Assembly: GCF_056746865.1 (NCBI RefSeq)
Contig: NZ_CM163382.1
DNA length: 64,000 nucleotides
Reading direction: 5' to 3' (one strand)
Part shown: positions 1 to 64,000 of the stretch, one piece after another
How positions within the stretch are numbered: the first letter of the stretch is position 1
How the letters are laid out: the number at the start of each line of letters is the position of its first letter
The notes under the pieces: generated by a model
Database searches by the model: none
What the model was told of the DNA's origin: nothing
What the model saw: only the letters and a program-made list of their open reading frames with translations
Translations under genes and position numbers: made by a program

Positions 1-754
1 ATACGCCCGTTTTGATCAGTAAATCAATGACTTTATTACATTCGGTTTGCAGCTTCTGCGCGGTCTGGATATCGCCTTCTTTCAGCGCCTTCACAATCCC
101 CTGATAACGCCAGCCCATGATGTTGTAGGTACTACCGATACCACCATCAGCGCCCGCCAGAAGACCAGAGGCGAAGATTTCGTCGTAACCGTTATAGAGC
201 ACCAGATCAGGATGTTCACGACGGATCTGTTCCATCTGATAGAGATCGCCAGAGGTCTGTTTCAGCGCGCCGACACCAGGCAGCGTAACCAGGGTGTTGA
301 TCTGATCCAGGGTTAGTTTTACCCCGCTCAGGGCAGGAATGTTGTACACCACCATCGGCAAACCATCCGCCGAATCAATAATTGCCCGATAGTGATCGCA
401 GTGTTCTTCAAAGCTGAAAGGATAGTAGAACGGCGTGACGGCGGAGACGGCATCGAAGCCATAACGTTTAGCCGATGCCGCAAGTTGTTGGCTTTCAGCA
501 GTGCTGACGCAACCGACGTGAGCGATGAGTTTAATCTTGCCTTTCGCCTCTTCGGCGACGATTTCCAGTACCTGTTCACGCTCGGAAAGGCTTTGTACAA
601 AGGCTTCGCCGGTAGAACCACCCACGTATAAACCGTCGATGCCCTGCTGAATATTGAACTGAACCAGGCGACGCAGACTCGCTTTATCCAGTGCTTGTTG
701 TTGATCAAAAGGAGTCAGGAGTGCGGCCATTACGCCACGTAAATTCGTTGCCAT
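1..754 (-). CDS. nanA: N-acetylneuraminate lyase NanA, N-terminal about 250 codons; the 3' end lies beyond the window start
   Basis: Reverse complement of 700-754 translates [21 protein letters not shown], the NanA N-terminus; frame stays open to position 1. Not in the ORF track because no stop lies in the window. Confidence 0.92.
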
Positions 755-790
755 AAATACCTCTGAAGTGATGCTTGTCTGATAAAACGA

Positions 791-813
791 TATACCTTTA
801 TACCTGTTATACC
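791..813 (-). promoter_or_regulatory. NanR operator: three direct GGTATA repeats (GGTATAACAGGTATAAAGGTATA on the minus strand) in the nanA promoter
   Basis: Repeats read directly about 40 bp upstream of the nanA start codon; matches the known NanR operator architecture. Confidence 0.75.
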
Positions 814-876
814 AGATCAATTAAGCAACACCCCATACAGAAAGCTTATAATGCGATCTGCTTCACTAAAGTGGCA

Positions 877-1668
877 TTATTTCTTTTTGTTGGTGCTCTG
901 ACCGAAGGCATGCCAGGTAGCAGAGACGCTGTTGAGATGCGATTGCAACGCGCGATCGGCTTCATCGGGATCATGGCGGCGGATCGCGTCAACGATCGCA
1001 ATATGCTGTTGATAGCTAACGTTGTTATGCTCGTGCAGAGCCTGATCAGCCACGGTTGGACGTGCGGCGATCAGCCAGTCGAGCAAGGCAACGTGGATCG
1101 CCATGAAGATTGGGTTACCGGGGATCTCCGCCAGCACGCGGTGGAAATCAACGTCTGAACGAATGAATGCCGCGTTGTTATCCAGCGACTGACTGTTGAT
1201 TTCCAGTGCTTTTGCCAGCAAATCGATTTGCTCATCGGTGGCGTGTTCAGCCGCATAGCGCACCAGGCTGGATTCAAAGAACAGACGTAATTGTTCGAAA
1301 TGGGCAATCCCACCAGGATGAGAAAGGAAATCTTTCGCCATGCCGGAAAGCTCGCCGATGATGGTGTCCGCAGAAGGACGTGAGACGCGAGCGCGTTCGC
1401 CGTTGTTTATTTGCACCAGACCTTTACGTTTTAACGCTGCCAGCGCTTCACGCACCGAAGGACGCCCGACATTAAAGAACGCCATCAGTTCGCGTTCAGA
1501 CGGTAATTGTTCACCTTCGCCAAATTCACGACGGCGGATCATCTGTTCCAGCTCTTCTTCCACCATTTCGGAGAGTTTTTTACGCGCCAGCGGGCGGCTA
1601 CGCAAGTTGCGACCAATTGCAGGTGAAGAATCTTCGGTTTGCGAATCAAATGCGTTCATAAGGCCCAT
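877..1668 (-). CDS. nanR: NanR, GntR/FadR-family repressor of sialic acid catabolism
   Basis: 263-aa [55 protein letters not shown]... recognised as E. coli NanR. Confidence 0.95.
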
Positions 1669-1774
1669 TCTGTAAGGTCAGTGTGATTAACATCATCAGT
1701 GACATCCTATCACAGGATTGAAAGTAGGGGAAAATGGCAGGGTTTTCTCTTTGTGCCTCATCATTACCATAATT

Positions 1775-1783
1775 AACGGAATA
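1775..1783. repeat. Target-site duplication AACGGAATA, left copy, flanking IS1
   Basis: Identical 9-mer directly abuts both IS1 ends (1775-1783 and 2552-2560). Confidence 0.85.
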
Positions 1784-1798
1784 GGTAATGACTCCAAC

Positions 1799-2302
1799 TT
1801 ATTGATAGTGTTTTATGTTCAGATAATGCCCGATGACTTTGTCATGCAGCTCCACCGATTTTGAGAACGACAGCGACTTCCGTCCCAGCCGTGCCAGGTG
1901 CTGCCTCAGATTCAGGTTATGCCGCTCAATTCGCTGCGTATATCGCTTGCTGATTACGTGCAGCTTTCCCTTCAGGCGGGATTCATACAGCGGCCAGCCA
2001 TCCGTCATCCATATCACCACGTCAAAGGGTGACAGCAGGCTCATAAGACGCCCCAGCGTCGCCATAGTGCGTTCACCGAATACGTGCGCAACAACCGTCT
2101 TCCGGAGCCTGTCATACGCGTAAAACAGCCAGCGCTGGCGCGATTTAGCCCCGACGTATCCCCACTGTTCGTCCATTTCCGCGCAGACGATGACGTCACT
2201 GCCCGGCTGTATGCGCGAGGTTACCGACTGCGGCCTGAGTTTTTTAAATGGCGGAAAATCGTGTTGAGGCCAACGCCCATAATGCGGGCGGTTGCCCGGC
2301 AT
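1799..2302 (-). CDS. insB: IS1 InsB (transposase ORF, expressed as InsAB' fusion by -1 frameshift)
   Basis: 167-aa ORF ...[54 protein letters not shown]... recognised as IS1 InsB. Confidence 0.93.
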
Positions 2303-2496
2303 CCAACGCCATTCATGGCCATATCAATGATTTTCTGGTGCGTACCGGGTTGAGAAGCGGTGTAAGTGAACTGCAGTTGCCATGTTTTACGGCAGTGAGA
2401 GCAGAGATAGCGCTGATGTCCGGCAGTGCTTTTGCCGTTACGCACCACCCCGTCAGTAGCTGAACAGGAGGGACAGCTGATAGAAACAGAAGCCAC
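2221..2496 (-). CDS. insA: IS1 InsA (DNA-binding inhibitor of transposition)
   Basis: 91-aa [45 protein letters not shown]...; start codon reads GTG in this copy. Confidence 0.93.
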
Positions 2497-2551
2497 TGGA
2501 GCACCTCAAAAACACCATCATACACTAAATCAGTAAGTTGGCAGCATCACC

Positions 2552-2560
2552 AACGGAATA
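2552..2560. repeat. Target-site duplication AACGGAATA, right copy
   Basis: See left copy. Confidence 0.85.
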
Positions 2561-2824
2561 ATTAACTATTGCGAAAAATTAATGTAACGCAGATAAAAAC
2601 ATCCCGATTGAATTATTTATAAGACTATTCACGAGCATTATGAATATTATGAATGTGTTCTTACAAAATAATCATAAGCGCATATTTTTTAATGAAAAAT
2701 CACCTCACCTACAATTAAAAACACGACATCCGCACCATAAATAACCTTGCAAAAAATATAACATCATTGTTTTCAATCTGCCGTTTATGGGATTGACCGT
2801 TTTCTTTTGACACGGAGTTCAACA

Positions 2825-4192
2825 ATGTTCGGCATAATTATATCTGTCATCGTATTAATTACGATGGGCTATTTGATCCTGAAAAACTACAAACCTCAGG
2901 TGGTGCTGGCTGCCGCAGGTATCTTCCTGATGATGTGCGGTGTCTGGTTAGGGTTCGGTGGTGTGCTCGATCCCGCCAAAAGCAGCGGCTACTTGATCGT
3001 CGATATTTATAATGAAATCCTGCGCATGCTGTCCAACCGCATTGCTGGATTGGGGCTGTCGATTATGGCAGTGGGCGGTTATGCCCGCTATATGGAGCGC
3101 ATAGGGGCAAGTCGCGCGATGGTGAGCTTGTTAAGCCGCCCGTTAAAACTCATTCGCTCGCCGTATATTATTCTGTCGGCAACTTACGTCATCGGCCAAA
3201 TCATGGCGCAGTTTATTACCAGCGCCTCCGGTCTGGGTATGTTGCTGATGGTCACCTTATTTCCGACGCTGGTGAGTCTGGGAGTAAGTCGTCTCTCTGC
3301 GGTGGCGGTTATCGCAACCACCATGTCCATTGAGTGGGGGATTCTGGAAACGAACTCCATTTTTGCTGCCCAGGTCGCAGGAATGAAAATTGCCACTTAC
3401 TTCTTCCACTACCAGCTTCCGGTCGCCTCTTGCGTCATTATCTCGGTGGCGATCTCCCACTTTTTCGTGCAACGCGCTTTCGACAAAAAAGATAAAAATA
3501 TCAATCACGAACAGGCAGAGCAAAAAGCTCTCGATAATGTCCCGCCGCTCTATTACGCCATTTTACCGGTGATGCCGTTAATCCTGATGCTCGGCTCGCT
3601 GTTCCTTGCCCACGTCGGGCTGATGCAGTCAGAACTGCATCTGGTGGTGGTGATGTTACTGAGTTTGACGGTGACGATGTTTGTTGAGTTCTTCCGCAAG
3701 CATAACTTGCGCGAAACAATGGATGATGTGCAGGCGTTTTTTGACGGCATGGGTACGCAGTTTGCCAACGTGGTAACGCTGGTGGTCGCGGGTGAAATAT
3801 TTGCGAAAGGCTTAACGACGATTGGCACTGTCGATGCGGTTATCAGGGGTGCGGAGCATTCTGGTCTGGGCGGTATTGGCGTGATGATTATTATGGCGCT
3901 GGTCATTGCCATTTGTGCCATTGTGATGGGCTCAGGCAATGCGCCGTTTATGTCATTTGCCAGTCTTATTCCGAATATCGCAGCCGGACTACATGTGCCA
4001 GCGGTTGTAATGATTATGCCGATGCATTTTGCCACGACGCTAGCGCGCGCTGTTTCGCCGATTACTGCGGTGGTGGTCGTTACGTCAGGAATTGCAGGCG
4101 TTTCGCCTTTTGCGGTAGTGAAGCGGACAGCGATCCCCATGGCAGTCGGTTTCGTGGTGAATATGATTGCCACAATCACGCTATTTTATTAA
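2825..4192 (+). CDS. dcuD: DcuD, C4-dicarboxylate transporter family (DcuC paralog)
   Basis: Protein begins [34 protein letters not shown]...; the track ORF at 2807 carries a short upstream extension, ATG at 2825 chosen. Confidence 0.92.
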
Positions 4193-4204
4193 GTCATTAA
4201 AAAG

Positions 4205-4233
4205 ACAAAACAGGCCGCCAGGGCCTGTTTTAG
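4205..4233. terminator. Bidirectional intrinsic terminator between convergent dcuD and sspB
   Basis: AAAACAGGCCGCCAGGGCCTGTTTT: GC stem flanked by A-run and T-run. Confidence 0.7.
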
Positions 4234-4235
4234 TA

Positions 4236-4733
4236 TTACTTCACAACGCGTAATGCTGGTCGACCACCACGTGGTGGCTGCGGTGGTTCATCGTCAGGAT
4301 GAGTGTCATCATCGTGATCTGGCTTGTCGCCATCAATAACCGACATAACGGTTTCGTTGTCTGCCGATGCCTCTTCATCATTCATGATGCTGGCATCTTC
4401 ATCGTAGGCAGCTTCAGGTTCAAACATCGTGCCTGCGCCATTTTCACGGGCGTAGATAGCCAGCACGGCAGCCAGCGGCACAGAAACCTGACGCGGAATG
4501 CCACCAAAGCGCGCGTTAAAGCGCACCTCATCATTCGCCAGTTCCAGATTGCCGACAGCACGCGGCGCAATGTTGAGTACGATTTGCCCGTCACGCGCAT
4601 ATTCCATAGGAACCTGCACGCCAGGGAGCGTCACATCCACCACCAGGTGCGGCGTGAGCTGGTTATCCAGCAACCACTCATAGAATGCACGCAGCAGATA
4701 GGGACGACGTGGTGTTAGCTGTGACAAATCCAT
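4236..4733 (-). CDS. sspB: SspB, ClpXP specificity-enhancing adaptor
   Basis: 165-aa ORF MDLSQLTPRRPYLLRAFYEWLLDNQLTPHLVVDVTLPGVQVP... with acidic tail ending ...RPALRVVK. Confidence 0.95.
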   Translation of the reverse strand: MDLSQLTPRRPYLLRAFYEWLLDNQLTPHLVVDVTLPGVQVPMEYARDGQIVLNIAPRAVGNLELANDEVRFNARFGGIPRQVSVPLAAVLAIYARENGAGTMFEPEAAYDEDASIMNDEEASADNETVMSVIDGDKPDHDDDTHPDDEPPQPPRGGRPALRVVK

Positions 4734-4738
4734 ACAGA

Positions 4739-5377
4739 TTAACTCCGGCCCAGACGCATTTCACGTTCAGCTTCAGTTAAAGAAGCAAGGAAAGAGTCAC
4801 GCTCAAAGACGCGGGTCATATAGCCTTTCAGCTCTTTCGCACCCGGGCCGCTGAACTCGATACCCAGTTGCGGCAGACGCCACAGCAGCGGAGCAAGGTA
4901 GCAATCGACCAGGCTGAACTCATCGCTCAGGAAGTACGGCTTCTGACCGAAGACCGGCGCAATCGCCAGCAGTTCTTCGCGCAGTTGCTTACGTGCGGCA
5001 TCTGCTTCAGAAGCTGAACCGTTGATGATGGTGTTCATCAGCGTGTACCAGTCTTTTTCGATGCGATGCATGTACAGACGGCTTTCACCGCGAGCTACCG
5101 GGTAAACAGGCATCAGTGGCGGATGCGGGAAACGCTCATCCAGATATTCCATAATGATGCGAGATTCCCACAGGGTCAGCTCACGATCCACCAGGGTCGG
5201 AACGCTCTGATTCGGGTTGAGGTCAATCAGATCCTGAGGCGGATTGTCCTTTTCCACGTGTTCGATCTCGAAACTTACACCTTTCTCAGCCAGCACAATG
5301 CGGACCTGATGGCTATAGATGTCAGTAGGACCGGAAAACAGCGTCATTACCGAACGTTTGTTGGCAGCGACAGCCAT
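4739..5377 (-). CDS. sspA: SspA, stringent starvation protein A (GST-like)
   Basis: 212-aa ORF MAVAANKRSVMTLFSGPTDIYSHQVRIVLAEKGVSFEIEHV... Confidence 0.95.
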   Translation of the reverse strand: MAVAANKRSVMTLFSGPTDIYSHQVRIVLAEKGVSFEIEHVEKDNPPQDLIDLNPNQSVPTLVDRELTLWESRIIMEYLDERFPHPPLMPVYPVARGESRLYMHRIEKDWYTLMNTIINGSASEADAARKQLREELLAIAPVFGQKPYFLSDEFSLVDCYLAPLLWRLPQLGIEFSGPGAKELKGYMTRVFERDSFLASLTEAEREMRLGRS

Positions 5378-5712
5378 GAAAACCTCCAGGTATAGTCAGA
5401 ATTTTTACTGCTACCAGCCACCAGGTGGCCAGTCAGAAGTTGTGTTACCCAGTAAGGAACGACTCTCTTTGTTCGAAAATCAAACAAAAAATGAGCAATA
5501 CCCGACATTTGGGCAGAAAATTGGATGATAGTTTACCAGATTTTGCGACCTTTGTGGTGAGTCGATGCCGGAAATGGGGAAAAAGAGATGCGCTTTAGTC
5601 TGAAATAGTTGACTTAGTCCCTTATTGGCGATGTGGTTTTTGTTTTGCCTGTCTGTCAGACGGCAGCAAAAAGCAACTTTCCATTTTTTACGCTGATTCA
5701 GAATTTAGCCAT

Positions 5713-5741
5713 AAAAAAACCCGCCGAAGCGGGTTTTTTCG
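5713..5741 (-). terminator. Intrinsic terminator of the rplM-rpsI operon
   Basis: On the minus strand GAAAAAACCCGCTTCGGCGGGTTTTTTTAT, immediately 3' of rpsI. Confidence 0.75.
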
Positions 5742-5771
5742 CAAATTGTTTTCTGCCGGAGCAGAAGCCAA

Positions 5772-6167
<396 letters not shown>

Positions 6168-6179
6168 CTATAATCCCGA

Positions 6180-6695
<516 letters not shown>

Positions 6696-6826
6696 CTACC
6701 CCTTCGAATAGCCTATGCCAGCACACAAAAAGTTTTGGGAAAAAAACTTTCTTGTAACGTGGGGTCGCAGGATTATAGAGAAGTCGGGGTCAAAGATCGA
6801 CCCCTTTTTGTGATTTGTGGCAGGTT

Positions 6827-7954
6827 TTAACCCGCTAAATGCTCGCGCTTCAGATACTCTTCGCTTTGCATCTCTTGCAGACGTGACAGGCAACGCTGGA
6901 ACTCAAATTTCAGCCGCTCGCCCTGATAAATGTCATATAGCGGCACTTCTGCACTCACCACTAATTTGACATGGCGCTCGTAAAACTCATCCACCAGCGC
7001 AATAAAGCGCCGCGCTTCGCTCTCCATCAACCGCGTCATAACTGGCACATCAAACAACATGACCGTGTGAAAGAGGCGTGAGAGCGCAATATAGTCATGC
7101 TGACTGCGGGCGTCGACGCACAGCGTAGTAAAAGAGACCGCCAGCGTCTGGTTCTCGACGCCCATTGTCGCCAATGGCCGATGGTTGATTTCTAACGTCG
7201 GTGAATTTTCTCGTTTCGCCCCCGCCAGCGCCAACCATAGTTTATCCATTTGCGCCCGGGTTTCATCGTTGAGGGGCGAAAGCCACAGATGCGCCTGAGT
7301 GAGTGTACGCAGTCGATAATCAACACCAGCGTCCACGTTCATTACATCACAATGCTGTTTAATGGCATCGATTGCAGGCAAAAAACGCGCACGTTGTAGG
7401 CCATTTCGATAAAGTTCGTCCGGCGGAATATTTGACGTCGCTACCAGGGTAATACCGCGGGCGAACAGGGCTTTCATCAGACCGCCAAGTAGCATGGCAT
7501 CGGTAATATCAGAAACAAAAAATTCGTCAAAACAGAGCACGTCAGTTTCTGCTTTAAAGCGATCGGCAATAATTTCCAGCGGATCGCTTTGGCCTTGTAA
7601 TTCGGTCAGCTCTTCGTGCACCCGCAGCATAAAACGGTGAAAGTGCAGACGCTGTTTCCGCTCTCCCGGCAGGCTTTGATAGAAAAGGTCCATCAGCCAG
7701 GTTTTCCCGCGTCCTACACCGCCCCACATATATAAGCCACGCACTGGCGTATGCTTTGTGTCTTCGCGTTTACCCCACAGCTTACCGACCCGCGCCATTA
7801 GCCCACTCGTCCTGGGGGCTGGAGGCGTGCTATTGATGAGTTCCTGATAAATAATTTCCAGGCGGCTGACGGCCTCTTTTTGAACGTCGTCGGGTTGATG
7901 GCTGCCTTCATTGAGCGCCTTCAGGTATTGCGATGTTGGGGTAACGCTTTGCAT
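6827..7954 (-). CDS. zapE: ZapE (YhcM), AFG1-like cell-division ATPase
   Basis: 375-aa ORF with Walker A GGVGRGKT; recognised as YhcM/ZapE. Confidence 0.92.
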   Translation of the reverse strand: MQSVTPTSQYLKALNEGSHQPDDVQKEAVSRLEIIYQELINSTPPAPRTSGLMARVGKLWGKREDTKHTPVRGLYMWGGVGRGKTWLMDLFYQSLPGERKQRLHFHRFMLRVHEELTELQGQSDPLEIIADRFKAETDVLCFDEFFVSDITDAMLLGGLMKALFARGITLVATSNIPPDELYRNGLQRARFLPAIDAIKQHCDVMNVDAGVDYRLRTLTQAHLWLSPLNDETRAQMDKLWLALAGAKRENSPTLEINHRPLATMGVENQTLAVSFTTLCVDARSQHDYIALSRLFHTVMLFDVPVMTRLMESEARRFIALVDEFYERHVKLVVSAEVPLYDIYQGERLKFEFQRCLSRLQEMQSEEYLKREHLAG

Positions 7955-8147
7955 GATCTTATTGTTATTCCTTGAATAATCGGTGCGCCGTTGTTCACGG
8001 TTGACGAAAAAAAGGCCGTTCTACACTACGCGATATGCAGTCGGGATTCCACTTCTGTGGAATTAACGGTTATAGTGGCATAATCAGCCGCAGGCATGGA
8101 GCCTGAAGCCAACACCCTACGGAAACAAAAGACAACGGGAGATGTTC

Positions 8148-8546
8148 ATGACCTGGGAATATGCGCTAATTGGGTTAGTCGTCGGCATCATTATTGGTGC
8201 TGTGGCCATGCGTTTTGGTAATCGTAAACTACGCCAGCAACAGGCGTTGCAGTACGAACTGGAAAAGAATAAAGCTGAACTGGACGAGTATCGCGAAGAG
8301 CTGGTTAGCCACTTTGCCCGCAGCGCGGAATTACTGGATACCATGGCGCACGACTATCGCCAGCTGTATCAGCACATGGCGAAAAGCTCCAGCAGCCTGC
8401 TGCCGGAACTGTCTGCTGAAGCAAACCCGTTCCGTAATCGTCTGGCAGAGTCTGAAGCCAGCAACGATCAGGCACCGGTGCAGATGCCTCGCGACTATTC
8501 TGAAGGCGCGTCCGGCCTGCTGCGTACTGGCGCGAAGCGCGACTAA
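8148..8546 (+). CDS. yhcB: ZapG (YhcB), inner-membrane protein
   Basis: Product MTWEYALIGLVVGIIIGAVAMRFGNRKLRQQQALQYELEKNKAELDEYREEL... Confidence 0.9.
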   Translation: MTWEYALIGLVVGIIIGAVAMRFGNRKLRQQQALQYELEKNKAELDEYREELVSHFARSAELLDTMAHDYRQLYQHMAKSSSSLLPELSAEANPFRNRLAESEASNDQAPVQMPRDYSEGASGLLRTGAKRD

Positions 8547-8699
8547 TTTATTTTTCGGGCGCAGCCATTGCGCCCTCCTCTTCTCTCCCTCCCCGACTAT
8601 CATTTAATCTGGTGTCTCATTGTTAGCCGTCTGAAAATTCAATAACATCAAACTGTTTTGAATCTCTTTTCTTATCATTCAGGTACGAGAGCAGGAATA

Positions 8700-10067
8700 A
8701 TGAAAAAACAAACCCAGCTGTTGAGTGCATTAGCGTTAAGTGTCGGGTTAACTCTCTCGGCGTCATTTCAGGCCGTTGCGTCGATTCCAGGCCAGGTTGC
8801 CGATCAGGCCCCCCTCCCCAGTCTGGCCCCAATGCTGGAAAAAGTGCTTCCGGCAGTGGTGAGCGTACGGGTGGAAGGAACGGCCAGTCAGGGACAGAAA
8901 ATCCCGGAAGAATTCAAAAAGTTTTTTGGTGATGATTTACCGGATCAACCTGCACAACCCTTCGAAGGTTTAGGCTCCGGTGTCATCATCAACGCCAGTA
9001 AAGGCTATGTGCTGACCAACAACCATGTGATTAATCAGGCACAGAAAATCAGTATTCAGCTCAATGATGGGCGCGAGTTTGATGCAAAACTGATTGGTAG
9101 CGATGACCAGAGCGATATCGCCCTGTTGCAAATTCAAAACCCGAGCAAATTAACGCAAATCGCTATTGCCGACTCCGATAAATTGCGCGTCGGTGATTTT
9201 GCCGTGGCGGTCGGTAACCCATTTGGCCTTGGGCAAACCGCCACCTCTGGCATTGTGTCAGCATTAGGCCGCAGTGGGTTGAATCTTGAAGGTCTGGAAA
9301 ACTTTATCCAGACAGATGCTTCCATTAACCGCGGTAACTCCGGCGGTGCACTGTTAAATCTTAACGGTGAGTTAATTGGCATCAACACGGCAATCCTTGC
9401 GCCTGGTGGCGGGAGCGTCGGGATTGGATTTGCCATCCCCAGTAATATGGCGCGAACACTGGCGCAGCAGCTTATCGACTTTGGTGAAATCAAACGCGGT
9501 CTGTTAGGCATCAAAGGCACAGAGATGAGTGCCGATATCGCCAAAGCCTTCAACCTTGACGTGCAGCGTGGCGCGTTTGTCAGCGAAGTGTTGCCAGGTT
9601 CTGGCTCGGCAAAAGCGGGCGTCAAAGCGGGCGATATTATTACCAGCCTCAACGGCAAACCGCTGAATAGCTTTGCTGAGTTGCGCTCTCGTATCGCAAC
9701 CACCGAGCCGGGCACGAAAGTGAAGCTTGGCCTGCTGCGTAACGGCAAACCACTGGAAGTAGAAGTGACGCTCGATACCAGCACCTCTTCGTCGGCCAGC
9801 GCTGAAATGATCACGCCAGCGCTTGAAGGTGCAACGTTGAGCGATGGTCAGCTAAAAGATGGCGGCAAAGGTATTAAGATCGATGAGGTTGTCAAAGGAA
9901 GCCCAGCTGCTCAGGCTGGCTTGCAAAAAGACGATGTGATCATTGGCGTCAACCGCGATCGGGTGAACTCGATTGCTGAAATGCGTAAAGTGCTGGCGGC
10001 AAAACCGGCCATTATCGCCCTGCAAATTGTACGCGGCAATGAAAGCATCTATCTGCTGATGCGTTAA
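8700..10067 (+). CDS. degQ: DegQ periplasmic serine endoprotease (HtrA family, two PDZ domains)
   Basis: Product MKKQTQLLSALALSVGLTLSASFQAVA... with GNSGGAL catalytic motif; the track ORF is extended 5'. Confidence 0.95.
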   Translation: MKKQTQLLSALALSVGLTLSASFQAVASIPGQVADQAPLPSLAPMLEKVLPAVVSVRVEGTASQGQKIPEEFKKFFGDDLPDQPAQPFEGLGSGVIINASKGYVLTNNHVINQAQKISIQLNDGREFDAKLIGSDDQSDIALLQIQNPSKLTQIAIADSDKLRVGDFAVAVGNPFGLGQTATSGIVSALGRSGLNLEGLENFIQTDASINRGNSGGALLNLNGELIGINTAILAPGGGSVGIGFAIPSNMARTLAQQLIDFGEIKRGLLGIKGTEMSADIAKAFNLDVQRGAFVSEVLPGSGSAKAGVKAGDIITSLNGKPLNSFAELRSRIATTEPGTKVKLGLLRNGKPLEVEVTLDTSTSSSASAEMITPALEGATLSDGQLKDGGKGIKIDEVVKGSPAAQAGLQKDDVIIGVNRDRVNSIAEMRKVLAAKPAIIALQIVRGNESIYLLMR

Positions 10068-10156
10068 TGTCGTAAACCGGGCATCAGGCTGACGTGTGAT
10101 GTCCGGTTAACTCGTGGTATGCTGCTGCCGTTCCCTTTTTTAATGACGCCTCCATC

Positions 10157-11224
10157 ATGTTTGTGAAGCTCTTACGTTCCGTTGCGATTGGATTAATTGT
10201 CGGCGCTATTCTGCTGGTTGCCATGCCTTCGCTGCGCAGCCTTAACCCGCTTTCCACTCCGCAATTTGACAGTACCGATGAGACGCCTGCCAGCTATAAT
10301 CTGGCGGTTCGCCGCGCCGCGCCAGCGGTGGTTAACGTTTACAACCGAGGTTTGAACACCAACTCTCACAACCAGCTTGAGATCCGCACCCTGGGATCCG
10401 GTGTAATCATGGATCAACGCGGTTATATCATCACCAATAAACACGTCATCAACGACGCCGATCAGATCATCGTCGCCTTACAGGATGGACGTGTATTTGA
10501 AGCATTGCTGGTGGGATCTGACTCTCTAACCGATCTGGCGGTACTTAAAATTAATGCCACTGGCGGTTTACCTACTATTCCAATCAATGCACGTCGCGTA
10601 CCGCACATTGGCGACGTGGTACTGGCGATCGGTAACCCGTACAACCTCGGGCAGACCATTACCCAGGGGATTATTAGTGCCACGGGTCGAATTGGTCTGA
10701 ACCCAACCGGGCGGCAAAACTTCCTGCAAACTGATGCTTCCATTAACCACGGTAACTCTGGCGGCGCGCTGGTGAACTCGCTGGGCGAACTGATGGGCAT
10801 TAACACGCTGTCGTTTGATAAGAGTAACGATGGCGAAACGCCGGAAGGTATCGGCTTTGCGATTCCTTTCCAGTTAGCAACCAAAATTATGGATAAACTG
10901 ATCCGCGATGGTCGCGTGATCCGCGGCTACATTGGTATCGGCGGACGTGAGATCGCACCACTGCACGCGCAGGGCGGTGGTATAGATCAACTGCAAGGGA
11001 TCGTGGTTAATGAAGTGTCACCTGACGGCCCGGCGGCGAATGCGGGTATTCAGGTCAATGATTTGATTATTTCGGTGGATAACAAACCGGCCATCTCTGC
11101 TCTGGAGACGATGGATCAGGTGGCGGAAATTCGCCCTGGTTCGGTGATCCCGGTTGTCGTGATGCGTGATGATAAGCAGTTAACGCTGCAGGTCACCATT
11201 CAGGAATATCCGGCAACCAATTAA
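10157..11224 (+). CDS. degS: DegS, inner-membrane serine protease that senses envelope stress (sigma-E pathway)
   Basis: 355-aa ORF MFVKLLRSVAIGLIVGAILLVAMPSLRSLNP... with GNSGGAL motif. Confidence 0.95.
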   Translation: MFVKLLRSVAIGLIVGAILLVAMPSLRSLNPLSTPQFDSTDETPASYNLAVRRAAPAVVNVYNRGLNTNSHNQLEIRTLGSGVIMDQRGYIITNKHVINDADQIIVALQDGRVFEALLVGSDSLTDLAVLKINATGGLPTIPINARRVPHIGDVVLAIGNPYNLGQTITQGIISATGRIGLNPTGRQNFLQTDASINHGNSGGALVNSLGELMGINTLSFDKSNDGETPEGIGFAIPFQLATKIMDKLIRDGRVIRGYIGIGGREIAPLHAQGGGIDQLQGIVVNEVSPDGPAANAGIQVNDLIISVDNKPAISALETMDQVAEIRPGSVIPVVVMRDDKQLTLQVTIQEYPATN

Positions 11225-11240
11225 GTCGTGCGCTCAAAAC

Positions 11241-11274
11241 AAAAAACCGGAGTCTGCGCTCCGGTTTTTTATTA
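11241..11274. terminator. Bidirectional intrinsic terminator between convergent degS and mdh
   Basis: AAAAAACCGGAGTCTGCGCTCCGGTTTTTTATT. Confidence 0.7.
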
Positions 11275-11286
11275 TCCGCTAATCAA

Positions 11287-12300
<1,014 letters not shown>

Positions 12301-12599
12301 TTACAATGACCACATCTCAAGAATGTGTAGTCACGCAAGTTTAGCGTTTATGCATTTAATTGCCGTAATCAGGAACCTAACTTACGTAATTAACAGTCGC
12401 TTATGCATTAGCGCAACATTCCAACAGGTGGTGACAATATACCCTACCGTTCAGCCAAAACAACATCAATTTGATAACAATTAATTTACTTTTAAGCAGA
12501 ATTTGCATGCCGTGACGCAGGCATGTTTCTCAATAACGAAATTTGATAAAATCCCGCTCTTTCATAACATTATTTCAGCCTTCTTCAGGGCTGACTGTT

Positions 12600-12640
12600 T
12601 GCATAAAAATTCATCTGTATGCACAATAATGTTGTATCAA
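12600..12640 (+). promoter_or_regulatory. Probable tandem ARG boxes (ArgR autoregulation) in the argR promoter
   Basis: TGCATAAAAATTCATCTG followed by TATGCACAATAATGTTGTAT, resembling the TGAATwwwwATTCA consensus, 20-60 bp upstream of argR. Confidence 0.55.
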
Positions 12641-12656
12641 CCACCATATCGGGTGA

Positions 12657-13130
<474 letters not shown>

Positions 13131-13494
13131 TCTCTGCCCCGTCGCTTCTGGCGGCGGGGAAAATGTTGCTTATCCCTCTCAACCCCCTGCTTTCCTCTGC
13201 GATTAATTTAACGAATAGTGCGTTTTACTGCGACATGTCATTCACACAATGAATACATACGGTAAAAAAAGCACATTATGCAAAATTCATTATCTAATTG
13301 AAAACAATAGAATTAATAATAAATAACCGTGTTTTTAATTCTTTTTTGTTATTAAAACTCACATTTTTAACACTTAGTATCAACTGAAACAGTTAGCGTG
13401 GTATTAATTAGTTCAATAATTAGTGTATACTTGATTTTGTGATATGGGTCACGAAACAAAGGCCCAGCTAAAAGATTATGTCGAGGTAAAAATC

Positions 13495-13758
13495 ATGAAA
13501 ATCAAAACCACTGTTGCTGCATTAAGCGTACTTTCTGTTCTATCTTTCGGTGCATTCGCTGCCGACTCCATTGATGCTGCACAAGCACAAAATCGTGAAG
13601 CAATCGGGACCGTATCCGTAAGTGGTGTGGCGTCTTCGCCAATGGATATGCGTGAAATGCTGAACAAAAAAGCAGAAGAGAAAGGCGCAACGGCCTACCA
13701 GATTACGGAAGCTCGTAGCGGTGACACCTGGCACGCTACGGCTGAACTGTACAAATAA
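13495..13758 (+). CDS. yhcN: YhcN, DUF1471-family periplasmic stress protein
   Basis: 87-aa product MKIKTTVAALSVLSVLSFGAFAADSID... with signal peptide; the track ORF is extended 5'. Confidence 0.9.
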   Translation: MKIKTTVAALSVLSVLSFGAFAADSIDAAQAQNREAIGTVSVSGVASSPMDMREMLNKKAEEKGATAYQITEARSGDTWHATAELYK

Positions 13759-13784
13759 ACCCTCATCGTCTTGTCCGACGATAT

Positions 13785-13811
13785 TGCCCCCGGTTCGGGG
13801 GCTTTTTTTTG
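13785..13811 (+). terminator. Intrinsic terminator after yhcN
   Basis: GCCCCCGGTTCGGGGGC followed by TTTTTTTT. Confidence 0.75.
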
Positions 13812-13813
13812 CG

Positions 13814-14086
13814 CTAATGACGAACATTAAAACGCAAATGCCCTTCCAACTCTTCCTCTGCCTCATCAAACAGCAATATTAACGCGCCAAAACGGCGACG
13901 CGTTTTCTCTCCCAGATGAACAAATTCAATCTCAAGTGGTAGCGGCAGGACATCGTTCATTAACACATCCCATAATGAGTCGAGATCGCGTACCTTATCT
14001 TTCGCCAGACCAAAGGCTTGGCTGAAGTCGCGATAAAAATCCTCCTGACTCTCAATCTCATCAAAATCAAAGGTATAAATATTCAT
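13814..14086 (-). CDS. yhcO: YhcO, barstar-like small protein
   Basis: 90-aa [49 protein letters not shown]... Confidence 0.88.
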
Positions 14087-14177
14087 CTGTTGCCACCGTC
14101 ACGTTTCGCGGCGAGTTCTGCCGTTCATCGCTAAGTATAGCCATGAAAAAACCGACGCTTTTGGCGTCGGTTTTGAC

Positions 14178-16145
14178 TTAACTATCGGTCAACGCATGTT
14201 GATACTTATGGAGCATCCCCGCCAGCCGATGAACCGGTTCCGTCACCTGTGGTGGCGCTTGCCAGATGCGTAGCTTTTCCTGGTAGATTTCAAGTTCTTC
14301 CAGCAACTGGCCAAAGTACCGACGACGTTTATCATCGCTACGGGCAGATATCACATGGTCTGCTGTGCGGCGCATTTGTCGGTGAAACGCCGATAAATCC
14401 TCGTTAACCGGGATCGGCGCATCACGCAGGCGCTGGTGCGCGATAATCATCGTCAGCGCCAGGCGAAATTTCGGCAAATCCCCTGGGAACTTATTCATCA
14501 GCAAAAACAGCTGCTGATAAAGTGCCGGGAGGTGGTTCTCTTTACGACGTGCCACATTGGTAGTCATCGCGGAAACAGCAGCAGAAACAAACTGATTAAG
14601 CAGTACACGTCCAGTCCTGTCGCGCGATTTATCCCGCACCAGCAAAATAACGGTGAACGCGAGCACACAGCCGACGATTTGCCCTAATGCGCTGTCGAGA
14701 AACTGACTGAAATGGAAAGTCATCGGATTATCCAGCACGATAATATTTATGGTGCTGGCCAGCGCCCCCATCGAGCCCAGTCGCCGTTTCTGTACTTCTA
14801 TACCGAGGAAAAATCCCAGCACTGCCAGGCTAATACACAGCAATAACATGCTTTGTTGGGTATTAGGGATAATCACCAAAAAGTAGAGCAGCCCTAACGG
14901 CAGCGCCGCCAGCGTCCCATAGATAAAGTCGATCGCCACCATGCGTGGATTCGGCAAACGCATTGCCAGTGACGTCACTACCGCAATCATCACCATTGCA
15001 CCACTGCCTGAAGTCCAGCCCGTCCACAGCCAGAAAAGCGTCCCCAGAATGCAGGAAAGTGTGGTTCGCCAGAAGTTAACCATCGCATGATGACGTTCGG
15101 CTGACTCTACTTTGACTTCCGGTTCGCCTTGCAGGATCTCTTCTTCGGTGGCGTTGATTTTTGTGTTACTGATAACGCCGCGCTTGAGAAGCTGATAACG
15201 CGTTGCCGCCGCGACCCAGCTATAAATGGTGACAGGCGTTTCCCGTTCCCCGGTCCAGGCGATAACTCTCCGTAGGCGTTTGAGCTGCTTGTGGACGTCC
15301 TGCGCGGTTTCTACCGGCGTGTCAAAAAATTCGCGGAAAGTATCAGTGATCAATTCCGGGCGCGTATTCTGAATAAGATAAGTTTCGCAGGATTGGGTAA
15401 TCAGCGTCAGCGATAGCGTATTGATTGCTTTTAAACGTCGATTGGCCCGCGCCCAGCGGGAAGATTCCATATTCAGGTTGCTGCGCATACCTTGTAACGC
15501 CGTGGTGCGTCGCACCAGATCGCCCCAGGCTTTATCGACAACTTCACCATCGCCATGCTTGATACAGAGTTGCATTAATTGATATTGCGCGACCAGCAAA
15601 CTTTCCAGCTCTCGATCCACTTCTTGTTTGATCGATCGCGGAGAAAAGAGCAAATCCGCCATAATTGCACACACAATACCGATAACGATCTCGCTACAAC
15701 GTTCGACGGCAAACTGCGGCGTAAGCAATGGTTCCGGCTGAATGGTGATCACAATGATCAGCGCGGTATAACCGGCCAGCCCCCACGCATACGAGTTTTC
15801 TATTCGTACCAGCGAGGATATCCAGGTACAAAAACCGGCCCAGATACAGCACACCAGAATCATCAATAATGGTGCGCGGATCATCGCAATGATGATCACC
15901 AGTCCGGCAATACAGCCAATAAATGTGCCGATGATGCGCAAAAAGCCACGATAGCGAATAGCGCCAGAATACGGTTCACCTCCCGCAGCAAAGGCCGGAC
16001 CGGCGGCAACAATCGCCGCTGTCAGTACTGCCCAGCGTGGCGTTTCCAGCTGGAAGTGAAAGCCAACAAACAGCGCCAGTACAATGGCGGTCGCCAGTTT
16101 TACCGCAAAGCGAATATGTTGGTTAGCAATGGAGAAAATACCCAT
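14178..16145 (-). CDS. aaeB: AaeB, aromatic carboxylic acid efflux pump, inner-membrane subunit
   Basis: 655-aa ORF recognised as AaeB. Confidence 0.94.
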
Positions 16146-16150
16146 CGTGA

Positions 16151-17083
16151 TTAACCAAACTCACGCAGGCGATGGGCCATTTTACGGAAGAACGAATCCT
16201 GGCTTTCGTCGCGATCTTGTTTGCCAGTGACCACCACTGTAGCAGTGGTGCCCGCAGGCCAGATGTTCTCTTGCTGGTTGTCGAGACGAATACGAACCGG
16301 AACACGTTGCGCCAAACGCACCCATTCAAGGTTAGAGTCGATGGTCGCCATCCCTTTGTCGTCACTCGTGCTGCTGGCGTTGGTGACCCCAGCGGCAACA
16401 CTATCAACAGTCCCTTTCAGCACTTTGTTACTGCCAAGCGGCGTGATCTCTGCACGATACCCAGGGCGCACCCCTTCCAGCTTAGTTTCTTCCATATAGG
16501 CCAGTACATAGAAGGAGTTCTGTTTCACCAGCGCAACCGCCGTTGATCCACGGGTAATAAACTCACCGGTATAGACGTTGAGGTTGGTCACCCAGCCATC
16601 TGCTGGCGCGCGGATCACCGTGCGTTCAAGATCCAGTTTTGCCAGATCGCGGGTCGCCTGCGCTTTCGCTAACTGATGCAGAACCGTTTGTAGTACGTTG
16701 TTGGCCTGATCGATCTCTTCGCGAGACATCGCCTGCACACCGAGACGGTTACGACGTCCGGCCTCCTGGCGTTTCTCCTGTGCCAGTACCTGATAATAAG
16801 CAACATCGGCTTGCGCTTCCTCAAGCGCCTTTTGATAGCGCGGCTGGTCGATGGTGAACAGTACCTGTCCTTTTTTCACCAGCTGGTTATCATGAACATT
16901 CACCTGGGTGATAAGTCCAGAAACGTCCGGCGCGATCGCAACGACGTCAGCGCTAAAGCGCGCGTCACGCGTCCACGGGGATTCGGTGTAATAGACCCAG
17001 GCATTAAAAATTGCGATGAAGGCCAGAATGACTAATACGACCGTGATGGCCGTACGGGAGAATTTTCTTATTAGTGTTTTCAC
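16151..17083 (-). CDS. aaeA: AaeA, aromatic carboxylic acid efflux membrane-fusion subunit
   Basis: 310-aa [35 protein letters not shown]... Confidence 0.94.
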
Positions 17084-17090
17084 TTCAACC

Positions 17091-17294
17091 TCAAACGAAC
17101 AGTCGCGATATCAAATAAAACAAGCAGCAATAGAGCGCGGTGTTGAACAACGCCGGATGCCAGACAAAGTCGTAGATACCTGTTGGCACAAGTACCCGGC
17201 GCACCAGCCAGAAAATCGCCAGTGATAAAAGCAATTCAAAAAATATCGGTGGGAAGGACAGCCCAAACACCACGATAACGGGAAACAGACTCAT
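17091..17294 (-). CDS. aaeX: AaeX small membrane protein
   Basis: 67-aa product [35 protein letters not shown]...; the track ORF is extended 5'. Confidence 0.85.
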
Positions 17295-17476
17295 GTTGAC
17301 CTTGGTTGTATAGAGAGAGCAGGCGTTATTATTTTCAGCATCTGTCGCCGCAGAGAAGGGCATGGAAAGCCGGGCGAGAGCAACATTGCTGTAGATTGAT
17401 ATTTAATATATTAGCGTAACTGTTATGCTGTTATCTATATTATGTGATCTAAATCACTTTTAAGTCAGAGTGAATA

Positions 17477-18406
17477 ATGGAACGACTAAAACGCATGTCG
17501 GTGTTTGCCAAAGTAGTTGAATTTGGCTCTTTTACCGCCGCCGCCAGACAGCTACAGATGAGCGTTTCGTCCATCAGTCAGACGGTGTCAAAACTGGAAG
17601 ATGAGTTGCAGGTAAAGCTGTTAAACCGTAGCACACGCAGCATTGGCCTGACCGAAGCCGGCAGAATTTACTACCAGGGCTGCCGTCGGATGCTCCATGA
17701 AGTGCAGGATGTTCATGAGCAACTGTATGCCTTCAATAACACCCCCATCGGGACGCTGCGCATTGGCTGTTCTTCAACTATGGCACAAAATGTTCTCGCC
17801 GGGCTGACAGCAAAAATGCTGAAAGAATACCCAGGTTTGAGCGTCAATCTGGTTACCGGAATTCCTGCCCCCGACCTGATTGCCGACGGTCTGGATGTGG
17901 TGATCCGCGTCGGCGCGTTGCAGGATTCCAGCCTGTTTTCCCGCCGTCTGGGCGCGATGCCAATGGTGGTGTGCGCCGCGAAAAGCTATCTCACACAATA
18001 CGGCATACCGGAAAAACCCGCCGATTTAAGTAGTCATTCATGGCTTGAATACAGCGTGCGACCCGACAATGAATTTGAACTGATCGCACCGGAAGGGATC
18101 TCGACTCGCCTGATCCCGCAAGGGAGATTTGTGACTAATGATCCGATGACGCTGGTGCGCTGGCTGACTGCAGGCGCTGGGATCGCCTATGTGCCGCTGA
18201 TGTGGGTGATCAACGAGATCAATCGCGGGGAGCTGGAGATCCTGCTGCCACGTTACCAGTCAGATCCACGCCCGGTTTATGCGTTATATACCGAAAAAGA
18301 TAAGCTGCCGCTGAAGGTACAAGTCGTGATCAACTCGCTAACGGATTATTTTGTTGAGGTCGGTAAATTGTTTCAGGAGATGCACGGGCGCGGGAAAGAG
18401 AAGTAA
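17477..18406 (+). CDS. aaeR: AaeR, LysR-family activator of aaeXAB
   Basis: 309-aa ORF with N-terminal LysR HTH (MERLKRMSVFAKVVEFGSFTAAARQLQMSVSSISQTVSKLE...), divergent from aaeXAB. Confidence 0.94.
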   Translation: MERLKRMSVFAKVVEFGSFTAAARQLQMSVSSISQTVSKLEDELQVKLLNRSTRSIGLTEAGRIYYQGCRRMLHEVQDVHEQLYAFNNTPIGTLRIGCSSTMAQNVLAGLTAKMLKEYPGLSVNLVTGIPAPDLIADGLDVVIRVGALQDSSLFSRRLGAMPMVVCAAKSYLTQYGIPEKPADLSSHSWLEYSVRPDNEFELIAPEGISTRLIPQGRFVTNDPMTLVRWLTAGAGIAYVPLMWVINEINRGELEILLPRYQSDPRPVYALYTEKDKLPLKVQVVINSLTDYFVEVGKLFQEMHGRGKEK

Positions 18407-18454
18407 TTAATATTATACTGTTACGTTGTACAAACCTGTGCCAACGGGTTCCCC

Positions 18455-18492
18455 TCACCCTAATCCCAGAGGGGCGAGGGGACCGTTCGTGC
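18455..18492. terminator. GC-rich imperfect inverted repeat between convergent aaeR and tldD, probable terminator
   Basis: CCCCTCACCC...GGGGCGAGGGG read directly; function inferred from position only. Confidence 0.4.
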
Positions 18493-18533
18493 ACGTAAAA
18501 GGATTAATTATCCTTCTGAAAATACTGAAATTA

Positions 18534-19994
<1,461 letters not shown>

Positions 19995-20023
19995 TTAGTT
20001 ACTGCAGTAGAGGATTTTTTACG

Positions 20024-20062
20024 GCTGCCGGATGCGGCGTGAACGCCCTATCCGGCCTACGG
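20024..20062. repeat. REP (repetitive extragenic palindrome) element
   Basis: GCCGGATGCGGCGTGAACGCCCTATCCGGCCTACG matches the classic E. coli REP consensus. Confidence 0.7.
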
Positions 20063-20134
20063 TTATGTTCCGGCTCGTTGGCCTTTGGCAACGATTATCA
20101 TATGAGATTGGGGCAATTACGCGCCCTCGTCAAA

Positions 20135-23100
20135 TCATTGCGCTTTTTCTTTACGCGGTTGGCGCAACACTTCGTTGATTTGCGGATCGTCCAGCGGACC
20201 CGAAATGTGATAGCGCAAAATGGAGACTTTGCTCCACAGCGGCCCCAGCACTTTACTGGCTGCAAACACTGCCGCGCCAACAATGGGGTTAACCGCAAAA
20301 GCCGCAGCCACGCCCACCGTCGCAGAAATCTCTGGTGCGACAACCGCTTCCATATTCAGGTCGCGACGCACCAGATTTACCGACCCTTTCATGGCAATGT
20401 CCGCTTCCAGGCCATCCACCAGCGTGTCGTCGGTGTGCATAACGCCGTCTTTAATCCACGCGGTGCTGCGAATGGAGTCAAAATAGAACCCTTCACCAAA
20501 GGTGTCTCTGAAATCAAAACGCAGCTTACGCATCAGGGCATCAACGCTCAATAAGCGCAGCAATTGCCCGGCATGTCCGGTATTGATTTCGGTAATTTCG
20601 CCTTTGCCCAGTTGAGTATGAATGATGCCATTCAACGTCGCCTCATCTGGTTGCCAGGGTGCTTTGCGCCAGTGTAAATCGTAATCCACATTAAATGACG
20701 ACTGGCGTATGGGCGTCGTGACACCAAAAAATTCTGCGGCGGCATCAATTTTCTGCCCACGCAGTTTTCCTTTCAGCGAGGTGCGTTCATTTCCCGGATT
20801 GTTAACCCATTCACCATCGGCAGTAAGCCGCGAGAAACCAGTATCAATCAGTCCATTGGTCAGCGTTAATGTATTGCCAGAAATGGTGATATCACTGTCA
20901 ATGCGCCCGAATTTTTGCCCCCAGAACCAGCACTCTGCGCATCGTATTTGGGCGTCCGGCCAGCCACGGAAGTTAATGCGCTCCGTTGTCGGGAAAGGTG
21001 ATGACTGTGTTGAATCACCACGAGTTTTCGCCACGCTCGGGTTGTAATAAAGATATTTGATATTCGCCAGCCACGGCGCGTTATTACGCATCGCCAGCGT
21101 GGCGTTGATTTCACGCCCTTGCGCCTCAACCAGGGTGCCATTTGCCGTCGGTTGCGAAACAATACTCAGGTTATTCCATTGCTGATTTCCCAGCGACAAC
21201 ATAGGCGTACGTAACGTTATGTGTTGTGGGAAACTCGCTGCACCACCGACACTCTCCGCCGCGCCTTTCTGGAACAGGGCCAGCCACTCGGCACCATTCA
21301 TCGGCGGCATATTGAGTTCAACGCCACTTTGTTCCGGCAACGGCGGGAGCGTTTTACTGTCTGCCGCCCAAATAGCACGGTCGAGCGTCAGCTTTTGACC
21401 AAGCAACCAGCGGCTATTGAAATGGTTATCTGCACCAGCCTGTCCGGTTAACTCAAAGCTGTTGAGATTGCCATCAACCTTAACGTTTACCGGTAGTGGT
21501 TCACCCGCAGGTTTGGCTAACGGTGAAGGTAAGTGACTGCTCACATTCTTCAGATCGCCGTTCAGCTCTACGTTATAGGTCGCGCCAGCATGATAAGGCA
21601 ACTCAATGCCCACTTTACCATCCCACGCCACGCTGCCATTTAATGCTTCGTTCACCGCTTCAGGCAGAACGCCGGTTTTCGCTGGTTGCCAGTTACCGTT
21701 GAGATTCACCGCGACCTGGTAGGCTTTTGCCCCTTCTTTGGTGGAAAAATCCACGTTCAACGGCTGATTAAACCAGCTTGCTGTCAGTGGTTCACTTTGC
21801 AGATCGCCATTAATAAAGCTGAATTTCCCGCTCAAATTTTTCAGGGTGCTGTCGAGTGGTTTGATAAACAGACTGTTATTACGCAGCGTCACTTCACCTT
21901 TCGCGGTTACCAGTTCGCCGTTCAGCGGGATATCAAGATGTAAGCGAGCATTCACATCGCCGTCGAGCTGGAGTTCTTGCAGGGTCGCACCCAGAGAATC
22001 TTTCAGCGGTGTCTCATCAAAGTAAGGGCCAACGGCTTTACCCGGGCCTTTAATGTCAGTGTCAATCAGCAGTTTTTCTTTTGAGTAGTCAGGGATCACT
22101 GCGGTGAGATTACTCGCGCGCACGCCGCCCAGATTAACGCCATCGGTTTTCATCCATAAACCGTCGTTGATAAAGTCCAGTTCAATATCAAGGTTAGTTA
22201 ATGCAGGCCAGTCCGGCTGGAAGGCAAACTTCGCGTTGCGCAGCGGCACCAGCACTTCAAACTGACCTTCGTTGTGTTTATAGGGGAAGAGTTGCGGATT
22301 GCCACCATAAACCAGCGTCGCGTTATCCGCTTCTCCGCCCTGAATCGCGCCACTTAAGTAATCAACCAGGTCTTTACCCATCAAGTTTTCCGGGAAATAG
22401 CGCCAGGCTTGTGAACCATCATCGGTACTGATGCCAGCCAGAATACCCAGCCAGGGTTCATCGTTAGCTGGTTGCAGGTAACGAAAACCGCCGCGCGCAT
22501 GGACGGCTTTGGCTTTAACGTCAATATTACGCCCATCCAGCTGGAAACCTTTGTCATTGTTCAGCCAGCTTATCGTTGCCTGGCCGTCGGCGATTTCCAG
22601 TGGCGCACGGAATACCGTTTCGTAAGGCATCTTTGCCTGTTTCATCGACGCGGTAAGCAAACCATTTTCTACGCTGCCGGAAAGCGTCCCGGAGAAGTGT
22701 TCCGCACCCGGTAATAATTTCCATTGATTCCAGGCCAGATCGCTCCACGATGCCTGAAAACGGGTCTTGTCTGCCGCCTGAAGCGGGATATCCAGCGCCA
22801 GAGTGTTAATCTTGCCGCTCGGTTGTGTGGAGCGCCAAACATCACCCAGTGCAGGTGAAAGTTTCGCGGCCAGCGGGCGTATGCCCTCCAGGCCTGCCAG
22901 CTCCAGATTACTGGCGCGAATCCGGAGTTCGTCACTGCGTTTATTGTCTTTGCCGCCAACGTCCTGTTCCGGTATCCAGGCCAGCGTCAATGCTCCGCTC
23001 GGCCAGGGTTTGCCGTCCATCGTGATCCGTGTGTCGGGAATAGAGAACTGCCAGCCCGGATTTTCACGCGTAATATGCGCGGTCAGATTATCCACCGACA

Positions 23101-23935
23101 GCGTATGCGTTTGCTTCTCGCCCAACCAGCTGGCACCGCCCTGTTTCAGCCAGACGTCACCGCCGGTTACATCGCCTTTGTCGATCGTCATCCAGCCTTC
23201 AAGGGAGAACTGTGCCGTTTCCAGCGCAATATTGTCCTGCATCCATTTACCGAGCCACGGCTTCAGGTCGATGTCATCCGCCTGGAGCCAGACGCGACCA
23301 TTGCTTAACAACCCCTCATCATCGCGCAAATCCATGCGCACCTGCATCACGCCGTGCTGTCCGGTAAGGCTGGAGAGGCTTACCAGGCCTTCTGCACGGT
23401 GTCGACGTGGATCGTTCAGCCAGGTGAGTTGTGGGATCGCCAGCTCGGCGCGCTGACCGGATGGCGTCAGGAAACTGACTTCACTGTCGCGGAGATCAAA
23501 ATGGTCGAACTGACGAAGAAACAGATCGCTGATGTGACTGGCTTCCAGGCTATCATTACCACCGCCGCTGGTGATAGGAGTGTTGGTGCGAAAGCGCAGC
23601 TGCCAGAAAGTGAGGTCGCGAAACTGCCAGCGCATATGTAACAGGCTCTGCCAGACATCTAGCGCAAGAGTAACGCGTTTAACCGAAAATTCGCCGCCAT
23701 CCTTTAGTTCTGCACGGATGTCGTGTGCTTCAAGCGTCGGGCCAAAATTCTGCCAGCTGGCTGAGAGCTGACTGGCTTCTACCGGCATGCCAGTCGCGGA
23801 TTCTATTTTGTTGAGGATTTCCGGACGCCAGGCATCAAGATGCGGTAAAGCAATACGCAGGCCGCTAACCAGCAGGGCAGCGATCACAACGAGCGCGGCT
23901 CCAGTAAGCAGTAATATCCCCGGCAATCGCCTCAC
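20135..23935 (-). CDS. yhdP: YhdP, AsmA-like inner-to-outer-membrane phospholipid transport protein
   Basis: 1266-aa ORF with N-terminal membrane anchor; recognised as YhdP. Confidence 0.94.
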   Translation of the reverse strand: MRRLPGILLLTGAALVVIAALLVSGLRIALPHLDAWRPEILNKIESATGMPVEASQLSASWQNFGPTLEAHDIRAELKDGGEFSVKRVTLALDVWQSLLHMRWQFRDLTFWQLRFRTNTPITSGGGNDSLEASHISDLFLRQFDHFDLRDSEVSFLTPSGQRAELAIPQLTWLNDPRRHRAEGLVSLSSLTGQHGVMQVRMDLRDDEGLLSNGRVWLQADDIDLKPWLGKWMQDNIALETAQFSLEGWMTIDKGDVTGGDVWLKQGGASWLGEKQTHTLSVDNLTAHITRENPGWQFSIPDTRITMDGKPWPSGALTLAWIPEQDVGGKDNKRSDELRIRASNLELAGLEGIRPLAAKLSPALGDVWRSTQPSGKINTLALDIPLQAADKTRFQASWSDLAWNQWKLLPGAEHFSGTLSGSVENGLLTASMKQAKMPYETVFRAPLEIADGQATISWLNNDKGFQLDGRNIDVKAKAVHARGGFRYLQPANDEPWLGILAGISTDDGSQAWRYFPENLMGKDLVDYLSGAIQGGEADNATLVYGGNPQLFPYKHNEGQFEVLVPLRNAKFAFQPDWPALTNLDIELDFINDGLWMKTDGVNLGGVRASNLTAVIPDYSKEKLLIDTDIKGPGKAVGPYFDETPLKDSLGATLQELQLDGDVNARLHLDIPLNGELVTAKGEVTLRNNSLFIKPLDSTLKNLSGKFSFINGDLQSEPLTASWFNQPLNVDFSTKEGAKAYQVAVNLNGNWQPAKTGVLPEAVNEALNGSVAWDGKVGIELPYHAGATYNVELNGDLKNVSSHLPSPLAKPAGEPLPVNVKVDGNLNSFELTGQAGADNHFNSRWLLGQKLTLDRAIWAADSKTLPPLPEQSGVELNMPPMNGAEWLALFQKGAAESVGGAASFPQHITLRTPMLSLGNQQWNNLSIVSQPTANGTLVEAQGREINATLAMRNNAPWLANIKYLYYNPSVAKTRGDSTQSSPFPTTERINFRGWPDAQIRCAECWFWGQKFGRIDSDITISGNTLTLTNGLIDTGFSRLTADGEWVNNPGNERTSLKGKLRGQKIDAAAEFFGVTTPIRQSSFNVDYDLHWRKAPWQPDEATLNGIIHTQLGKGEITEINTGHAGQLLRLLSVDALMRKLRFDFRDTFGEGFYFDSIRSTAWIKDGVMHTDDTLVDGLEADIAMKGSVNLVRRDLNMEAVVAPEISATVGVAAAFAVNPIVGAAVFAASKVLGPLWSKVSILRYHISGPLDDPQINEVLRQPRKEKAQ

Positions 23936-24002
23936 CCGTCACTCCTTGTCTGCTAAAAATGTGACTCAAAAACCCTTTGCCGGATGGCGGCCCAGCATCT
24001 GT

Positions 24003-25472
24003 TTACATCATTACGACGTCAAACTGCTCCTGGTTATAGAGCGGTTCAATTTGTACTTTAACCTGTTTACCAACGAAAATTTCCACTTCCGCCAGCGAGT
24101 GTGACTCTTCGCCTTTCAAGGCTTCAGCTACTGCCGGGGAAGCATAGACCAGGAAACGGTCGGAATCGTAAGCATGGTGTACACGAACAATCTCGCGCAT
24201 GATTTCATAGCATACCGTTTCCACGGTTTTCACCGTTCCGCGACCGTGGCAGGTTGGGCATTCGTTACATAGTACGTGCTCAATGCTTTCGCGGGTGCGT
24301 TTACGCGTCATCTCCACCAGCCCCAGCGCCGAAAAACCATTAACGCTGGTTTTCACCCGGTCTTTGCTCAACGCCTGCTCCAGCGAATGCAACACGCGGC
24401 GACGGTGATCTTCATTATTCATGTCGATGAAATCAATAATGATAATCCCGCCCAGATTGCGCAACCGTAACTGGCGAGCGATAGCCTGCGTCGCTTCAAT
24501 ATTGGTATTGAAAATGGTGTCGTCCAGATTGCGATGACCGACAAACGCTCCGGTATTGATGTCCACGGTGGTCATCGCTTCGGTCTGGTCGATAATCAGA
24601 TAACCACCGGATTTCAGTTCTACTTTGCGTTCCAGCGCTCGCTGGATTTCGTTTTCGACATCAAAGAGATCGAAAATCGGCTGGCGTCCGGTGTAATGCT
24701 CCAGCTTGCTGGTCATCTCGGGAATGTACTCCGAGGTGAACTCAAGTAATGCTTCGTAAGTCAGGCGTGAGTCAACGCGAATGCGATCCAGTTCGGCGTC
24801 GGCGAAATCACGCAGAACACGCTGCGCCAGCGCCAGTTCGCCGTACAGCTGATAACGAGTCTGCGGGCGCTTTTTACGCTCCATCACTTTGGTCCAGACG
24901 CGTTTCAGATAAGCGGCATCGGAGGCCAGTTCAGCCTCGCCAACCCCTTCAGCTGCGGTACGGATGATAAACCCGCCCTGCTCGTCGCAATACTCTGCGA
25001 CCACTTTTTTCAGGCGTTCACGTTCTGATTCGCTTTCAATTCGTTGGGAAACCCCAACGTGAGAAGCCCCTGGCATAAATACCAGATAGCGAGAAGGCAG
25101 CGTGATATCCGTGGTCAGGCGCGCCCCCTTAGTGCCAAGCGGATCTTTCACCACCTGCACCATCAGATCTTGCCCCTGACGAACCAGTTCCGAGATGTCG
25201 CGCACCGTGAATTGCTTTTGTTCTTCACCCGCCACACATTCGGTGTGCGGCATGATGTCAGATGCATGAAGAAACGCGGCTTTATCCAGCCCAATATCTA
25301 CAAAAGCCGCCTGCATACCCGGAAGTACACGACTTACACGACCCTTGTAGATATTGCCTACTATTCCGCGTCGCGCCTCACGTTCAATATGAATTTCCTG
25401 CAGAATACCGCCATCAATATACGCCACTCGCGTTTCCGAAGGCGTTACGTTTACTAACAATTCAGCCGTCAT
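24003..25472 (-). CDS. rng: Ribonuclease G
   Basis: 489-aa product [31 protein letters not shown]...; the track ORF has 6 extra N-terminal codons. Confidence 0.93.
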
Positions 25473-26055
25473 GTTTATCCCTTTTCTCACGCAGTGCGTT
25501 AAAATTACTTAATAATTCATACGTTTCAACCAGCGGTAAGCCGACTACGGCGTGATAGCTGCCATTTATCTTCCTGACAAAACAGCCACCCAGCCCCTGA
25601 ATACCGTATGCACCTGCTTTATCTAACGGTTCACCGCTGGCGACATAGCCCGCGATGTCTTCGTCTGTTAACGTTCTGAAAGTCACATCGGTGACCACCA
25701 GGCAATCGAGAATGTGCTGGCTGTCGGCCAACGCCACTGCCGTCATTACCTGATGGGTCTGACCCGATAATTTGCGCAACATCTGCACCGCATGCTCTGC
25801 GTCGCGCGGTTTCTCCAGCACTTCTCCGTTCAGGATAACGATAGTGTCCGCACCCAGCACCGGGAGATCCTGCGCCGTTTGCGCGACACCCGCCTGTGCT
25901 TTCTCGCGCGCCAGACGCACAACATACTGCTGCGCGCTCTCCTGCGGCTGACGCTGCTCCTCAATGCCCGTAACAATACGTTCAAAGGTCACGCCAAGTT
26001 GCGCAAGTAACTCCTGACGACGCGGAGAACCGGAAGCTAAATACAGAGAAGTCAT
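25462..26055 (-). CDS. yhdE: YhdE, Maf-family nucleotide pyrophosphatase
   Basis: 197-aa [31 protein letters not shown]...; 3' end overlaps the rng start by 11 nt. Confidence 0.93.
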
Positions 26056-26063
26056 AGAAACCT

Positions 26064-27568
<1,505 letters not shown>

Positions 27569-27633
27569 AAGTTATGCGTATTCTCGTATCAGACCAGGCA
27601 GGGTAAACAGACATTTCCCCTGCCTGCATCCGA

Positions 27634-28803
<1,170 letters not shown>

Positions 28804-28981
28804 TTACAAATCTCTGCCTGAGTCCAGAAAGGCTTAATGCATCAGCAGCATTCCTCGCCTGTTTGCAACCGCGTAAGGTCATTCATCTGCATATGTGCTG
28901 CAACAATCTGGCGAGCAGACAAGCACACTCCCATGAGACGCAGCGCGCGTTATTCTACGTGAAAACGGATTAAACGGCAGG

Positions 28982-30922
28982 TTAAACCGAGTATCTTTGT
29001 GAATATTTTTTCACGTTAGTATCAAGTGGCTGTGAGGACGCGAAAAAATCCCCTTGCCCACCTGTAACACCGCGCTGAATCAGGGTCTGCCACTCGCTTC
29101 GCGAACGCACGCCGGTGGCGTAAACCTGGGTGCTGGTCCCGGAGCAGGCTTCCACCAGGCTTTGAACCAGCAGCTGGTTCTCCGTTCGCTTCTCAATGTT
29201 TCTGACCAGCCCCGGATGGAGCTTGAGTAACTCAACATTAAGTTCTTTGATCCAACTGGTGCTTACCAGCGTCAAACCAGCCTGGTTGACGGCTACCCGT
29301 ACCCCTAAAGCATTCACTAAACGAATAACAGGTTGTAAGCGACTGATATGTTGACCTACATCGGCCTCTGCAAGTTCAATAATTATGCGTTTTCGTTGCG
29401 ATCTTTCACATTGCATTAACGTATCTCGCAGCCAACGCTGAAAACGCGGGCGAATCAGCGACTCAACAGTAACCTGAATCGCCAGATTTTCCTCAGGCCA
29501 GTAACGCAATAGTGGAATAAGACGGCTGATTTGCAGGCGGTCATACTCTTCCGATAAGCCAAACTGCAAGACCATCGGCATATACTCCGCCGAGCTAACC
29601 TCTTCATTACCATCGAAGATGCGGCACATGAGTTCGCGATGATGAACCTGACCTTCGCGAGTAACCGCCGGTTTTTGATAAAGGCGCGGGCCGCCGCGAC
29701 TCAGCATTTGCTCGATAAGCGTACGCCAGCGAACATTACCGCGTCCTTTTTCAGGCAACGAGTCATCGTAAATAGCCCAGCTATTGCCGCCCTGCAATCC
29801 CGCATTACGCGTGGCAGACTCTGCATGTTCCATTACCTGCTCGGTATCCTGACCACTACGCCAGGCGCAGATACCAATGTGGATCATATCGTCGCGATCG
29901 AGCATTTTATTGTTCGGCAAGGTATCGACGGCTTTGATTAACTGACCGGCGATGCTCTCTGCCTCTTTTAACGTCCGGTGCGGTAACAGCGCAGCAAAAT
30001 CACTGCGGTGGTAACGCGCCAGCAGTGCGCCAGGGTAGCGCATCATAAATGTCGATAGCAGATTCGTCAGAGAGAAGAACTGTTCTTCAACCTGGCTGTG
30101 CCCCCAGGTATCACTCAACATATTGAAATCCGGCAGACGAATCATCATCACGATCCCGTGGGTACCTACTTTCTCCTGATCTTCCAGTAACGTTGCTAAC
30201 TGATTATCGAAGAAGAGTCGGTTATTGAGGCCGGTTTTCATGTCCTGGGCGGCATAAGAGCGGATCAGCGTATCAAGACGGCTGTGTTGTTCGCGTGCGT
30301 TCTGAATTTCACGAAGCAGCGTATCCAGCGCACTGCTGGTTCTGGGCGGCCATTCATAGATGGTTCCCAAAACATTAGAGCCACGCTCACCGTTTAAGAT
30401 ACGAGTAGCCCGGGTTTCCAGCAATTCTTGCCCGGCAAGTTGCCGTTGTAACCAGCGTACCGCCAGAAAGAGCATAAGAATGATAAAGCCAATCGCCCCC
30501 GTGAGCGGCGCGGTGGTCATCAACGAATGGAAATAGTTGCCCATCGGATCCTGATAAACCAGACGCAGCGACATCCCCGGATGCTTTATCAACGGAACGC
30601 TCAGTTCGCGAAACAGATCGCTGGTGCCAACCGGACGATAACTTCCATTTCTGGCCAGGGTATATACCTGTTTATCACCATGCAGCAGGTCTACACGAAC
30701 GATATCTGCCGACATCATTAATTCGGTAATTTGTGGCCTTAATGCGCTGAAGTCATTCGACACAAGGTGGGTATCAATTGCCGTCGCCACCGCCTGAACG
30801 CGATGACTAAACTTATACTGAATGGCATTGTAGAAACTTAGCGAACAGCCCAGCAAAGTCACAAAAATTGTTAACCCGGTGAGCAGCGTAACAAAGGCCG
30901 AAAATTTCGTCGTTAATCTCAT
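28982..30922 (-). CDS. csrD: CsrD, degenerate GGDEF-EAL protein that targets CsrB/CsrC for RNase E
   Basis: 646-aa ORF MRLTTKFSAFVTLLTGLTIFVTLLGCSLSFYNAIQYKFSHRVQ... Confidence 0.94.
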   Translation of the reverse strand: MRLTTKFSAFVTLLTGLTIFVTLLGCSLSFYNAIQYKFSHRVQAVATAIDTHLVSNDFSALRPQITELMMSADIVRVDLLHGDKQVYTLARNGSYRPVGTSDLFRELSVPLIKHPGMSLRLVYQDPMGNYFHSLMTTAPLTGAIGFIILMLFLAVRWLQRQLAGQELLETRATRILNGERGSNVLGTIYEWPPRTSSALDTLLREIQNAREQHSRLDTLIRSYAAQDMKTGLNNRLFFDNQLATLLEDQEKVGTHGIVMMIRLPDFNMLSDTWGHSQVEEQFFSLTNLLSTFMMRYPGALLARYHRSDFAALLPHRTLKEAESIAGQLIKAVDTLPNNKMLDRDDMIHIGICAWRSGQDTEQVMEHAESATRNAGLQGGNSWAIYDDSLPEKGRGNVRWRTLIEQMLSRGGPRLYQKPAVTREGQVHHRELMCRIFDGNEEVSSAEYMPMVLQFGLSEEYDRLQISRLIPLLRYWPEENLAIQVTVESLIRPRFQRWLRDTLMQCERSQRKRIIIELAEADVGQHISRLQPVIRLVNALGVRVAVNQAGLTLVSTSWIKELNVELLKLHPGLVRNIEKRTENQLLVQSLVEACSGTSTQVYATGVRSRSEWQTLIQRGVTGGQGDFFASSQPLDTNVKKYSQRYSV

Positions 30923-31073
30923 CCTTGTGTTAACTCCGATAGTGAGGAAGCGGGCATACTAGCAAATCAGATTTATCTCGCAATTTATTGCGCTTCATCG
31001 GCTTTGCTTTTCCATTAGCGAGTATAGTCTTCAGAAATTATTTTCCAATCCATCATGCACATGAGGACCACTT

Positions 31074-32048
31074 ATGCAGGCGTTACTTTTAGAACAGCAG
31101 GACGGCAAAACTCTCGCATCGGTACAGACTCTGGACGAAAGTCGCCTGCCGGAGGGCGATGTCACGGTTGATGTTCACTGGTCGAGCCTGAACTACAAAG
31201 ATGCGCTGGCAATTACCGGTAAGGGAAAAATCATCCGTAATTTTCCGATGATTCCTGGGATCGATTTTGCCGGAACTGTACGCACCAGCGAAGATCCGCG
31301 TTTTCATGCCGGTCAGGAGGTATTACTCACTGGCTGGGGCGTTGGTGAAAACCACTGGGGTGGGCTGGCGGAGCAGGCGCGAGTGAAAGGTGACTGGCTG
31401 GTTGCCATGCCGCAAGGGCTGGACGCGCGTAAAGCAATGATTATCGGTACTGCCGGTTTTACCGCCATGCTGTGTGTGATGGCGCTGGAAGATGCCGGTG
31501 TTCGCCCGCAGGACGGCGAGATTGTCGTAACGGGTGCCAGTGGTGGCGTCGGCAGTACCGCCGTGGCGCTGCTGCATAAGTTGGGTTATCAGGTCGTTGC
31601 CGTTTCTGGTCGCGAAAGTACCCATGAATATCTGAAAAGTTTAGGAGCCAGCCGTATTCTCTCTCGCGATGAGTTTGCCGAATCCCGTCCTCTGGAAAAA
31701 CAACTCTGGGCTGGGGCAATTGACACCGTTGGCGACAAAGTGCTGGCGAAAGTGCTAGCGCAAATGAATTACGGCGGCTGCGTGGCGGCCTGTGGTCTGG
31801 CGGGTGGTTTTACTCTGCCAACCACGGTCATGCCATTTATTCTGCGTAATGTCCGTTTACAGGGGGTGGATTCAGTGATGACGCCACCAGCACGCCGCGC
31901 ACAAGCCTGGCAGCGACTGGTCGCCGATTTACCGGAATCATTCTATACCCAGGCGGCAAAAGAGATATCTCTGGCAGAGGCACCGAAGTTTGCCGAGGCC
32001 ATCATTAATAACCAGATCCAGGGTCGCACGCTGGTGAAGGTTAACTAA
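31074..32048 (+). CDS. acuI: AcuI (YhdH), NADPH-dependent acrylyl-CoA reductase, MDR family
   Basis: 324-aa ORF MQALLLEQQDGKTLASVQTLDESRLPEGDVTVDVHWSSLNYKDALAITGKG... Confidence 0.93.
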   Translation: MQALLLEQQDGKTLASVQTLDESRLPEGDVTVDVHWSSLNYKDALAITGKGKIIRNFPMIPGIDFAGTVRTSEDPRFHAGQEVLLTGWGVGENHWGGLAEQARVKGDWLVAMPQGLDARKAMIIGTAGFTAMLCVMALEDAGVRPQDGEIVVTGASGGVGSTAVALLHKLGYQVVAVSGRESTHEYLKSLGASRILSRDEFAESRPLEKQLWAGAIDTVGDKVLAKVLAQMNYGGCVAACGLAGGFTLPTTVMPFILRNVRLQGVDSVMTPPARRAQAWQRLVADLPESFYTQAAKEISLAEAPKFAEAIINNQIQGRTLVKVN

Positions 32049-32084
32049 CCATTTAGCAAGGATTAATAAGAGAGGGAACTCATT

Positions 32085-32915
32085 TTGAAATCATTATTCA
32101 ATCGGTTAACGGGAAAAGCGGTTAGCCGGACAGCTTTCGTCGAACATCTTGGTCATGAAGTTGTACAACATCATCCAAACTGGAAAGTCATGATTTCGAC
32201 TGACCACAAATTGATGCGCATTGATACGGGTCACCAAACTGTGGAAATCACCCTTGATGATGCTTACAAACGTTATCAAGCCGCACCAGACCCGCTGGAA
32301 GAAGTGGCTGCAGATATGCTGAAACAGCTTGCAGAAATGCTGCCGACCGGGCGCTGTATTGTCCCGGTGATTAAAGAAAAAGCCTGGCTGGATACCGTTC
32401 GCCAACAGCTTAGCCAGTATGAGTCTGATCCAGAGGTCCTCAACGCCTCGCTTGATTTTGCCTGGGAAGACTTTAACGATGAGTTAATTATCCTGTTTGC
32501 TGAAGACGGTAGCGAAACCATGCGCTATCTGATGCGCTGCGAAGTGACCATTGACCGCGAACAAGCCATCAGTAATTTGAAGCAAATATTGCCGGAAGTT
32601 ACGGCTGAAATCGTTGATACAGGCGCAAACGATGGAAAAGTTGCCGTTATCTCCGCAGGGGGTACTTATGAGCCCAGTCTGATGCTCATTGACGATCTTT
32701 GGGTGCAATCACCCGATCCTGAATGCGGCGACCTGTTAGTGACCGTTCCCTCCAGAGGAAAACTGTTTTTCACCCACAATGATCAGCCAGCAAATCTCAG
32801 CGCATTACGACAGTTAACAGAACAATGCTTCCGTGAGGATGACCATCCTCTGACAACACAGATATTCATCCGCCGTAACGGTCACTTTTATCCCTGGGTA
32901 GAAACCTTGCATTAA
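32085..32915 (+). CDS. Hypothetical protein, 276 aa, function unknown
   Basis: TTG start with GAGGG 8 nt upstream, 831-nt open frame, own intrinsic terminator downstream, host-like composition. No catalytic or nucleotide-binding motif recognised. Confidence 0.65.
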   Translation: MKSLFNRLTGKAVSRTAFVEHLGHEVVQHHPNWKVMISTDHKLMRIDTGHQTVEITLDDAYKRYQAAPDPLEEVAADMLKQLAEMLPTGRCIVPVIKEKAWLDTVRQQLSQYESDPEVLNASLDFAWEDFNDELIILFAEDGSETMRYLMRCEVTIDREQAISNLKQILPEVTAEIVDTGANDGKVAVISAGGTYEPSLMLIDDLWVQSPDPECGDLLVTVPSRGKLFFTHNDQPANLSALRQLTEQCFREDDHPLTTQIFIRRNGHFYPWVETLH

Positions 32916-32978
32916 CGCAACCTCCGTCATGCTTGAAAAAGCTTGTCGGAGTATGTGATGAATGCTGCAAACTCACCG

Positions 32979-33011
32979 AAGCCGATTTTGCTACTAAATC
33001 GGCTTTTTTAT
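32979..33011 (+). terminator. Intrinsic terminator after the unassigned ORF
   Basis: AAGCCGATTTTGCTACTAAATCGGCTT followed by TTTTTATT. Confidence 0.7.
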
Positions 33012-33475
33012 TGTCACGCGGCAAATTCTGAATGCATCACATAGCCGCACTGCCGCCTGACAAAACAGTTTACCTTCTGCAAAATGGGGGGAATAATCTG
33101 ATTTTATTTGATTACAAATTAACCACTTAAACCTATTTCATGCAGAGCATTGTCAGGCGGTTGATTTTGCGTGCTTTAGCATTCACGTTTATCCAGACGA
33201 TGAAGTGAAAATTGCGTAATCCTCAGCAACCGCTGCGTAATGTCGTCTATCTTGTCGCGATCCTGGCATCCCTACATTATTTGTGGTCTGTGAAGATTAT
33301 CTCATTGCAGCCCCTCATCTTCGCAGGGCTGGCTTTACAGCTTTTAGCCTTACGTTATAAGAAGTTCCGTCGATGATGGCGCTAATTTCGTGAATTGTGC
33401 GGCTTGTTGCAAATTACACGGTGTTGAAGGTTATTTACATGTTAGCTGTTGATTATCTTCCCTGATAAGACCAGT

Positions 33476-33510
33476 ATTTAGCTGCCAATTGCTACGAAAT
33501 CGTTATAATG
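33476..33510 (+). promoter_or_regulatory. Probable accBC promoter (-10 TATAAT at 33504-33509), long 5' leader
   Basis: TTGCTACGAAATCGTTATAATGTGCGACC read about 275 bp upstream of accB; exact -35 uncertain because TTGCTA spacing is too short. Confidence 0.5.
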
Positions 33511-33780
33511 TGCGACCTCGTCCTCCCTGACGCAGTTTTTGCGCTGCGGAAAAGGTGACATTGGCGCAACGAAGGTATATTTTGTTTTTTGCCGGAGGAT
33601 AGCAGCAGATCGCTGCACAATGTCCGTCAAGTCTAACATTGACACTCTGGGGCAAAATAGACCGGCGTCCCGGCCTGCTGGAATTTATCGCTATGCATAC
33701 AGCTGTCGGGGCATACGCTTTACAGACGGCGGTGAAACGCCTGTCACAATCACACTAAACAAAGAGTACGGAACCCACTC

Positions 33781-34251
33781 ATGGATATTCGTAAGATTAA
33801 AAAACTGATCGAGCTGGTTGAAGAATCAGGCATCTCCGAACTGGAAATCTCCGAAGGCGAAGAGTCAGTACGCATCAGCCGTGCAGCTCCTGCCGCAAGT
33901 TTCCCTGTGATGCAACAAGCTTACGCTGCACCAATGATGCAGCAGCCAGCTCAATCTAACGCAGCCGCTCCGGCGACCGTTCCTTCCATGGAAGCGCCAG
34001 CAGCAGCGGAAATCAGTGGTCACATCGTACGTTCCCCGATGGTTGGTACTTTCTACCGCACCCCAAGCCCGGACGCGAAAGCGTTCATCGAAGTGGGTCA
34101 GAAAGTCAACGTGGGCGATACCCTGTGCATCGTTGAAGCCATGAAAATGATGAACCAGATCGAAGCGGACAAATCCGGTACCGTGAAAGCAATTCTGGTC
34201 GAAAGTGGACAACCGGTAGAATTTGACGAGCCGCTGGTCGTCATCGAGTAA
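33781..34251 (+). CDS. accB: Biotin carboxyl carrier protein of acetyl-CoA carboxylase
   Basis: 156-aa [37 protein letters not shown]... with biotinylation motif [10 protein letters not shown]. Confidence 0.97.
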
Positions 34252-34261
34252 CGAGGCGAAC

Positions 34262-35611
34262 ATGCTGGATAAAATTGTTATTGCCAACCGCGGCGAGATT
34301 GCATTGCGTATTCTTCGTGCCTGTAAAGAACTGGGCATCAAGACTGTCGCTGTACACTCCAGCGCGGATCGCGATCTAAAACACGTATTACTGGCAGATG
34401 AAACGGTCTGTATCGGCCCTGCTCCGTCAGTAAAAAGTTATCTGAACATCCCGGCAATCATCAGCGCCGCTGAAATCACCGGCGCAGTAGCAATCCATCC
34501 GGGTTACGGCTTCCTCTCCGAGAACGCCAACTTTGCCGAGCAGGTTGAGCGCTCCGGCTTTATCTTCATTGGCCCGAAAGCAGAAACCATTCGCCTGATG
34601 GGCGACAAAGTATCCGCAATCGCGGCGATGAAAAAAGCGGGCGTTCCTTGCGTACCGGGTTCTGACGGCCCGCTGGGCGACGATATGGATAAAAACCGCG
34701 CCATTGCTAAACGCATTGGTTATCCGGTGATTATCAAAGCCTCCGGCGGCGGCGGCGGTCGCGGTATGCGCGTAGTGCGCGGCGACGCTGAACTGGCACA
34801 ATCCATCTCCATGACCCGTGCGGAAGCGAAAGCTGCTTTCAGCAACGATATGGTTTACATGGAGAAATACCTGGAAAATCCTCGCCACGTCGAGATTCAG
34901 GTACTGGCTGACGGTCAGGGCAACGCTATCTATCTGGCGGAACGTGACTGCTCCATGCAGCGCCGCCACCAGAAAGTGGTCGAAGAAGCACCAGCACCGG
35001 GCATTACCCCGGAACTGCGTCGCTACATCGGCGAACGTTGCGCTAAAGCGTGTGTTGATATCGGCTATCGCGGTGCAGGTACTTTCGAGTTCCTGTTCGA
35101 AAACGGCGAGTTCTATTTCATCGAAATGAACACCCGTATTCAGGTAGAACATCCGGTTACCGAAATGATCACCGGCGTTGACCTGATCAAAGAACAGCTG
35201 CGTATCGCTGCCGGTCAACCGCTGTCGATCAAGCAAGAAGAAGTTCACGTTCGCGGCCATGCGGTGGAATGTCGTATCAACGCCGAAGATCCGAACACCT
35301 TCCTGCCAAGTCCGGGCAAAATCACCCGTTTCCACGCACCTGGCGGTTTTGGCGTACGTTGGGAGTCTCATATCTACGCGGGCTACACCGTACCGCCGTA
35401 CTATGACTCAATGATCGGTAAGCTGATTTGCTACGGTGAAAACCGTGACGTGGCGATTGCCCGCATGAAGAATGCGCTGCAGGAGCTGATCATCGACGGT
35501 ATCAAAACCAACGTTGATCTGCAGATCCGCATCATGAATGACGAGAACTTCCAGCATGGTGGTACTAATATCCACTATCTGGAGAAAAAACTCGGTCTTC
35601 AGGAAAAATAA
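34262..35611 (+). CDS. accC: Biotin carboxylase
   Basis: 449-aa product [42 protein letters not shown]...; the track ORF is extended 5'. Confidence 0.97.
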
Positions 35612-35626
35612 GACTGCAAAAGCGTC

Positions 35627-35655
35627 AAAAGGCCGGATTTTCCGGCCTTTTTTAT
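35627..35655 (+). terminator. Intrinsic terminator after accC
   Basis: AAAAGGCCGGATTTTCCGGCCTTTTTTATT. Confidence 0.75.
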
Positions 35656-35719
35656 TACTGGGGATCGACAACCCCCATAAGGTACAATCCCCGCTTTCTT
35701 CACCCATCAGGGACAAAAA

Positions 35720-35962
35720 ATGGACACTCGTTTTGTTCAGGCCCATAAAGAGGCGCGCTGGGCGCTGGGGCTGACCCTTTTGTATCTGGCGGTATGGTTA
35801 GTAGCCGCTTACTTACCTGGCGTTGCCCCCGGTTTTACCGGCTTTCCGCGCTGGTTTGAGATGGCCTGCATCCTGACGCCGCTGCTGTTTATTGGACTGT
35901 GCTGGGCGATGGTGAAATTTATCTATCGCGATATCCCACTGGAGGATGACGATGCAGCTTGA
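35720..35962 (+). CDS. yhdT: YhdT small membrane protein (DUF997)
   Basis: 80-aa ORF MDTRFVQAHKEARWALGLTLLYLAVWLVAAYLPG...; overlaps the panF start. Confidence 0.88.
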   Translation: MDTRFVQAHKEARWALGLTLLYLAVWLVAAYLPGVAPGFTGFPRWFEMACILTPLLFIGLCWAMVKFIYRDIPLEDDDAA

Positions 35963-37403
35963 AGTGATTCTACCGCTGGTCGCCTATCTGGTGGTGGTGT
36001 TCGGTATCTCTGTTTATGCGATGCGTAAACGGAGCACCGGCACCTTCCTTAATGAGTATTTCCTCGGCAGCCGCTCTATGGGCGGTATTGTGCTGGCGAT
36101 GACGCTCACCGCGACCTATATCAGTGCCAGTTCGTTTATCGGCGGGCCTGGCGCTGCTTATAAATACGGCCTGGGTTGGGTATTGCTGGCGATGATTCAG
36201 CTTCCTGCGGTCTGGCTTTCGCTCGGTATTCTCGGCAAGAAGTTCGCGATTCTTGCGCGCCGCTACAATGCGGTGACGCTGAACGATATGCTATTTGCCC
36301 GCTACCAGAGTCGTCTGCTGGTGTGGCTGGCGAGTTTAAGTTTGCTGGTTGCGTTCGTTGGTGCGATGACCGTGCAGTTTATCGGCGGTGCGCGTCTGCT
36401 GGAAACCGCGGCGGGTATCCCTTATGAAACAGGTTTGCTGATTTTTGGCATCAGCATTGCGCTCTACACCGCCTTCGGCGGCTTTCGCGCCAGCGTGCTG
36501 AACGACACCATGCAAGGGCTGGTGATGCTGATTGGCACCATTGTGCTGCTTATTGGCGTGGTACATGCCGCAGGTGGCTTAAGCAACGCAGTAGAGACGT
36601 TGCAAACCATCGATCCGCAACTGGTTACGCCACAAGGCGCTGACGATATTCTGTCGCCTGCCTTTATGACGTCGTTCTGGGTGCTGGTGTGTTTTGGCGT
36701 GATTGGCCTGCCGCATACTGCGGTGCGCTGTATCTCTTATAAAGACAGCAAAGCCGTACATCGGGGGATCATCATCGGTACGATTGTGGTCGCAATCCTG
36801 ATGTTCGGTATGCACCTGGCCGGAGCGTTAGGTCGGGCGGTGATCCCCGATCTCACCGTACCGGACCTGGTGATCCCGACGTTAATGGTAAAAGTGTTGC
36901 CACCGTTTGCTGCCGGGATCTTCCTGGCTGCACCTATGGCTGCGATCATGTCGACGATCAATGCCCAGTTGCTGCAAAGTTCCGCTACGATCATTAAAGA
37001 TCTCTATTTGAATATCCGTCCGGATCAAATGCAAAACGAGACGCGTCTGAAGCGGATGTCGGCGGTAATTACGTTAGTTCTCGGTGCGTTGCTGCTGCTT
37101 GCCGCCTGGAAGCCGCCAGAAATGATCATCTGGCTGAATTTGCTGGCCTTCGGTGGGCTGGAAGCCGTTTTCCTGTGGCCGCTGGTACTGGGTCTTTACT
37201 GGGAACGCGCCAACGCCAAAGGCGCGCTAAGTGCGATGATTGTTGGCGGCGTACTGTATGCCGTACTCGCGACGCTGAATATTCAGTACCTGGGCTTCCA
37301 CCCTATCGTGCCCTCGTTACTACTAAGTTTGCTGGCTTTCCTGGTCGGAAACCGTTTCGGTACATCCGTCCCGCAAGCTACCGTTTTGACTACTGATAAA
37401 TAA
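35952..37403 (+). CDS. panF: PanF sodium/pantothenate symporter
   Basis: 483-aa product [45 protein letters not shown]... Confidence 0.95.
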
Positions 37404-37414
37404 AGAGTTTTGCC

Positions 37415-38296
37415 ATGCCTTGGATCCAACTGAAACTGAACACTACCGGCGCGAACGCGGAAGATCTTAGCGATGCGCTGATGGAAGCGGGTGCCGTTTC
37501 TATCACTTTTCAGGATACCCACGATACGCCTGTATTTGAGCCGCTGCCGGGCGAAACGCGCCTGTGGGGCGATACCGATGTGATTGGTCTGTTCGACGCT
37601 GAAACCGATATGAACGACGTGGTGGCGATTCTGGAAAACCATCCGCTGCTCGGCGCGGGCTTCGCGCATAAAATCGAACAACTGGAAGATAAAGACTGGG
37701 AGCGCGAATGGATGGATAATTTCCACCCGATGCGCTTTGGTGAACGACTGTGGATCTGCCCAAGCTGGCGTGATGTGCCGGACGAAAACGCCGTCAACGT
37801 GATGTTAGATCCAGGGCTGGCGTTTGGTACGGGTACCCATCCAACTACCTCTCTGTGCCTGCAATGGCTCGACAGCCTCGATTTAACCGGTAAAACAGTC
37901 ATCGACTTTGGCTGCGGTTCCGGCATTCTGGCTATCGCGGCGCTGAAACTGGGTGCAGCAAAAGCCATTGGTATTGATATTGATCCGCAGGCGATTCAGG
38001 CCAGCCGCGACAACGCGGAACGTAATGGCGTCTCTGACCGTCTGGAACTCTACTTACCGAAAGATCAGCCAGAAGAAATGAAAGCCGACGTGGTGGTCGC
38101 TAACATCCTTGCAGGCCCATTACGTGAACTGGCACCGTTAATCAGCGTCCTGCCAGTTTCAGGCGGTTTGCTGGGCCTTTCCGGTATTCTGGCAAGCCAG
38201 GCAGAGAGCGTTTGCGAAGCTTATGCCGACAGCTTCGCTCTGGACCCGGTCGTGGAAAAAGAAGAGTGGTGCCGCATTACCGGTCGTAAGAATTAA
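37415..38296 (+). CDS. prmA: PrmA, ribosomal protein L11 methyltransferase
   Basis: 293-aa [37 protein letters not shown]... with SAM-binding DFGCGSGIL. Confidence 0.95.
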
Positions 38297-38554
38297 CCTT
38301 CGCATCGCCGTAGGGTGACGCAGAGCGAAGTGCGAGCGATGTCACAAAAGGCACGTTAATTTGCCGATTATTTACGCAAATTTGCGTGCCAAAATTTTCA
38401 TTCATAAAGAAAAATTGAGAACTTACTCAAATTTCTTTGAGTGTAAATTTTAGTCACTATTTTCTAATATGATGATTTTTATGAGTAATTATCGCGCTAC
38501 GCTCATTTTAAATGCAATTCTTTGATCCATCTCAGAGGATTGGTCAAAGTTTGG

Positions 38555-38592
38555 CCTTTCATCTCGTGCAAAAAATGCGTAATATACGCCGC
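38555..38592 (+). promoter_or_regulatory. dusB-fis operon promoter (-10 TAATAT, GC-rich discriminator)
   Basis: TTCATCTCGTGCAAAAAATGCGTAATATACGCCGCC read directly; matches the known fis promoter. Confidence 0.6.
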
Positions 38593-38624
38593 CTTGCAGT
38601 CACAGTATGGTCATTTCTTAACTC

Positions 38625-39590
38625 ATGCGCATCGGACAATATCAGCTCAGAAATCGCCTGATCGCAGCGCCCATGGCTGGCATTACAGACAGACCTTTTC
38701 GGACGTTGTGCTACGAGATGGGAGCCGGATTGACAGTATCCGAGATGATGTCTTCTAACCCTCAGGTTTGGGAAAGCGACAAATCTCGTTTACGGATGGT
38801 GCACATTGATGAACCCGGTATTCGCACCGTGCAAATTGCTGGTAGCGATCCGAAAGAAATGGCAGATGCAGCACGTATTAACGTGGAAAGCGGTGCCCAG
38901 ATTATTGATATCAATATGGGTTGCCCGGCTAAAAAAGTGAATCGCAAGCTCGCAGGTTCAGCCCTCTTGCAGTACCCGGATGTCGTTAAATCGATCCTTA
39001 CCGAGGTCGTCAATGCAGTGGACGTTCCTGTTACCCTGAAAATTCGCACTGGCTGGGCACCGGAACACCGTAACTGCGAAGAGATTGCCCAACTGGCTGA
39101 AGACTGTGGCATTCAGGCTCTGACCATTCATGGCCGTACACGCGCCTGTTTGTTCAATGGAGAAGCTGAGTACGACAGTATTCGGGCAGTTAAGCAGAAA
39201 GTTTCCATTCCGGTTATCGCGAATGGCGACATTACTGACCCGCTTAAAGCCAGAGCTGTGCTCGACTATACAGGGGCGGATGCCTTGATGATAGGCCGCG
39301 CAGCTCAGGGAAGACCCTGGATCTTTCGGGAAATCCAGCATTATCTGGACACTGGGGAGTTGCTGCCCCCGCTGCCTTTGGCAGAGGTTAAGCGCTTGCT
39401 TTGCGCGCACGTTCGGGAACTGCATGACTTTTATGGTCCGGCAAAAGGGTACCGAATTGCACGTAAACACGTTTCCTGGTATCTCCAGGAACACGCTCCA
39501 AATGACCAGTTTCGGCGCACATTCAACGCCATTGAGGATGCCAGCGAACAGCTGGAGGCGTTGGAGGCATACTTCGAAAATTTTGCGTAA
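38625..39590 (+). CDS. dusB: tRNA-dihydrouridine synthase B
   Basis: 321-aa [45 protein letters not shown]... Confidence 0.95.
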
Positions 39591-39615
39591 ACAGAAATAA
39601 AGAGCTGACAGAACT

Positions 39616-39912
39616 ATGTTCGAACAACGCGTAAATTCTGACGTACTGACCGTTTCTACCGTTAACTCTCAGGATCAGGTAACCCAAAAACCCCTGCGTG
39701 ACTCGGTTAAACAGGCACTGAAGAACTATTTTGCTCAACTGAACGGTCAGGATGTGAATGACCTCTATGAGCTGGTACTGGCTGAAGTAGAACAGCCCCT
39801 GTTGGACATGGTGATGCAATACACCCGTGGTAACCAGACCCGTGCTGCGCTGATGATGGGCATCAACCGTGGTACGCTGCGTAAAAAATTGAAAAAATAC
39901 GGCATGAACTAA
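39616..39912 (+). CDS. fis: Fis nucleoid-associated protein
   Basis: 98-aa [48 protein letters not shown]...[13 protein letters not shown]. Confidence 0.97.
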
Positions 39913-39935
39913 TTCAGGTTAGCTAAATGCTTGAT

Positions 39936-39975
39936 TAAAAAGGCGCTACTCGGCATGGGGAAGCGCCTTTTTTAT
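39936..39975 (+). terminator. Intrinsic terminator after fis
   Basis: AAAAAGGCGCTACTCGGCATGGGGAAGCGCCTTTTTTAT. Confidence 0.75.
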
Positions 39976-39997
39976 AGGTGTCACAAAGGGAGTGACC

Positions 39998-40882
39998 ATG
40001 AGAACAGGATGTGAACCGACCCGATTTGGTAATGAAGCAAAGACCATCATCCAGGGTGATGCATTAACCGAACTTAAAAAGCTCCCCGCCGAAAGTGTCG
40101 ATCTGATCTTTGCCGACCCACCGTATAACATCGGTAAAAATTTTGATGGTCTGATCGAAGCCTGGAAAGAAGATCTGTTTATCGACTGGCTGTTTGAAGT
40201 GATTGCAGAGTGCCATCGCGTTCTGAAAAAGCAGGGCAGCATGTACATCATGAATAGCACGGAAAACATGCCCTTTATCGATCTCCAGTGCCGCAAGCTT
40301 TTTACCATCAAAAGTCGCATCGTCTGGTCATATGACAGTTCTGGAGTGCAGGCGAAAAAACACTACGGCTCCATGTACGAACCCATCCTGATGATGGTGA
40401 AAGACGCAAAGAACTACACATTCAACGGTGATGCTATTCTGGTAGAAGCCAAAACCGGATCGCAGCGCGCGTTGATCGATTATCGCAAAAACCCTCCACA
40501 GCCTTACAATCATCAAAAAGTACCGGGTAACGTCTGGGATTTTCCGCGCGTGCGTTATTTGATGGATGAATATGAAAACCACCCGACGCAAAAACCGGAA
40601 GCCTTACTGAAACGCATTATTCTCGGCTCTTCCAACCCAGGCGATATCGTTCTCGACCCGTTTGCTGGTAGCTTTACTACCGGTGCCGTAGCCGTCGCCA
40701 GTGGGCGAAAATTCATTGGTATTGAGATCAACAGCGAGTACATCAAAATGGGGCTTCGACGGCTGGATGTCGCGTCGCATTACTCTGCGGAAGAACTGGC
40801 GAAAGTGAAAAAAAGAAAGACCGGCAACCTGTCAAAACGAAGCAGGTTAAGCGAAGTTGACCCCGATCTCATTGCAAAGTAA
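39998..40882 (+). CDS. yhdJ: YhdJ, DNA adenine (N6) methyltransferase
   Basis: 294-aa product MRTGCEPTRFGNEAKTIIQGDALTELKKLPAESVDLIFADPPYNIGKNFDG... with DPPY motif; the track ORF has 2 extra codons. Confidence 0.9.
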   Translation: MRTGCEPTRFGNEAKTIIQGDALTELKKLPAESVDLIFADPPYNIGKNFDGLIEAWKEDLFIDWLFEVIAECHRVLKKQGSMYIMNSTENMPFIDLQCRKLFTIKSRIVWSYDSSGVQAKKHYGSMYEPILMMVKDAKNYTFNGDAILVEAKTGSQRALIDYRKNPPQPYNHQKVPGNVWDFPRVRYLMDEYENHPTQKPEALLKRIILGSSNPGDIVLDPFAGSFTTGAVAVASGRKFIGIEINSEYIKMGLRRLDVASHYSAEELAKVKKRKTGNLSKRSRLSEVDPDLIAK

Positions 40883-40965
40883 AGGAAGTGTAAGCCTGGT
40901 TTTCAGATTATTCATTTCGTGTATATTTCCTGCCAGACTTGGTTAAACATGCACAGGCTCAGGTA

Positions 40966-41145
40966 ATGATTCGCAAGTATTGGTGGCTCGTCGTTTTCGC
41001 TGTCTTCGTTTTTCTGTTTGATACTTTACTGATGCAGTGGATTGAACTGCTCGCAACAGAAACAGACAAATGCCGCAATATGAACTCAGTTAATCCACTA
41101 AAACTGGTTAACTGTGACGAACTGAATTTTCAGGACAGAATGTGA
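40966..41145 (+). CDS. yhdU: YhdU small membrane protein
   Basis: 59-aa product MIRKYWWLVVFAVFVFLFDTLLMQWIELLATE... Confidence 0.8.
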   Translation: MIRKYWWLVVFAVFVFLFDTLLMQWIELLATETDKCRNMNSVNPLKLVNCDELNFQDRM

Positions 41146-41147
41146 AT

Positions 41148-41810
41148 TTATATGACACTTAATTCATTCGTTTTATGAATTAATTTCGTTATGTTTTCAT
41201 CTGGCATGAACATTCTTAATACGTTATCGACCAGTGCGGGTGCTTGTTTATAAAGATCATAACCCGCCATATTCATTAACCAGTTTTGAACAATTCCGCT
41301 GAAGGCACCATCAATAATAATCATCACAACATCTAAATCGAGATTATTTGCTATACAACCTTGTTGCAGACATGCCTGCAATACTTCGCGGAGAGTCTGC
41401 GGATTAAAACCCATCTTTTCGCGTATCACTCCCTCTGCCAGCATCTCATCATTAAATTCACATTTGTGATATAAGATTTTCAGCAACGCCTGCTGGCGGG
41501 GAATTTTGGCAATATATTGCAAGCCAACAATCAATTTTTCACGCAATTGCTGAAACGGGTCATGCTCTAACCCAGCAGTCAAGTGATCCTGGATTAACTC
41601 CCGCAATGAAGGCTGTTGCAACCACATCTCATTAAACAGTTGGGTCTTGTTCTCGAAGTGCCAGTAGATAGCGCCACGCGTAACGTTAGCGGCGTCGGCA
41701 ATGTCGTTGAGCGTCGTCTTGCTTACGCCACGCTGCGCAAACTGGGCGATGGCAGTTTCAATCAGTTCTTGCCGGGTCTTCAGGGCTTCAGCTTTGGTTC
41801 TTTTTGCCAT
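41148..41810 (-). CDS. envR: EnvR (AcrS), TetR-family repressor
   Basis: 220-aa ORF MAKRTKAEALKTRQELIETAIAQFAQRGVSKTTLNDIADAANVTRGAIYWHF...; divergent from acrEF. Confidence 0.93.
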   Translation of the reverse strand: MAKRTKAEALKTRQELIETAIAQFAQRGVSKTTLNDIADAANVTRGAIYWHFENKTQLFNEMWLQQPSLRELIQDHLTAGLEHDPFQQLREKLIVGLQYIAKIPRQQALLKILYHKCEFNDEMLAEGVIREKMGFNPQTLREVLQACLQQGCIANNLDLDVVMIIIDGAFSGIVQNWLMNMAGYDLYKQAPALVDNVLRMFMPDENITKLIHKTNELSVI

Positions 41811-42208
41811 GATTAATTATTCAGGAAATAAATATATTCGACACAGGATGAGAAAATAGCGAAGGTTAATCTATCACCTAATGTATATTTATACGAGAGG
41901 CTAATATTGAGTTGCTATAAATCGTCAAATAAATAACGTTTATTATTTACCTAAAATACATTCACTCTATCAATATATATTTCAATTTACGAGGATTTGA
42001 TTCTACCTCTTTCAACCCGCGTCAAAATAAAACAGTAGAATATTAATCTTTTTTTGTGTTTATGTGCCTTGAGACGCCAGTATTCATAACTATTCCTTAC
42101 ATCGACGAATGATAATTTGTAGGATAGCGAACTGTATTTTTCTTTCTGCGAGTTAACGCGTTGCCTTTTTGGGTAAATAACGCGCTTTTGGTTTTTTGAG
42201 GAATAGTA

Positions 42209-43366
42209 ATGACGAAACATGCCAGGTTTTTCCTCCTGCCCTCCTTTATTCTGATCTCCGCGGCTTTAATCGCCGGTTGTAACGATAAGGGAGAAGAGAA
42301 AGCTCACGTCGGTGAACCGCAGGTTACCGTTCATATTGTGAAAACGGCCCCGTTAGAAGTTAAGACTGAATTACCAGGCCGCACCAATGCTTACCGTATA
42401 GCCGAAGTTCGCCCACAGGTTAGCGGGATCGTACTGAATCGCAATTTCACTGAAGGCAGCGATGTGCAAGCAGGCCAGTCCCTGTACCAGATCGATCCCG
42501 CGACCTATCAGGCAAGTTATGACAGCGCGAAAGGCGAACTGGCGAAAAGTGAAGCCGCCGCCGCCATCGCGCATTTGACGGTAAAACGTTACGTTCCGCT
42601 CGTGGGTACGAAATACATCAGTCAGCAGGAGTACGACCAGGCCATTGCTGATGCTCGCCAGGCCGATGCCGCCGTGATTGCCGCAAAAGCCACGGTCGAA
42701 AGCGCTCGCATCAATCTCGCTTATACCAAAGTGACTGCGCCAATTAGCGGACGTATCGGCAAATCGACCGTGACCGAAGGCGCTCTTGTCACTAATGGGC
42801 AAACGACTGAACTGGCGACTGTCCAGCAGCTCGATCCTATCTACGTTGATGTGACCCAATCCAGCAACGATTTTATGAGGCTGAAGCAATCCGTAGAGCA
42901 AGGAAATTTGCATAAGGAAAACGCCACCAGCAACGTAGAGTTGGTCATGGAAAACGGTCAAACCTATCCCCTGAAAGGTACGCTGCAATTCTCTGATGTG
43001 ACCGTTGATGAAAGCACCGGCTCCATAACCCTACGTGCTGTCTTCCCTAACCCGCAACATACGCTTTTGCCGGGTATGTTTGTGCGTGCACGGATTGATG
43101 AAGGCGTCCAACCTGACGCCATTCTTATCCCGCAACAAGGCGTTAGCCGCACACCGCGTGGTGATGCAACCGTGCTGATTGTTAACGATAAAAGCCAGGT
43201 TGAAGCGCGCCCTGTCGTTGCCAGTCAGGCGATTGGCGATAAATGGTTGATTAGCGAAGGTCTGAAATCTGGCGATCAAGTCATTGTCAGCGGCCTGCAA
43301 AAAGCGCGTCCGGGAGAGCAGGTTAAAGCCACTACCGATACCCCCGCAGATTCTGCATCGAAGTAA
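42209..43366 (+). CDS. acrE: AcrE, RND efflux membrane-fusion lipoprotein
   Basis: 385-aa ORF with lipobox LIAGC. Confidence 0.95.
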
Positions 43367-43377
43367 GGCAATCTGAC

Positions 43378-46300
43378 ATGGCAAACTTTTTTATTCGACG
43401 ACCGATATTTGCATGGGTGCTGGCCATTATTCTGATGATGGCGGGCGCACTGGCGATCCTACAATTGCCCGTCGCCCAATACCCAACCATTGCACCGCCT
43501 GCGGTTTCTGTTTCAGCAAACTATCCGGGCGCTGATGCGCAGACCGTGCAGGATACGGTGACGCAGGTTATCGAACAGAATATGAACGGTATCGATAACC
43601 TGATGTATATGTCCTCCACCAGCGATTCCGCCGGTAGCGTGACAATTACCCTTACCTTCCAGTCCGGGACCGATCCTGATATCGCGCAAGTGCAGGTGCA
43701 GAACAAACTCCAGCTCGCCACGCCGTTGCTGCCGCAGGAAGTACAGCAGCAGGGGATCAGTGTTGAAAAGTCCAGTAGCAGCTATTTGATGGTGGCGGGC
43801 TTTGTCTCTGATAACCCAGACACCACACAGGACGATATCTCGGACTATGTGGCCTCTAACGTTAAAGATACGCTTAGCCGTCTGAATGGCGTCGGTGACG
43901 TACAGCTTTTCGGCGCACAGTATGCGATGCGTATCTGGTTGGACGCCGATCTGCTAAACAAATATAAACTGACGCCTGTTGATGTGATTAACCAGTTGAA
44001 GGTACAGAACGATCAGATCGCTGCCGGACAGTTGGGCGGAACGCCAGCGTTACCAGGGCAACAGTTGAACGCCTCGATTATTGCTCAGACGCGGTTAAAA
44101 AATCCGGAAGAATTCGGCAAAGTGACCTTGCGCGTAAACAGTGACGGCTCGGTGGTACGCCTGAAAGATGTCGCACGGGTTGAACTTGGCGGTGAAAACT
44201 ATAACGTTATCGCTCGCATCAACGGTAAACCGGCGGCGGGCCTGGGGATTAAGCTGGCAACCGGCGCGAATGCTCTCGATACCGCGAAAGCCATTAAGGC
44301 AAAACTGGCGGAATTACAGCCATTCTTCCCGCAGGGAATGAAGGTTCTCTACCCTTATGACACCACGCCATTCGTCCAGCTTTCTATTCACGAAGTGGTA
44401 AAAACGCTGTTCGAAGCTATTATGCTGGTGTTCCTGGTGATGTATCTGTTCTTGCAGAATATGCGAGCAACGCTGATCCCCACCATTGCGGTACCCGTGG
44501 TGTTGTTAGGGACGTTTGCCATCCTCGCCGCTTTTGGTTACTCCATCAACACACTAACGATGTTCGGGATGGTGCTTGCCATCGGGCTGCTCGTCGATGA
44601 TGCGATAGTGGTGGTGGAGAACGTCGAGCGCGTGATGATGGAGGATAAGCTCCCGCCAAAAGAAGCGACGGAAAAATCAATGTCGCAAATCCAGGGCGCA
44701 CTGGTGGGTATCGCAATGGTGCTGTCAGCGGTATTTATTCCGATGGCATTCTTCGGCGGTTCTACTGGGGCAATTTATCGCCAGTTCTCTATCACCATCG
44801 TTTCGGCAATGGCGCTTTCTGTTCTGGTGGCATTGATTCTTACCCCAGCGTTATGTGCAACACTGCTCAAACCCGTCTCTGCTGAGCATCACGAAAATAA
44901 GGGCGGTTTCTTCGGCTGGTTTAATACCACCTTCGATCATAGCGTTAACCACTACACCAACAGCGTCGGCAAAATACTCGGTTCCACAGGACGATATTTA
45001 CTGATCTATGCACTAATTGTTGCTGGAATGGTGGTGTTGTTTTTACGTCTTCCGTCTTCCTTCTTACCTGAAGAGGATCAGGGTGTCTTTCTGACTATGA
45101 TTCAGTTACCCGCTGGCGCGACGCAAGAGCGAACGCAAAAAGTGTTGGATCAAGTGACGGATTACTATCTGAAGAACGAGAAAGCGAACGTAGAAAGTGT
45201 CTTTACGGTTAACGGCTTTAGCTTCAGCGGCCAGGCACAAAACGCCGGTATGGCTTTCGTCAGTCTGAAACCGTGGGAAGAGCGTAGTGGTGACGAAAAC
45301 AGTGCGGAAGCGGTAATCCATCGTGCCAAAATGGAATTGGGCAAGATCCGCGACGGTTTTGTCATTCCATTCAATATGCCAGCCATTGTTGAACTGGGCA
45401 CGGCAACGGGTTTCGACTTTGAGTTAATTGATCAGGCTGGGCTGGGTCATGATGCCCTGACCCAGGCCCGTAACCAGTTGCTTGGCATGGCGGCGCAACA
45501 TCCTGCCAGCTTAGTCAGCGTGCGTCCTAATGGTCTGGAAGACACCGCGCAGTTTAAACTGGAAGTTGACCAGGAAAAGGCGCAGGCATTAGGTGTTTCA
45601 CTTTCTGACATCAATCAGACCATTTCAACGGCGTTAGGTGGGACTTACGTTAACGACTTCATTGACCGTGGTCGCGTGAAAAAGGTGTATGTTCAGGCGG
45701 ATGCCAAATTCCGTATGCTGCCAGAAGATGTCGATAAACTTTATGTCCGCAGCGCCAACGGCGAAATGGTGCCATTCTCGGCCTTTACCACTGCACATTG
45801 GGTGTATGGCTCTCCGCGACTGGAGCGCTACAACGGTCTGCCGTCAATGGAGATTCAGGGGGAAGCCGCGCCAGGAACCAGTTCCGGCGATGCCATGGCG
45901 TTGATGGAAAACCTTGCATCACAATTACCAGCTGGCATTGGTTATGACTGGACGGGTATGTCATATCAGGAACGCTTATCGGGAAACCAGGCTCCCGCTC
46001 TGGTAGCAATTTCCTTTGTGGTTGTTTTCCTGTGCCTTGCTGCACTCTATGAAAGCTGGTCAATTCCTGTCTCGGTTATGTTGGTCGTGCCGTTAGGGAT
46101 TGTCGGCGTGCTACTGGCGGCGACACTCTTTAATCAAAAAAATGACGTCTACTTTATGGTGGGCTTGCTAACGACAATTGGCTTGTCGGCTAAAAACGCT
46201 ATTTTGATTGTTGAGTTCGCTAAAGATCTCATGGAGAAAGAGGGTAAAGGTGTTGTTGAAGCGACACTAATGGCAGTACGTATGCGTCTGCGTCCTATCC

Positions 46301-46482
46301 TGATGACCTCTCTCGCCTTTATTCTCGGCGTATTACCGCTAGCTATCAGTAACGGTGCCGGCAGTGGCGCGCAGAACGCAGTGGGTATCGGAGTAATGGG
46401 CGGGATGGTTTCTGCAACGTTGCTGGCAATCTTCTTCGTGCCGGTGTTCTTTGTGGTGATCCGCCGTTGCTTTAAAGGATAA
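43378..46482 (+). CDS. acrF: AcrF, RND multidrug efflux transporter
   Basis: 1034-aa [44 protein letters not shown]... Confidence 0.95.
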
Positions 46483-46492
46483 ATCAGAAACA

Positions 46493-46525
46493 TAAAGGCA
46501 CTTTCGGGTGCCTTTATTATTTTCA
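46493..46525 (+). terminator. Intrinsic terminator after acrF
   Basis: AAAGGCACTTTCGGGTGCCTTTATTATTTT. Confidence 0.7.
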
Positions 46526-46734
46526 GTGAAACCCATAAAAATTAATAAGATATTCTTCTTCTCACTCTTTAAAAACTTTCTATAGTTCCCGCTCCCTTCA
46601 CTATTTTTACAATTCACATAATTTGTCATTATTCATTCCGCAAGATTTATAACCTCCGGTGATAAAATGGCATTCAGCTCGTTAATAAGAGAGTTAACTT
46701 ATTAAGCGTTAGCGTTTATTACTGAGGTAACACC

Positions 46735-46956
46735 ATGAAAAGATTAATTCCTGTGGCATTGCTCACCGCATTGCTGGCGGGCTGTGCTCACGATTCGCCC
46801 TGCGTTCCGGTTTATGACGATCAGGGTCGACTGGTTCACACTAATACCTGTATGAAAGGCACGACTCAGGATAACTGGGAAACGGCTGGGGCTATTGCTG
46901 GCGGGGCAGCAGCTGTTGCTGGCCTGACGATGGGGATCATCGCTCTGTCGAAATAA
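46735..46956 (+). CDS. yhdV: YhdV, small lipoprotein
   Basis: 73-aa ORF MKRLIPVALLTALLAGCAHDSP... with lipobox and glycine-zipper tail. Confidence 0.85.
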   Translation: MKRLIPVALLTALLAGCAHDSPCVPVYDDQGRLVHTNTCMKGTTQDNWETAGAIAGGAAAVAGLTMGIIALSK

Positions 46957-47386
46957 CTGCACAGGGCGCGGAGTACCGCACTCTGTTTAACGATACAGTA
47001 TCTCACCATAAGATAAAATATTGCTATATTCTGCTGGCTAATTCCCTGCTGATTTAGCATGTTATATCGCGTTATTTCGCTGCTTTCGAAATAACGCATC
47101 AATTTAATTTTCACACTTCCCACCAGAATTATACTCACGCTAACAATCATTATTCTGCTTAGTAAAAAACGCGTAAATATTTTGCGCCAAAATGTGGCGC
47201 ATGTTTCATTTTCGCACCATTGCGGGGCGCTGTTTTTATTATTTCCTGTCTACACTCAGCTTATTGCGACGCGAAATCGTGCGCAAAAGCTGGCACTACT
47301 TTTGCTTATAAGAGGATGGCCACAGACAGGTAAAAGACGTTTCCCAAACGTCCTATAACGATAATTTTCGCCTCACAGGAAGCATT

Positions 47387-48412
47387 ATGAAAAAGATGAT
47401 GATAGCCACACTGGCTGCCGCCAGCGTGCTGCTTGCCGTTGCAAATCAGGCGCATGCTGGCGCGACGCTTGATGCCGTTCAGAAAAAAGGTTTTGTGCAA
47501 TGCGGGATCAGTGATGGATTACCTGGGTTCTCTTATGCCGATGCTGACGGTAAGTTTTCAGGTATTGATGTAGATGTTTGTCGTGGTGTTGCGGCAGCTG
47601 TATTTGGTGACGACACGAAAGTGAAATATACCCCGCTCACTGCAAAAGAACGCTTCACGGCTTTACAGTCAGGGGAGGTGGATTTGCTCTCCCGTAATAC
47701 GACCTGGACTTCATCTCGCGATGCCGGGATGGGAATGGCATTTACTGGCGTCACTTATTACGACGGCATTGGCTTCCTGACGCACGATAAAGCGGGGCTA
47801 AAAAGCGCGAAAGAACTGGATGGCGCTACTGTCTGTATTCAGGCGGGTACTGATACCGAACTCAATGTTGCCGATTACTTCAAGGCAAACAATATGAAGT
47901 ACACACCAGTGACTTTCGATCGCTCTGACGAATCAGCGAAGGCACTGGAATCTGGTCGCTGTGATACGCTGGCCTCGGATCAATCACAACTGTATGCCCT
48001 GCGCATCAAATTAAGCAACCCGGCTGAATGGATTGTCTTACCGGAAGTTATCTCCAAAGAACCGCTTGGGCCGGTAGTTCGTCGTGGCGATGATGAATGG
48101 TTCTCGATTGTACGCTGGACGCTTTTCGCCATGCTGAATGCTGAAGAGATGGGCATCAATTCCCAGAACGTCGATGAAAAAGCGGCTAATCCAGCAACGC
48201 CTGATATGGCACATTTGCTGGGTAAAGAAGGCGATTACGGCAAGGATCTGAAGTTGGATAATAAATGGGCCTATAACATCATCAAACAGGTGGGTAACTA
48301 CTCGGAAATTTTTGAGCGTAACGTAGGTTCAGAAAGCCCGCTGAAAATTAAACGTGGGCAAAATAATCTCTGGAATAACGGCGGTATTCAGTACGCGCCG
48401 CCCGTGCGTTAA
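47387..48412 (+). CDS. yhdW: YhdW, polar amino-acid ABC transporter periplasmic binding protein
   Basis: 341-aa ORF with signal peptide MKKMMIATLAAASVLLAVANQAHA. Confidence 0.9.
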   Translation: MKKMMIATLAAASVLLAVANQAHAGATLDAVQKKGFVQCGISDGLPGFSYADADGKFSGIDVDVCRGVAAAVFGDDTKVKYTPLTAKERFTALQSGEVDLLSRNTTWTSSRDAGMGMAFTGVTYYDGIGFLTHDKAGLKSAKELDGATVCIQAGTDTELNVADYFKANNMKYTPVTFDRSDESAKALESGRCDTLASDQSQLYALRIKLSNPAEWIVLPEVISKEPLGPVVRRGDDEWFSIVRWTLFAMLNAEEMGINSQNVDEKAANPATPDMAHLLGKEGDYGKDLKLDNKWAYNIIKQVGNYSEIFERNVGSESPLKIKRGQNNLWNNGGIQYAPPVR

Positions 48413-48479
48413 GTCGGTGTGAGGTAACGAGCGTCGCTACGGCGGCGCTCTCTTCAGCGTTATGCTTTCCGAGGTTTCT

Positions 48480-49661
48480 ATGTCTCATCGCCGCTCAACC
48501 GTTAAAGGCTCACTCTCCTTTGCCAACCCTACGGTTCGTGCCTGGTTATTCCAGATCCTTGCCGTTGTTGCTGTTATCGGCATTGTTGGTTGGTTATTTC
48601 ACAACACTGTAACGAATCTCAGTAATCGTGGCATTACTTCAGGTTTTGCCTTTCTGGATCGCGGCGCTGGCTTCGGTATTGTCCAGCATTTGATCGATTA
48701 CCAGCAGGGTGATACCTACGGACGCGTTTTCATTGTTGGCTTACTCAATACGCTACTGGTTTCTGCATTGTGTATTGTATTCGCTTCTGTTCTGGGCTTC
48801 TTTATCGGTCTGGCTCGACTTTCGGATAACTGGCTGCTACGAAAGCTTTCCACAATTTATATTGAGATCTTCCGTAATATTCCGCCGCTGCTGCAAATCT
48901 TCTTCTGGTACTTTGCCGTGTTGCGCAATTTGCCCGGACCACGCCAGGCTGTGAGCGCGTTTGATCTGGCCTTTTTGAGCAATCGTGGGCTTTATATTCC
49001 GTCACCGCAGCTGGGAGACGGATTTATTGCGTTTATCCTGGCTGTTGTTATGGCTATAGTCCTTTCTGTTGGGCTATTCCGCTTTAATAAAACATACCAG
49101 ATAAAGACCGGACAACTGCGCCGCACCTGGCCGATCGCCGCTGTGTTGATCATTGGTTTGCCTTTACTGGCGCAATGGCTTTTTGGCGCAGCACTACACT
49201 GGGATGTCCCAGCCCTACGAGGCTTTAACTTCCGTGGCGGGATGGTTTTAATTCCTGAACTGGCAGCCTTAACGCTGGCGCTTTCGGTTTATACCTCTGC
49301 ATTTATCGCCGAGATTATCCGCGCTGGGATCCAGGCAGTGCCTTATGGTCAACATGAAGCGGCTCGGTCACTGGGATTACCCAATCCGGTTACGCTACGC
49401 CAGGTCATTATTCCCCAGGCACTGCGAGTGATTATTCCGCCGTTAACCAGCCAGTATCTCAACATCGTCAAAAACTCCTCTCTTGCCGCCGCGATTGGCT
49501 ATCCGGATATGGTTTCGCTGTTTGCTGGCACCGTGCTGAACCAGACGGGGCAAGCCATCGAGACGATAGCCATGACCATGTCGGTCTATCTGATTATCAG
49601 CCTGACTATCTCGCTGCTGATGAATATCTATAACCGCCGCATCGCGATCGTTGAACGCTAA
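48480..49661 (+). CDS. yhdX: YhdX, amino-acid ABC transporter permease
   Basis: 393-aa product starting MSHRRSTVKGSLSF...; the track ORF is extended 5'. Confidence 0.9.
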   Translation: MSHRRSTVKGSLSFANPTVRAWLFQILAVVAVIGIVGWLFHNTVTNLSNRGITSGFAFLDRGAGFGIVQHLIDYQQGDTYGRVFIVGLLNTLLVSALCIVFASVLGFFIGLARLSDNWLLRKLSTIYIEIFRNIPPLLQIFFWYFAVLRNLPGPRQAVSAFDLAFLSNRGLYIPSPQLGDGFIAFILAVVMAIVLSVGLFRFNKTYQIKTGQLRRTWPIAAVLIIGLPLLAQWLFGAALHWDVPALRGFNFRGGMVLIPELAALTLALSVYTSAFIAEIIRAGIQAVPYGQHEAARSLGLPNPVTLRQVIIPQALRVIIPPLTSQYLNIVKNSSLAAAIGYPDMVSLFAGTVLNQTGQAIETIAMTMSVYLIISLTISLLMNIYNRRIAIVER

Positions 49662-49670
49662 GGAGTCATG

Positions 49671-50774
49671 ATGACAAAAGTATTGCTGTCTCATCCCCCG
49701 CGCCCGGCGAGCCATAACTCAAGCCGCGCGATGGTGTGGGTGCGAAAAAATCTGTTCTCCAGCTGGAGCAATAGCCTGCTGACTATTGGCTGCATATGGT
49801 TGATGTGGGAACTGATTCCACCGTTGCTGAACTGGGCATTTTTGCAGGCTAACTGGGTTGGCTCAACGCGTACCGACTGCACAAAAGCCGGTGCCTGTTG
49901 GGTCTTCATCCACGAACGATTTGGTCAGTTTATGTATGGGCTTTACCCACACGACCAACGCTGGCGAATTAACCTCGCATTACTGATTGGGCTTGTGTCG
50001 ATCGCACCAATGTTCTGGAAAATACTCCCGAATCGCGGTCGCTATATTGCGGTATGGGCGGTGATTTACCCACTGATTGTCTGGTGGCTGATGTATGGCG
50101 GGTTTCTTGGTCTTGAGCGGGTTGAAACCCGGCAATGGGGCGGGCTGACGCTAACTTTAATTATTGCATCAGTTGGGATTGCGGGGGCGCTGCCGTGGGG
50201 GATCTTACTGGCGTTAGGTCGCCGCTCCCATATGCCGATTGTGCGTATCTTATCGGTCATTTTTATCGAGTTCTGGCGCGGTGTACCGCTGATTACCGTT
50301 CTGTTTATGTCTTCGGTCATGCTGCCGTTGTTTATGGCAGAAGGCACCAGTATCGACAAATTGATCCGCGCGCTGGTTGGCGTGATCCTGTTTCAGTCAG
50401 CATATGTTGCGGAAGTCGTGCGAGGCGGATTACAGGCGCTGCCTAAAGGGCAATATGAAGCGGCAGAGTCGCTGGCGTTGGGTTACTGGAAAACCCAGGG
50501 GCTGGTTATTCTGCCACAGGCGTTGAAGCTGGTGATTCCTGGGCTGGTAAATACCATCATCGCACTCTTCAAAGATACCAGCCTGGTGATCATCATCGGG
50601 TTGTTCGATCTTTTCAGTAGCGTTCAGCAGGCAACCGTTGATCCCGCCTGGTTGGGTATGTCGACGGAAGGGTATGTTTTCGCCGCACTGATCTACTGGA
50701 TCTTCTGTTTCAGCATGTCACGTTATAGCCAACATCTGGAAAAACGTTTTAACACCGGGCGTACACCGCATTGA
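49671..50774 (+). CDS. yhdY: YhdY, amino-acid ABC transporter permease
   Basis: 367-aa product starting [18 protein letters not shown]... Confidence 0.9.
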
Positions 50775-50781
50775 GGACACT

Positions 50782-51540
50782 ATGAGCCAAATTTTACTGC
50801 AACCTGCTAACGCGATGATTACGCTGGAAAACGTCAATAAATGGTATGGGCAATTCCATGTTTTGAAAAATATAAATTTAACCGTGCAACCGGGAGAACG
50901 GATCGTTCTGTGTGGCCCTTCTGGTTCCGGTAAATCGACAACCATTCGTTGTATTAATCATCTGGAAGAACATCAACAGGGACGGATCGTGGTGGATGGC
51001 ATCGAACTTAATGAAGATATCCGCAATATTGAGCGCGTCAGGCAGGAAGTGGGAATGGTCTTTCAGCATTTCAATCTCTTCCCTCATCTGACCGTTCTAC
51101 AGAACTGTACCCTGGCACCGATTTGGGTACGCAAGATGCCTAAGAAAGAGGCTGAAGATCTGGCGTTGCATTACCTTGAGCGGGTGAGAATTGCCGAACA
51201 TGCCCAGAAGTTTCCCGGACAGATTTCTGGTGGTCAGCAGCAACGCGTTGCCATAGCACGTTCACTTTGTATGAAACCAAAGATCATGCTATTTGATGAA
51301 CCTACGTCAGCGCTCGATCCGGAGATGGTGAAAGAAGTGCTGGATACGATGATTGGGCTGGCGCAGTCGGGTATGACAATGTTGTGTGTAACACATGAGA
51401 TGGGGTTTGCACGAACCGTCGCTGACAGGGTGATTTTTATGGATCGTGGGGAAATAGTGGAGCAAGCTGCACCTGATGAATTTTTTGCGCATCCTAAATC
51501 AGAGCGTACGAGGGCATTTTTATCGCAGGTAATCCATTAA
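50782..51540 (+). CDS. yhdZ: YhdZ, amino-acid ABC transporter ATP-binding protein
   Basis: 252-aa ORF with Walker [10 protein letters not shown] and ABC signature ISGGQQQR. Confidence 0.93.
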
Positions 51541-51561
51541 TTGAATGTTAGTTCGAAAAGC

Positions 51562-51589
51562 AAAAAGGCCATCCTTTCGGATGGCCTTT
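51562..51589. terminator. Bidirectional intrinsic terminator between yhdZ and the 3' end of the rrnD operon
   Basis: AAAAAGGCCATCCTTTCGGATGGCCTTT. Confidence 0.75.
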
Positions 51590-51600
51590 CGCTTGATTTG

Positions 51601-51720
51601 ATGTCTGGCAGTTCCCTACTCTCGCATGGGGAGACCCCACACTACCATCGGCGCTACGGCGTTTCACTTCTGAGTTCGGCATGGGGTCAGGTGGGACCAC
51701 CGCGCTACTGCCGCCAGACA
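51601..51720 (-). rRNA. rrfF: 5S rRNA, distal copy of rrnD
   Basis: 120-nt match to E. coli 5S rRNA on the minus strand; 5' end reads UGUCUGGCGGCAGUAGCGCGG. Confidence 0.95.
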
Positions 51721-51757
51721 AATTCTTTTCTAATCTGCCGAACTTTAACCTAAAAAG

Positions 51758-51833
51758 TGGTGCTGATACCCAGAGTCGAACTGGGGACCTCACCCTTACC
51801 AAGGGTGCGCTCTACCAACTGAGCCATATCAGC
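51758..51833 (-). tRNA. thrV: tRNA-Thr
   Basis: Reverse complement reads GCTGATATGGCTCAGTTGGTAGAGCGCACCCTTGGTAAGGGTGAGGTCCCCAGTTCGACTCTGGGTATCAGCACCA. Confidence 0.95.
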
Positions 51834-51845
51834 ACGCTAAATTTG

Positions 51846-51965
51846 ATGCCTGGCAGTTCCCTACTCTCGCATGGGGAGACCCCACACTACCATCGGCGCT
51901 ACGGCGTTTCACTTCTGAGTTCGGCATGGGGTCAGGTGGGACCACCGCGCTAAGGCCGCCAGGCA
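51846..51965 (-). rRNA. rrfD: 5S rRNA, proximal copy of rrnD
   Basis: 120-nt match to E. coli 5S rRNA; 5' end reads UGCCUGGCGGCCUUAGCGCGG. Confidence 0.95.
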
Positions 51966-52056
51966 AATTCTGTTTATCAGACCGCTTCTGCGTTCTGATT
52001 TAATCTGTATCAGGCTGAAAATCTTCTCTCATCCGCCAAAACATCTTCGGCGTTGT

Positions 52057-54961
<2,905 letters not shown>

Positions 54962-55144
54962 TCACAACCCGAAGATGTTTCTTTCGATTCATCATCGTGT
55001 TGCGAAAATTTGAGAGACTCACGAACAACTTTCGTTGTTCAGTGTTTCAATTTTCAGCTTGATCCAGATTTTTAAAGAGCAAAACTTCGCAGTGAACCTT
55101 TGCAGGTACACTCTGAAGTATTTTTTATTTAATCACTACAGAGA

Positions 55145-55220
55145 TGGTGGAGCTATGCGGGATCGAACCGCAGACCTCCTGCGTGCAAAGCAGGCGCTCT
55201 CCCAGCTGAGCTATAGCCCC
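55145..55220 (-). tRNA. alaU: tRNA-Ala (spacer tRNA)
   Basis: Reverse complement reads GGGGCTATAGCTCAGCTGGGAGAGCGCCTGCTTTGCACGCAGGAGGTCTGCGGTTCGATCCCGCATAGCTCCACCA. Confidence 0.95.
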
Positions 55221-55262
55221 ATAACATGTAGTTAAAACCTCTTCAAATTTGCCGTGCAAATT

Positions 55263-55339
<77 letters not shown>

Positions 55340-55407
55340 GTAGAGGTTTTACTGCTCATTTTCATCAGACAATCTGTGTGAGCACTGCAAAGTACGCTTC
55401 TTTAAGG

Positions 55408-56949
<1,542 letters not shown>

Positions 56950-57074
56950 AAAAGTTTGATGCTCAAAGAATTAAACTTCGTAATGAATTACGTGTTCACT
57001 CTTGAGACTTGGTATTCATTTTCGTCTTGCGACGTTAAGAATCCGTATCTTCGAGTACCCACACAGATTGTCTG

Positions 57075-57095
57075 ATAAATTGTTAAAGAGCAGTT
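57075..57095 (-). promoter_or_regulatory. rrn leader boxA antitermination element (GCTCTTTAACAA)
   Basis: Reverse complement of TTGTTAAAGAGC in the rrsD leader. Confidence 0.6.
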
Positions 57096-57130
57096 GCGAC
57101 GCGGCTTTCAGCTCACTGTCGCGAGGTGGC

Positions 57131-57160
57131 GTATATTACGCTTTCCTCTTTCAGAGTCAA
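57131..57160 (-). promoter_or_regulatory. rrnD P2 promoter (-35 TTGACT, 16-bp spacer, -10 TAATAT, GC discriminator)
   Basis: Minus strand reads TTGACTCTGAAAGAGGAAAGCGTAATATACGCCACC. Confidence 0.7.
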
Positions 57161-57240
57161 CCCTGAATTTCAGGATTTTTTCTCTTTGTTGTTACGACCA
57201 TCTTGTGAAGTGTTTCACGTTGTCGTCTCAACGGAGGCGC

Positions 57241-57268
57241 ATTATAGGGATCCCAATTTTTTGCACAA
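57241..57268 (-). promoter_or_regulatory. rrnD P1 promoter (-35 TTGTGC, 16-bp spacer, -10 TATAAT, GCGCC discriminator)
   Basis: Minus strand reads CTTGTGCAAAAAATTGGGATCCCTATAATGCGCCTCC. Confidence 0.7.
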
Positions 57269-57400
57269 GTACTTTTTTGATCTTTTTTTCTGTTTGTTGT
57301 TTTTTCACCCTTTTTGCTGCATTCGCACACAAAACGGTGCTTTTTTGCATACTAAAAGACTTGCACAAGGCCAATAATGCACCCAAAGTCATTAGGAAAT
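57269..57400 (-). promoter_or_regulatory. A/T-rich UP element and probable Fis-site region upstream of rrnD P1
   Basis: Phased A/T tracts upstream of P1; inferred by analogy with rrnB P1. Confidence 0.45.
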
Positions 57401-57420
57401 CATTTATTGTTGAGGTGAGT

Positions 57421-57975
57421 ATGTCTGATGTTTTACGCCCATACCGCGATCTTTTTCCACAAATCGGTCAGCGCGTAATGATCGACGATAGCAGCGTCGT
57501 GATTGGTGACGTTCGTCTGGCTGATGATGTGGGGATCTGGCCGCTCGTTGTGATTCGTGGAGATGTACATTATGTACAGATCGGAGCACGCACCAATATC
57601 CAGGATGGCAGTATGTTGCATGTCACTCATAAATCCTCGTACAACCCAGATGGCAACCCATTAACCATTGGCGAAGATGTCACTGTTGGTCACAAGGTGA
57701 TGCTCCACGGCTGCACCATTGGCAATCGAGTTTTGGTTGGGATGGGCTCAATTTTACTTGATGGCGCAATAGTAGAAGATGATGTGATGATTGGTGCGGG
57801 TAGTCTGGTCCCACAAAATAAACGGCTGGAGAGCGGATATCTGTATCTCGGTAGCCCCGTCAAACAGATCCGCCCGTTAAGTGATGAAGAGAAGGCTGGG
57901 TTACGCTATTCCGCGAATAATTACGTGAAATGGAAGGACGAATATCTGGATCAGAGTAACCAGACCCAGCCTTGA
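57421..57975 (+). CDS. yrdA: YrdA, gamma-carbonic-anhydrase-like hexapeptide-repeat protein
   Basis: 184-aa product MSDVLRPYRDLFPQIGQRVMIDDSSVVIGDVRLADDVGIWPLVVIRGDVHYVQIG... with GAGGTGAGT Shine-Dalgarno. Confidence 0.9.
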   Translation: MSDVLRPYRDLFPQIGQRVMIDDSSVVIGDVRLADDVGIWPLVVIRGDVHYVQIGARTNIQDGSMLHVTHKSSYNPDGNPLTIGEDVTVGHKVMLHGCTIGNRVLVGMGSILLDGAIVEDDVMIGAGSLVPQNKRLESGYLYLGSPVKQIRPLSDEEKAGLRYSANNYVKWKDEYLDQSNQTQP

Positions 57976-58208
57976 TCATCTTCACTTTGTTCCTGAATTA
58001 AGTTTTCCGCTTCTTCTTCCAGGTCCCAGCGATGCTGACGAAAACTCGCTAACCACTGTTCTGGCGTATCTCCAGTAAAGCGATACGCCAGACTCTCGCC
58101 AGAGATCGCGCATGTCAGTTGCATACCATTCACGAGAGCGGGAAAACATACACATTTTTTATTCTCGTCCCACTCTTCCCTATCCGGAAACTGGATGGCC
58201 TGATTCAC
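57951..58208 (-). CDS. yrdB: YrdB, small DUF1488 protein
   Basis: 85-aa [47 protein letters not shown]... Confidence 0.85.
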
Positions 58209-59023
58209 GCTGACAACTCCTGTTGCAATAGTTTGATGACCGGTTCTACATCAGGCAGAACGCCATGCCAAAGAAGGAAGGCATGAGCCGCCTGTGCCAC
58301 CAGCATTCCTAAACCATCAGCATTACGCTTTGAGCCTCGCTGCTCACACCATGCCAGAAAAGGAGTTTTTCCTTTCTGATAGAACATGTCATAGCAATAA
58401 ATGCCAGGATGAATGAGCGATGACGGGATCGCCGGAATATCACCACTGATGCCACTGGATGTTGCATTAATAATGAGATCAAACTCATGACCTTCCAGTT
58501 CGTCCATACCCAACGCCTGAATACTGCCAGTGTGCGCAAACAATTTAGTCAACTCTTCTGCGCGAGATACCGTCCGATTAGTGATTGTCACCGCACAGTC
58601 CAGGGAAAGGAGTGGCAGTAGTACGCCGCGAGATGCTCCACCAGCGCCAATGAGCAGAATACGTAAACCAGGACGGATAAAAGACAGACGTTCCAGATCG
58701 CTTAACAAACCTATACCATCGGTATTGTCACCCAGCAGGCGTCCATCTTCTAACCGCTTGAGGGTATTAACAGCACCAGCCAACGCTGCCCGTTCAGTAA
58801 GCTCATCCGCTCTGGCAAAAGCCTCTTCTTTAAAAGGTACCGTCACATTCGCACCTTTACCACCAGCACTAAAGAAAGCGTTCAGTGTGTTGATGAAATC
58901 ATTGATGGGTGCCAACACGCGCCCATAGGGATGTTCAATATTCAGTTGCTGAGCAAATTGCTGATGAATGAATGGCGATTTGCTGTGGGCTATCGGATTA
59001 CCAAAAACAGCATAGGTTTCCAT
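58205..59023 (-). CDS. aroE: Shikimate dehydrogenase
   Basis: 272-aa product [39 protein letters not shown]...; the track ORF is extended 5'. Confidence 0.95.
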
Positions 59024-59027
59024 TATG

Positions 59028-59600
59028 TTACCCCTGTCGAAACAGTTCACCCGTCAGGGCATCGCGGATTTCTGAAGGATTTAAACGCCCCCCCGTTTCA
59101 CCAGGCACAACCGGGAACGCCGCGCCAAATTGTGCGCGAACTTCGTCTACTGTTCGACAAGGTGGCAATCCACTCAAGTTGGCACTGGTAGAAACCAGCG
59201 GTTTACCATAAGCCTGGCACAAAGCAACCACCAACGGATGGTCGGTGACTCGTACAGCAAGCGAATCAAAGCGGCCCGTCAACCAGCGCGGTGTTGTCGC
59301 AGGCGCGGGAAAGACAAAGGTGACAGGACCTGGCCAGCGGGAAAAAATGGTTTCACGCTGCGCATCAGTCAGCATGGTGTCATCAATATAGGGTTTAAGC
59401 TGCTCGTAATTTGCTGCGATTAAAATCAGCCCCTTATCAACCGGACGCTGTTTTAACTCCAACAGTCTCATCACTGCTATTTCGCTATCAGGATCACACC
59501 CAACACCGAAAACGGCTTCCGTTGGATAGGCGATGACACGTTCTTCATTGAGAACATCTATCGCAGCTGCGATAGCGTCTCCTTGCAGGTTATTATTCAC
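59028..59600 (-). CDS. tsaC: TsaC (YrdC), threonylcarbamoyl-AMP synthase
   Basis: 190-aa product from a GTG start ([40 protein letters not shown]...); the longer track ORF is an upstream extension. Confidence 0.88.
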
Positions 59601-59604
59601 GTTA

Positions 59605-60147
59605 TTATTCCGCCGAAACCGGCTTTCCACATTGTTTACTGGCACAAAAGTGTTTTACACCCTGCGCGGTTTTCTTTTCGATGAGTAGCGGATAATGACA
59701 CTCAGGGCATTCTCCAGCTATGGGTTTGAAGTTAATGGCAAATTGACACTCCGGGTAGCGATCACAGGAGTGAAACGTTTTGCCATAACGGGAGCGGCGC
59801 TGGACCAGATGGCCCGTCCGGCATTGGGGGCATGTAATTGCTGTTTCGTCCGGTTTATCGATAAGTTCGGTATGTTCGCATTCAGGGTAGTTACTGCAAC
59901 CAATAAACATACCAAAGCGTCCCTGGCGTAATACCAGATTTGCGCCACATGCAGGGCAAACCTGCCCCTCCAGAACTTTGACGATATGTCCATCCGCTGA
60001 AGATTTCAGAGGACGGACGTAGTCACACGCCGGATACTGTGAGCATCCAAGAAACGGACCGTGTTTCCCGGATCGAATAACCAGTTCAGCCCCGCACTTT
60101 GGGCAGGACTCATTATTACGCACCGTGAACAGTGCTGATTTTGCCAT
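59605..60147 (-). CDS. yrdD: YrdD, topoisomerase-type C4 zinc-ribbon DNA-binding protein
   Basis: 180-aa ORF with repeated CPxCG...C zinc-ribbon motifs. Confidence 0.9.
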
Positions 60148-60175
60148 AACAACTTATGCTGAATTAAAGAAATGA

Positions 60176-60649
60176 TTAATGCAGCATACCTTCATTCACT
60201 TCAAAGAGTAATTCTTCCATTTGCTGGTACGCATTTTCGCAGCCCGGAATATTGAACAACACCATCAGGATTACCCATTTCAGGTCTTCCAGGTCGAACT
60301 CTGCGGTATCCAGCGCGAGCACTCGCTCTATCACCATTTCACGGGTTTCAAGGTTAAGCACCTGAATTTGCTCAAGGAAAAGCAGAAAACCACGACAGCT
60401 GGCATCCAGCCTTTCACACTCTTCAGGGGTATAAATACGCATGGAGAGTGGATCAGAGGCCAGTTGCATCGGTTCTGCCAGTCCTTCCTGATAATCCGCA
60501 AGCTTTTCCAGCCAAAGCAGGGCATTGTAGATATCTTCTCGATCAAATCCTGCGTCGGTAAGATCCTGTTCAAGTTTGTCTTGATCCACACGCAACTCAG
60601 CTTCTGTGTGAATATAGGTTTCAAACAAATACATTAGTACGTCGAACAT
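60176..60649 (-). CDS. smg: Smg protein (DUF494)
   Basis: 157-aa [53 protein letters not shown]... Confidence 0.9.
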
Positions 60650-61745
60650 GGCATGCCCTCCTCAATCGGACATAGCCGCCGGGTACAGCTGCGATCCATC
60701 CTGCTAACTCCAGTTCGAGTAGTTGAGTTACTACCTCTGGCACAGGTTGGCCGGCACGTTCAGCGACGACGTCAACAGGTGTTACCTCATCTCCTACGTT
60801 AGCCAGGAGCTCAGGAAATGGCAATGCCACGTCTTCCTGATCTGGTGAATAAAATGAATTTTCAGGGGCGTCTGGCAACCAGTGCAATCCAAATTGCAAG
60901 TTTTCCAGAATTTCTTCCGGTTCCGTCACAAGAATCGCACCTTGTTTTATTAACCAGTGAGGCCCTTCGCTTCCCGGATTCCCTAATGGACCCGGCAAGG
61001 CAAAAACTTCACGTCCCTGCTCAAGCGCACAACGTGCTGTCACCAGCGAACCACTGCGCAAAGCCGCTTCCACCACCAGTACACCTTTACTTAGACCACT
61101 GATAATGCGATTTCTTCGTGGGAAATTGTAAGCAAGGGGAGGAACATCGAGGGGAAATTCCGAGACAAGAGCCCCACCATGTTCAAGCAAACTGGTAGCC
61201 AGTCGGGCATGGCGACGCGGATGAATGGTATTAAGTCCATTCCCTAATACAGCAATGCTGACGCCATTTACCTGTAAGGCCGCTTTATGCGCCACACCAT
61301 CGATTCCACGCGCCAGTCCACTCGTAATTGTCACTCCACGCGTCGCCAGAGTTTCGCAAAATAATCGTCCCCATCGCTCGCCATACCATGAATGCGCCCG
61401 ACTCCCCACTACGGCAAGCTGAAATGAATGCAGCGCGTGCAGTTCTCCTTCAACAAACAGTGCGCCGGGGTAATCTGTCGTCGCAAGAAGTTGAGGAGGA
61501 TAAAATTCGCTGTCCGCAGGGATTAAATGATGGTTGGGTTGCTCCAACCAACAAAGTGAGCTTTCGATACTCTTTCGCGGAAATGAAAGAAAGCGTTGTG
61601 CCTGCCGCAATGTAAGCCCTGTTTGCTGCAATACAACCGCATCAATATACGACTGTTTTGCCAGCCAGTGAGCTATACGGACCATATCATCGCCGTACAA
61701 GCTGCTGATGCTCATTAAACGCAGCCAAATTTCTGTATCGACCAT
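60621..61745 (-). CDS. dprA: DprA (Smf), DNA-processing protein A
   Basis: 374-aa [36 protein letters not shown]...; 3' end overlaps the smg start by 29 nt. Confidence 0.93.
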
Positions 61746-61874
61746 CCTTATCTCCCTGCCATAAGCAGCCTTAGCAATCTTTGCGATTGGTCAGTGATGC
61801 TGTCAATCAGAGGGGGATTTGTCTAGAATAGAAGAAATAATCTTTCTAACTCCTGAACACATCTCTGGAGATTT

Positions 61875-62384
61875 ATGTCAGTTTTGCAAGTGTTACATAT
61901 TCCGGACGAGCGGCTTCGCAAAGTTGCTAAACCGGTAGAAGAAGTGAATGCAGAAATTCAGCGTATCGTCGATGATATGTTCGAGACGATGTACGCAGAA
62001 GAAGGTATTGGCCTGGCGGCAACCCAGGTTGATATCCATCAACGTATCATTGTTATTGATGTTTCGGAAAACCGTGACGAACGGCTGGTGTTAATCAATC
62101 CGGAGCTTTTAGAAAAAAGCGGCGAAACAGGCATTGAAGAAGGTTGCCTGTCGATCCCTGAACAACGTGCTTTAGTGCCACGCGCAGAGAAAGTTAAAAT
62201 TCGCGCCCTGGACCGCGACGGTAAACCATTTGAACTGGAAGCAGACGGTCTGTTAGCCATCTGTATTCAGCATGAGATGGATCACCTGGTCGGCAAACTG
62301 TTTATGGATTATCTGTCACCGCTGAAACAACAACGTATTCGTCAGAAAGTTGAAAAACTGGATCGTCTGAAAGCCCGGGCTTAA
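61875..62384 (+). CDS. def: Peptide deformylase
   Basis: 169-aa [27 protein letters not shown]... with [14 protein letters not shown] and HEMDH motifs. Confidence 0.97.
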
Positions 62385-62398
62385 GGATAAGAACTAAC

Positions 62399-63346
62399 GT
62401 GTCAGAATCACTACGTATTATTTTTGCGGGTACACCTGACTTTGCAGCGCGTCATCTCGACGCGCTGTTGTCTTCTGGTCATAACGTCGTTGGCGTGTTC
62501 ACCCAGCCAGACCGACCGGCAGGACGCGGTAAAAAACTGATGCCCAGCCCGGTTAAAGTTCTGGCTGAGGAAAAAGCTCTGCCCGTTTTTCAACCGGTTT
62601 CCCTGCGTCCACAAGAAAACCAGCAACTGGTCGCCGATCTACAGGCTGATGTTATGGTTGTCGTCGCCTATGGCTTAATTCTGCCTAAAGCAGTGCTGGA
62701 GATGCCGCGTCTTGGCTGTATCAACGTTCATGGTTCACTGCTGCCACGCTGGCGCGGTGCTGCACCAATCCAACGCTCACTATGGGCAGGTGATGCAGAA
62801 ACTGGTGTGACCATTATGCAAATGGATGTTGGTTTAGACACCGGTGACATGCTCTATAAGCTCTCCTGCCCGATTACTGCAGAAGATACCAGTGGTACGC
62901 TGTACGACAAGCTGGCAGAGCTTGGCCCACAAGGGCTTATCACCACATTGAAACAACTGGCAGACGGCACGGCGAAACCAGAAGTTCAGGACGAAACTCT
63001 TGTCACTTACGCCGAAAAGTTGAGTAAAGAAGAAGCGCGTATTGACTGGTCGCTTTCGGCAGCGCAGCTTGAACGCTGCATTCGCGCTTTCAATCCATGG
63101 CCAATGAGCTGGCTGGAAATTGAAGGACAGCCGGTTAAAGTCTGGAAAGCGTCGGTCATTGATACGGCAACCAACGCTGCACCAGGAACGATCCTTGAAG
63201 CCAATAAACAAGGCATTCAGGTTGCGACTGGTGATGGCATCCTGAACCTGCTCTCGTTACAACCTGCGGGTAAGAAAGCGATGAGCGCGCAAGACCTCCT
63301 GAATTCTCGTCGGGAATGGTTTGTTCCGGGCAACCGTCTGGTCTGA
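62399..63346 (+). CDS. fmt: Methionyl-tRNA formyltransferase
   Basis: 315-aa ORF (GTG start) [46 protein letters not shown]... Confidence 0.97.
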
Positions 63347-63391
63347 TAGTCCACTCTTCTAAGCCCGGTCTTGCCGGGCATTTTTATACTT

Positions 63392-64000
63392 ATGAAAAAA
63401 CAACGTAATTTACGTAGCATGGCGGCCCAGGCCGTTGAACAAGTCGTCGAGCAAGGGCAATCATTAAGCAACATTCTGCCACCGCTCCAGCAAAAAGTTT
63501 CCGATAAAGACAAAGCACTTCTTCAAGAGTTGTGCTTTGGCGTACTGCGTACGCTTTCGCAGTTAGACTGGCTGATTAATAAGTTAATGGCCCGTCCGAT
63601 GACCGGCAAACAGCGGACCGTGCATTACCTGATTATGGTTGGTTTGTATCAACTGCTTTATACCCGCATTCCACCTCATGCTGCGCTGGCTGAAACGGTT
63701 GAAGGTGCTGTCGCAATTAAGCGCCCGCAACTTAAGGGGCTGATTAACGGCGTGTTACGCCAGTTCCAACGTCAGCAAGAAGAGTTATTAGCCGAGTTTA
63801 ATGCCAGTGATGCATGTTATCTGCATCCTTCCTGGTTACTGAAACGTCTGCAAAAAGCGTATCCAGAGCAATGGCAATCCATCGTTGAAGCCAATAACCA
63901 GCGTCCGCCAATGTGGCTGCGCGTTAATCGTACGCATCATTCCCGCGACAGCTGGCTTGCATTGCTGGATGAAGCAGGAATGAAAGGTTTCCCGCATGCG
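63392..64000 (+). CDS. rsmB: RsmB (Sun), 16S rRNA m5C967 methyltransferase, N-terminal 203 codons; continues beyond window end
   Basis: Translation from ATG 63392 gives [66 protein letters not shown]..., open to the window edge. Confidence 0.9.

Follow-up and report, generated by a model that had tools for sequence, protein, structure and literature searches.

The 64-kb stretch of E. coli DNA analyzed here (the window) carries an IS1 element in the spacer between nanR and dcuD. The locus raises two questions: whether the copy records a genuine and recent transposition at this site, and whether its presence alters the expression of either neighboring gene.

IS1 element and target site

A complete IS1 of 768 bp and of IS1B type occupied positions 1784-2551 on the minus strand, a result on which the sequence, the repeat finder and the pattern searches agreed. 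Its right inverted repeat (IRR, GGTAATGACTCCAACTTATTGAT, 1784-1806, plus strand) lay on the nanR side and its left inverted repeat (IRL, GGTGATGCTGCCAACTTACTGAT, 2529-2551, minus strand) on the dcuD side, each recovered by the repeat finder and by pattern search. The two arms, 23 bp each and both beginning GGTRATG, were 78% complementary according to the repeat finder and showed 0 mismatches to a degenerate consensus of two known IS1 ends. The same pattern search returned these two IS1 ends only in the whole 64-kb window, against a chance expectation of 0. A promoter-like match (CTGCCA-16-TATGAT) was located inside IRL and pointed into insA.

The list of open reading frames gave insA (91 aa, 2221-2496, minus strand) and the insB' frame (1799-2302, minus strand), which overlap at the A6C frameshift motif TTTAAAAAAC (2239-2248, minus strand; position 304-313 of the IS1 sense strand). 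A -1 frameshift at TTTAAAAAAC produced an uninterrupted InsAB' of 232 aa spanning 2496-1799 on the minus strand, so that insAB' is transcribed in the direction of nanR. InsAB' matched the NCBIfam model NF033558 ('IS1 family transposase') with 243.8 bits against a cutoff of 100 and over profile positions 1-199 of 199, and it also matched the N-terminal zinc-binding domain NF050000.

A target-site duplication of 9 bp, AACGGAATA, flanked the element at 1775-1783 (left copy) and 2552-2560 (right copy), and was recovered from the sequence, by the repeat finder and by pattern search. AACGGAATA occurred exactly twice in the window, both times perfectly and each time abutting one IS1 end. The preliminary description had placed an intact IS1 (both ends, insA, insB and the A6C site) with a perfect 9-bp duplication at 1775-2560, and this interval ran exactly from duplication to duplication. 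Every testable defining feature of the IS1 family was present, with the same length of 768 bp, 23-bp imperfect terminal repeats, insA and insB', the -1 frameshift at A6C and the 9-bp duplication.

The window IS1 had 100% identity to plasmid copies annotated as IS1B and 98.96% identity to the copy of IS1A type in K-12 C3026. Copies of the IS1A and IS1B types are found in E. coli K-12 and on resistance plasmids, for example in Tn9. RefSeq labels the element in the genomes EC31, EF5-18-41 and CFSAN061770 as 'IS1-like element IS1B family transposase, programmed frameshift'. The element itself thus shows no difference from known IS1, and what is particular is the insertion site of the lineage alone; it is a familiar element at a new site, already in RefSeq at this site in three genomes, and not a new kind of feature.

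Both flanking genes were intact. nanR (263 aa, 877-1668, minus strand) matched NCBIfam NF003011 with 408.5 bits, and dcuD (455 aa, 2825-4192, plus strand) matched NF007317 over its full length with 1030 bits, both scores being far over the family cutoffs. The nanR ATG at 1668 was separated from IS1 by 115 nt, which places the terminal IS1 base at -116, and the dcuD ATG at 2825 was 273 nt from IS1; the distances first given for the insertion were therefore accurate. The NanR operator (GGTATA)3 in the nanA promoter, a motif described in 10.1101/2020.04.22.056440, was intact at 791-813 (minus strand), as had also been noted. Rfam gave no family match in the nanR-dcuD spacer. A sigma-54 site catalogued under dcuD, 2.2 kb away, was set aside as irrelevant.

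Elsewhere in the window, the region between acuI (yhdH) and accB held two less familiar features in the EC31 annotation. One was a 276-aa hypothetical protein (32085-32915, plus strand), whose sole NCBIfam match was a weak one of 22.6 bits, where the cutoff is 221, and the other a YedZ-like pseudogene fragment at about 33074-33376.

Empty site, distribution and age of the insertion

We compared the locus with complete E. coli genomes. MG1655 carried no IS1 between nanR and dcuD and contained an exact 80-mer of the joined flanks with a single AACGGAATA, in line with the initial suggestion that MG1655 lacks this copy. Strain 118UI (human urine, Mexico) corresponded to the window minus IS1 and one copy of the duplication, with 0 mismatches in 3,261 bp. 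The left junction was present as one continuous, 100% identical piece in 3 of 5,426 complete genomes (CFSAN061770, EC31 and EF5-18-41) and the right junction in 2 of 5,426 (EC31 and EF5-18-41); only the latter two had both. The copy is strain-specific, as first proposed. The carriers came from meat duck in China (EC31), chicken (stool) in Laos (EF5-18-41) and raw-milk cheese in Egypt (CFSAN061770).

Copies of insertion sequences are a classic source of misassembly, and an IS1 copy misplaced at this locus by assembly or annotation would be one explanation of the insertion. Against this, EC31 and EF5-18-41, two complete genomes assembled independently, agreed at both junctions, CFSAN061770 agreed at the left one, and the perfect 9-bp duplication repeats a sequence found once in the empty site. 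We regard the chance of such an artefact as negligible.

The window was 100% identical to EC31 and EF5-18-41 across 22,083 bp. In the comparison with EC31, the remaining 41.9 kb showed 15 mismatches and 6 gaps, in the rrn operon alone. These differences clustered at about 51590-52060, at the 5S-tRNA-Thr-5S end of the operon, and may reflect either genuine differences among rrn copies or noise from assembly.

Across window positions 2561-24000, at least 30 other genomes were 100% identical to the window, and among them EC31 alone carried the IS1 junction. The insertion is very recent, since the 21 kb that follow IS1 on its right side are unchanged in at least 30 genomes without the element, and it is younger than any substitution in this flank. 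The perfect duplication, the exact empty site and the identical flanks without IS1 bear out the early reading of a bona fide recent event: this is a genuine, very recent, lineage-specific transposition of an intact IS1.

Many conjugative plasmids, from Escherichia, Klebsiella, Salmonella and Enterobacter, carried the 768 bp with 100% identity. Among them, the E. coli plasmid NZ_CP023145.1 from raw-milk cheese can be placed with CFSAN061770 by its source and its adjacent accession number, which makes a resident plasmid a plausible donor of the IS1. The suggestion that the insertion came from an IS1-rich lineage did not hold. In the carrier chromosomes, IS1 matches numbered 2-3 (EC31), 12-14 (EF5-18-41) and 9-10 (CFSAN061770), where the median genome has 10, and these per-record counts rule it out.

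Deletion next to IS1 in a sibling genome

In CFSAN061770 the left flank and the IS1 were identical to the window, and past IRL the sequence restarted at window position 2813. The deletion amounted to 261 bp (window 2552-2812) and included the right copy of the duplication. It left the IS1 tip (IRL) 12 nt from the dcuD ATG, with the GGAG ribosome-binding site retained. All native DNA upstream of dcuD was thereby removed in this genome (locus 4040-4100), so that CFSAN061770 offers a naturally occurring test of transcription outward from IS1.

Intramolecular replicative deletion by IS1 leaves an element without direct repeats (PMC9330008). CFSAN061770 kept IS1 and the left junction and lost 261 bp on the IRL side together with the right duplication, so its allele is what would be expected as the product of such an IS1-mediated adjacent deletion. 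The same does not apply to the window allele, in which both copies of the duplication are present. The intact reading frames and ends of the window IS1, together with the IS1-adjoining deletion in its sibling, indirectly indicate that the copy is probably active.

The nanR-dcuD spacer as a repeated IS1 target

We searched complete E. coli genomes with the nanR flank joined to either IS1 end as queries. IS1 lay no more than about 800 bp from the start of nanR in 22 genomes in the orientation of the window and in 43 genomes in the opposite orientation (44 hits, one of them unrelated), which gave about 65 genomes with IS1 in or near the nanR-dcuD spacer. We mapped 18 loci onto the empty-site sequence, in which coordinates beyond 1783 equal window coordinates minus 777. 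The mapped loci represented at least 17 distinct junctions, or independent IS1 events, at the spacer, and all 11 intact insertions examined had perfect duplications of 8-9 bp.

Besides the window clade at 1775-1783 (AACGGAATA), insertions in the same orientation as the window were located, in empty-site coordinates, at 1729-1737 in EP91B (duplication GGAAAATGG), 1740-1747 in the laboratory strain K-12 C3026 (GGGTTTTC), 1875-1883 in FORC_031 (AATGTGTTC), 1947-1955 in PCP06171 (CGACATCCG), 2032-2040 in AH01 (TGACACGGA), 2067-2075 in QEC11-421 (CTGTCATCG, dcuD codons 7-10) and about 2117-2126 in T2 (CCTCAGGTG). The opposite orientation was seen at 1740-1747 in the AR24.2b clade of 15 genomes (GGTTTTTC), 1877-1884 in UTAK-5 (TGTGTTCT), 2067-2075 in Evo1 (CTGTCATCG, dcuD codons 7-10) and 2090-2098 in E41 (GGCTATTTG). 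Deletion derivatives at the spacer were present in LR-48, EC2641, FDAARGOS_943, QDFD216 and the ECONIH4 clade (about 21 genomes). Among the mapped loci, no IS1 junction lay between the nanR ATG and 1737.

Two of these sites were micro-hotspots that had received IS1 independently in both orientations. The first, window 1740-1747 (GGGTTTTC), was occupied in the AR24.2b clade and in the K-12 derivative C3026, whose separate IS1 copy (locus 2765-3532) sits 80 bp from nanR on its upstream side, is flanked by an 8-bp duplication and is missing from MG1655. The second was window 2844-2852 (CTGTCATCG, dcuD codons 7-10), hit in QEC11-421 and Evo1, and it coincided with the start of a hairpin flagged as terminator-like (2847-2867).

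LR-48, EC2641 and FDAARGOS_943 had the right junction in common, IS1 being followed by dcuD codon 7, and had left junctions at window 1750, 1748 and 1762, respectively, with the entire spacer and the dcuD start gone in each. They arose either through a deletion adjoining an IS1 inserted at the hotspot of codons 7-10 or through recombination between two IS1 copies. In QDFD216 (1771-3190), the IS1 beside nanR preceded remnants of IS5-family and IS3-family transposases, beyond which came an unrelated esterase-like gene; dcuD and its neighbors have been replaced or rearranged.

Genomes without dcuD

About 19% of E. coli genomes (about 1,037 of 5,411) had neither dcuD nor its upstream region. A count of large spacer disruptions, taken as genomes matched minus genomes with at least 80% coverage, is confounded by these genomes, and their subtraction left about 58 disruptions, near the number that IS1 already explains. 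In the genomes without dcuD, a gap of 107 bp separated nanR from the stop codon of sspB (W224N 2610-2716, equivalent to about 1669-1742 of the window), and nanR was present as a divergent allele whose 5' end showed about 87.5% identity. Upstream of nanR, W224N had the sspB terminator hairpin and then about 70 bp that aligned with the dcuD-containing allele, the sequence farther upstream being unrelated. The homology between the two alleles started near window 1740, at the position of the first micro-hotspot for IS1 (1740-1747).

dcuD is reportedly not expressed under most tested conditions (PMC6414658). With its absence from about 19% of genomes, this means that dcuD is clearly dispensable.

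Comparison with control spacers

The same kind of IS1-junction query was applied to three other spacers of the window. The nanR-dcuD spacer (GC 33%, with 25-28% in places) had 65 genomes with IS1 nearby. IS1 was found within about 1 kb of the acrS flank of the acrS-acrE spacer (41811-42208, GC 31%) in 23 genomes and within about 1 kb of the yhdV flank of the yhdV-yhdW spacer (46957-47386, GC 41%) in 30 genomes, and the mdh-argR spacer (12226-12659, GC 38%) had no genomes with IS1 nearby. The raw count at nanR-dcuD was two to three times that of acrS-acrE and yhdV-yhdW, a count that is inflated by two clones (about 15 and about 21 genomes).

The control counts indicate that IS1 builds up in AT-rich spacers beside dispensable genes. 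According to PMC9330008, which cites Zerbib et al. (1985), IS1 favors AT-rich targets. This preference, together with tolerance near dispensable genes, probably explains the recurrence, and the nanR-dcuD spacer is then probably not special. Selection for IS1 specific to this locus was unsupported once the control spacers had been scored.

Predicted effect on nanR

A position-weight-matrix scan identified a candidate nanR core promoter with an extended -10 (TTCCCC-17-TGaTAGGAT, 1704-1732, minus strand, score 9.2). This proximal candidate was conserved in the dcuD-less W224N (TTCGCC...TGcTACGAT), within the roughly 70 bp that follow the sspB terminator. Its conservation there, where the sequence farther upstream is unrelated, argues that it is the nanR core promoter, and the dcuD-less genomes, read as a natural deletion series, suggest a nanR promoter contained in the roughly 70 bp that precede the start codon. 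The IS1 end was 52 bp upstream of the -35 of the proximal candidate, at about -87 from the predicted start.

The preliminary description had proposed that the insertion could displace the native nanR promoter. That proposal is weakened, since the conserved extended -10 candidate at 1732-1704 is retained, with IS1 52 bp upstream of its -35. The nanR core promoter was probably left intact by IS1. Because the candidate stays with nanR and the region upstream of it is naturally replaced in other genomes, a modest change in nanR at most would be expected, and a large effect on nanR is unlikely. Toward nanR, the junction formed a promoter match (TTGGAG-17-AATTAT) that scored 6.3 by consensus match alone, against 8.5-10 for native candidates.

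The alternative is that IS1 lowers nanR through the loss of a distal promoter or of activating sequences, with partial derepression of the sialic-acid regulon (nanATEK-yhcH, nanCMS and yjhBC) and altered control of fimB, and that this is adaptive in the host gut. Distal sigma-70-like matches in the sense of nanR, for example TTGTAA-18-CATAAT, lay about 190-220 bp upstream in the empty allele and outscored the proximal candidate. These matches, at window 2666-2637 and 2698-2671 (minus strand), were moved 777 bp from nanR by IS1, and nanR expression would fall if they were a real promoter. At least seven independent IS1 junctions fell at 1737-1783, just upstream of the proximal candidate. In an evolution experiment that selected for NanK recruitment or derepression of the nan operon, two lineages acquired the same IS5 insertion between nanR and dcuD, and in one of them it was fixed; the authors tied it to nan regulation, and its exact position is not given (bioRxiv 10.64898/2026.02.02.703383). 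Fixation under nan selection implies that an insertion in this spacer can alter regulation in a way that selection acts on.

Several results speak against such a loss at the window allele. About 1,037 genomes keep only about 70 bp after the sspB terminator with nanR intact, so the sequence beyond about -45 is dispensable in nature. The stretch between the ATG and 1737 was free of IS1 junctions among the mapped loci, control AT-rich spacers gathered IS1 at similar rates, and the allele was confined to three genomes with no sign of a sweep. We therefore consider a lowering of nanR unlikely, though it is the most credible of the alternatives considered here.

A broader version holds that the spacer is a naturally selected site, at which IS1 or IS5 upstream of the nanR core promoter tunes NanR, sialic-acid catabolism and fimB-dependent fimbriation in animal hosts, and that the window allele is one adaptive event in a poultry- and food-associated clade. 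Our literature search found no report of IS1 at nanR or dcuD. We give this version a slim chance, slightly below that of the preceding one.

Predicted effect on dcuD

Insertions of IS1 or IS5 at bglGFB and upstream of flhDC, and of IS1, IS2 or IS10 upstream of acrEF, are known regulatory mutations mediated by insertion sequences at AT-rich, silenced loci. The window insertion resembles them in that an insertion sequence likewise lies in an AT-rich spacer, upstream of the poorly expressed dcuD and beside a regulator gene. An insertion in the nanR/dcuD spacer, the IS5 copy described above, has been selected in laboratory evolution (bioRxiv 10.64898/2026.02.02.703383). The window insertion differs from those at bglGFB, flhDC and acrEF in that the predicted junction promoters are weak and in that other IS1 events at nanR-dcuD destroy the neighboring gene as often as they preserve it.

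By analogy, IS1 might turn on the silent dcuD, through an outward or junction promoter at IRL or through lost silencing of the AT-rich upstream region. IS1 can form fusion promoters and has activated acrEF (PMC9330008), the IRL end contains a good -35 hexamer (TTGGCA) 8 nt from its tip, and the region upstream of dcuD has a GC content of 25-37%. However, the best junction promoter toward dcuD (TTGGCA-18-TTAACT) scored 5.9 by consensus match alone, against 8.5-10 for native candidates, lacked the key A2 of the -10 and lay about 260 nt from the ATG. The best native candidate in the sense of dcuD in the position-weight-matrix scan (TTTAAT-16-TACAAT, window 2688-2715) was retained. Many other IS1 events destroy dcuD, by insertion at codons 7-10 or by deletion of its start, and the gene is missing from about 19% of genomes, which points to a dispensable gene rather than a target of activation. 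Activation of dcuD by the window IS1 is very improbable.

Discussion

The evidence makes it highly probable that the window allele arose by recent transposition of an ordinary, intact IS1B-type IS1 into the AT-rich nanR-dcuD spacer in a small E. coli clade, with little effect on nanR. An IS1B-type IS1, of a kind common on conjugative plasmids, jumped into the spacer between the divergent nanR and dcuD in a recent ancestor of the poultry- and food-associated clade of EC31, EF5-18-41 and CFSAN061770. We infer that the spacer is targeted repeatedly through the AT-rich preference of IS1 and the dispensability of both neighboring genes, with no locus-specific selection.

The effect on nanR is probably small, as the gene retains its likely core promoter together with the 52 bp that precede the -35. 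Read-through of insAB' in the direction of nanR and the weak junction promoter could slightly raise nanR transcription. For dcuD, 273 bp of native upstream sequence are left, and the gene is most likely as poorly expressed as before.

The insertion is a useful clade marker for the EC31/EF5-18-41/CFSAN061770 lineage and otherwise a routine strain-specific copy. It illustrates how plasmid-borne IS1 seeds chromosomal change, with a sibling that already has a 261-bp deletion beside the element. If the insertion does alter NanR levels, sialic-acid use and type 1 fimbriation would be affected.

What the first reader, a model, noticed from the sequence alone, without database searches (positions are those of the whole stretch)
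2637..2654. Tandem direct repeat (ATTATGAAT x2) in the dcuD upstream region just beyond the IS1 insertion
A perfect 9-bp tandem duplication lies in the AT-rich dcuD promoter region about 85 bp from the IS1 right end. It may be simple slippage, or a duplicated half of a regulator binding site. It is a minor observation and could be relevant if dcuD expression differs in this strain.
Basis: seen in the sequence. Interest (0 to 1): 0.1.

Follow-up and report, generated by a model that had tools for sequence, protein, structure and literature searches.

The report
Ancestral 9-bp tandem repeat upstream of dcuD
The perfect ATTATGAAT x2 repeat is real, but about 99% of E. coli that carry dcuD, including K-12, have the same two copies, so it is an old, ordinary feature of the dcuD upstream region and not a peculiarity of this IS1-bearing strain.

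Summary
In detail: ATTATGAAT occurs twice head to tail at 2637-2654, 85 bp right of the IS1 end (2551) and 171 bp upstream of the dcuD ATG (2825).

It is not specific to this strain.
- About 4,360 of 5,426 complete E. coli genomes carry dcuD and its upstream region. About 99.3% of these have two copies, K-12 included.
- 28 genomes have one copy, on three different flank haplotypes. Most belong to the O145:H28 lineage.
- 2 genomes have three copies, on two different haplotypes.
- So the repeat changes by one unit only rarely, as replication slippage would produce.

The two-unit layout is old. E. whittamii and Escherichia sp. E1V33 have two perfect copies. Fourteen Citrobacter loci have a same-length, imperfect pair, TTTRTGAAA then TTTAYGAAT, with invariant TG/GAA cores.

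Conservation between the genera starts at the repeat and runs to the dcuD ATG. It is 56-78% in the repeat and about 62% downstream. The spacer to the left is about 29% identical, and fourfold-degenerate sites in dcuD about 40%.

The repeat therefore lies in a constrained regulatory block of a gene reported as transcriptionally silent. No known regulator motif, RNA family, conserved RNA fold or coding signal was found. The IS1 has its own target duplication (AACGGAATA) and is unrelated. Interest is low.

The parts
2637..2645 (+). Repeat unit 1, ATTATGAAT
   Evidence: It aligns to Citrobacter consensus TTTRTGAAA. T at position 2 and TG at positions 5-6 are invariant in 19 sequences, and AA at positions 7-8 is kept in 18 of 19.
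2646..2654 (+). Repeat unit 2, ATTATGAAT
   Evidence: It aligns to Citrobacter consensus TTTAYGAAT. GAA at positions 6-8 is invariant in 19 sequences.
2637..2824 (+). dcuD-proximal upstream block conserved between Escherichia and Citrobacter; the repeat forms its distal edge
   Evidence: E. coli versus Citrobacter identity is 0.56-0.78 in the repeat and 0.60-0.65 downstream. It is 0.25-0.36 in the spacer to the left and 0.34-0.46 at fourfold-degenerate sites of dcuD.
2664..2677 (+). CAAAATAATCATAA, imperfect inverted match (12 of 14) to 2638-2651; contains the conserved ATCATAA
   Evidence: inverted repeat I9. ATCATAA is conserved in the intergenus alignment, invariant in six of its seven columns. 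No conserved RNA pairing involves it.
2750..2763 (+). AAAAATATAACATC, invariant 14-mer holding a -10-like TATAAC (2755-2760); the candidate dcuD core promoter, with no recognisable -35
   Evidence: All 14 columns are invariant in 19 Escherichia and Citrobacter sequences. The sigma-70 scan found no + strand promoter at its threshold.
2825..4192 (+). dcuD coding sequence (annotated dcuC-family anaerobic C4-dicarboxylate transporter)
1784..2551 (-). IS1 (context only, not part of the repeat), with 9-bp target duplication AACGGAATA at 1775-1783 and 2552-2560
   Evidence: (I1). The same insertion is found only in strains EC31 and EF5-18-41.

Best explanation
The 18 bp are two head-to-tail copies of a 9-bp unit at the distal edge of the conserved upstream region of dcuD. 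Two copies is the ancestral and nearly fixed state in every dcuD-carrying Escherichia lineage examined. A two-unit layout with the same length and the same TG/GAA cores already exists in Citrobacter, so the arrangement predates the split of the two genera. Copy number changes only rarely, by one unit at a time, most likely through replication slippage. Inferred: an occasional cycle from two copies to one and back would explain why the two units are identical in Escherichia but have diverged in Citrobacter. The repeat has nothing to do with the nearby IS1 and does not distinguish this strain, so it cannot explain any strain-specific dcuD expression. Because it lies within a block conserved well above the neutral level, it probably overlaps a cis-regulatory element of dcuD. 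That element would be two TGAA-core half-sites 9 bp apart, roughly 110-130 bp upstream of the -10-like TATAAC. The factor that would bind it is unknown.
For: Shown. (1) The repeat is exact. (2) Population counts. The 279-bp upstream region is in 4,362 of 5,426 genomes. The two-copy 58-mer covers at least 80% in 4,174 genomes, 3,311 of them exact. With a one-copy query in sensitive mode, 3,799 genomes align with a 9-nt gap, which means two copies. A one-copy form is in 28 genomes and a three-copy form in 2. (3) One-copy alleles sit on three different flank haplotypes. One of them, 23CRST050, is otherwise identical to a two-copy strain. The three-copy alleles sit on two haplotypes. This indicates recurrent changes of one unit. 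(4) Outgroups. E. whittamii and Escherichia sp. E1V33 have two perfect copies although fourfold-degenerate sites in dcuD are only 0.71-0.72 identical. MOD1-EC7003 has ATTATGATT ATTATGAAT. Citrobacter has two imperfect units at the same columns with no indel. (5) Conservation is above neutral and begins at the repeat. (6) Citrobacter has the same nanR-dcuD-sspB-sspA gene order, so the regions are orthologous. (7) The IS1 has its own, different target duplication and occurs at this site in only 2 genomes.
Against: No regulator, binding experiment or mapped transcription start supports a functional role. dcuD is reported as not evidently expressed (Janausch and Unden 1999, as cited in PMC6414658; PMC12886548). 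One-copy (O145:H28) and three-copy strains are viable natural lineages, so copy number is not strictly required. Eighteen columns is a small sample, and the Citrobacter sequences are not independent of each other. A few hundred E. coli genomes with divergent left flanks were classified only indirectly. Homogenisation by slippage cycles is an inference, not an observation.
Confidence: 0.72

Rival explanations
1. Neutral relic. The repeat is an old slippage duplication with no function, and its conservation reflects low mutation input or chance in AT-rich DNA.
For: dcuD is reported as silent. Natural variants with 1 and 3 copies persist, including the whole O145:H28 lineage. No known motif, promoter, RNA family or RNA fold was assigned.
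Against: Intergenus identity in the repeat (0.56-0.78) and downstream (about 0.62) is well above the adjacent spacer (about 0.29) and above fourfold-degenerate sites (about 0.40). There are no indels across about 190 bp. The repeat shows 0 substitutions in 18 positions in E. whittamii and E1V33, where neutral sites differ by about 28%.
Confidence: 0.2
2. Divergent promoter element. On the minus strand each unit reads ATTCATAAT, and the CATAAT of unit 1 lies 18 bp from TTGTAA. This forms a sigma-70-like promoter that points toward nanR.
For: The promoter scan lists TTGTAA-18-CATAAT at 2666 to 2637 on the minus strand, with 9 of 12 matches. The 18-bp spacing exists only in the two-copy form, which follows directly from the sequence.
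Against: The scan found 3 sites where 2.7 are expected in shuffles, so there is no enrichment. In Citrobacter the corresponding hexamers are TTCACG and CATAAA, which lacks the T at position 6 (read from the alignment). The site would give a nanR leader of about 190 nt that crosses non-conserved sequence. B2 strains have nanR without this region.
Confidence: 0.07
3. Start of a small upstream ORF or leader peptide. ATG at 2640, and again at 2649, opens a 34-codon frame that ends at 2744. The 9-bp unit equals 3 codons, so copy-number changes keep the frame.
For: The frame is open for at least 17 codons in all 19 sequences, while the other two frames carry stops. The codon at the unit-1 position varies only among ATG, GTG and TTG.
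Against: Differences between the Escherichia and Citrobacter consensus fall 10, 3 and 3 at codon positions 1, 2 and 3. In dcuD itself they fall 46, 17 and 200. This is the opposite of a coding pattern. There is no Shine-Dalgarno sequence, stop positions differ widely (16 to 34 codons), and peptide identity is low.
Confidence: 0.04
4. Strain-specific or transposon-related change. Either the duplication arose with the neighbouring IS1, or it is the 9-bp footprint of an excised element that makes 9-bp target duplications.
For: The unit length equals the IS1 target duplication length (9 bp), and the region attracts IS1. Independent IS1 insertions are seen in this window, in K-12 C3026 and in WEM25.
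Against: The two-copy form is present in thousands of genomes without any IS here. The resident IS1 has its own, different duplication, AACGGAATA. The two-unit layout is shared with Citrobacter. From general knowledge, E. coli lacks the end-joining that would leave such a footprint.
Confidence: 0.02

Closest known systems
Short tandem repeats that vary by slipped-strand mispairing (bacterial VNTR-type loci)
   Same: Head-to-tail identical units. Alleles differ by whole units (1, 2 or 3 copies). The same change recurs on different haplotypes.
   Different: There are only two units, and polymorphism is very low at about 0.7% of genomes. It is far too stable to serve as a typing marker or a contingency locus.
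Phase-variable promoter repeats, such as spacer repeats between -35 and -10 in Haemophilus and Neisseria surface-protein genes (from general knowledge)
   Same: A tandem repeat in a promoter-upstream region whose copy number can change by slippage.
   Different: It does not lie between recognisable -35 and -10 hexamers of dcuD. It has two units rather than many, and it is nearly fixed in the population. Nothing suggests switching.
Direct-repeat operators of response regulators, such as pho boxes, OmpR sites and the 10-nt tor boxes of TorR (from general knowledge)
   Same: Two adjacent direct units with a conserved core (TGAA or GAA) and a fixed spacing kept across genera.
   Different: The period is 9 bp rather than 10-11 bp. 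No recalled consensus matches both genera. Those compared by eye were the ArgR box, the RcsAB box, the Fur box, tor boxes, CRP, FNR and sigma-54. No binding data exist.
IS1 9-bp target-site duplication
   Same: The length is 9 bp and the copies are perfectly identical.
   Different: The copies are adjacent with no element between them. The sequence differs from the duplication of the resident IS1. The arrangement is ancient and widespread.

Membership tests
Slippage-type short tandem repeat | At least two identical units head to tail | tested here: met
   ATTATGAAT x2, 100% identical.
Slippage-type short tandem repeat | Alleles in the population differ by whole units | tested here: met
   One copy in 28 genomes, two in about 4,170-4,330, three in 2. 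The alignment shows clean 9-bp gaps or gains.
Slippage-type short tandem repeat | Recurrent, independent gains and losses | tested here: met
   One-copy alleles are on 3 flank haplotypes and three-copy alleles on 2.
Phase-variable (contingency) promoter repeat | High-frequency copy-number variation among close relatives | tested here: not met
   About 99.3% of genomes have two copies. The one-copy allele is almost entirely one clonal lineage, O145:H28.
Phase-variable (contingency) promoter repeat | Repeat placed where its length sets promoter spacing or reading frame of the regulated gene | tested here: not met
   No + strand sigma-70-like site spans it. It lies 171 bp upstream of the dcuD ATG.
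Transcription-factor operator with direct-repeat half-sites | Half-site cores and their spacing conserved in orthologous regions of other species | tested here: met
   T, TG and GAA columns are invariant in 19 Escherichia and Citrobacter sequences, with no indel. Identity is above neutral.
Transcription-factor operator with direct-repeat half-sites | Match to the consensus of a known regulator | tested here: inconclusive
   Only by-eye comparison with consensus sequences recalled from memory, and none fits both genera. No motif library was available. The literature search found no site described here.
Transcription-factor operator with direct-repeat half-sites | Demonstrated protein binding or effect on transcription | not testable with these tools
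   Needs a footprint, SELEX, ChIP or reporter assays.
Structured RNA leader or riboswitch | Rfam match or conserved secondary structure with covariation | tested here: not met
   No Rfam match up to E = 1 in 1600-2900. The alifold consensus energy is -1.3 kcal/mol on the + strand and -3.2 on the - strand, and no predicted pair involves the repeat.
Small protein-coding ORF | Substitutions concentrated at third codon positions; conserved start, stop and ribosome-binding site | tested here: not met
   Differences fall 10, 3 and 3 at codon positions 1, 2 and 3, against 46, 17 and 200 in dcuD. Stop positions vary and there is no Shine-Dalgarno sequence.

The most novel reading that the evidence does not exclude
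The two TTRTGAAW units, together with the conserved ATGAWC and ATCATAA motifs just downstream, could form the operator of an unidentified regulator. That regulator would control the 'silent' dcuD gene in Escherichia and Citrobacter. The natural 1-copy (O145:H28) and 3-copy (G5, MEW) alleles would then be ready-made spacing mutants for finding the regulator and the condition that switches dcuD on.
Probability: 0.2. Interest if true: 0.35.

Novelty: new member of a known kind. Interest (0 to 1): 0.12.

Why it matters
For this strain it does not matter. The repeat is the standard E. coli sequence and cannot explain any difference in dcuD expression. The IS1, not the repeat, is what sets this locus apart. 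There is one modest general point. The repeat marks the distal edge of a roughly 190-bp upstream block conserved between Escherichia and Citrobacter, in front of a transporter gene whose expression conditions have never been found. The conserved motifs and the natural copy-number variants give a concrete starting point for finding what controls dcuD.

Tried and rejected
1. Link to the IS1: rejected. The IS1 has its own, different target duplication. Only 2 genomes share this insertion, while thousands share the repeat.
2. One copy as the ancestral state: rejected, from outgroups and from haplotype backgrounds.
3. A + strand sigma-70 promoter created by the duplication: no site reached the scan threshold. 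The junction hexamer TATTAT has no -35 and is not conserved in Citrobacter.
4. The RegulonDB-listed sigma-54 promoter of dcuD (PMC3118216): I saw no convincing TGGCAC-N5-TTGC in the spacer by eye. The sigma-54 ChIP peak assigned to dcuD lies 2,253 bp upstream, outside this spacer (PMC4591121).
5. The GalR site listed for dcuD (PMC5110547): its sequence, GTGGGATCGAGTACAC, does not overlap the repeat.
6. Small ORF or leader peptide: the frame is open in all species, but the substitution pattern is not coding-like.
7. RNA element: no Rfam match and no conserved fold.
8. By-eye comparison with recalled consensus sites gave only half-matches that are not conserved in both genera. The sites were ArgR, RcsAB, Fur, TorR, CRP, FNR, MetR and YpdB. 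These are leads, not tests.
9. Literature searches on dcuD, yhcL and nanR with dcuD found no description of cis-elements in this spacer.
10. A free-gap alignment of the B2 nanR-sspB spacer to the window was uninformative. Reading by eye suggests that B2 keeps a diverged nanR-proximal block plus the sspB-side terminator.

Full report
**Setting**

The left end of the window is the E. coli nan-dcuD-ssp region.
- nanA lies on the minus strand at 1-755, with its 3' end cut by the window edge.
- nanR lies on the minus strand at 877-1668.
- A 768-bp IS1 lies at 1784-2551, flanked by the 9-bp target duplication AACGGAATA (1775-1783 and 2552-2560).
- dcuD lies at 2825-4192, followed by sspB, sspA and rpsI (annotation of matching genomes).
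- The sequence from 1701 to 2830 is identical to strain EC31, isolated from a meat duck.

**Observation**

ATTATGAAT occurs at 2637-2645 and again at 2646-2654. The match is perfect and does not extend on either side. The repeat lies 85 bp right of the IS1 end and 171 bp upstream of the dcuD ATG, in DNA of about 30% G+C. The 9-mer occurs nowhere else in the window.

Simulated sequences of the window's composition contain on average 0.27 perfect tandem duplications with a unit of 9 bp or more per 64 kb. Two are observed. The probability of one in a 273-bp segment like this is 0.006.

**Is it special to this strain? No.**

- The 279 bp between the IS1 and dcuD match 4,362 of 5,426 complete E. 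coli genomes. In all but one of the 39 full-coverage rows sampled, the match spans exactly 279 bp, so there is no 9-bp indel. K-12 MG1655 is among them.
- A 58-mer centred on the two-copy repeat covers at least 80% in 4,174 genomes and is exact in 3,311.
- A synthetic one-copy 49-mer is fully matched in only 28 genomes. These are strain 401651, strain 23CRST050 and 26 genomes of or near the O145:H28 lineage.
- The same one-copy query in sensitive mode aligns to 3,799 genomes with a 9-nt gap, which means two copies. Most of the rest match only from the repeat rightwards, because of SNPs in the left flank.
- Two genomes, G5 and MEW, have three copies.

An alignment of representative spacers shows clean 9-bp differences. 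The one-copy alleles sit on three different flank haplotypes. One of them, 23CRST050, is otherwise identical to the two-copy strain RIVM_C037134. The three-copy alleles sit on two haplotypes. So there have been at least three independent contractions and two independent expansions. That is the signature of rare slipped-strand mispairing around a nearly fixed two-copy state.

The IS1 at this exact site is shared only by EC31 and EF5-18-41. It is unrelated to the repeat.

**Ancestral state**

A scan of one genome per species with the DcuD protein returned three non-coli Escherichia and many Citrobacter loci. E. whittamii and Escherichia sp. E1V33 have two perfect copies. Escherichia sp. MOD1-EC7003 has ATTATGATT ATTATGAAT.

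Citrobacter has the same nanR-dcuD-sspB-sspA gene order, so the spacers are orthologous. At the same alignment columns, with no indel, Citrobacter carries two imperfect units. Their consensus is TTTRTGAAA followed by TTTAYGAAT.

Across 19 sequences:
- T at position 2 and TG at positions 5-6 of unit 1, and GAA at positions 6-8 of unit 2, are invariant.
- AA at positions 7-8 of unit 1 and T at position 3 of unit 2 are kept in 18 of 19.

The two-unit layout therefore predates the split between Escherichia and Citrobacter.

**Constraint**

The full spacer alignment has three parts.
- A nanR-proximal conserved block.
- A central stretch that is not conserved between the genera. The IS1 is inserted here.
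- A dcuD-proximal conserved block that begins at the repeat and runs to the ATG.

Identity between E. coli and Citrobacter, by region:

| Region | Identity |
|---|---|
| Repeat (18 bp) | 0.56-0.78 |
| Rest of the dcuD-proximal block | 0.60-0.65 |
| nanR-proximal block | 0.59-0.72 |
| Central stretch | 0.25-0.36 |
| Fourfold-degenerate sites of dcuD | 0.34-0.46 |

Within Escherichia, E1V33 and E. whittamii show 0 changes in the 18 bp, although fourfold-degenerate sites are only 0.71-0.72 identical. The repeat thus lies in sequence under purifying selection.

The block also contains an invariant 14-mer, AAAAATATAACATC (2750-2763), with a -10-like TATAAC but no -35. An activator-dependent or silenced promoter would fit this. 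dcuD is reported as not evidently expressed (Janausch and Unden 1999, cited in PMC6414658; 'silent gene' in PMC12886548).

**Mechanism (shown and inferred)**

Shown: the repeat is ancestral and nearly fixed, it changes rarely by whole units, and it lies in a constrained block.

Inferred:
- The changes arise by replication slippage.
- Occasional cycles from two copies to one and back keep the Escherichia units identical, while the Citrobacter units have diverged.
- The return to two units and the indel-free alignment suggest that length or spacing matters.
- The conserved TGAA and GAA cores 9 bp apart may be half-sites of an unknown DNA-binding protein.

I could not assign a regulator. By-eye comparisons with recalled consensus sequences gave only partial matches that are not conserved in both genera. 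The papers I could search describe no site here.

**Alternatives tested**

- A minus-strand sigma-70-like site (TTGTAA-18-CATAAT, 2666 to 2637) uses unit 1 as its -10. However, the scan is not enriched over shuffles, and the hexamers are weaker in Citrobacter.
- A 34-codon ORF (2640-2744) starts in the repeat and stays open for at least 17 codons in all species. However, substitutions concentrate at first codon positions (10, 3 and 3, against 46, 17 and 200 in dcuD). There is no Shine-Dalgarno sequence, and stop positions vary.
- No Rfam family matches, and there is no conserved RNA structure.

**Verdict**

The feature is real but ordinary. It is the standard E. coli sequence, ancient, and only marginally polymorphic. 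It has no bearing on this strain's dcuD expression. Its only wider value is as a landmark of the conserved upstream block of a cryptic transporter gene. Interest is 0.12.

Noticed in passing
window 1784-2551 (target duplications at 1775-1783 and 2552-2560): An IS1 is inserted 115 bp upstream of the nanR start codon, in the non-conserved middle of the nanR-dcuD spacer. The same insertion is found only in strains EC31 and EF5-18-41. A preprint reports IS5 insertions in this spacer selected during laboratory evolution for altered nan regulation, so this IS1 may affect nanR and nan operon expression.
   Followed up: partly
L011 (K-12 C3026) 808-1505; L006 (WEM25) 1747-2444: Independent IS1 insertions occur in the same nanR-dcuD spacer in other strains. 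In WEM25 the IS1 adjoins gltD, which implies that the whole nan region up to the dcuD upstream sequence was deleted. The AT-rich spacer looks like an IS1 hotspot.
   Followed up: partly
L010 (ST131 strain ZH193) 3578-4974, compared with window 1669-4235: About 1,050 of 5,426 E. coli genomes lack dcuD and its upstream region, and nanR directly abuts sspB. Their nanR is only about 95% identical, which is B2-like. Citrobacter shares the nanR-dcuD-sspB order, so dcuD looks ancestral and lost in this group. The species representatives of E. albertii, E. fergusonii, E. marmotae and E. ruysiae gave no DcuD hit.
   Followed up: partly
window 1704-1718: The palindrome ATCCTATCACAGGAT lies in the nanR-proximal conserved block. 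It is nearly invariant in Escherichia and Citrobacter and could be an operator or leader element for nanR.
   Followed up: no
window 2750-2763: AAAAATATAACATC is invariant in all 19 Escherichia and Citrobacter spacers. It contains a -10-like TATAAC with no recognisable -35, and is the likely core of the dcuD promoter.
   Followed up: partly
window 12691-12709: A second perfect 9-bp tandem duplication, TTAAAGCAT x2.1. It is the only other one with a unit of 9 bp or more in the window.
   Followed up: no
window 791-813: An imperfect tandem repeat, TATACCTGT-like with 2.7 copies, lies upstream of nanA. It corresponds to the GGTATA repeats known from memory as the NanR operator.
   Followed up: no
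L027 (JAGOHU010000210.1, Negativicutes MAG) 710-2074: A 2.7-kb contig binned as Negativicutes encodes a DcuD 75% identical to the E. coli protein. This is far closer than the 42-46% of other Negativicutes (Acidaminococcaceae, Succiniclasticum and Selenomonadales) homologues. It could reflect horizontal transfer or a binning error.
   Followed up: no
L046 (strain MEW) spacer, compared with L001 (G5): The three-copy strain MEW also has a 1-bp deletion, apparently in the T-run about 30 bp downstream of the repeat. This is a second small slippage-type change in the same spacer.
   Followed up: partly

What the first reader, a model, noticed from the sequence alone, without database searches (positions are those of the whole stretch)
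18455..18492. GC-rich imperfect palindrome (CCCCTCACCC...GGGGCGAGGGG) between convergent aaeR and tldD
A 10-bp stem with one mismatch made almost entirely of C and G runs sits between two convergent genes. It lacks the flanking U-tracts of a textbook intrinsic terminator and does not match the REP consensus seen at 20024-20062. It could be a member of another small intergenic repeat family, a Rho-dependent or structure-only terminator, or a protein-binding site. I could not name the element with confidence.
Basis: seen in the sequence. Interest (0 to 1): 0.25.

Follow-up and report, generated by a model that had tools for sequence, protein, structure and literature searches.

The report
Degenerate BoxC repeat hairpin, aaeR–tldD spacer
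The GC-rich palindrome is a partly deleted copy of BoxC (also called PIT or TMECO), a known E. coli intergenic repeat, and it most likely acts only as a stable RNA hairpin marking the 3' ends of the two converging genes, so it is ordinary.

Summary
The palindrome is real. Its arms lie at 18450-18460 and 18472-18482, and the extended hairpin spans 18438-18494 between aaeR (+) and tldD (-). It is not a new element. The orthologous K-12 site is catalogued as BoxC/PIT/TMECO copy no. 14 (Holder et al. 2015, Table 1). A profile built from 12 other K-12 copies hits only this place in the window (E 3e-13). E. coli genomes carry a median of 14-18 related places.

The window allele has a 6-bp deletion that removes most of the middle block, so it fails the three-block "triplex" pattern. 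The hairpin is unchanged (about -32 to -34 kcal/mol on either strand). About half of 5,426 E. coli genomes carry this short form. An outgroup Escherichia species carries the long form.

Published K-12 data place RNA 3' ends of both aaeR and tldD at the base of this hairpin, and a Rho-dependent termination region further downstream on the tldD strand. Other BoxC copies also carry 3' ends. There is no U-tract.

Best reading: a repeat-derived, U-less hairpin that defines and protects the 3' ends on both strands. The identification is near certain; the mechanism is inferred. Novelty: already known. Interest is low.

The parts
18439..18503 (+). Full match to the BoxC (PIT/TMECO) type-A repeat family, written in the C-rich orientation; this is the only copy in the window
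   Evidence: nhmmer with a profile of 12 other K-12 copies: 44.7 bits, E 3.2e-13, with a 6-column deletion. The orthologous K-12 site is TMECO no. 14 at 3,390,494-3,390,529.
18451..18460 (+). C-rich block 1 (CCCCTCACCC), the left arm of the hairpin
18461..18463 (+). TAA linker, which defines 'type A' elements (TTA on the G-rich strand)
   Evidence: (type definition)
18464..18467 (+). Remnant (TCCC) of C-rich block 2. Six bases (CCCTCT/CCCTCA) are deleted relative to K-12, Escherichia sp. E1V33 and all other family copies, and there is a C>T change.
   Evidence: alignments
18471..18481 (+). G-rich block (GGGGCGAGGGG), the right arm of the hairpin
18482..18495 (+). Family-conserved 3' flank (ACCGTTCGTGCACG; family consensus GACYGTYCGTGC). 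It supplies the right halves of the outer stems.
   Evidence: fold
18438..18447 (+). Left halves of the outer stems (GTGC, C, AACGG) that extend the hairpin to 18438-18494
   Evidence: RNA folds on both strands
18492..18492 (+). Position equivalent to the K-12 aaeR mRNA 3' terminus (MG1655 3,390,541, peak 533-545)
   Evidence: Bar et al. 2023 Suppl. Data 3 and 2. The coordinate was transferred through the alignments and was not measured in this strain.
18439..18439 (-). Position equivalent to the main K-12 tldD mRNA 3' terminus (MG1655 3,390,482, peak 479-489)
   Evidence: coordinate transferred by alignment, not measured in this strain
17477..18406 (+). aaeR (LysR-type activator), the upstream convergent gene
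18534..19979 (-). tldD (metalloprotease), the convergent gene on the other strand

Best explanation
The element is the aaeR-tldD copy of the E. coli BoxC repeat family, also called PIT element or TMECO. It is carried here as a derived 'short' allele. A 6-bp deletion, probably slippage between CCC microrepeats, removed most of the middle block. The canonical three-block motif with intrastrand-triplex potential is therefore lost, while the two outer blocks still form the same long GC-rich hairpin. When either strand is transcribed, the hairpin (18438-18494, no U-tract) most likely sets the steady-state 3' end of the aaeR mRNA on the + strand and of the tldD mRNA on the - strand. RNA polymerase reads through the element. 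Rho terminates further downstream, at least on the tldD strand, and 3'->5' exonucleases trim back to the base of the hairpin. This is the same role known for REP elements and other U-less stem-loops. Shown: family identity, orthology, the deletion, its population frequency, conservation of the hairpin, RNA 3' ends at the hairpin base in K-12, and a downstream Rho-dependent region in K-12. Inferred: that the same ends form in this strain with the short allele, that trimming rather than direct termination makes them, and that this effect is under selection.
For: Identity:
- K-12 TMECO no. 14 (CCCTCGCCCCTTTGGGGTGAGGGTTAGGGTGAGGGG, 3,390,529-3,390,494) lies exactly in the aaeR-tldD spacer and aligns to the window apart from a 6-bp gap and 2 substitutions.
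- The profile of 12 other copies gives E 3.2e-13.
- The family is dispersed, with a median of 14 (short-allele query) or 18 (K-12 query) places per E. coli genome.

Hairpin kept, triplex lost:
- The TMECO pattern fails in the window even with 1 mismatch per block. K-12 and Escherichia sp. E1V33 pass.
- MFE is -32.5 (short) vs -32.0 (long) kcal/mol on the + strand and -34.2 vs -35.9 on the - strand.

3' ends:
- TRS/RNAtag-seq termini annotated 'Primary' lie at 3,390,482 and 3,390,499 (-) for tldD and at 3,390,541 (+) for aaeR. They recur in a second data compilation.
- Two of them, 3,390,482 (-) and 3,390,541 (+), fall 1-2 nt inside the two edges of the extended hairpin.

Rho:
- A Rho termination region lies at 3,390,148 (-), antisense to aaeR, with Rho score 5.99 and p 5.5e-18.

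Generality:
- 3' ends also sit beside BoxC copies at hemB, alx and glnH.
- Term-seq ends lie at 624,567, 632,098, 847,200 and 4,231,270.

Model:
- U-less stable stem-loops protect Rho-terminated transcripts from PNPase and RNase II (Dar & Sorek 2018).

Comparative:
- In 54 of 57 species where aaeR and tldD are convergent neighbours, the spacer folds to <= -10 kcal/mol on both strands. The hairpin is a simple one, a REP-type element or a BoxC-type element.
Against: - No RNA data exist for a strain with the short allele.
- The curated Term-seq list of Adams et al. has no 3' end in this spacer. These genes are weakly expressed, so this is weak evidence.
- Hoyne & Maher 2002, as summarised by Holder et al., found no promoter or terminator activity for PIT elements. 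This argues against direct termination but not against an exonuclease barrier.
- The core is invariant among copies, so covariation gives no support for the structure (0 of 11 pairs covary).
- Any stable hairpin will stop exonucleases, so the effect may be incidental to a selfish or neutral repeat.
- The TRS peaks are about 10 nt wide, and the sequence columns of that supplement appear offset from their legend.
Confidence: 0.7

Rival explanations
1. It is a decaying, functionless remnant of a selfish or neutral repeat. The RNA 3' ends are an unavoidable by-product of any stable hairpin and are not selected.
For: The locus is highly polymorphic, with short and long alleles each in about half of E. 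coli genomes and further point variants. Copy number varies from 2 to 35 places per genome. Other Escherichia species have REP elements or unrelated sequence at this spacer. Holder et al. found TMECO loci unusually variable and saw no functional bias in the neighbouring genes.
Against: The deletion and the observed variants leave the hairpin energy intact. Nearly all related genera keep some strong hairpin at this spacer. RNA ends map to it on both strands. This rival concerns origin and selection and does not exclude the molecular effect described in the best explanation.
Confidence: 0.3
2. It is an intrastrand DNA triplex (PIT/TMECO) element acting at the DNA level, for example by stalling polymerase or promoting genomic instability.
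For: The family was defined by this potential. The K-12 consensus forms a triplex in vitro, and TMECO loci are more rearranged between strains. The 6-bp deletion seen here could itself be a product of such instability.
Against: This allele lacks the middle block and fails the three-block pattern even with 1 mismatch per block, so the class II triplex cannot form. In vivo DMS footprinting in K-12 did not show protection (section 17 text). Half of E. coli genomes carry the two-block form.
Confidence: 0.05
3. It is a bidirectional intrinsic (Rho-independent) terminator serving both convergent genes.
For: It is a GC-rich stem-loop between convergent genes, and RNA 3' ends lie just past the stem on both strands in K-12.
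Against: There is no U-tract on either strand and the consensus scan finds no terminator there. Bicyclomycin increases read-through about 6-fold on the tldD strand downstream of the element. PIT elements showed no terminator activity in reporter tests, as cited.
Confidence: 0.1
4. It is a binding site for a DNA- or RNA-binding protein, such as an operator or a nucleoid-associated site.
For: It is a palindromic, highly conserved core present in many copies per genome.
Against: No binding protein is reported in the literature searched. The neighbouring genes share no function.
Confidence: 0.03

Closest known systems
BoxC repeat = PIT (potential intrastrand triplex) element = TMECO (Bergler 1992; Hoyne et al. 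2000; Holder et al. 2015)
   Same: It occupies the same chromosomal site as K-12 copy no. 14. It has the same outer C-block, TAA linker, G-block and conserved 3' flank. It is intergenic and multi-copy.
   Different: The middle block is reduced from 10 nt to 4 nt by a 6-bp deletion, so the defining three-block pattern is not met. It is a two-block hairpin derivative of the kind Holder et al. call 'TMECO mutated'.
REP/BIME elements as mRNA 3' stabilisers
   Same: Both are dispersed intergenic palindromes. When transcribed, both form stable hairpins lacking a U-tract. Both are associated with downstream Rho termination and trimmed 3' ends. REP-type elements occupy this very spacer in E. whittamii, Citrobacter and Salmonella.
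   Different: There is no sequence similarity to the REP consensus. The arms are strongly purine/pyrimidine-asymmetric. No RAYT/TnpA-REP-type mobilising enzyme is known for BoxC.
[quoted passage not shown]
   Same: It is a stable stem-loop with no uridine tract, the steady-state 3' end lies directly downstream of it, and Rho dependence lies further downstream.
   Different: The hairpin here comes from a repeat family and works on both strands. Exonuclease dependence was not tested at this locus.
Bidirectional intrinsic terminators between convergent genes
   Same: A single palindrome between convergent genes has 3' ends on both strands.
   Different: It lacks the A-tract/U-tract pair that makes such terminators Rho-independent.

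Membership tests
BoxC / PIT / TMECO | Orthology to a catalogued copy (same flanking genes, alignable spacer) | tested here: met
   K-12 TMECO no. 14 at 3,390,494-3,390,529 lies between aaeR (ends 3,390,449) and tldD (ends 3,390,583). The spacers are 95% identical.
BoxC / PIT / TMECO | Significant similarity to other family copies, including the flanks | tested here: met
   nhmmer profile from 12 other K-12 type-A copies: E 3.2e-13, window 18439-18503. The right flank GACCGTTCGTGC matches the family consensus.
BoxC / PIT / TMECO | Three-block pattern CCCTCNCCC-N3-6-GGGNGAGGG-N3-GGGNGAGGG (Holder et al. 2015) | tested here: not met
   A regex on both strands finds no match with 0 or 1 substitution per block. 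K-12 and Escherichia sp. E1V33 alleles match with 0. The cause is a 6-bp deletion in the middle block.
BoxC / PIT / TMECO | Dispersed, multi-copy and intergenic | tested here: met
   Median 14 places per genome with the window element and 18 with the K-12 element across 5,426 E. coli genomes. The 13 K-12 loci inspected (the type-A copies and their paired type-B partners) are all intergenic.
BoxC / PIT / TMECO | Forms an intrastrand triplex as single-stranded DNA | not testable with these tools
   This needs CD, NMR or melting experiments. By sequence, the third strand is missing in this allele.
REP / BIME | REP consensus (…CTTATCMGGCCTAC and its inverted partner) | tested here: not met
   Pattern search with up to 2 mismatches finds only 20047-20060 and 23379-23392, and nothing at 18438-18494.
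Intrinsic (Rho-independent) terminator | GC-rich stem-loop followed directly by a U-rich tract | tested here: not met
   The stem is present. The tails are CCGTTCGTGCACG on the + strand and ACCCGTTGGCACAG on the - strand. The consensus scan reports no site in the spacer.
Intrinsic (Rho-independent) terminator | Termination independent of Rho | tested here: inconclusive
   Published K-12 data show a Rho-dependent region about 330 nt downstream on the tldD strand. There is no data for the + strand and no in vitro test.
Protective 3' stem-loop of Rho-dependent transcripts | Steady-state RNA 3' end immediately 3' of a stable U-less stem-loop | tested here: met
   Met for the K-12 ortholog only: termini at 3,390,482 (-) and 3,390,541 (+) at the base of the hairpin. 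This was not measured for the short allele.
Protective 3' stem-loop of Rho-dependent transcripts | 3' end depends on PNPase/RNase II trimming | not testable with these tools
   This needs Term-seq in pnp and rnb mutants.
Any Rfam RNA family | Match at gathering score | tested here: not met
   The best hit is Antizyme_FSE at 19.9 bits against a gathering score of 40, E 0.22, which is spurious.

The most novel reading that the evidence does not exclude
BoxC elements as a family may be bidirectional RNA 3'-end-defining and stabilising hairpins, functionally equivalent to REP, and the hairpin rather than the much-discussed DNA triplex may be what is maintained. Three observations point this way. 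Half of the E. coli population has lost the third block at this locus without any loss of hairpin stability. RNA 3' ends sit at the base of BoxC copies at several loci. The same spacer in other genera is always filled by some strong hairpin. A specific prediction follows: the inner tldD terminus seen in K-12 (3,390,499), about 8 nt after the C-block:G-block-1 hairpin, should be absent in short-allele strains.
Probability: 0.4. Interest if true: 0.35.

Novelty: already known. Interest (0 to 1): 0.15.

Why it matters
The finding matters little on its own. It has modest wider value. BoxC/PIT/TMECO has had no accepted function since the 1990s, and the discussion has centred on DNA triplexes. Published 3'-end maps, read against the repeat coordinates here, suggest a simpler RNA-level role as a U-less 3' hairpin on both strands. 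The natural short and long alleles at this locus offer a ready-made test that separates hairpin from triplex.

Tried and rejected
- Rfam scan of the spacer at a permissive E-value gave only spurious sub-threshold hits.
- The consensus promoter/terminator scan found nothing in the spacer.
- A search for further copies in the 64-kb window by pattern, mismatch search and profile found none.
- A covariation test on 14 family copies was uninformative, because the core is invariant and the flanks have no consensus outer stem.
- The REP hypothesis was rejected by pattern search.
- Literature searches for later work on TMECO or intrastrand-triplex function found nothing beyond Holder et al. 2015. A first search on 'box C' mostly returned snoRNA and pneumococcal BOX papers.
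- Supplementary tables of Dar & Sorek 2018 and of four other papers are not held as text.
- The Adams et al. curated Term-seq list has no entry in this spacer.
- My automatic ORF walk failed for E. albertii. Manual reading shows different sequence downstream of aaeR, with no BoxC in the stretch read and no convergent long ORF within 400 nt.
- I did not enumerate all copies in the window's own strain, because only the best place per record is listed.

Full report
**Observation.** The window sequence at 18440-18499 reads gccaacgggt tcccctcacc ctaatcccag aggggcgagg ggaccgttcg tgcacgtaaa.
- The inverted repeat has arms at 18450-18460 and 18472-18482 (11 nt, one mismatch, 11-nt loop).
- RNA folding of either strand extends the stem outward, through AACGG 18443-47 / CCGTT 18483-87 and GTGC 18438-41 / GCAC 18491-94. 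This gives a 57-nt hairpin of -32.5 kcal/mol on the + strand and -34.2 on the - strand, with z-scores of -3.7 and -4.2.
- The block pattern occurs once in the window and never in 100 shuffles.
- The element lies between aaeR (17477-18406, +) and tldD (18534-19979, -).
- Neither strand has a T-run after the stem, and the consensus scan finds no terminator-like site in the spacer.
- Rfam gives nothing meaningful. A REP motif search hits 20047-20060 but not this site.

**What it is.**
- The element is single-copy in the window.
- The 47-nt element finds a median of 14 places per genome (up to 25) across 5,426 complete E. coli genomes. The K-12 version finds a median of 18 (range 2-35). It therefore belongs to a dispersed repeat family.
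- Holder et al. 2015 (PMC4666352) study this family under three names: BoxC (1990s), PIT element (Hoyne/Maher 2000-2002) and TMECO. They define it as CCCTCNCCC-N3-6-GGGNGAGGG-N3-GGGNGAGGG.
- Their Table 1 lists 23 copies in MG1655. Copy no. 14, CCCTCGCCCCTTTGGGGTGAGGGTTAGGGTGAGGGG at 3,390,529-3,390,494 on the minus strand, lies exactly in the K-12 aaeR-tldD spacer, where aaeR ends at 3,390,449 and tldD at 3,390,583.
- The K-12 and window spacers align at 95% identity apart from one 6-bp gap.
- I fetched 12 other K-12 type-A copies with their flanks and put them in one orientation. They share an almost invariant core..TTC CCCTCACCC TAA CCCTCTCCCC ARA GGGGCGAGGGG, and a conserved right flank, GACYGTYCGTGC. 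The window carries this flank too.
- A profile built from those 12 copies, leaving out this locus, hits the window only at 18439-18503 (44.7 bits, E 3.2e-13) with a 6-column deletion.

**The allele.**
- In the window the middle block (CCCTCTCCCC in the family, CCCTCACCCC in K-12) is reduced to TCCC.
- The closest other short alleles read TAA-CCCC-AGA. This is what deletion of CCCTCT between CCC microrepeats would leave (inference).
- As a result the window fails the three-block TMECO pattern even with one substitution allowed per block. K-12 and Escherichia sp. E1V33 pass without mismatch.
- The hairpin is unaffected. MFE is -32.5 (short) vs -32.0 (long) on the + strand and -34.2 vs -35.9 on the - strand.
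- Identity bands give about 2,700 records with the short form (at least 90% identity to the window element) and about 2,720 with the long form (84.9%, the 6-bp indel). The reciprocal query agrees roughly.
- For polarity I fetched the orthologous spacer from 80 species. Escherichia sp. E1V33 has the full three-block element in a homologous 133-nt spacer, so the long form is ancestral by parsimony.
- E. whittamii, two other Escherichia lineages, Citrobacter and Salmonella have REP-type elements there instead. Several Enterobacter species have BoxC-type elements in the same spacer. Most other genera have a 30-45-nt spacer made of one simple GC-rich hairpin.
- Among the 57 species where aaeR and tldD are convergent neighbours, 54 spacers fold to <= -10 kcal/mol on both strands.
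- Holder et al. describe such degenerate 'TMECO mutated' alleles as common and link TMECO loci to local instability.

**How it most likely works.** According to Holder et al., earlier reporter tests found no promoter or terminator activity for PIT elements. Published 3'-end maps nevertheless put RNA ends at this element.
- Bar et al. 2023 (PMC10687069, Suppl. Data 3, LB RNAtag-seq) list 'Primary' termini for tldD at 3,390,482 (-; peak 479-489; adjusted p 2e-11 to 4e-28) and 3,390,499 (-), and for aaeR at 3,390,541 (+; peak 533-545). The same ends recur in their analysis of other datasets.
- Their gene coordinates match NC_000913.3.
- Transferred through the alignment, the ends correspond to window positions 18439 (-), 18456 (-) and 18492 (+). 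The two outer ends thus fall 1-2 nt inside the two edges of the extended hairpin.
- The inner end lies about 8 nt after the alternative K-12 hairpin formed by the C-block and the middle block. The short allele cannot form that hairpin.
- Adams et al. 2021 (PMC7815308, Supp. file 2) report a Rho termination region at 3,390,148 on the minus strand, antisense to aaeR, with Rho score 5.99 and p 5.5e-18. Transcription on the tldD strand therefore passes the element and is stopped by Rho further on.
- This matches the model of Dar & Sorek 2018, in which stable stem-loops without U-tracts define the steady-state ends of Rho-terminated transcripts by blocking PNPase and RNase II.
- Other BoxC copies behave alike. 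3' ends lie beside the hemB, alx and glnH copies. Curated Term-seq ends lie about 10 nt past the G-block at 624,567, 632,098, 847,200 and 4,231,270.
- Six of the 13 K-12 loci I inspected lie between convergent genes.

**Limits.**
- No RNA data exist for a short-allele strain.
- TRS peaks are about 10 nt wide, and the sequence columns in that supplement look offset from their legend.
- The curated Term-seq list of Adams et al. has no entry in this spacer.
- The core is invariant, so covariation says nothing for or against the structure.
- Any stable hairpin stops exonucleases, so the effect may be incidental to a selfish or neutral repeat.
- I put family identity at about 0.97 and the 3'-end hairpin mechanism at about 0.6.

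**Rivals.**
- A DNA triplex role is excluded for this allele by sequence.
- A canonical intrinsic terminator is unlikely, because there is no U-tract and there is Rho-dependent read-through downstream.
- A protein-binding site has no support.
- 'Functionless remnant' remains compatible with all the data as a statement about selection, but not about molecular effect.

**Verdict.** It is an already catalogued repeat, carried here as a common deletion allele. Novelty: already known. Interest is low (0.15). The only mildly new point is that the hairpin, not the triplex, appears to be what persists and what marks RNA 3' ends.

Noticed in passing
window 18497-18518: A second, AT-rich hairpin (AAAAGGAT TAATT ATCCTTCT) lies between the BoxC element and the tldD stop codon. 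On the tldD strand it folds as an 8-bp stem directly after the stop and is not followed by a U-tract. Its role is unknown.
   Followed up: partly
In K-12 the TRS data place an RNA 3' end at 3,392,117 beside the orthologous REP, annotated as the 5' UTR of tldD.
   Followed up: partly
L019-L098 (aaeR-tldD spacers of 80 species): The same spacer is occupied by different repeat families in different lineages: BoxC in E. coli, Escherichia sp. E1V33 and several Enterobacter; REP/PU-type in E. whittamii, Citrobacter and Salmonella; a single simple hairpin elsewhere. Some simple hairpins resemble BoxC arms, e.g. ATCCTCTCCCCGCAGGGAGAGGAT (L095, L097) and TCCCCTCGCGAGCGCGAGGGGA (L090).
   Followed up: partly
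L009, L011, L012 (K-12 fepB-entC, ygfF-gcvP, alx-sstT): Type-A and type-B BoxC copies occur as inverted pairs about 25 nt apart. Several solo type-A copies (adk-hemH, fimH-gntP, and weakly aaeR-tldD) keep part of that inter-element spacer (…GTGCTGGCCTGTTC) on their left. Solo copies may therefore derive from the paired form.
   Followed up: no
L003 (E. coli strain 4/4, tusA-zntA spacer): In a few genomes (8 records in the 60-80% identity band) the best match to the element is a different family copy. In strain 4/4 it is the one between convergent tusA and zntA. The aaeR-tldD copy may therefore be missing or further degraded there.
   Followed up: no
L023 (E. albertii NBRC 107761), 2130-2420: Downstream of aaeR the sequence is unrelated to the E. 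coli spacer, and no convergent long ORF lies within 400 nt, so the neighbourhood seems rearranged in this species.
   Followed up: no
K-12 3,390,148 (-), equivalent to about window 18105, inside aaeR antisense: A published Rho termination region lies antisense to aaeR (Adams et al. 2021). This implies that tldD-strand transcription normally invades the 3' part of aaeR before Rho stops it.
   Followed up: partly
Bar et al. 2023 Supplementary Data 3: The 'Fold seq' and 'U-tract seq' columns seem to end at, or be shifted about 10 nt from, the stated 'Dominant' coordinate rather than spanning -40/+10 as the legend says. I judged this from well-known terminators such as thrL and satP. This matters when reading exact 3'-end positions.
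   Followed up: partly

What the first reader, a model, noticed from the sequence alone, without database searches (positions are those of the whole stretch)
32085..33011. Unassigned 276-codon gene with TTG start wedged between acuI and accB
This is the only sizeable coding region in the window that I cannot assign to a known E. coli gene. Seen in sequence: a TTG start with a GAGGG Shine-Dalgarno 8 nt upstream, an uninterrupted 831-nt frame beginning 37 bp after the acuI stop, a clean stem-loop plus T-run terminator at 32979-33011, and host-like GC and codon use. The protein has no signal peptide, transmembrane run, P-loop or obvious HTH. Its N-terminal third (KVMISTDHKLMRIDTG..VEITLDDAYKRYQ..., then RCIVPVIKEKAWL) is reminiscent of the Bacillus YtpQ (DUF1444/UPF0354) family, but that is a weak impression. 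My unverified recollection of K-12 MG1655 spacing puts acuI-to-accB near 1 kb there versus 1.73 kb here, so the gene may be strain-variable. The accB promoter and leader from about 33480 on look standard.
Basis: partly seen in the sequence, partly recalled or inferred. Interest (0 to 1): 0.55.

Follow-up and report, generated by a model that had tools for sequence, protein, structure and literature searches.

The report
Intact yrdF, a DUF1444-family gene
The unassigned gene is real: it is the full-length version of a gene that laboratory E. coli K-12 keeps only as a broken stub (yrdF), it belongs to the widespread but poorly understood DUF1444 protein family, and it is an ordinary strain-variable gene rather than a new kind of system.

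Summary
There is a 276-codon ORF at 32085-32915 (+) with a TTG start, a GAGGG Shine-Dalgarno 8 nt upstream and a hairpin plus T-run terminator at 32978-33011. It is the intact allele of the K-12 pseudogene yrdF (b4697).

- **Distribution:** 666 of 5426 complete E. coli genomes carry it, always once and always between acuI and accB. The others share one deletion that leaves the first ~47 codons.
- **Origin:** the gene is ancestral, not an insertion. E. albertii has it at the same junctions, and a more distant relative (78% identity) shows acuI-yrdF-msrP. In the window, msrP and msrQ survive only as remnants at 33011-33376.
- **Selection:** dN/dS is about 0.1, both between species and within E. 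coli.
- **Family:** the protein is a soluble, acidic member of DUF1444/UPF0354. This rests on profile comparison with B. subtilis YtpQ (98.5% probability), a confident AlphaFold model, and structure matches that are almost all DUF1444. Newer RefSeq annotation already names it so.
- **Function:** unproven. The one characterised relative, YtpQ/CgoN, is reported to be an FAD-dependent coproporphyrinogen oxidase. YrdF is far below that equivalog cut-off, and most of its closest relatives carry signal peptides. No conserved neighbour was found.

The parts
31074..32048 (+). acuI (yhdH), the upstream gene. It is probably co-transcribed with yrdF, because no promoter-like site was found in the 36-nt gap or in the acuI 3' end.
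   Evidence: ORF; RefSeq annotation of the identical strain 118UI; promoter scan.
32072..32076 (+). Shine-Dalgarno GAGGG, 8 nt before the TTG (5 nt before the alternative ATT at 32082-32084).
   Evidence: Sequence. The string gagagggaactcatt-TTG is conserved in E. albertii, O26:H11, strain D7 and the 78% ortholog.
32085..32915 (+). yrdF, intact allele: 276 aa, 31.4 kDa, pI 4.8, a cytoplasmic DUF1444/UPF0354-family protein.
32228..33083 (.). The 856-bp segment missing from the common (K-12-type) allele, where 101 bp of extra msrQ-like sequence stands in its place.
   Evidence: Junction analysis; population counts.
32978..33011 (+). Intrinsic terminator of yrdF: an 11-bp stem, a 7-nt loop and a T-run.
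   Evidence: A hairpin plus T-run at the same place in L005 is visible in the alignment.
33011..33083 (+). Remnant of the 5' end of an msrP (yedY) copy. It aligns with the msrP start of the 78% relative, with the ATG changed to TTG and a 1-nt deletion.
   Evidence: Alignment; the L005 downstream ORF is identified as msrP.
33084..33376 (+). yrdE: the 3' remnant of an msrQ (yedZ) copy, a pseudogene. It includes the 54-aa ORF at 33212-33376.
   Evidence: RefSeq pseudo-CDS; K-12 yrdE; NCBIfam MsrQ match at E 2.7e-10.
33781..34251 (+). accB, the downstream gene, with its own promoter-like site at 33482-33509.

Best explanation
**Shown.**
- The ORF is a genuine, intact protein-coding gene. It is the full-length allele of what E. 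coli K-12 retains only as the 143-bp pseudogene fragment yrdF (b4697).
- The ancestral arrangement in this lineage was acuI-yrdF-msrP-msrQ-accB.
- In the window's allele, a deletion removed most of msrP and the first ~100 codons of msrQ and left yrdF whole. About 12% of complete E. coli genomes and E. albertii share this allele.
- In the common allele, a different deletion runs from yrdF codon ~48 into msrQ.
- Where yrdF is kept, it is under purifying selection as strong as that on its neighbour acuI.
- The product is a 31-kDa acidic protein with no signal peptide. It has the three-domain alpha/beta architecture of the DUF1444/UPF0354 family and keeps nearly all family-invariant residues (P94, K97, D141, N164, Y195, S198, W206, P222, R224).

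**Inferred.**
- It is transcribed from the acuI promoter as a two-gene unit and stops at the hairpin at 32978-33011.
- Its biochemical role is not established. I take the most likely role (about 25%) to be the one suggested by the only studied relatives, B. subtilis and P. megaterium YtpQ/CgoN. That would be a cytoplasmic protein handling tetrapyrroles or heme-iron homeostasis, possibly a flavin-dependent porphyrinogen dehydrogenase that passes electrons to quinone.
- Such a role would be redundant with HemG in E. coli, which would explain why most strains have lost the gene without harm.

The confidence given below refers to the identity and evolutionary history, not to the biochemical role.
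For: **Identity.**
- MG1655 has yrdF (143 bp) and yrdE at this locus, and the fragment matches the first 143 nt of the ORF with four differences.
- Strain 118UI is 100% identical and annotates the same 831-nt CDS.
- O26:H11 11368 and strain D7 carry intact 276-aa CDSs from the same TTG.

**Distribution.** 666 of 5426 genomes carry it, one chromosomal copy each.

**Ancestry.**
- E. albertii has the gene with the same downstream junction.
- L005 (78% ortholog) shows acuI-yrdF followed by the msrP start.
- msrP and msrQ remnants are present in the window.
- The short allele carries 101 bp of extra msrQ sequence, so neither allele can derive from the other.

**Selection.** dN/dS is 0.11 against E. 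albertii and L005. Within E. coli, pN/pS is 0.08-0.16, against 0.07-0.09 for acuI.

**Family.**
- 1019 homolog clusters were found.
- 92 of 100 homologs hit PF07285.
- hhalign against YtpQ gives probability 98.5%, E 2.8e-15, over 242 columns.
- The AlphaFold2 model has pLDDT 90.7.
- The listed Foldseek AFDB50 hits are copies of this E. coli protein followed almost entirely by proteins named DUF1444 or YtpQ/UPF0354.
- Conserved residues are retained.

**Role of relatives.**
- CgoN has reported FAD-dependent coproporphyrinogen III oxidase activity (PMC10965808).
- A ytpQ mutant derepresses the Fur and PerR regulons (PMC3176815).
Against: **Against the biochemical inference.**
- YrdF scores 22.6 bits on the YtpQ equivalog model NF010189, whose cut-off is 221. 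The YrdF-family profile is only ~18% identical to YtpQ over the hhalign alignment.
- At least 54 of 100 aligned homologs from its own subfamily carry Sec signal peptides or lipoboxes. That fits poorly with a cytoplasmic FAD/quinone enzyme as the family-wide function.
- The enteric clade differs from the family consensus at several well-conserved polar positions: N59, D225 and Y254.
- E. coli makes heme by the protoporphyrin route, so it has no need for coproporphyrinogen oxidation (established knowledge).
- The S. aureus DUF1444 gene is not needed for heme synthesis (PMC6620371).
- CgoN turnover is very slow, 0.63 per min.
- No heme gene or any other conserved neighbour appears in 66 metagenomic loci or in the separate contigs carrying distant homologs.

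**Against co-transcription.** This rests only on the absence of a promoter-like match. No expression data were available.
Confidence: 0.85

Rival explanations
1. YrdF is an accessory factor of the adjacent MsrPQ methionine-sulfoxide reductase system. It could be, for example, a cytoplasmic partner that delivers electrons or heme to the heme-b membrane subunit MsrQ. On this reading it became dispensable once the local msrPQ copy was deleted, which is why most strains then lost it.
For: - yrdF lies immediately upstream of msrP in the 78% relative.
- msrP and msrQ remnants follow it in the window.
- The common deletion removes yrdF together with msrPQ sequence.
- Relatives of the family are linked to flavin, heme and iron physiology.
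Against: - A terminator separates yrdF from msrP.
- The linkage is seen in one lineage only. No MsrP- or MsrQ-like neighbour recurs in 66 metagenomic loci or in the other contexts examined.
- E. coli still has msrPQ elsewhere, so loss of the local copy would not remove the supposed partner.
- yrdF remains under purifying selection in strains that lack the local msrPQ.
Confidence: 0.08
2. YrdF has a role unrelated to tetrapyrroles. It could be a small-molecule or protein-binding scaffold, or an unrecognised hydrolase, with a function shared by the mostly exported Gram-negative DUF1444 proteins. On this reading the CgoN activity is lineage-specific or adventitious.
For: - More than half of the closest homologs are predicted to be secreted or to be lipoproteins.
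- Domain fusions involve only DUF6572.
- There is no conserved neighbour.
- CgoN is slow, and its role is disputed in S. aureus.
Against: No positive evidence points to any specific alternative activity. The only biochemical and genetic data for the family concern tetrapyrrole and iron physiology.
Confidence: 0.5
3. The ORF is a strain-specific insertion, acquired horizontally as a small island, rather than an ancestral gene.
For: - Its GC content is slightly lower than that of its neighbours (47.7% against 51-55%).
- The 62% homologs sit among KfrA_N and Aca2-type genes typical of mobile elements.
- It is present in only 12% of genomes.
Against: - Genomes without the gene retain its first ~143 nt in place.
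- E. albertii and a Salmonella-distance relative (dS about 1.1) have it in the same position after acuI.
- Long alleles differ by up to 9% at synonymous sites, which fits vertical descent.
- No copy was found on true plasmids or in phages.
- There are no repeats or integrase at the borders.
Confidence: 0.03
4. The ORF is a decaying relic or a spurious frame that makes no functional protein.
For: - 88% of complete E. coli genomes have lost it.
- Truncated variants exist (P0004, P0005, P0009, P0010).
- E. albertii carries a 1-nt deletion that shortens the C-terminus by 5 residues.
- I have no expression data.
Against: - pN/pS is 0.08-0.16 within E. coli and 0.11-0.15 against E. albertii, equal to that of the housekeeping neighbour.
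- Nearly all family-invariant residues are kept.
- The structure prediction is confident.
- The Shine-Dalgarno sequence and start codon are conserved.
Confidence: 0.05

Closest known systems
E. coli K-12 pseudogene yrdF (b4697), with its neighbour yrdE (b4646)
   Same: The locus is the same, between acuI and accB. The 143-bp K-12 fragment corresponds to the first ~47 codons of this ORF, including the TTG start, with four nucleotide differences. yrdE is the same msrQ remnant found in the window at 33084-33376.
   Different: K-12 lacks window 32228-33083, which covers codons 48-276, the terminator and the msrP remnant. In its place K-12 has 101 bp of additional msrQ-like sequence. The gene is intact and under selection here, and dead in K-12.
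RefSeq proteins WP_000838295.1 and WP_000202360.1, annotated 'hypothetical protein' or 'DUF1444 domain-containing protein'
   Same: WP_000838295.1 is annotated on the CDS of strain 118UI, whose region is 100% identical to the window. The O26:H11 protein is 98% identical.
   Different: None. This is the same gene as already catalogued by automatic annotation, and no function is attached to it.
YtpQ/CgoN of Bacillus subtilis and Priestia megaterium (UPF0354, Pfam DUF1444, NCBIfam NF010189)
   Same: The two are homologous over almost the full length (hhalign probability 98.5%, 242 columns). They have the same size and three-domain alpha/beta architecture, and share the motifs RIxPVI(K/R), YAxD, NL, Y(E/D)AS and (I/V)P. 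Both lack a signal peptide.
   Different: - Identity in the family-profile alignment with YtpQ is only ~18%.
- YrdF scores 22.6 bits against a 221-bit equivalog cut-off.
- YtpQ sits in the ytpPQR operon under Spx control, in organisms that use the coproporphyrin-dependent heme pathway. E. coli uses the protoporphyrin pathway and has HemG.
- FAD binding and porphyrinogen oxidase activity are untested for YrdF.
Gram-negative DUF1444 subfamily (Proteobacteria, Bacteroidota and others; ~280 aa)
   Same: These are the closest relatives outside Escherichia, at 28-41% identity over the full length. The conserved core is the same, and the Foldseek hits are all of this kind.
   Different: Most of them carry an N-terminal Sec signal peptide or lipobox. 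YrdF and its enteric clade instead have a short polar N-terminus (MKSLFNRLTGK). The enteric clade also departs from the consensus at N59, D225, G231 and Y254.

Membership tests
Pfam DUF1444 / UPF0354 (family level) | Significant match of the protein itself to the PF07285 profile | tested here: inconclusive
   The match is full-length but weak: residues 29-270 against model positions 15-254 of 264, E 0.012, 15.7 bits.
Pfam DUF1444 / UPF0354 (family level) | Homology shown through intermediate sequences or profiles | tested here: met
   92 of 100 aligned homologs hit PF07285 at E<=0.001, with a best value of 1.3e-19. The family profile against B. subtilis YtpQ gives hhalign probability 98.5% and E 2.8e-15 over 242 columns. 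The YtpQ sequence was recalled from memory, then validated at 431.9 bits on NF010189.
Pfam DUF1444 / UPF0354 (family level) | Three-domain alpha/beta architecture of ~260-290 residues | tested here: met
   The AlphaFold2 model has pLDDT 90.7. After the three E. coli copies of the protein itself, the top Foldseek AFDB50 hits are almost all named DUF1444 or YtpQ/UPF0354 and align over ~270-287 columns. The moderate TM-scores (~0.55) fit the mobile N-terminal domain described for CgoN.
Pfam DUF1444 / UPF0354 (family level) | Family-invariant residues retained | tested here: met
   P94, K97, D141, N164, L165, G193, Y195, S198, W206, G215, P222 and R224 are all present. The protein deviates at N59, D225, G231 and Y254.
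CgoN (YtpQ equivalog, NCBIfam NF010189): oxygen-independent coproporphyrinogen III oxidase | Score at or above the curated equivalog cut-off of 221 bits | tested here: not met
   22.6 bits, E 6.6e-5.
CgoN (YtpQ equivalog, NCBIfam NF010189): oxygen-independent coproporphyrinogen III oxidase | FAD cofactor, and oxidation of coproporphyrinogen III with a quinone acceptor | not testable with these tools
   This is defined biochemically in PMC10965808. It requires purified protein.
CgoN (YtpQ equivalog, NCBIfam NF010189): oxygen-independent coproporphyrinogen III oxidase | Genomic association with heme-synthesis genes of the coproporphyrin-dependent pathway | tested here: not met
   The neighbours here are acuI, msrP/msrQ remnants and accB. 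No heme gene recurs next to homologs in 66 metagenomic loci or in the other contigs examined.
CgoN (YtpQ equivalog, NCBIfam NF010189): oxygen-independent coproporphyrinogen III oxidase | Cytoplasmic location | tested here: met
   YrdF has no signal peptide or transmembrane segment. However, at least 54 of 100 aligned members of its own subfamily have signal peptides.
E. coli yrdF locus (orthology with K-12 b4697) | Same chromosomal position, and near-identity with the K-12 fragment | tested here: met
   The gene lies between acuI and accB. The 143-nt fragment aligns from the TTG with four mismatches.

The most novel reading that the evidence does not exclude
YrdF and the large Gram-negative DUF1444 subfamily, much of it exported to the periplasm, may share a function that is not the cytoplasmic FAD-dependent coproporphyrinogen oxidation assigned to Bacillus CgoN. 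One possibility is tetrapyrrole or heme binding and handling at the membrane, which in enterobacteria might originally have served the adjacent heme-b protein MsrQ. E. coli strains with and without yrdF would then be a ready-made natural knockout series for finding the true role of DUF1444.
Probability: 0.12. Interest if true: 0.5.

Novelty: already known. Interest (0 to 1): 0.2.

Why it matters
The practical value is mainly for annotation and bookkeeping.
- The K-12 pseudogene yrdF has a living, selected counterpart in about one in eight sequenced E. coli, including the O26, O111 and O145 EHEC lineages. The locus also records the decay of a second msrPQ copy.
- The wider DUF1444 family is large, has no solved structure, and has only one contested biochemical assignment.
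- E. coli strains that naturally differ at yrdF offer a tractable genetic system to test that assignment.

None of this would surprise a specialist.

Tried and rejected
**Searches that gave nothing useful.**
- Direct sequence searches of the PDB, with the protein and then with the family profile, found nothing better than E 0.25.
- PADLOC defence models gave no hit.
- The phage collection gave no hit. The only 'plasmid' hits were chromosome-sized or large records from E. coli, and only one of them covered the whole protein.
- Rfam gave only two sub-threshold chance matches in 30800-34400.

**Context searches for a functional partner.**
- The genome-contig scan with the full alignment failed because no stretch was conserved enough. 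With the enteric alignment it returned only E. albertii.
- Ten exact-protein contig look-ups and 80 metagenomic loci gave no recurrent neighbour. The largest neighbour cluster was a TctC-like protein in 5 of 66 loci.
- Domain fusions were scanned with Pfam and showed only DUF6572.

**Names and readings rejected.**
- The source name 'initiation of DNA replication' attached to some database copies has no support in any search, and I regard it as an annotation artefact.
- The island or insertion reading and the spurious-ORF reading were rejected, as explained under the rival explanations.

Full report
**Observation.** The window contains an uninterrupted ORF at 32085-32915 on the + strand. It starts with TTG and encodes 276 aa.
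- It begins 37 nt after the acuI stop at 32048.
- GAGGG lies at 32072-32076, 8 nt upstream of the start.
- A terminator-like hairpin (11-bp stem, 32978-33006) with a T-run follows.
- The product is 31.4 kDa with pI 4.8 and has no hydrophobic segment.
- GC content is 47.7%, a little below the neighbouring genes.

**What the locus is in E. coli.** I compared 32049-33780 with 5426 complete E. coli genomes.
- All but one genome match, but only 666 contain the whole stretch. The rest match about half of it in two pieces spanning ~977 bp.
- The segment specific to the window's allele (32228-33083) is found in 669 genomes, nearly full-length in 666. It is always a single chromosomal copy.
- In MG1655 the same position is annotated with two pseudogenes: yrdF (b4697, 143 bp) and yrdE (b4646, 394 bp). 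A published strain table also notes both as pseudogenes (PMC7648144).
- The K-12 yrdF fragment is the first 143 nt of the window's ORF with four substitutions.

The window therefore carries the intact allele of yrdF. Strain 118UI is 100% identical and annotates the same 831-nt CDS as a hypothetical protein. O26:H11 11368 and strain D7 carry intact 276-codon versions from the same TTG. Newer RefSeq annotations call the gene 'DUF1444 domain-containing protein'.

**History of the locus.**
- *Allele junctions.* The two alleles are collinear up to 32227 and again from 33084. Between these points the window has 856 bp and the common allele has 101 unrelated bp.
  - Those 101 bp lie inside what K-12 annotates as yrdE. 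By my reading they encode MsrQ-like residues just upstream of the part the window retains.
  - The retained 54-aa ORF at 33212-33376 matches the MsrQ model (E 2.7e-10). RefSeq marks 33074-33376 as a YedZ/MsrQ pseudogene.
- *The 78% relative.* A metagenome-derived contig (L005) carries a 78% ortholog.
  - yrdF there follows acuI with the same Shine-Dalgarno and TTG.
  - It is followed, after a hairpin plus T-run, by an ORF whose first 50 codons have a twin-arginine-type signal.
  - The DNA of that ORF is 80-82% identical to E. coli msrP.
  - Window 33011-33035 aligns with that msrP start.
- *Inferred ancestral order.* This was acuI-yrdF-msrP-msrQ-accB.
  - The window's allele lost the msrP body and the 5' part of msrQ.
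  - The common allele lost yrdF from codon ~48 through to an earlier point in msrQ.
  - Neither allele can be derived from the other.
- *E. albertii.* It has the gene (94% identity) with the same downstream junction as the window, so the long allele is old.
- *Elsewhere.* E. coli keeps a functional msrP at another locus.

**Is the gene functional?** The evidence says yes.
- Nei-Gojobori estimates give dN/dS of 0.11 against E. albertii and 0.12 against L005.
- Among three E. coli long alleles, pN/pS is 0.08-0.16. The neighbouring acuI gives 0.07-0.09.
- N-terminal residues 2-35 are conserved in the 62-78% homologs, which supports a start at or next to the TTG.
- An ATT immediately upstream aligns with the ATG used by the 62% homologs, so the exact initiation codon is unresolved.
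- A few truncated variants exist, and one O157:H7 genome has a third, different deletion.

**Family.**
- The protein on its own gives only weak, though full-length, matches to Pfam DUF1444 (E 0.012) and to NCBIfam NF010189 (22.6 bits against a cut-off of 221).
- An exhaustive HMMER search of 1.84 billion cluster representatives found 1019 relatives at E<=1e-3 and 386 at E<=1e-10. Most are ~280 aa and 28-41% identical over nearly the full length.
- Of 100 aligned members, 92 match DUF1444 at E<=0.001.
- The family profile aligns with B. subtilis YtpQ at 98.5% probability (E 2.8e-15, 242 columns), sharing the RIxPVI(K/R), YAxD, NL, Y(E/D)AS and (I/V)P motifs. I wrote the YtpQ sequence from memory and validated it at 431.9 bits on NF010189.
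- AlphaFold2 with this alignment gives a confident model (pLDDT 90.7).
- Foldseek against AFDB50 first returns copies of this E. coli protein. The hits after that are almost all named DUF1444 or YtpQ/UPF0354, from many phyla.
- YrdF keeps nearly all family-invariant residues but differs at N59, D225, G231 and Y254.

YrdF is not a YtpQ equivalog.

**Function.** What is known comes from Firmicutes.
- P. megaterium YtpQ was reported as CgoN, an FAD-dependent, oxygen-independent coproporphyrinogen III oxidase with a kcat of 0.63 per min (PMC10965808).
- A B. subtilis ytpQ mutant derepresses the Fur and PerR regulons (PMC3176815).
- The S. aureus homolog is not required for heme synthesis, and its function was left open (PMC6620371).

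Several observations argue against simply transferring the CgoN role.
- The equivalog score is very low.
- E. coli uses the protoporphyrin route (established knowledge).
- At least 54 of 100 aligned subfamily members carry Sec signal peptides or lipoboxes, so much of the subfamily works outside the cytoplasm.

I looked for a functional partner and found none.
- Contigs carrying distant homologs show unrelated neighbours.
- In 66 usable metagenomic loci out of 80, no neighbour family recurs in more than five.
- Domain fusions involve only DUF6572.
- The one suggestive linkage is to msrPQ in the enteric lineage, but a terminator intervenes and the linkage is not seen elsewhere.

I therefore commit only weakly (about 25%) to a tetrapyrrole or heme-iron role of the CgoN type. 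I give about 8% to an MsrPQ-accessory role. The remainder goes to a function not yet described for the family.

**Verdict.** It is an already catalogued accessory gene: the intact form of the K-12 pseudogene yrdF, a DUF1444-family protein of unproven function. It is ancestral to Escherichia and lost by deletion in most E. coli. It is of low general interest. It has modest value as a natural presence/absence system for working out what DUF1444 proteins do.

Noticed in passing
window 33011-33376: The spacer between yrdF and the accB promoter is the wreck of a second msrPQ operon. It holds a ~73-bp remnant of the msrP 5' end fused to the last ~100 codons of msrQ (K-12 yrdE). The K-12-type allele keeps 101 bp more of msrQ, so the two E. 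coli alleles arose by independent deletions from acuI-yrdF-msrP-msrQ-accB.
   Followed up: yes
window 32082-32087: An ATT codon directly precedes the TTG start. It occupies the position of the ATG start codon in the 62%-identical homologs (L004, L007). The true initiation codon could be either ATT or TTG.
   Followed up: partly
alignment A2 (homologs P0016-P0155): At least 54 of 100 aligned homologs from the Gram-negative DUF1444 subfamily begin with a Sec-type signal peptide, several with a lipobox. Members without one, including YrdF, often start with a short motif like MKxLLxxLFG. The family has more than 1000 clusters at 50% identity. That contrasts with the published view that YtpQ/CgoN is almost confined to Bacillaceae.
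   Followed up: partly
L007 1-5501 (62% homolog P0007 at 3898-4731): The 62%-identical homolog lies in an AT-rich contig next to genes with KfrA_N, Aca2_YdiL and DUF7352 domains. That looks like a plasmid or other mobile element, so this clade may also travel horizontally. No copy was found in the phage collection, and none on a plasmid other than large or chromosome-sized E. coli records.
   Followed up: partly
L019 2296-2550 (E. coli O157:H7 strain TR01): This genome has a third allele, with a yrdF remnant annotated as an 84-aa ORF. It matches only the last 41 bp of the window-specific segment, which indicates a further independent deletion at this locus.
   Followed up: no
L006 8001-8816 (E. 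albertii NBRC 107761): The E. albertii ortholog has a 1-nt deletion near the 3' end, which ends the protein 5 residues early (271 aa).
   Followed up: no
window 33138-33189: The two E. coli alleles differ at 8 positions within ~50 bp just downstream of the right-hand junction, against 2 differences in the following ~600 bp. This suggests the alleles are old and that recombination has homogenised the flank beyond this point.
   Followed up: no
database copies P0005 and UniProt A0A376NW46: Some public records name this protein 'initiation of DNA replication'. Nothing in any search supports that name, and it looks like an annotation artefact.
   Followed up: partly

What the first reader, a model, noticed from the sequence alone, without database searches (positions are those of the whole stretch)
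41811..42208. Long AT-rich divergent control region of the normally silent envR/acrEF efflux locus
The 398-bp envR-acrE spacer is strongly AT-rich with multiple A/T tracts, typical of H-NS-silenced promoters. acrEF is known to be cryptic unless activated, classically by IS insertion upstream. An active IS1 is present elsewhere in this window, so this strain has the mobile element that could activate it, but the acrEF upstream region itself is uninterrupted here.
Basis: established knowledge. Interest (0 to 1): 0.15.

Follow-up and report, generated by a model that had tools for sequence, protein, structure and literature searches.

The report
Intact, silent acrEF efflux control region
This is the ordinary, uninterrupted, very AT-rich DNA between the repressor gene envR and the normally silent drug-efflux operon acrEF of E. 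coli. It carries none of the insertions or point changes known to switch that pump on.

Summary
41811-42208 is the 398-bp spacer between envR (41148-41810, minus strand) and acrE (42209-43366), followed by acrF. At 31.2% GC it is the lowest-GC 398-bp stretch of the 64-kb window.

Against K-12 MG1655 it has the same length, no indels and 15 substitutions. All 15 lie in the envR-proximal two thirds; the 129 bp next to acrE are identical. None of the published acrEF-activating changes is present: IS1, IS2 or IS5 insertions at -86 to -187, or the SNPs at -86 and -92.

The window does hold an intact IS1 (1784-2551). It has a 9-bp target duplication and is absent from the otherwise identical strain 118UI.

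Literature supports H-NS binding in this spacer and H-NS repression of acrEF in K-12. Neither was tested for this strain.

Added here:
- The spacer is bipartite. One half is hypervariable but always AT-rich; the other is a 180-bp block conserved across four genera.
- The conserved block holds a weak core promoter, inferred as CTTACA-18-TAGGAT, exactly where the activating mutations map.
- A few natural E. coli genomes carry IS1 in this spacer.

Verdict: canonical, wild-type, already known; low interest.

The parts
41148..41810 (-). envR (acrS), TetR-family repressor, 220 aa, intact
   Evidence: ORF. NCBIfam NF007430 equivalog at 433.8 bits over model positions 1-219 of 220. Six amino-acid differences from K-12 EnvR.
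41811..42208 (.). envR-acrE divergent control spacer, 398 bp, 31.2% GC, uninterrupted
   Evidence: 96.2% identical to K-12 with no indels. Present in 5,230 of 5,426 complete E. coli genomes.
41811..42028 (.). envR-proximal half: hypervariable but always AT-rich
   Evidence: Within E. coli, 4,539 of 5,227 genomes are only 90-95% identical to the window, down to 91.2%. It is poorly alignable across genera, although GC stays at 30-35% and total spacer length at 376-413 bp. It holds 13 of the 15 differences from K-12; the other two are at 42075 and 42079.
41907..41937 (+). Position of the acrEF promoter predicted by Shimada 2014 (TTGAGT-19-AATAAT in K-12); here the -10 reads AATAAC
   Evidence: PMC3946193 table, mapped. 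It lies in the non-conserved half. It is a prediction only and is not supported by the mutation map.
41953..41982 (.). Conserved island resembling the AcrR/EnvR operator of acrAB: ATACATTCAC, then 6 nt, then AATATATATT. Candidate EnvR operator and envR promoter region.
   Evidence: It shares an exact 10-mer with the K-12 acrAB operator TACATACATTCACAAATGTATGTA; 2.4% of shuffles reach this. It is the only conserved block in the variable half. It overlaps the predicted envR -10 TATATT. The half-site spacing differs from the acrAB operator by 5 bp.
42029..42208 (+). acrE-proximal conserved block (promoter plus leader)
   Evidence: All but one of 5,229 E. coli genomes are at least 95% identical, and the lowest listed full-length match is 97.2%. 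Long invariant runs persist across Escherichia, Citrobacter, Salmonella and Pseudocitrobacter.
42096..42101 (+). Inferred -35 element CTTACA (4 of 6 matches to consensus)
   Evidence: Lies inside CTTACAT, which is invariant in 15 sequences from four genera. Sits 18 nt upstream of TAGGAT. Inference.
42120..42125 (+). Inferred -10 element TAGGAT (4 of 6 matches), wild-type here
   Evidence: Lies in the invariant block ATAATTTGTAGGATAG. The laboratory-evolution SNP G>A at -86 (window 42123) would make it TAGAAT. IS2 insertions duplicate GTAGG (42119-42123) and so leave TAGGAT next to acrE (PMC9783932). IS2 activation of acrEF is listed as a fusion promoter (PMC9330008).
42161..42176 (+). Small leader hairpin UUGCC / GGUAA
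   Evidence: It is the only helix with real covariation: one pair shows AU:8, GC:4, GU:3.
42198..42211 (+). Shine-Dalgarno GAGGA and the acrE start codon ATG
   Evidence: Sequence; AGGAA and ATG are invariant in the orthologues.
42209..46482 (+). acrE-acrF operon, both genes full length
   Evidence: ORFs. RND adaptor and permease family matches. AcrE has 2 and AcrF 6 amino-acid differences from K-12.
1784..2551 (-). Intact IS1 in the nanR-dcuC spacer, flanked by the 9-bp duplication AACGGAATA (1775-1783 and 2552-2560)

Best explanation
The region is the native, wild-type divergent regulatory spacer of envR and the acrEF multidrug-efflux operon, in its silent state. It has two parts.

The envR-proximal ~220 bp is extremely AT-rich and evolves fast, but keeps its length and AT content across genera. 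This fits DNA whose job is to be bound and coated by the nucleoid protein H-NS, which needs composition rather than a specific sequence. It also contains one conserved island that resembles the AcrR/EnvR operator and probably holds the envR promoter and operator.

The acrE-proximal ~180 bp is strongly conserved. It carries a weak sigma-70 core promoter, inferred as CTTACA-18-TAGGAT with transcription starting near 42132, followed by a ~77-nt leader and a good ribosome-binding site.

Low acrEF expression then results from a poor core promoter sitting inside an H-NS-bound AT-rich tract. The known escape routes are IS insertions between -86 and -187, which bring in or create promoters and cut the core promoter off from the AT-rich tract, and promoter-up point changes at the -10 element. 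None of these is present here, so acrEF is expected to be silent in this strain.

Shown: coordinates, composition, identity to K-12, absence of insertions and of the activating alleles, the conservation pattern, and the IS1 structure.
From literature on K-12: H-NS binding and repression, and the IS and SNP activation sites.
Inferred: the exact -35, -10 and transcription start, the EnvR operator, and silence in this particular strain.
For: - Coordinates and gene identities.
- Lowest GC of the window.
- 398 bp, 15 substitutions and 0 indels against K-12, with the last 129 bp identical.
- H-NS site and sigma-70 holoenzyme binding in this spacer by genomic SELEX: PMC3946193.
- hns deletion raises acrEF expression: cited in PMC4462101 and PMC6599122.
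- Activating events in K-12 delta-acrB evolution (PMC9783932): IS1 at -138, IS2 at -86/-90 duplicating GTAGG, IS5 at -94 and -163, SNPs at -92 and -86. The GTAGG pentamer maps exactly to window 42119-42123, which is -90 to -86, and this validates the coordinate conversion.
- All these positions are wild type in the window.
- Bipartite conservation within E. coli.
- Bipartite conservation across 14 other species of four genera, with spacer length 376-413 bp and GC 30-35% throughout.
- No near-consensus sigma-70 promoter on either strand. The scan found 0 sites against 1.4 expected, and the best candidates score only 8 of 12.
Against: - H-NS binding and acrEF expression were not measured for this strain; no expression data are available here.
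- The window has no match to the H-NS high-affinity motif TCGWTWAATT with one mismatch or fewer. The K-12 site TCGTTAAATA is TCGTCAAATA here.
- The core promoter assignment is only 8 of 12 to consensus, and no mapped transcription start was found in the accessible literature.
- The T>G change at -92 is not obviously explained by this promoter model.
- Shimada's prediction places the acrEF promoter about 190 bp further upstream.
- In one natural isolate (XJ55) IS1 sits downstream of the inferred -10 element. This shows only that IS-driven expression does not need the native promoter.
Confidence: 0.85

Rival explanations
1. The acrE leader forms an RNA structure that hides the ribosome-binding site, so silencing is largely translational. 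Bases 42084-42098 would pair with the Shine-Dalgarno sequence and start codon at 42198-42212.
For: The inverted repeat is 14 nt with 13 complementary positions; repeats this good occur in 1 of 100 shuffles. The fold of 42075-42235 has a free energy of -41.3 kcal/mol and z = -2.56, and the helix is kept in the centroid structure. Both arms are identical in K-12.
Against: There is no covariation support. Outside Escherichia, 5 of the 15 pairs are broken without compensation, and a freely varying position faces an invariant G of the Shine-Dalgarno sequence. The consensus fold drops this helix. The 5' arm lies upstream of the inferred transcription start and of the IS2 insertion site, so it would be absent from native and IS2-driven transcripts. 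The leader from the inferred start folds no better than shuffled sequence, z = 0.09.
Confidence: 0.07
2. The AT-rich spacer marks horizontally acquired (xenogeneic) DNA, and H-NS silences it for that reason.
For: AT-rich DNA well below the genome average is the usual H-NS target. This is the lowest-GC stretch of the window.
Against: Only the spacer is AT-rich. The acrE and acrF coding sequence has ordinary GC of about 0.48-0.58. The same gene order, spacer length (376-413 bp) and GC (30-35%) are found in Escherichia clades, E. albertii, Citrobacter, Salmonella and Pseudocitrobacter. The locus is therefore ancestral core DNA. It is present in 5,230 of 5,426 E. coli genomes.
Confidence: 0.03
3. 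Local repression by EnvR, rather than H-NS, keeps acrEF off, through the operator-like island in the spacer.
For: The island at 41953-41982 shares an exact 10-mer with the acrAB operator that EnvR binds, and it is conserved across genera. TetR-family regulators commonly control the divergent neighbouring operon.
Against: [quoted passage not shown] The island lies about 230-255 bp upstream of the acrE start and about 140 bp upstream of the inferred acrE promoter, so it is better placed to control envR itself. The half-site spacing differs from the proven operator by 5 bp.
Confidence: 0.05

Closest known systems
envR(acrS)-acrEF intergenic region of E. coli K-12 MG1655 (NC_000913.3 3413466-3413863)
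   Same: Same flanking genes and orientation and the same 398-bp length. 96.2% identity with no indels. The last 129 bp before acrE are identical. All published activation sites are wild type.
   Different: There are 15 substitutions, all in spacer columns 37-269. They include the last base of a predicted (unvalidated) -10 element, AATAAT to AATAAC, and one base of a near-consensus H-NS motif, TCGTTAAATA to TCGTCAAATA. The window's allele of the variable half is a minority type: 391 of 5,227 genomes are at least 99% identical.
IS-activated acrEF alleles (Kobayashi 2001; Jellen-Ritter and Kern 2001; Olliver 2005; PMC9783932)
   Same: Same locus and the same target DNA. The window strain carries IS1, one of the activating elements.
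   Different: There is no insertion here. In the evolved or selected mutants, IS1, IS2, IS5 or IS10 sit 86-187 bp upstream of acrE. Among natural genomes, strain AR436 carries IS1 within 1 bp of the laboratory -138 site.
acrR-acrAB divergent control region
   Same: A paralogous pump with a divergent TetR-family repressor. The operator core ATACATTCAC is shared.
   Different: The acrAB spacer is 141 bp and its promoter is active. It carries a perfect 24-bp palindrome. The envR-acrE spacer is 398 bp, far more AT-rich and silent, and its two half-sites are 5 bp further apart.
Other H-NS-marked AT-rich spacers in the same window (argR-yhcN, aaeX-aaeR)
   Same: argR-yhcN (window about 13126-13630) is another of the three lowest-GC stretches. 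Both argR-yhcN and aaeX-aaeR are flagged 'HNS' in the same SELEX tables.
   Different: They control unrelated genes and have no history of IS activation.

Membership tests
E. coli envR-acrEF divergent control region | Flanked by a divergent envR (TetR-family) gene and the acrE-acrF operon | tested here: met
E. coli envR-acrEF divergent control region | Sequence homology and collinearity with the K-12 spacer | tested here: met
   96.2% identity over 398 of 398 bp with no indels. 100% identical to strain 118UI.
H-NS-silenced promoter region | AT content far above that of the surrounding genome, with A/T tracts | tested here: met
   GC 0.312 against 0.507; lowest of all 398-bp stretches in the window.
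H-NS-silenced promoter region | Physical H-NS binding to the region | not testable with these tools
   Reported for K-12 by genomic SELEX (PMC3946193). Not measured for this strain.
H-NS-silenced promoter region | Derepression when hns is deleted | not testable with these tools
   Reported for E. coli (Nishino and Yamaguchi 2004), as cited in PMC4462101 and PMC6599122. The Salmonella report (Nishino et al. 2009) appears only as a reference title in PMC9780535. The primary papers are not held.
H-NS-silenced promoter region | High-affinity H-NS nucleation motif tCG(t/a)T(a/t)AATT | tested here: inconclusive
   No match with one mismatch or fewer inside the spacer. The motif is not enriched in the window: 20 found against 16 expected. 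K-12 has a 9-of-10 match where the window has 8 of 10. The motif is recalled from memory (Lang et al. 2007).
IS-activated acrEF allele | An insertion sequence between envR and acrE, typically 86-187 bp upstream of acrE | tested here: not met
   The spacer is 398 bp and collinear with K-12. The only IS1 end in the window is at 2529-2551.
Promoter-up acrEF allele | SNP G>A at -86 or T>G at -92 | tested here: not met
   Window 42123 is G and 42117 is T, as in K-12.
TetR-type autoregulated divergent operator | A palindromic operator like the 24-bp AcrR/EnvR site | tested here: inconclusive
   An exact 10-mer is shared and is conserved across genera, but the best match to the full 24-mer is only 14 of 24 and the half-site spacing is 5 bp longer.
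RBS-sequestering leader RNA | The helix pairing with the Shine-Dalgarno sequence and start codon is maintained by compensatory changes | tested here: not met
   5 of 15 pairs are broken outside Escherichia, and only one pair shows any two-sided change, in a single sequence.
Known RNA families (Rfam 15) | A covariance-model match in 40800-42400 | tested here: not met
   No match at an E-value of 1 or below.

The most novel reading that the evidence does not exclude
The 180-bp acrE-proximal block is nearly invariant across Escherichia, Salmonella, Citrobacter and Pseudocitrobacter. It includes the imperfect inverted repeat CTTACA-N17-TGTAGG, which frames the weak core promoter, and a covarying leader hairpin. 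This block could be the docking site of a still-unidentified activator or anti-silencer. If so, acrEF is a conditionally expressed operon whose natural inducing signal is unknown, rather than a cryptic one. The uniform orientation of natural IS1 insertions in the spacer would then reflect selection for read-out into acrEF.
Probability: 0.25. Interest if true: 0.4.

Novelty: already known. Interest (0 to 1): 0.1.

Why it matters
For this window it matters little. It records that a well-known silent efflux operon is in its normal, unactivated configuration in a strain that carries a mobile IS1.

It has practical value for resistance genomics. The exact positions to watch are now mapped onto the sequence: IS insertions between 42022 and 42123, and the -10 element TAGGAT at 42120-42125. 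A survey of 5,426 complete genomes shows that IS1 insertions in this spacer occur in nature but are rare. One is within 1 bp of a site selected in laboratory evolution.

The strong cross-genus conservation of the promoter-proximal block argues that acrEF is maintained under selection rather than decaying.

Tried and rejected
- Rfam scan of 40800-42400 at permissive threshold: nothing.
- RBS-sequestering leader helix. It looked promising in the single sequence, but failed the covariation test and lies upstream of the inferred transcription start.
- Consensus promoter scan: no site at 9 of 12 or better on either strand. A relaxed scan gives many 8-of-12 candidates, so sequence alone cannot pick the promoter.
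- H-NS high-affinity motif search: uninformative.
- Shimada's predicted promoters. They map to the non-conserved half and are altered in this strain, and nothing else supports them.
- Primary papers (Kobayashi 2001, Jellen-Ritter and Kern 2001, Olliver 2005, Nishino 2009) are not held in the library. Their content is cited only through papers that quote them, or marked as memory.
- A literature search for a mapped acrE or envR transcription start found nothing.
- An apparent natural replacement of about 135 bp of the promoter block by unrelated sequence in strain 4114 (net 35 bp shorter) is an assembly artefact. It contains Nextera-adapter-like sequence, identified from memory of the adapter.
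- A resemblance of the two repeat arms to EvgA half-sites (TTCYTACA, from memory) was considered. It was not pursued because the spacing (17 nt against 2) does not fit.

Full report
**What is there.** The window is E. coli chromosome. It is collinear with, and almost identical to, the urinary isolate 118UI (NZ_CP032515.1): 100% identity over 35.3 kb (33,487 + 1,783 bp) and 99.94% over the remaining 28 kb. The ORF list gives envR at 41148..41810 on the minus strand (220 aa), acrE at 42209..43366 (385 aa) and acrF at 43378..46482 (1034 aa). EnvR passes the NCBIfam equivalog for the acrEF/envCD operon regulator (433.8 bits against a cut-off of 274). AcrE and AcrF match the RND adaptor and permease families. 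RefSeq names them acrS, acrE and acrF in the identical strain and envR, acrE and acrF in K-12.

**Is it more than chance?** Spacer GC is 0.312 against 0.507 for the window. The lowest-GC 398-bp stretch of the whole 64 kb starts at 41812, and only 0.02% of such stretches are as low. The spacer has 18 runs of six or more A/T bases. Only two other places in the window come close, and one of them, argR-yhcN, is also flagged as an H-NS-binding spacer in K-12.

Both spacers are 398 bp. There are 15 substitutions and no indels. All 15 lie in spacer columns 37-269, and the 129 bp next to acrE are identical. Divergence is 3.8% in the spacer, 3.0% in envR, 1.2% in acrE and 2.0% in acrF, so the spacer is not an outlier for this locus. 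EnvR, AcrE and AcrF are full length, with 6, 2 and 6 amino-acid differences from K-12.

**Known biology, from papers.**
- Genomic SELEX in K-12 lists the envR<>acrE spacer as bound by sigma-70 holoenzyme and as containing an H-NS site (PMC3946193).
- Deletion of hns raises acrEF expression, and acrEF is barely expressed in wild-type K-12 (PMC4462101; PMC6599122).
- EnvR is described as mainly a repressor of acrAB rather than of acrEF (PMC9780535).
- IS1 and IS2 in E. coli, and IS1 and IS10 in Salmonella, activate acrEF when inserted upstream.
- A laboratory-evolution study of K-12 delta-acrB gives positions. IS1 is at -138. IS2 is at -86/-90 and duplicates GTAGG. IS5 is at -94 and -163. There are SNPs T>G at -92 and G>A at -86. 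The same paper quotes earlier IS insertions at about -90 and -187 (PMC9783932).

**Mapping these onto the window.** With the A of the start codon at 42209, position -90 to -86 is 42119-42123. That stretch reads GTAGG, the very pentamer the paper says is duplicated, so the conversion is right. All the listed positions are wild type here. The G>A change at 42123 would turn TAGGAT (42120-42125) into TAGAAT. IS2 insertions at GTAGG keep TAGGAT on the acrE side, and IS2 activation of acrEF is classed as a fusion promoter. Together with CTTACA 18 nt upstream, this points to a weak core promoter, CTTACA-18-TAGGAT, scoring 8 of 12 to consensus. Transcription would start near 42132 and give a leader of about 77 nt. 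This is an inference. No mapped start was found, and a simple scan finds no site at 9 of 12 or better on either strand.

**Comparative evidence.** A protein-guided scan of one genome per species returned 16 envR orthologue loci; 14 held both gene starts and were used. They come from Escherichia clades, E. whittamii, E. albertii, Citrobacter, Salmonella arizonae and diarizonae, and Pseudocitrobacter. In all of them the spacer is 376-413 bp with 30-35% GC. The alignment is sharply bipartite:
- The envR-proximal ~270 columns barely align, apart from one island.
- The acrE-proximal ~180 bp has long invariant runs. These include ATAA.TATT.CTTACAT, ATAATTTGTAGGATAG, the Shine-Dalgarno sequence and the start codon.

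The same contrast holds inside E. coli. For 42029-42208, all but one of 5,229 genomes are at least 95% identical. For 41811-42028, 4,539 of 5,227 are only 90-95% identical, and only 391 share the window's allele at 99% or more. Conserved length and AT content without conserved sequence is what one expects of DNA that works by composition, as an H-NS platform. The conserved block is the promoter and leader. Because the whole arrangement is shared by four genera and the flanking genes have ordinary GC, the AT-richness is ancestral regulatory DNA and not a foreign island.

**The one conserved island in the variable half.** Bases 41953-41982 read ATACATTCAC, then 6 nt, then AATATATATT. The 10-mer ATACATTCAC is identical to part of the acrAB operator TACATACATTCACAAATGTATGTA taken from K-12; 2.4% of shuffles reach this. 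It overlaps the predicted envR -10 element. I read it as a candidate EnvR autoregulatory operator. However, the half-site spacing is 5 bp longer than in the proven site, so membership is left open.

**A lead that failed.** A 14-nt inverted repeat, 42084-42097 against 42199-42212, pairs with the ribosome-binding site and start codon. Repeats this good occur in 1 of 100 shuffles, and the local fold has z = -2.56. Across the orthologues, however, 5 of its 15 pairs are broken without compensation, and the consensus fold drops it. Its 5' arm also lies upstream of the inferred transcription start. Only a small hairpin, 42161-42176, shows covariation (AU:8, GC:4, GU:3). Rfam finds nothing.

**The IS1.** A 768-bp IS1 sits at 1784-2551 in the nanR-dcuC spacer. 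It has both inverted repeats, the insA and insB' frames, the AAAAAAC frameshift site and a 9-bp duplication AACGGAATA. Strain 118UI lacks it at this site while being identical on both sides. The insertion is therefore recent, which supports, but does not prove, that the element is active.

**Natural insertions elsewhere.** A chimeric query (spacer with IS1 placed at -138) was run against 5,426 complete genomes, and the IS1 insertions it pulled out were then mapped:
- AR436 and AR_0374 have IS1 with target duplication 42072-42080, within 1 bp of the laboratory -138 site.
- XJ55 has it at 42146-42154.
- RM9088 has it between the two half-sites of the operator-like island.
- AVS0247 has it at the acrE start codon.
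- 510016, and by its matching hit pattern STEC346 (not fetched), have IS1 abutting 42100 with envR deleted.
- 035152, and from their hit pattern a group of others (not fetched), have IS1 after spacer column 61 with acrEF deleted.

All insertions inside the spacer share one IS1 orientation. The opposite-orientation hits lie in envR, yhdU or acrE. The window has none of these.

**Verdict.** The observation and its interpretation are correct. This is a canonical, wild-type, already well-described control region, so interest is low. What this analysis adds is a base-level map of where the known activating events fall, evidence for a bipartite architecture with a conserved weak promoter, and a small census of natural IS1 insertions.

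Noticed in passing
window 1775-2560: An intact IS1 lies in the nanR-dcuC intergenic region with the 9-bp target duplication AACGGAATA. Strain 118UI lacks it at this site and is otherwise 100% identical on both sides, so the insertion is recent. It may affect nanR or dcuC expression.
   Followed up: partly
L088 (AR436), L091 (XJ55), L094 (AVS0247), L097 (RM9088), L098 (510016); window equivalents 42072-42080, 42146-42154, 42210-42218, 41962-41970, 42100: Natural E. coli genomes carry IS1 inside the envR-acrE spacer, one within 1 bp of a site selected in laboratory evolution. All have the same IS1 orientation, with the insA end towards acrE. Whether these insertions raise acrEF expression is untested.
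   Followed up: partly
L005 (strain 035152) 4001-4830, and hits H125-H135: IS1 lies after spacer column 61, with acrE, acrF, yhdV and the start of yhdW deleted. Several genomes show the same hit pattern (envR plus IS1, with the substrate-binding-protein gene annotated under the match, at near-identical coordinates). They were not fetched, but this suggests a lineage that has lost acrEF.
   Followed up: partly
L087 (strain 4114, NZ_CP071328.1) 3400-3500: About 100 bp of unrelated sequence replaces the acrE promoter block. It contains GTCTCGTGGGC.CGGAGATGTGTATA, which resembles a Nextera sequencing adapter (from memory). It is probably an assembly artefact in a public 'complete' genome.
   Followed up: partly
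window 42096-42101 and 42119-42124: The imperfect inverted repeat CTTACA-N17-TGTAGG is invariant in 15 sequences from four genera. Each arm resembles an EvgA half-site (TTCYTACA, from memory), but the spacing is wrong for a canonical EvgA box.
   Followed up: no
window 42161-42176: A small hairpin in the acrE leader (UUGCC/GGUAA; UUACCG/CGGUAA in Salmonella and Citrobacter) shows genuine covariation. Its function is unknown.
   Followed up: partly
window 41811-42028: The envR-proximal half of the spacer differs by up to about 9% between E. coli genomes. The window's allele is shared at 99% or more by only 391 of 5,227 genomes. This is unusually deep within-species divergence next to a block that varies by less than 3%.
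   Followed up: partly
hit tables: One of the matches to the envR-acrE spacer lies on a record classed as a plasmid. It was not identified.
   Followed up: no
window about 32085-33376 (from the 118UI annotation, L003): Between acuI and accB there is a gene for a hypothetical protein and a truncated yedZ-like pseudogene.
   Followed up: no

What the first reader, a model, noticed from the sequence alone, without database searches (positions are those of the whole stretch)
47069..47097. Perfect 11-bp palindrome with a 7-nt loop in the yhdV-yhdW intergenic region
GCGTTATTTCG-CTGCTTT-CGAAATAACGC is a perfect inverted repeat in the 430-bp AT-rich spacer upstream of the yhdWXYZ amino-acid ABC transporter, with a second short palindrome (GCGCCAAAATGTGGCGC, about 47183-47199) nearby. 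It has no trailing T-run, so it is more likely a dimeric regulator binding site or an RNA structure than a terminator. The regulation of yhdWXYZ is poorly characterised as far as I know.
Basis: seen in the sequence. Interest (0 to 1): 0.2.

Follow-up and report, generated by a model that had tools for sequence, protein, structure and literature searches.

The report
Lineage-specific palindrome upstream of yhdW
The perfect 11-bp inverted repeat is really there, but it is an Escherichia-only, fast-changing stretch with no sign of being a regulator site or a terminator, and the real, already published control region of yhdWXYZ lies about 100-230 bp downstream of it.

Summary
The palindrome GCGTTATTTCG-CTGCTTT-CGAAATAACGC is at 47069-47097 exactly as described. 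The window is E. coli: acrF, yhdV, then yhdWXYZ.

It is single-copy and absent from about 70 other Enterobacteriaceae species that keep the yhdV-yhdW gene order. Its geometry differs between Escherichia species: 7-nt spacer in E. coli, 6-nt in two sister species, decayed in a third. Within E. coli it is as polymorphic as its flanks, and all three SNPs sit in the left arm without compensating changes. The left arm is the second copy of a 10-nt tandem duplication.

It is not the yhdV terminator. That is a family-wide, covarying GC hairpin at 46962-46986. It matches no tested operator: NagC/Mlc half-sites are near-perfect but 2 bp too far apart, and ZraR, NtrC and CRP do not fit. Rfam found nothing.

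yhdWXYZ regulation is not obscure. A sigma54 promoter (47290-47306) and NtrC binding are published.

Most likely this is a neutral, duplication-made quasi-palindrome. A minor RNA-hairpin role is not excluded. Low interest.

The parts
47069..47079 (.). Left arm of the palindrome (GCGTTATTTCG). It is also the second unit of a 10-nt tandem duplication.
   Evidence: All three E. coli polymorphisms found in the palindrome are here (G47069A, C47070T, G47079A) and none is compensated in the right arm.
47080..47086 (.). 7-nt spacer or loop (CTGCTTT).
   Evidence: It is replaced by a 6-nt AACCTT or AACCAT in two sister Escherichia species (L003, L004).
47087..47097 (.). Right arm (CGAAATAACGC).
   Evidence: TCGAAATAAC is invariant in the four other Escherichia sequences aligned and in the 11 E. 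coli sequences sampled. An ATAACGCA-like stretch is also present in Citrobacter youngae, which has no palindrome.
47061..47080 (+). Tandem direct repeat GTTATATCGC|GTTATTTCGC (two 10-nt units, 9/10 identical). This is the event that created the present left arm.
   Evidence: Read directly. E. coli is 11 nt longer here than L003 and L004, which carry a single copy.
46962..46986 (+). The actual yhdV intrinsic terminator hairpin (CAGGGCGCGG-AGTA-CCGCACTCTG, then TTTAAC). Context only, not part of the palindrome.
   Evidence: Folds at -15.1 kcal/mol. A perfect 7-14-bp G+C-rich stem of differing sequence, flanked by A- and T-runs, sits 2-54 nt after the yhdV stop in nearly all of about 70 species. 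Compensatory changes are seen within Escherichia.
47183..47201 (.). It is the distal NtrC-box-like element of the yhdW upstream activating region, centred about -126 from the sigma54 start.
   Evidence: TTTTGC.C....TGTGGC is conserved in 24 genera. It matches 10 of 14 specified positions of the NtrC box TGCACCAnnnTGGTGCA (consensus from PMC8743547). As a palindrome it is 19 bp, 2 bp wider than the box.
47213..47229 (.). Proximal NtrC-box-like element CGCACCATTGCGGGGCG with canonical 17-bp spacing, centred about -96.
   Evidence: GCACCA....GGGGC is conserved across genera, and most genera read TGCACCA. Consensus. NtrC ChIP-seq peak at yhdWXYZ (PMC4066584).
47290..47306 (+). Published sigma54 promoter of yhdW, CTGGCACTACTTTTGCT. 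The inferred transcription start is about 47317.
   Evidence: The same 17-mer is listed for yhdW, 70 nt upstream, in sigma54 ChIP-seq (PMC4591121). It is present with 0-4 mismatches at -92 to -116 in nearly all 75 related loci.
47108..47135 (+). Sigma70-like consensus match TTTTCA-16-TATACT, immediately downstream of the palindrome. It is unverified.
   Evidence: Consensus scan, 9 of 12 positions. The ATATTCAC block is partly conserved in other genera. No transcription-start data could be obtained.

Best explanation
The 29-bp palindrome is an Escherichia-lineage quasi-palindrome in the unconstrained upstream half of the yhdV-yhdW spacer. It is not a dedicated regulatory element.

Inferred history: an older 8-9-bp inverted repeat (TTATTTCG / CGAAATAA) existed in the Escherichia ancestor. 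In the E. coli lineage a 10-nt tandem duplication (GTTATNTCGC twice) placed a new copy next to the loop. That copy happened to lengthen the complementarity to 11 bp.

The palindrome lies outside both functional modules of the spacer. These are the yhdV terminator directly after the stop codon and the conserved block of NtrC-type boxes, sigma54 promoter and 5' UTR that drives yhdWXYZ.

If yhdV transcripts read through their terminator, the sequence would fold into a -13.9 kcal/mol hairpin. That would be a passive consequence, not a selected function.

Shown: position, uniqueness, lineage restriction, variable geometry, neutral-like polymorphism, and failure of the operator and terminator tests. 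Inferred: the duplication history and the absence of function.
For: 1. Lineage restriction. The best match to the 29-mer in about 70 non-Escherichia Enterobacteriaceae loci has 11-15 mismatches at unrelated positions, whereas the sigma54 promoter is found at a constant distance in nearly all. No hairpin of 9 bp or more occurs at the equivalent place in any other genus, whereas the yhdV terminator hairpin is nearly universal.

2. Variable geometry within Escherichia. E. coli has 11-bp arms and a 7-nt spacer. L003 has TTATTTCG-AACCTT-CGAAATAA. L004 has the same with an uncompensated G>A. In L005 three of the 11 left-arm positions no longer pair, and the fold is no better than shuffles (z = -1.3). 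All three species differ from E. coli by about 7-8% in yhdW.

3. Polymorphism. In 11 diverse E. coli sequences the palindrome has 3 variable sites in 29 nt (10.3 per 100). The flanks have 14.3 and 9.5 per 100, the NtrC/sigma54 block 6.7 and the 5' UTR 2.6. All three changes are in the left arm and none is compensated. In the evenly spaced sample of 30 listed hits out of 5,355 genomes, 22 match all 31 bases; 6 more match perfectly only from the third query base onward, and the one sequence of that class I fetched (L084) carries G47069A.

4. Duplication. Units 47061-47070 and 47071-47080 are 9/10 identical, and the sister species lack 11 nt exactly here.

5. It is single-copy: median one place per genome.

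6. There is no Rfam match, no terminator call, and no 3' end in the supplementary tables held for Adams et al. 2021.

7. Chance expectation is 0.12 per 64-kb window, so one such repeat is not a strong anomaly.
Against: - The 8-bp core arms are intact in both E. coli and L003 despite an indel and loop turnover between them. L003 independently shows a 10-bp perfect repeat (TTATTTCGAA-CC-TTCGAAATAA). Stems kept while loops change is what selection for a hairpin would give. Template-switch 'perfection' of quasi-palindromes, known from established E. coli mutagenesis work, gives the same pattern.
- The right arm TCGAAATAAC is the longest invariant run in the variable part of the Escherichia alignment.
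- Both half-sites score as near-perfect NagC/Mlc half-sites.
- The polymorphism sample is small: 11 sequences, plus coarse BLAST bands for 5,355.
- No transcript map or protein-binding data with base-pair resolution could be consulted for this spot.
Confidence: 0.55

Rival explanations
1. Functional RNA hairpin in the yhdV 3' region. Transcripts that pass the first terminator would fold the 11-bp stem, which would act as a back-up weak terminator or a 3'-exonuclease block stabilising yhdV mRNA.
For: - The hairpin is stable: -13.9 kcal/mol, z = -3.8 against shuffles, and it is kept in the 181-nt context fold.
- It lies 113 nt after the yhdV stop on the sense strand and is followed by a moderately U-rich tail, AUCAAUUUAAUUUUC.
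- The stem core is kept with a different loop in L003.
- C47070T gives a U-G wobble on the + strand only.
- In the window strain the primary terminator carries a stem mismatch and a shorter T-run than in K-12.
Against: - It fails the terminator criteria, with fewer than 5 T in 8 after the stem.
- No second hairpin exists at this place in about 70 other species that keep yhdV and its terminator.
- G47069A and G47079A give uncompensated A-C mismatches; the G47069A-type match class makes up 6 of the 30 evenly sampled E. coli hits.
- The hairpin is decayed in L005.
- There is no 3' end at 3,418,500-3,419,099 in the held tables of Adams et al. 2021.
- There is no Rfam match.
Confidence: 0.2
2. Operator for a dimeric transcription factor. 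The most concrete version is a NagC/Mlc-like (ROK-family) or unknown regulator recognising TTATTTCG...CGAAATAA and controlling a sigma70-type promoter just downstream (47108-47135) or modulating yhdW.
For: - It is a perfect dyad.
- When the two halves of a matrix built from 10 published NagC operators are scored with a free spacer, 47071-47095 at spacer 7 gives 23.8 bits, the best value in the whole 64-kb window at any spacer (sites from PMC3098098).
- The palindrome centre is about 59 bp upstream of the start implied by a sigma70-like match.
- In other genera a CRP-like TGTGA-N6-TCACA occupies roughly the same distance upstream of the NtrC-type boxes.
Against: - With the real 23-bp NagC geometry the best score is 6.4, against 16.8-24.5 for true operators.
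- The only invariant NagC/Mlc positions, TT/AA at +/-5,6 (PMC4288165), read TC/GA here.
- Half-site spacing changes between Escherichia species (7, 6, then decayed). A dimeric protein would not tolerate that.
- E. coli SNPs break the dyad on one side only.
- The palindrome is absent in Citrobacter and all other genera.
- It occurs once per genome.
- No regulator gene is adjacent apart from acrS, further upstream. The lack of resemblance to the AcrR/AcrS operator is from my own knowledge and was not tested.
Confidence: 0.12
3. Far-upstream enhancer site for a sigma54 activator (NtrC, or ZraR, which has been reported to regulate yhdWXYZ) acting on the yhdW promoter about 234 bp downstream.
For: - Enhancer-binding proteins act at a distance and bind dyads.
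- yhdWXYZ is reported as ZraSR-regulated (bioRxiv 10.64898/2026.05.04.722672, citing Rome et al. 2018) and as NtrC-bound.
Against: - There is no resemblance to the NtrC box TGCACCAnnnTGGTGCA.
- There is no resemblance to the ZraR repeats GAGTAAAAATGACTC in the zraP-zraS spacer.
- The published NtrC, sigma54 and RpoN-SELEX peaks map to about 47297-47383, not to 47083.
- ZraR ChIP-exo and genomic SELEX found no yhdW target.
- The palindrome is not conserved, whereas the two proximal boxes are.
Confidence: 0.03

Closest known systems
Quasi-palindromes in bacterial intergenic DNA, shaped by slippage or tandem duplication and by template-switch mutation (described for E. coli; cited from established knowledge, not tested here)
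   Same: It is a short AT-rich inverted repeat in an unconstrained spacer. It is adjacent to a 10-nt tandem duplication. Its arm length and spacer are lineage-specific. Perfect arms occur in two lineages with different geometry.
   Different: The mutational history is inferred from four Escherichia sequences only. No direct evidence distinguishes template switching from simple duplication plus chance.
Rho-independent (intrinsic) terminators, such as the yhdV terminator 83 nt upstream and the acrF terminator at 46492-46517
   Same: It has a stem-loop of comparable stability (-13.9 against -15.1 kcal/mol) on the sense strand downstream of a gene.
   Different: Only 4 of the 11 pairs are G-C. There is no T-run directly after the stem. 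There is no conservation or covariation across genera, whereas the true terminator has both.
NagC/Mlc (ROK-family) 23-bp operators
   Same: The half-site sequences TTATTTCG / CGAAATAA are near-consensus, as in the glmU-distal operator GTTTATTCATTGATCGAAATAAG.
   Different: The half-sites are 2 bp further apart than in every known operator. The invariant TT/AA at +/-5,6 is not met. The canonical matrix scores 6.4 against at least 16.8 for true operators.
NtrC-dependent sigma54 promoters of the nitrogen-scavenging regulon (glnAp2, glnHp2, argT, and the published yhdWp)
   Same: This is what the spacer really contains downstream of the palindrome: two NtrC-box-like dyads at about -126 and -96 and a consensus -24/-12 element.
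   Different: The 11-bp palindrome is not part of that architecture. It lies at -234, is not conserved, and has an unrelated sequence.

Membership tests
Intrinsic (Rho-independent) terminator | G+C-rich stem followed directly by a run of T/U | tested here: not met
   The scan requires at least 5 T in 8 nt starting 0-2 nt after the stem. The palindrome is not reported, while four other sites in 46480-47500 are. The tail is ATCAATTTAATTTTC and the stem has 4 G-C pairs out of 11.
Intrinsic (Rho-independent) terminator | Hairpin kept at the same position after the gene in related genomes, with compensatory changes | tested here: not met
   Only Escherichia has it. About 70 other species have only the hairpin directly after the yhdV stop. 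E. coli variants are uncompensated.
Intrinsic (Rho-independent) terminator | Mapped RNA 3' end at the end of the hairpin | tested here: inconclusive
   There is no entry for yhdV, or for coordinates 3,418,500-3,419,099, in the supplementary text held for Adams et al. 2021. The files may be truncated and yhdV may be poorly expressed.
NagC/Mlc operator | 23-bp quasi-palindrome with invariant TT at -6,-5 and AA at +5,+6 from the centre (PMC4288165) | tested here: not met
   Relative to the centre at 47083, positions -6,-5 read TC and +5,+6 read GA.
NagC/Mlc operator | Score comparable to known operators with a matrix built from them | tested here: not met
   The best local score is 6.4 bits, against 16.8-24.5 for the 10 training operators. 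The high score of 23.8 appears only if the spacer is widened by 2 bp.
NtrC box / sigma54 enhancer site | 17-bp TGCACCAnnnTGGTGCA-like dyad, conserved, 80-150 bp upstream of a -24/-12 promoter | tested here: not met
   The main palindrome has no sequence similarity, lies at -234 and is not conserved. By contrast 47213-47229 and 47183-47199 match 10 of 14 specified positions each and are conserved across genera.
ZraR binding site | Similarity to the GAGTAAAAATGACTC repeats of the zraP-zraS spacer | tested here: not met
   The zraP-zraS spacer was fetched and its 20-nt inverted repeat identified. It shares nothing with GCGTTATTTCG.
CRP site | TGTGA-N6-TCACA | tested here: not met
   Such sites occur in other genera at a similar distance from the NtrC-type boxes. 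In E. coli only a TCACA (47111-47115) remains, with 0 of 5 matches in the left half, and it lies outside the palindrome.
Dispersed palindromic repeats (REP/BIME, ERIC and similar) | Many copies per genome | tested here: not met
   The 31-mer and the 47-mer each hit one place per genome (median 1, highest 2) in 5,355 E. coli genomes.
Curated structured RNA (Rfam 15) | Match to a covariance model | tested here: not met
   The only overlapping hit is CRISPR-DR22 at 14.7 bits (gathering score 50), E = 5.5, which is noise from the dyad symmetry.

The most novel reading that the evidence does not exclude
The palindrome could be an Escherichia-specific operator for an uncharacterised dimeric regulator. 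One candidate is a ROK-type protein that reads NagC-like half-sites TTATTTCG/CGAAATAA at a spacing 2 bp wider than NagC or Mlc. It would link yhdV or yhdWXYZ expression to an amino-sugar or other signal through a sigma70-type promoter just downstream, replacing the CRP-like site that other genera carry at a similar position.
Probability: 0.05. Interest if true: 0.35.

Novelty: not a real feature. Interest (0 to 1): 0.08.

Why it matters
It matters little. If the palindrome is neutral, its main value is as a cautionary example: a perfect 11-bp dyad in an AT-rich spacer can arise from a small tandem duplication and carry no function.

The useful outcome is a clean map of the spacer:
- yhdV terminator, 46962-46986
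- non-conserved filler containing the palindrome
- conserved NtrC-type boxes, 47183-47229
- an unexplained invariant block, 47240-47257
- the published sigma54 promoter, 47290-47306
- the 5' UTR

Anyone dissecting yhdWXYZ regulation should focus on 47180-47386 and can probably ignore the palindrome. YhdWXYZ has recently been tied to antibiotic homeostasis and gut colonisation (bioRxiv 10.64898/2026.05.04.722672).

Tried and rejected
- **Terminator for yhdV.** Rejected: the scan is negative and the real terminator was identified upstream with family-wide covariation.
- **NagC/Mlc operator**, a lead recalled from memory. Tested against 10 published operators and the published invariant positions. 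The half-sites fit but the spacing and the TT/AA rule fail.
- **ZraR site**, followed because a 2026 preprint cites ZraSR control of yhdWXYZ. The zraP-zraS repeats are unrelated, and ZraR ChIP-exo and SELEX list no yhdW target. The original paper (Rome et al. 2018) is not held.
- **NtrC box.** No similarity for the main palindrome.
- **AtoC.** The paper only lists yhdW as a RegulonDB sigma54 promoter.
- **CRP.** Present in other genera, not in E. coli.
- **Repeated element.** It is single-copy.
- **Rfam.** Nothing found.
- **Small RNA ending at the hairpin.** No promoter-like site upstream passes the scan, and there is no 3' end in the held tables.
- **Other motifs compared by eye from memory.** ArcA, OmpR, GlpR, RbsR, Zur, PrpR, Fis, IHF, the H-NS nucleation motif, Xer/dif and hix recombination sites. 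None fits in both sequence and spacing. These comparisons were not formally tested.
- **Dead ends.** One literature search was too broad. Conway et al. 2014 has no supplement held. RNAalifold on the 5' UTR alignment recovered nothing because of indels.

Full report
**Observation**

The window is E. coli. The 430-bp spacer is 100% identical to strain 118UI and is present in 5,376 of 5,426 complete E. coli genomes. The genes are acrF (43378-46482), yhdV (46735-46956) and yhdW (47387-48412), followed by yhdXYZ. Window position + 3,371,655 gives the K-12 NC_000913.3 coordinate.

The palindrome GCGTTATTTCG-CTGCTTT-CGAAATAACGC is at 47069-47097 with 11/11 complementarity. The second palindrome is at 47184-47200, or 47183-47201 with the outer pair.

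Markov simulations expect 0.12 such perfect repeats per 64 kb (P = 0.09), and 0.0017 in the spacer alone. All other perfect 11-nt repeats with short loops in the window look like terminators. This one does not.

**What surrounds it**

Directly after the yhdV stop there is a G+C-rich hairpin (46962-46986, -15.1 kcal/mol).

In about 70 Enterobacteriaceae species recovered with YhdW as query, nearly every yhdV-yhdW spacer starts with a perfect 7-14-bp stem of the type AAAGCGCGG...CCGCGCTTT. The sequences differ, and the stems are flanked by A- and T-runs. Compensatory changes are visible even within Escherichia. That hairpin is the yhdV terminator.

Downstream, a multi-genus alignment shows strong conservation from about 47179 to the ATG. 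The conserved elements are:
- two NtrC-box-like dyads, 47183-47199/47201 and 47213-47229;
- an invariant CCTGTCTACACTC block;
- the sigma54 element CTGGCACTACTTTTGCT (47290-47306);
- the 5' UTR.

The sigma54 element is the exact 17-mer published for yhdW from sigma54 ChIP-seq (PMC4591121). NtrC ChIP-seq (PMC4066584) and RpoN genomic SELEX (PMC8743547) peaks map to the same 100 bp. yhdWp has been in the RegulonDB sigma54 list since at least 2011 and has been used as a nitrogen-responsive promoter (PMC7045595). Lrp binding and ZraSR dependence are also reported. The statement that regulation is poorly characterised therefore does not hold.

**The palindrome itself**

It lies in the least conserved part of the spacer.

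- *Outside Escherichia.* The best 29-mer matches have 11-15 mismatches at scattered positions. No hairpin of 9 bp or more sits at the equivalent place. Citrobacter keeps homologous flanks (TTAGCATTTT ... ATAACGCACAT) but has no dyad.
- *Within Escherichia.* Three other species are about 7-8% divergent from E. coli in yhdW. L003 has TTATTTCG-AACCTT-CGAAATAA, which can also be read as 10-bp arms with a 2-nt spacer. L004 has the same with an uncompensated G>A. In L005 three of 11 arm positions no longer pair, and the fold is no better than shuffles.
- *Origin of the left arm.* E. coli is 11 nt longer at exactly the left arm. Positions 47061-47080 are a 10-nt tandem duplication, GTTATATCGC|GTTATTTCGC. 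The present left arm is therefore the second copy. The duplication junction supplies the extra GC that extends an older 9-bp repeat to 11 bp. This history is inferred.
- *Within E. coli.* In the evenly spaced sample of 30 listed hits out of 5,355 genomes, 22 match the whole 31-mer. Six more match perfectly only from the third query base; the one fetched (L084) carries G47069A. Others carry C47070T or G47079A.
- *Polymorphism.* In 11 diverse sequences the palindrome has 10.3 variable sites per 100 nt. Its flanks have 14.3 and 9.5, the NtrC/sigma54 block 6.7 and the 5' UTR 2.6. All changes are in the left arm and none is compensated.
- *Copy number.* It is single-copy.

**Tests of specific identities**

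- *Terminator.* It fails the scan, there is no cross-genus hairpin, and there is no 3' end in the held Adams et al. tables.
- *Structured RNA.* Nothing in Rfam.
- *NagC/Mlc.* The half-sites are striking. With a free spacer, the two halves of a matrix built from 10 published operators give 23.8 bits at spacer 7, the best in the window. With the real 23-bp geometry the score is 6.4, against 16.8-24.5 for true operators. The only invariant operator positions, TT/AA at +/-5,6 (PMC4288165), are not met. The half-sites are 2 bp too far apart in E. coli and 1 bp too far apart in L003.
- *ZraR.* The zraP-zraS repeats (GAGTAAAAATGACTC) are unrelated, and two genome-wide ZraR studies list no yhdW site.
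- *NtrC box.* No similarity.
- *CRP.* Present in other genera only.

**Interpretation**

A dimeric operator predicts fixed half-site spacing, symmetric constraint and conservation at least among close genera. None of these is seen.

A functional hairpin tolerates loop changes, and the retained 8-bp core in E. coli and L003 is compatible with it. It should, however, show compensation and some presence beyond one genus, and it has neither.

The simplest account is a neutral, duplication-generated quasi-palindrome in filler DNA between two functional modules (confidence 0.55). A minor RNA-hairpin role in yhdV read-through transcripts comes next (0.2). An unknown operator is a minority possibility (0.12).

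**Verdict**

Interest is low.

Noticed in passing
window 47240-47257: TTTCCTGTCTACACTCAG contains a block (CCTGTCTACACTC) that is almost invariant across about 24 genera. It lies between the NtrC-type boxes and the sigma54 promoter of yhdW, centred about -68. It does not match the IHF consensus by eye, and I could not assign a factor to it.
   Followed up: partly
window 47183-47201: The conserved 'second palindrome' TGCGCCA-N5-TGGCGCA is 19 bp, 2 bp wider than the 17-bp NtrC box TGCACCAnnnTGGTGCA. In the 17-bp register it matches only 10 of 14 positions. The proximal box (47213-47229) has canonical spacing. Whether NtrC or another sigma54 activator (ZraR has been proposed for this operon) reads the distal dyad is open.
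   Followed up: partly
window 47336-47352: There is a 5' UTR stem-loop GACGTTT-CCC-AAACGTC about 20 nt after the inferred sigma54 start. Other genera have AGGCGTT..AACGCCT, AAGCGTT..AACGCTT or GACGTTC..GAACGTC at the same place, which are compensatory changes. RNAalifold on a gappy alignment did not recover it.
   Followed up: partly
L029, L039, L046, L067, L074, L081 and others, about 75 nt upstream of the distal NtrC-type box: Many non-Escherichia genera (Kosakonia, Pseudenterobacter, Lelliottia, Dryocola, Buttiauxella, Atlantibacter and others) carry a good CRP-like TGTGA-N6-TCACA, followed about 25 nt later by a conserved TATATTCAC block. This suggests a second, CRP-dependent sigma70 promoter for yhdW that Escherichia and Citrobacter have lost or altered.
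   Followed up: partly
L093 (E. coli PSS-15, NZ_AP027709.1): An IS1 element abuts the spacer so that only the last 115 bp before yhdW remain. The palindrome and both NtrC-type boxes are missing from this genome, and the sigma54 core promoter is left without its enhancer.
   Followed up: no
window 47387-48412 versus K-12 (L001 1543-2567): yhdW is intact (341 aa) in this strain and in most E. coli genomes, but it is annotated as a pseudogene in K-12 MG1655. Much of the published regulation work was done in the strain that lacks the binding protein.
   Followed up: no
window 46962-46990: The window strain's yhdV terminator carries a stem mismatch (A46980, where the other 10 sampled E. coli have G) and a shorter T-run (TCTGTTTAAC against TCTTTTTAAC in K-12). 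Read-through into the spacer may therefore be higher in this lineage.
   Followed up: no
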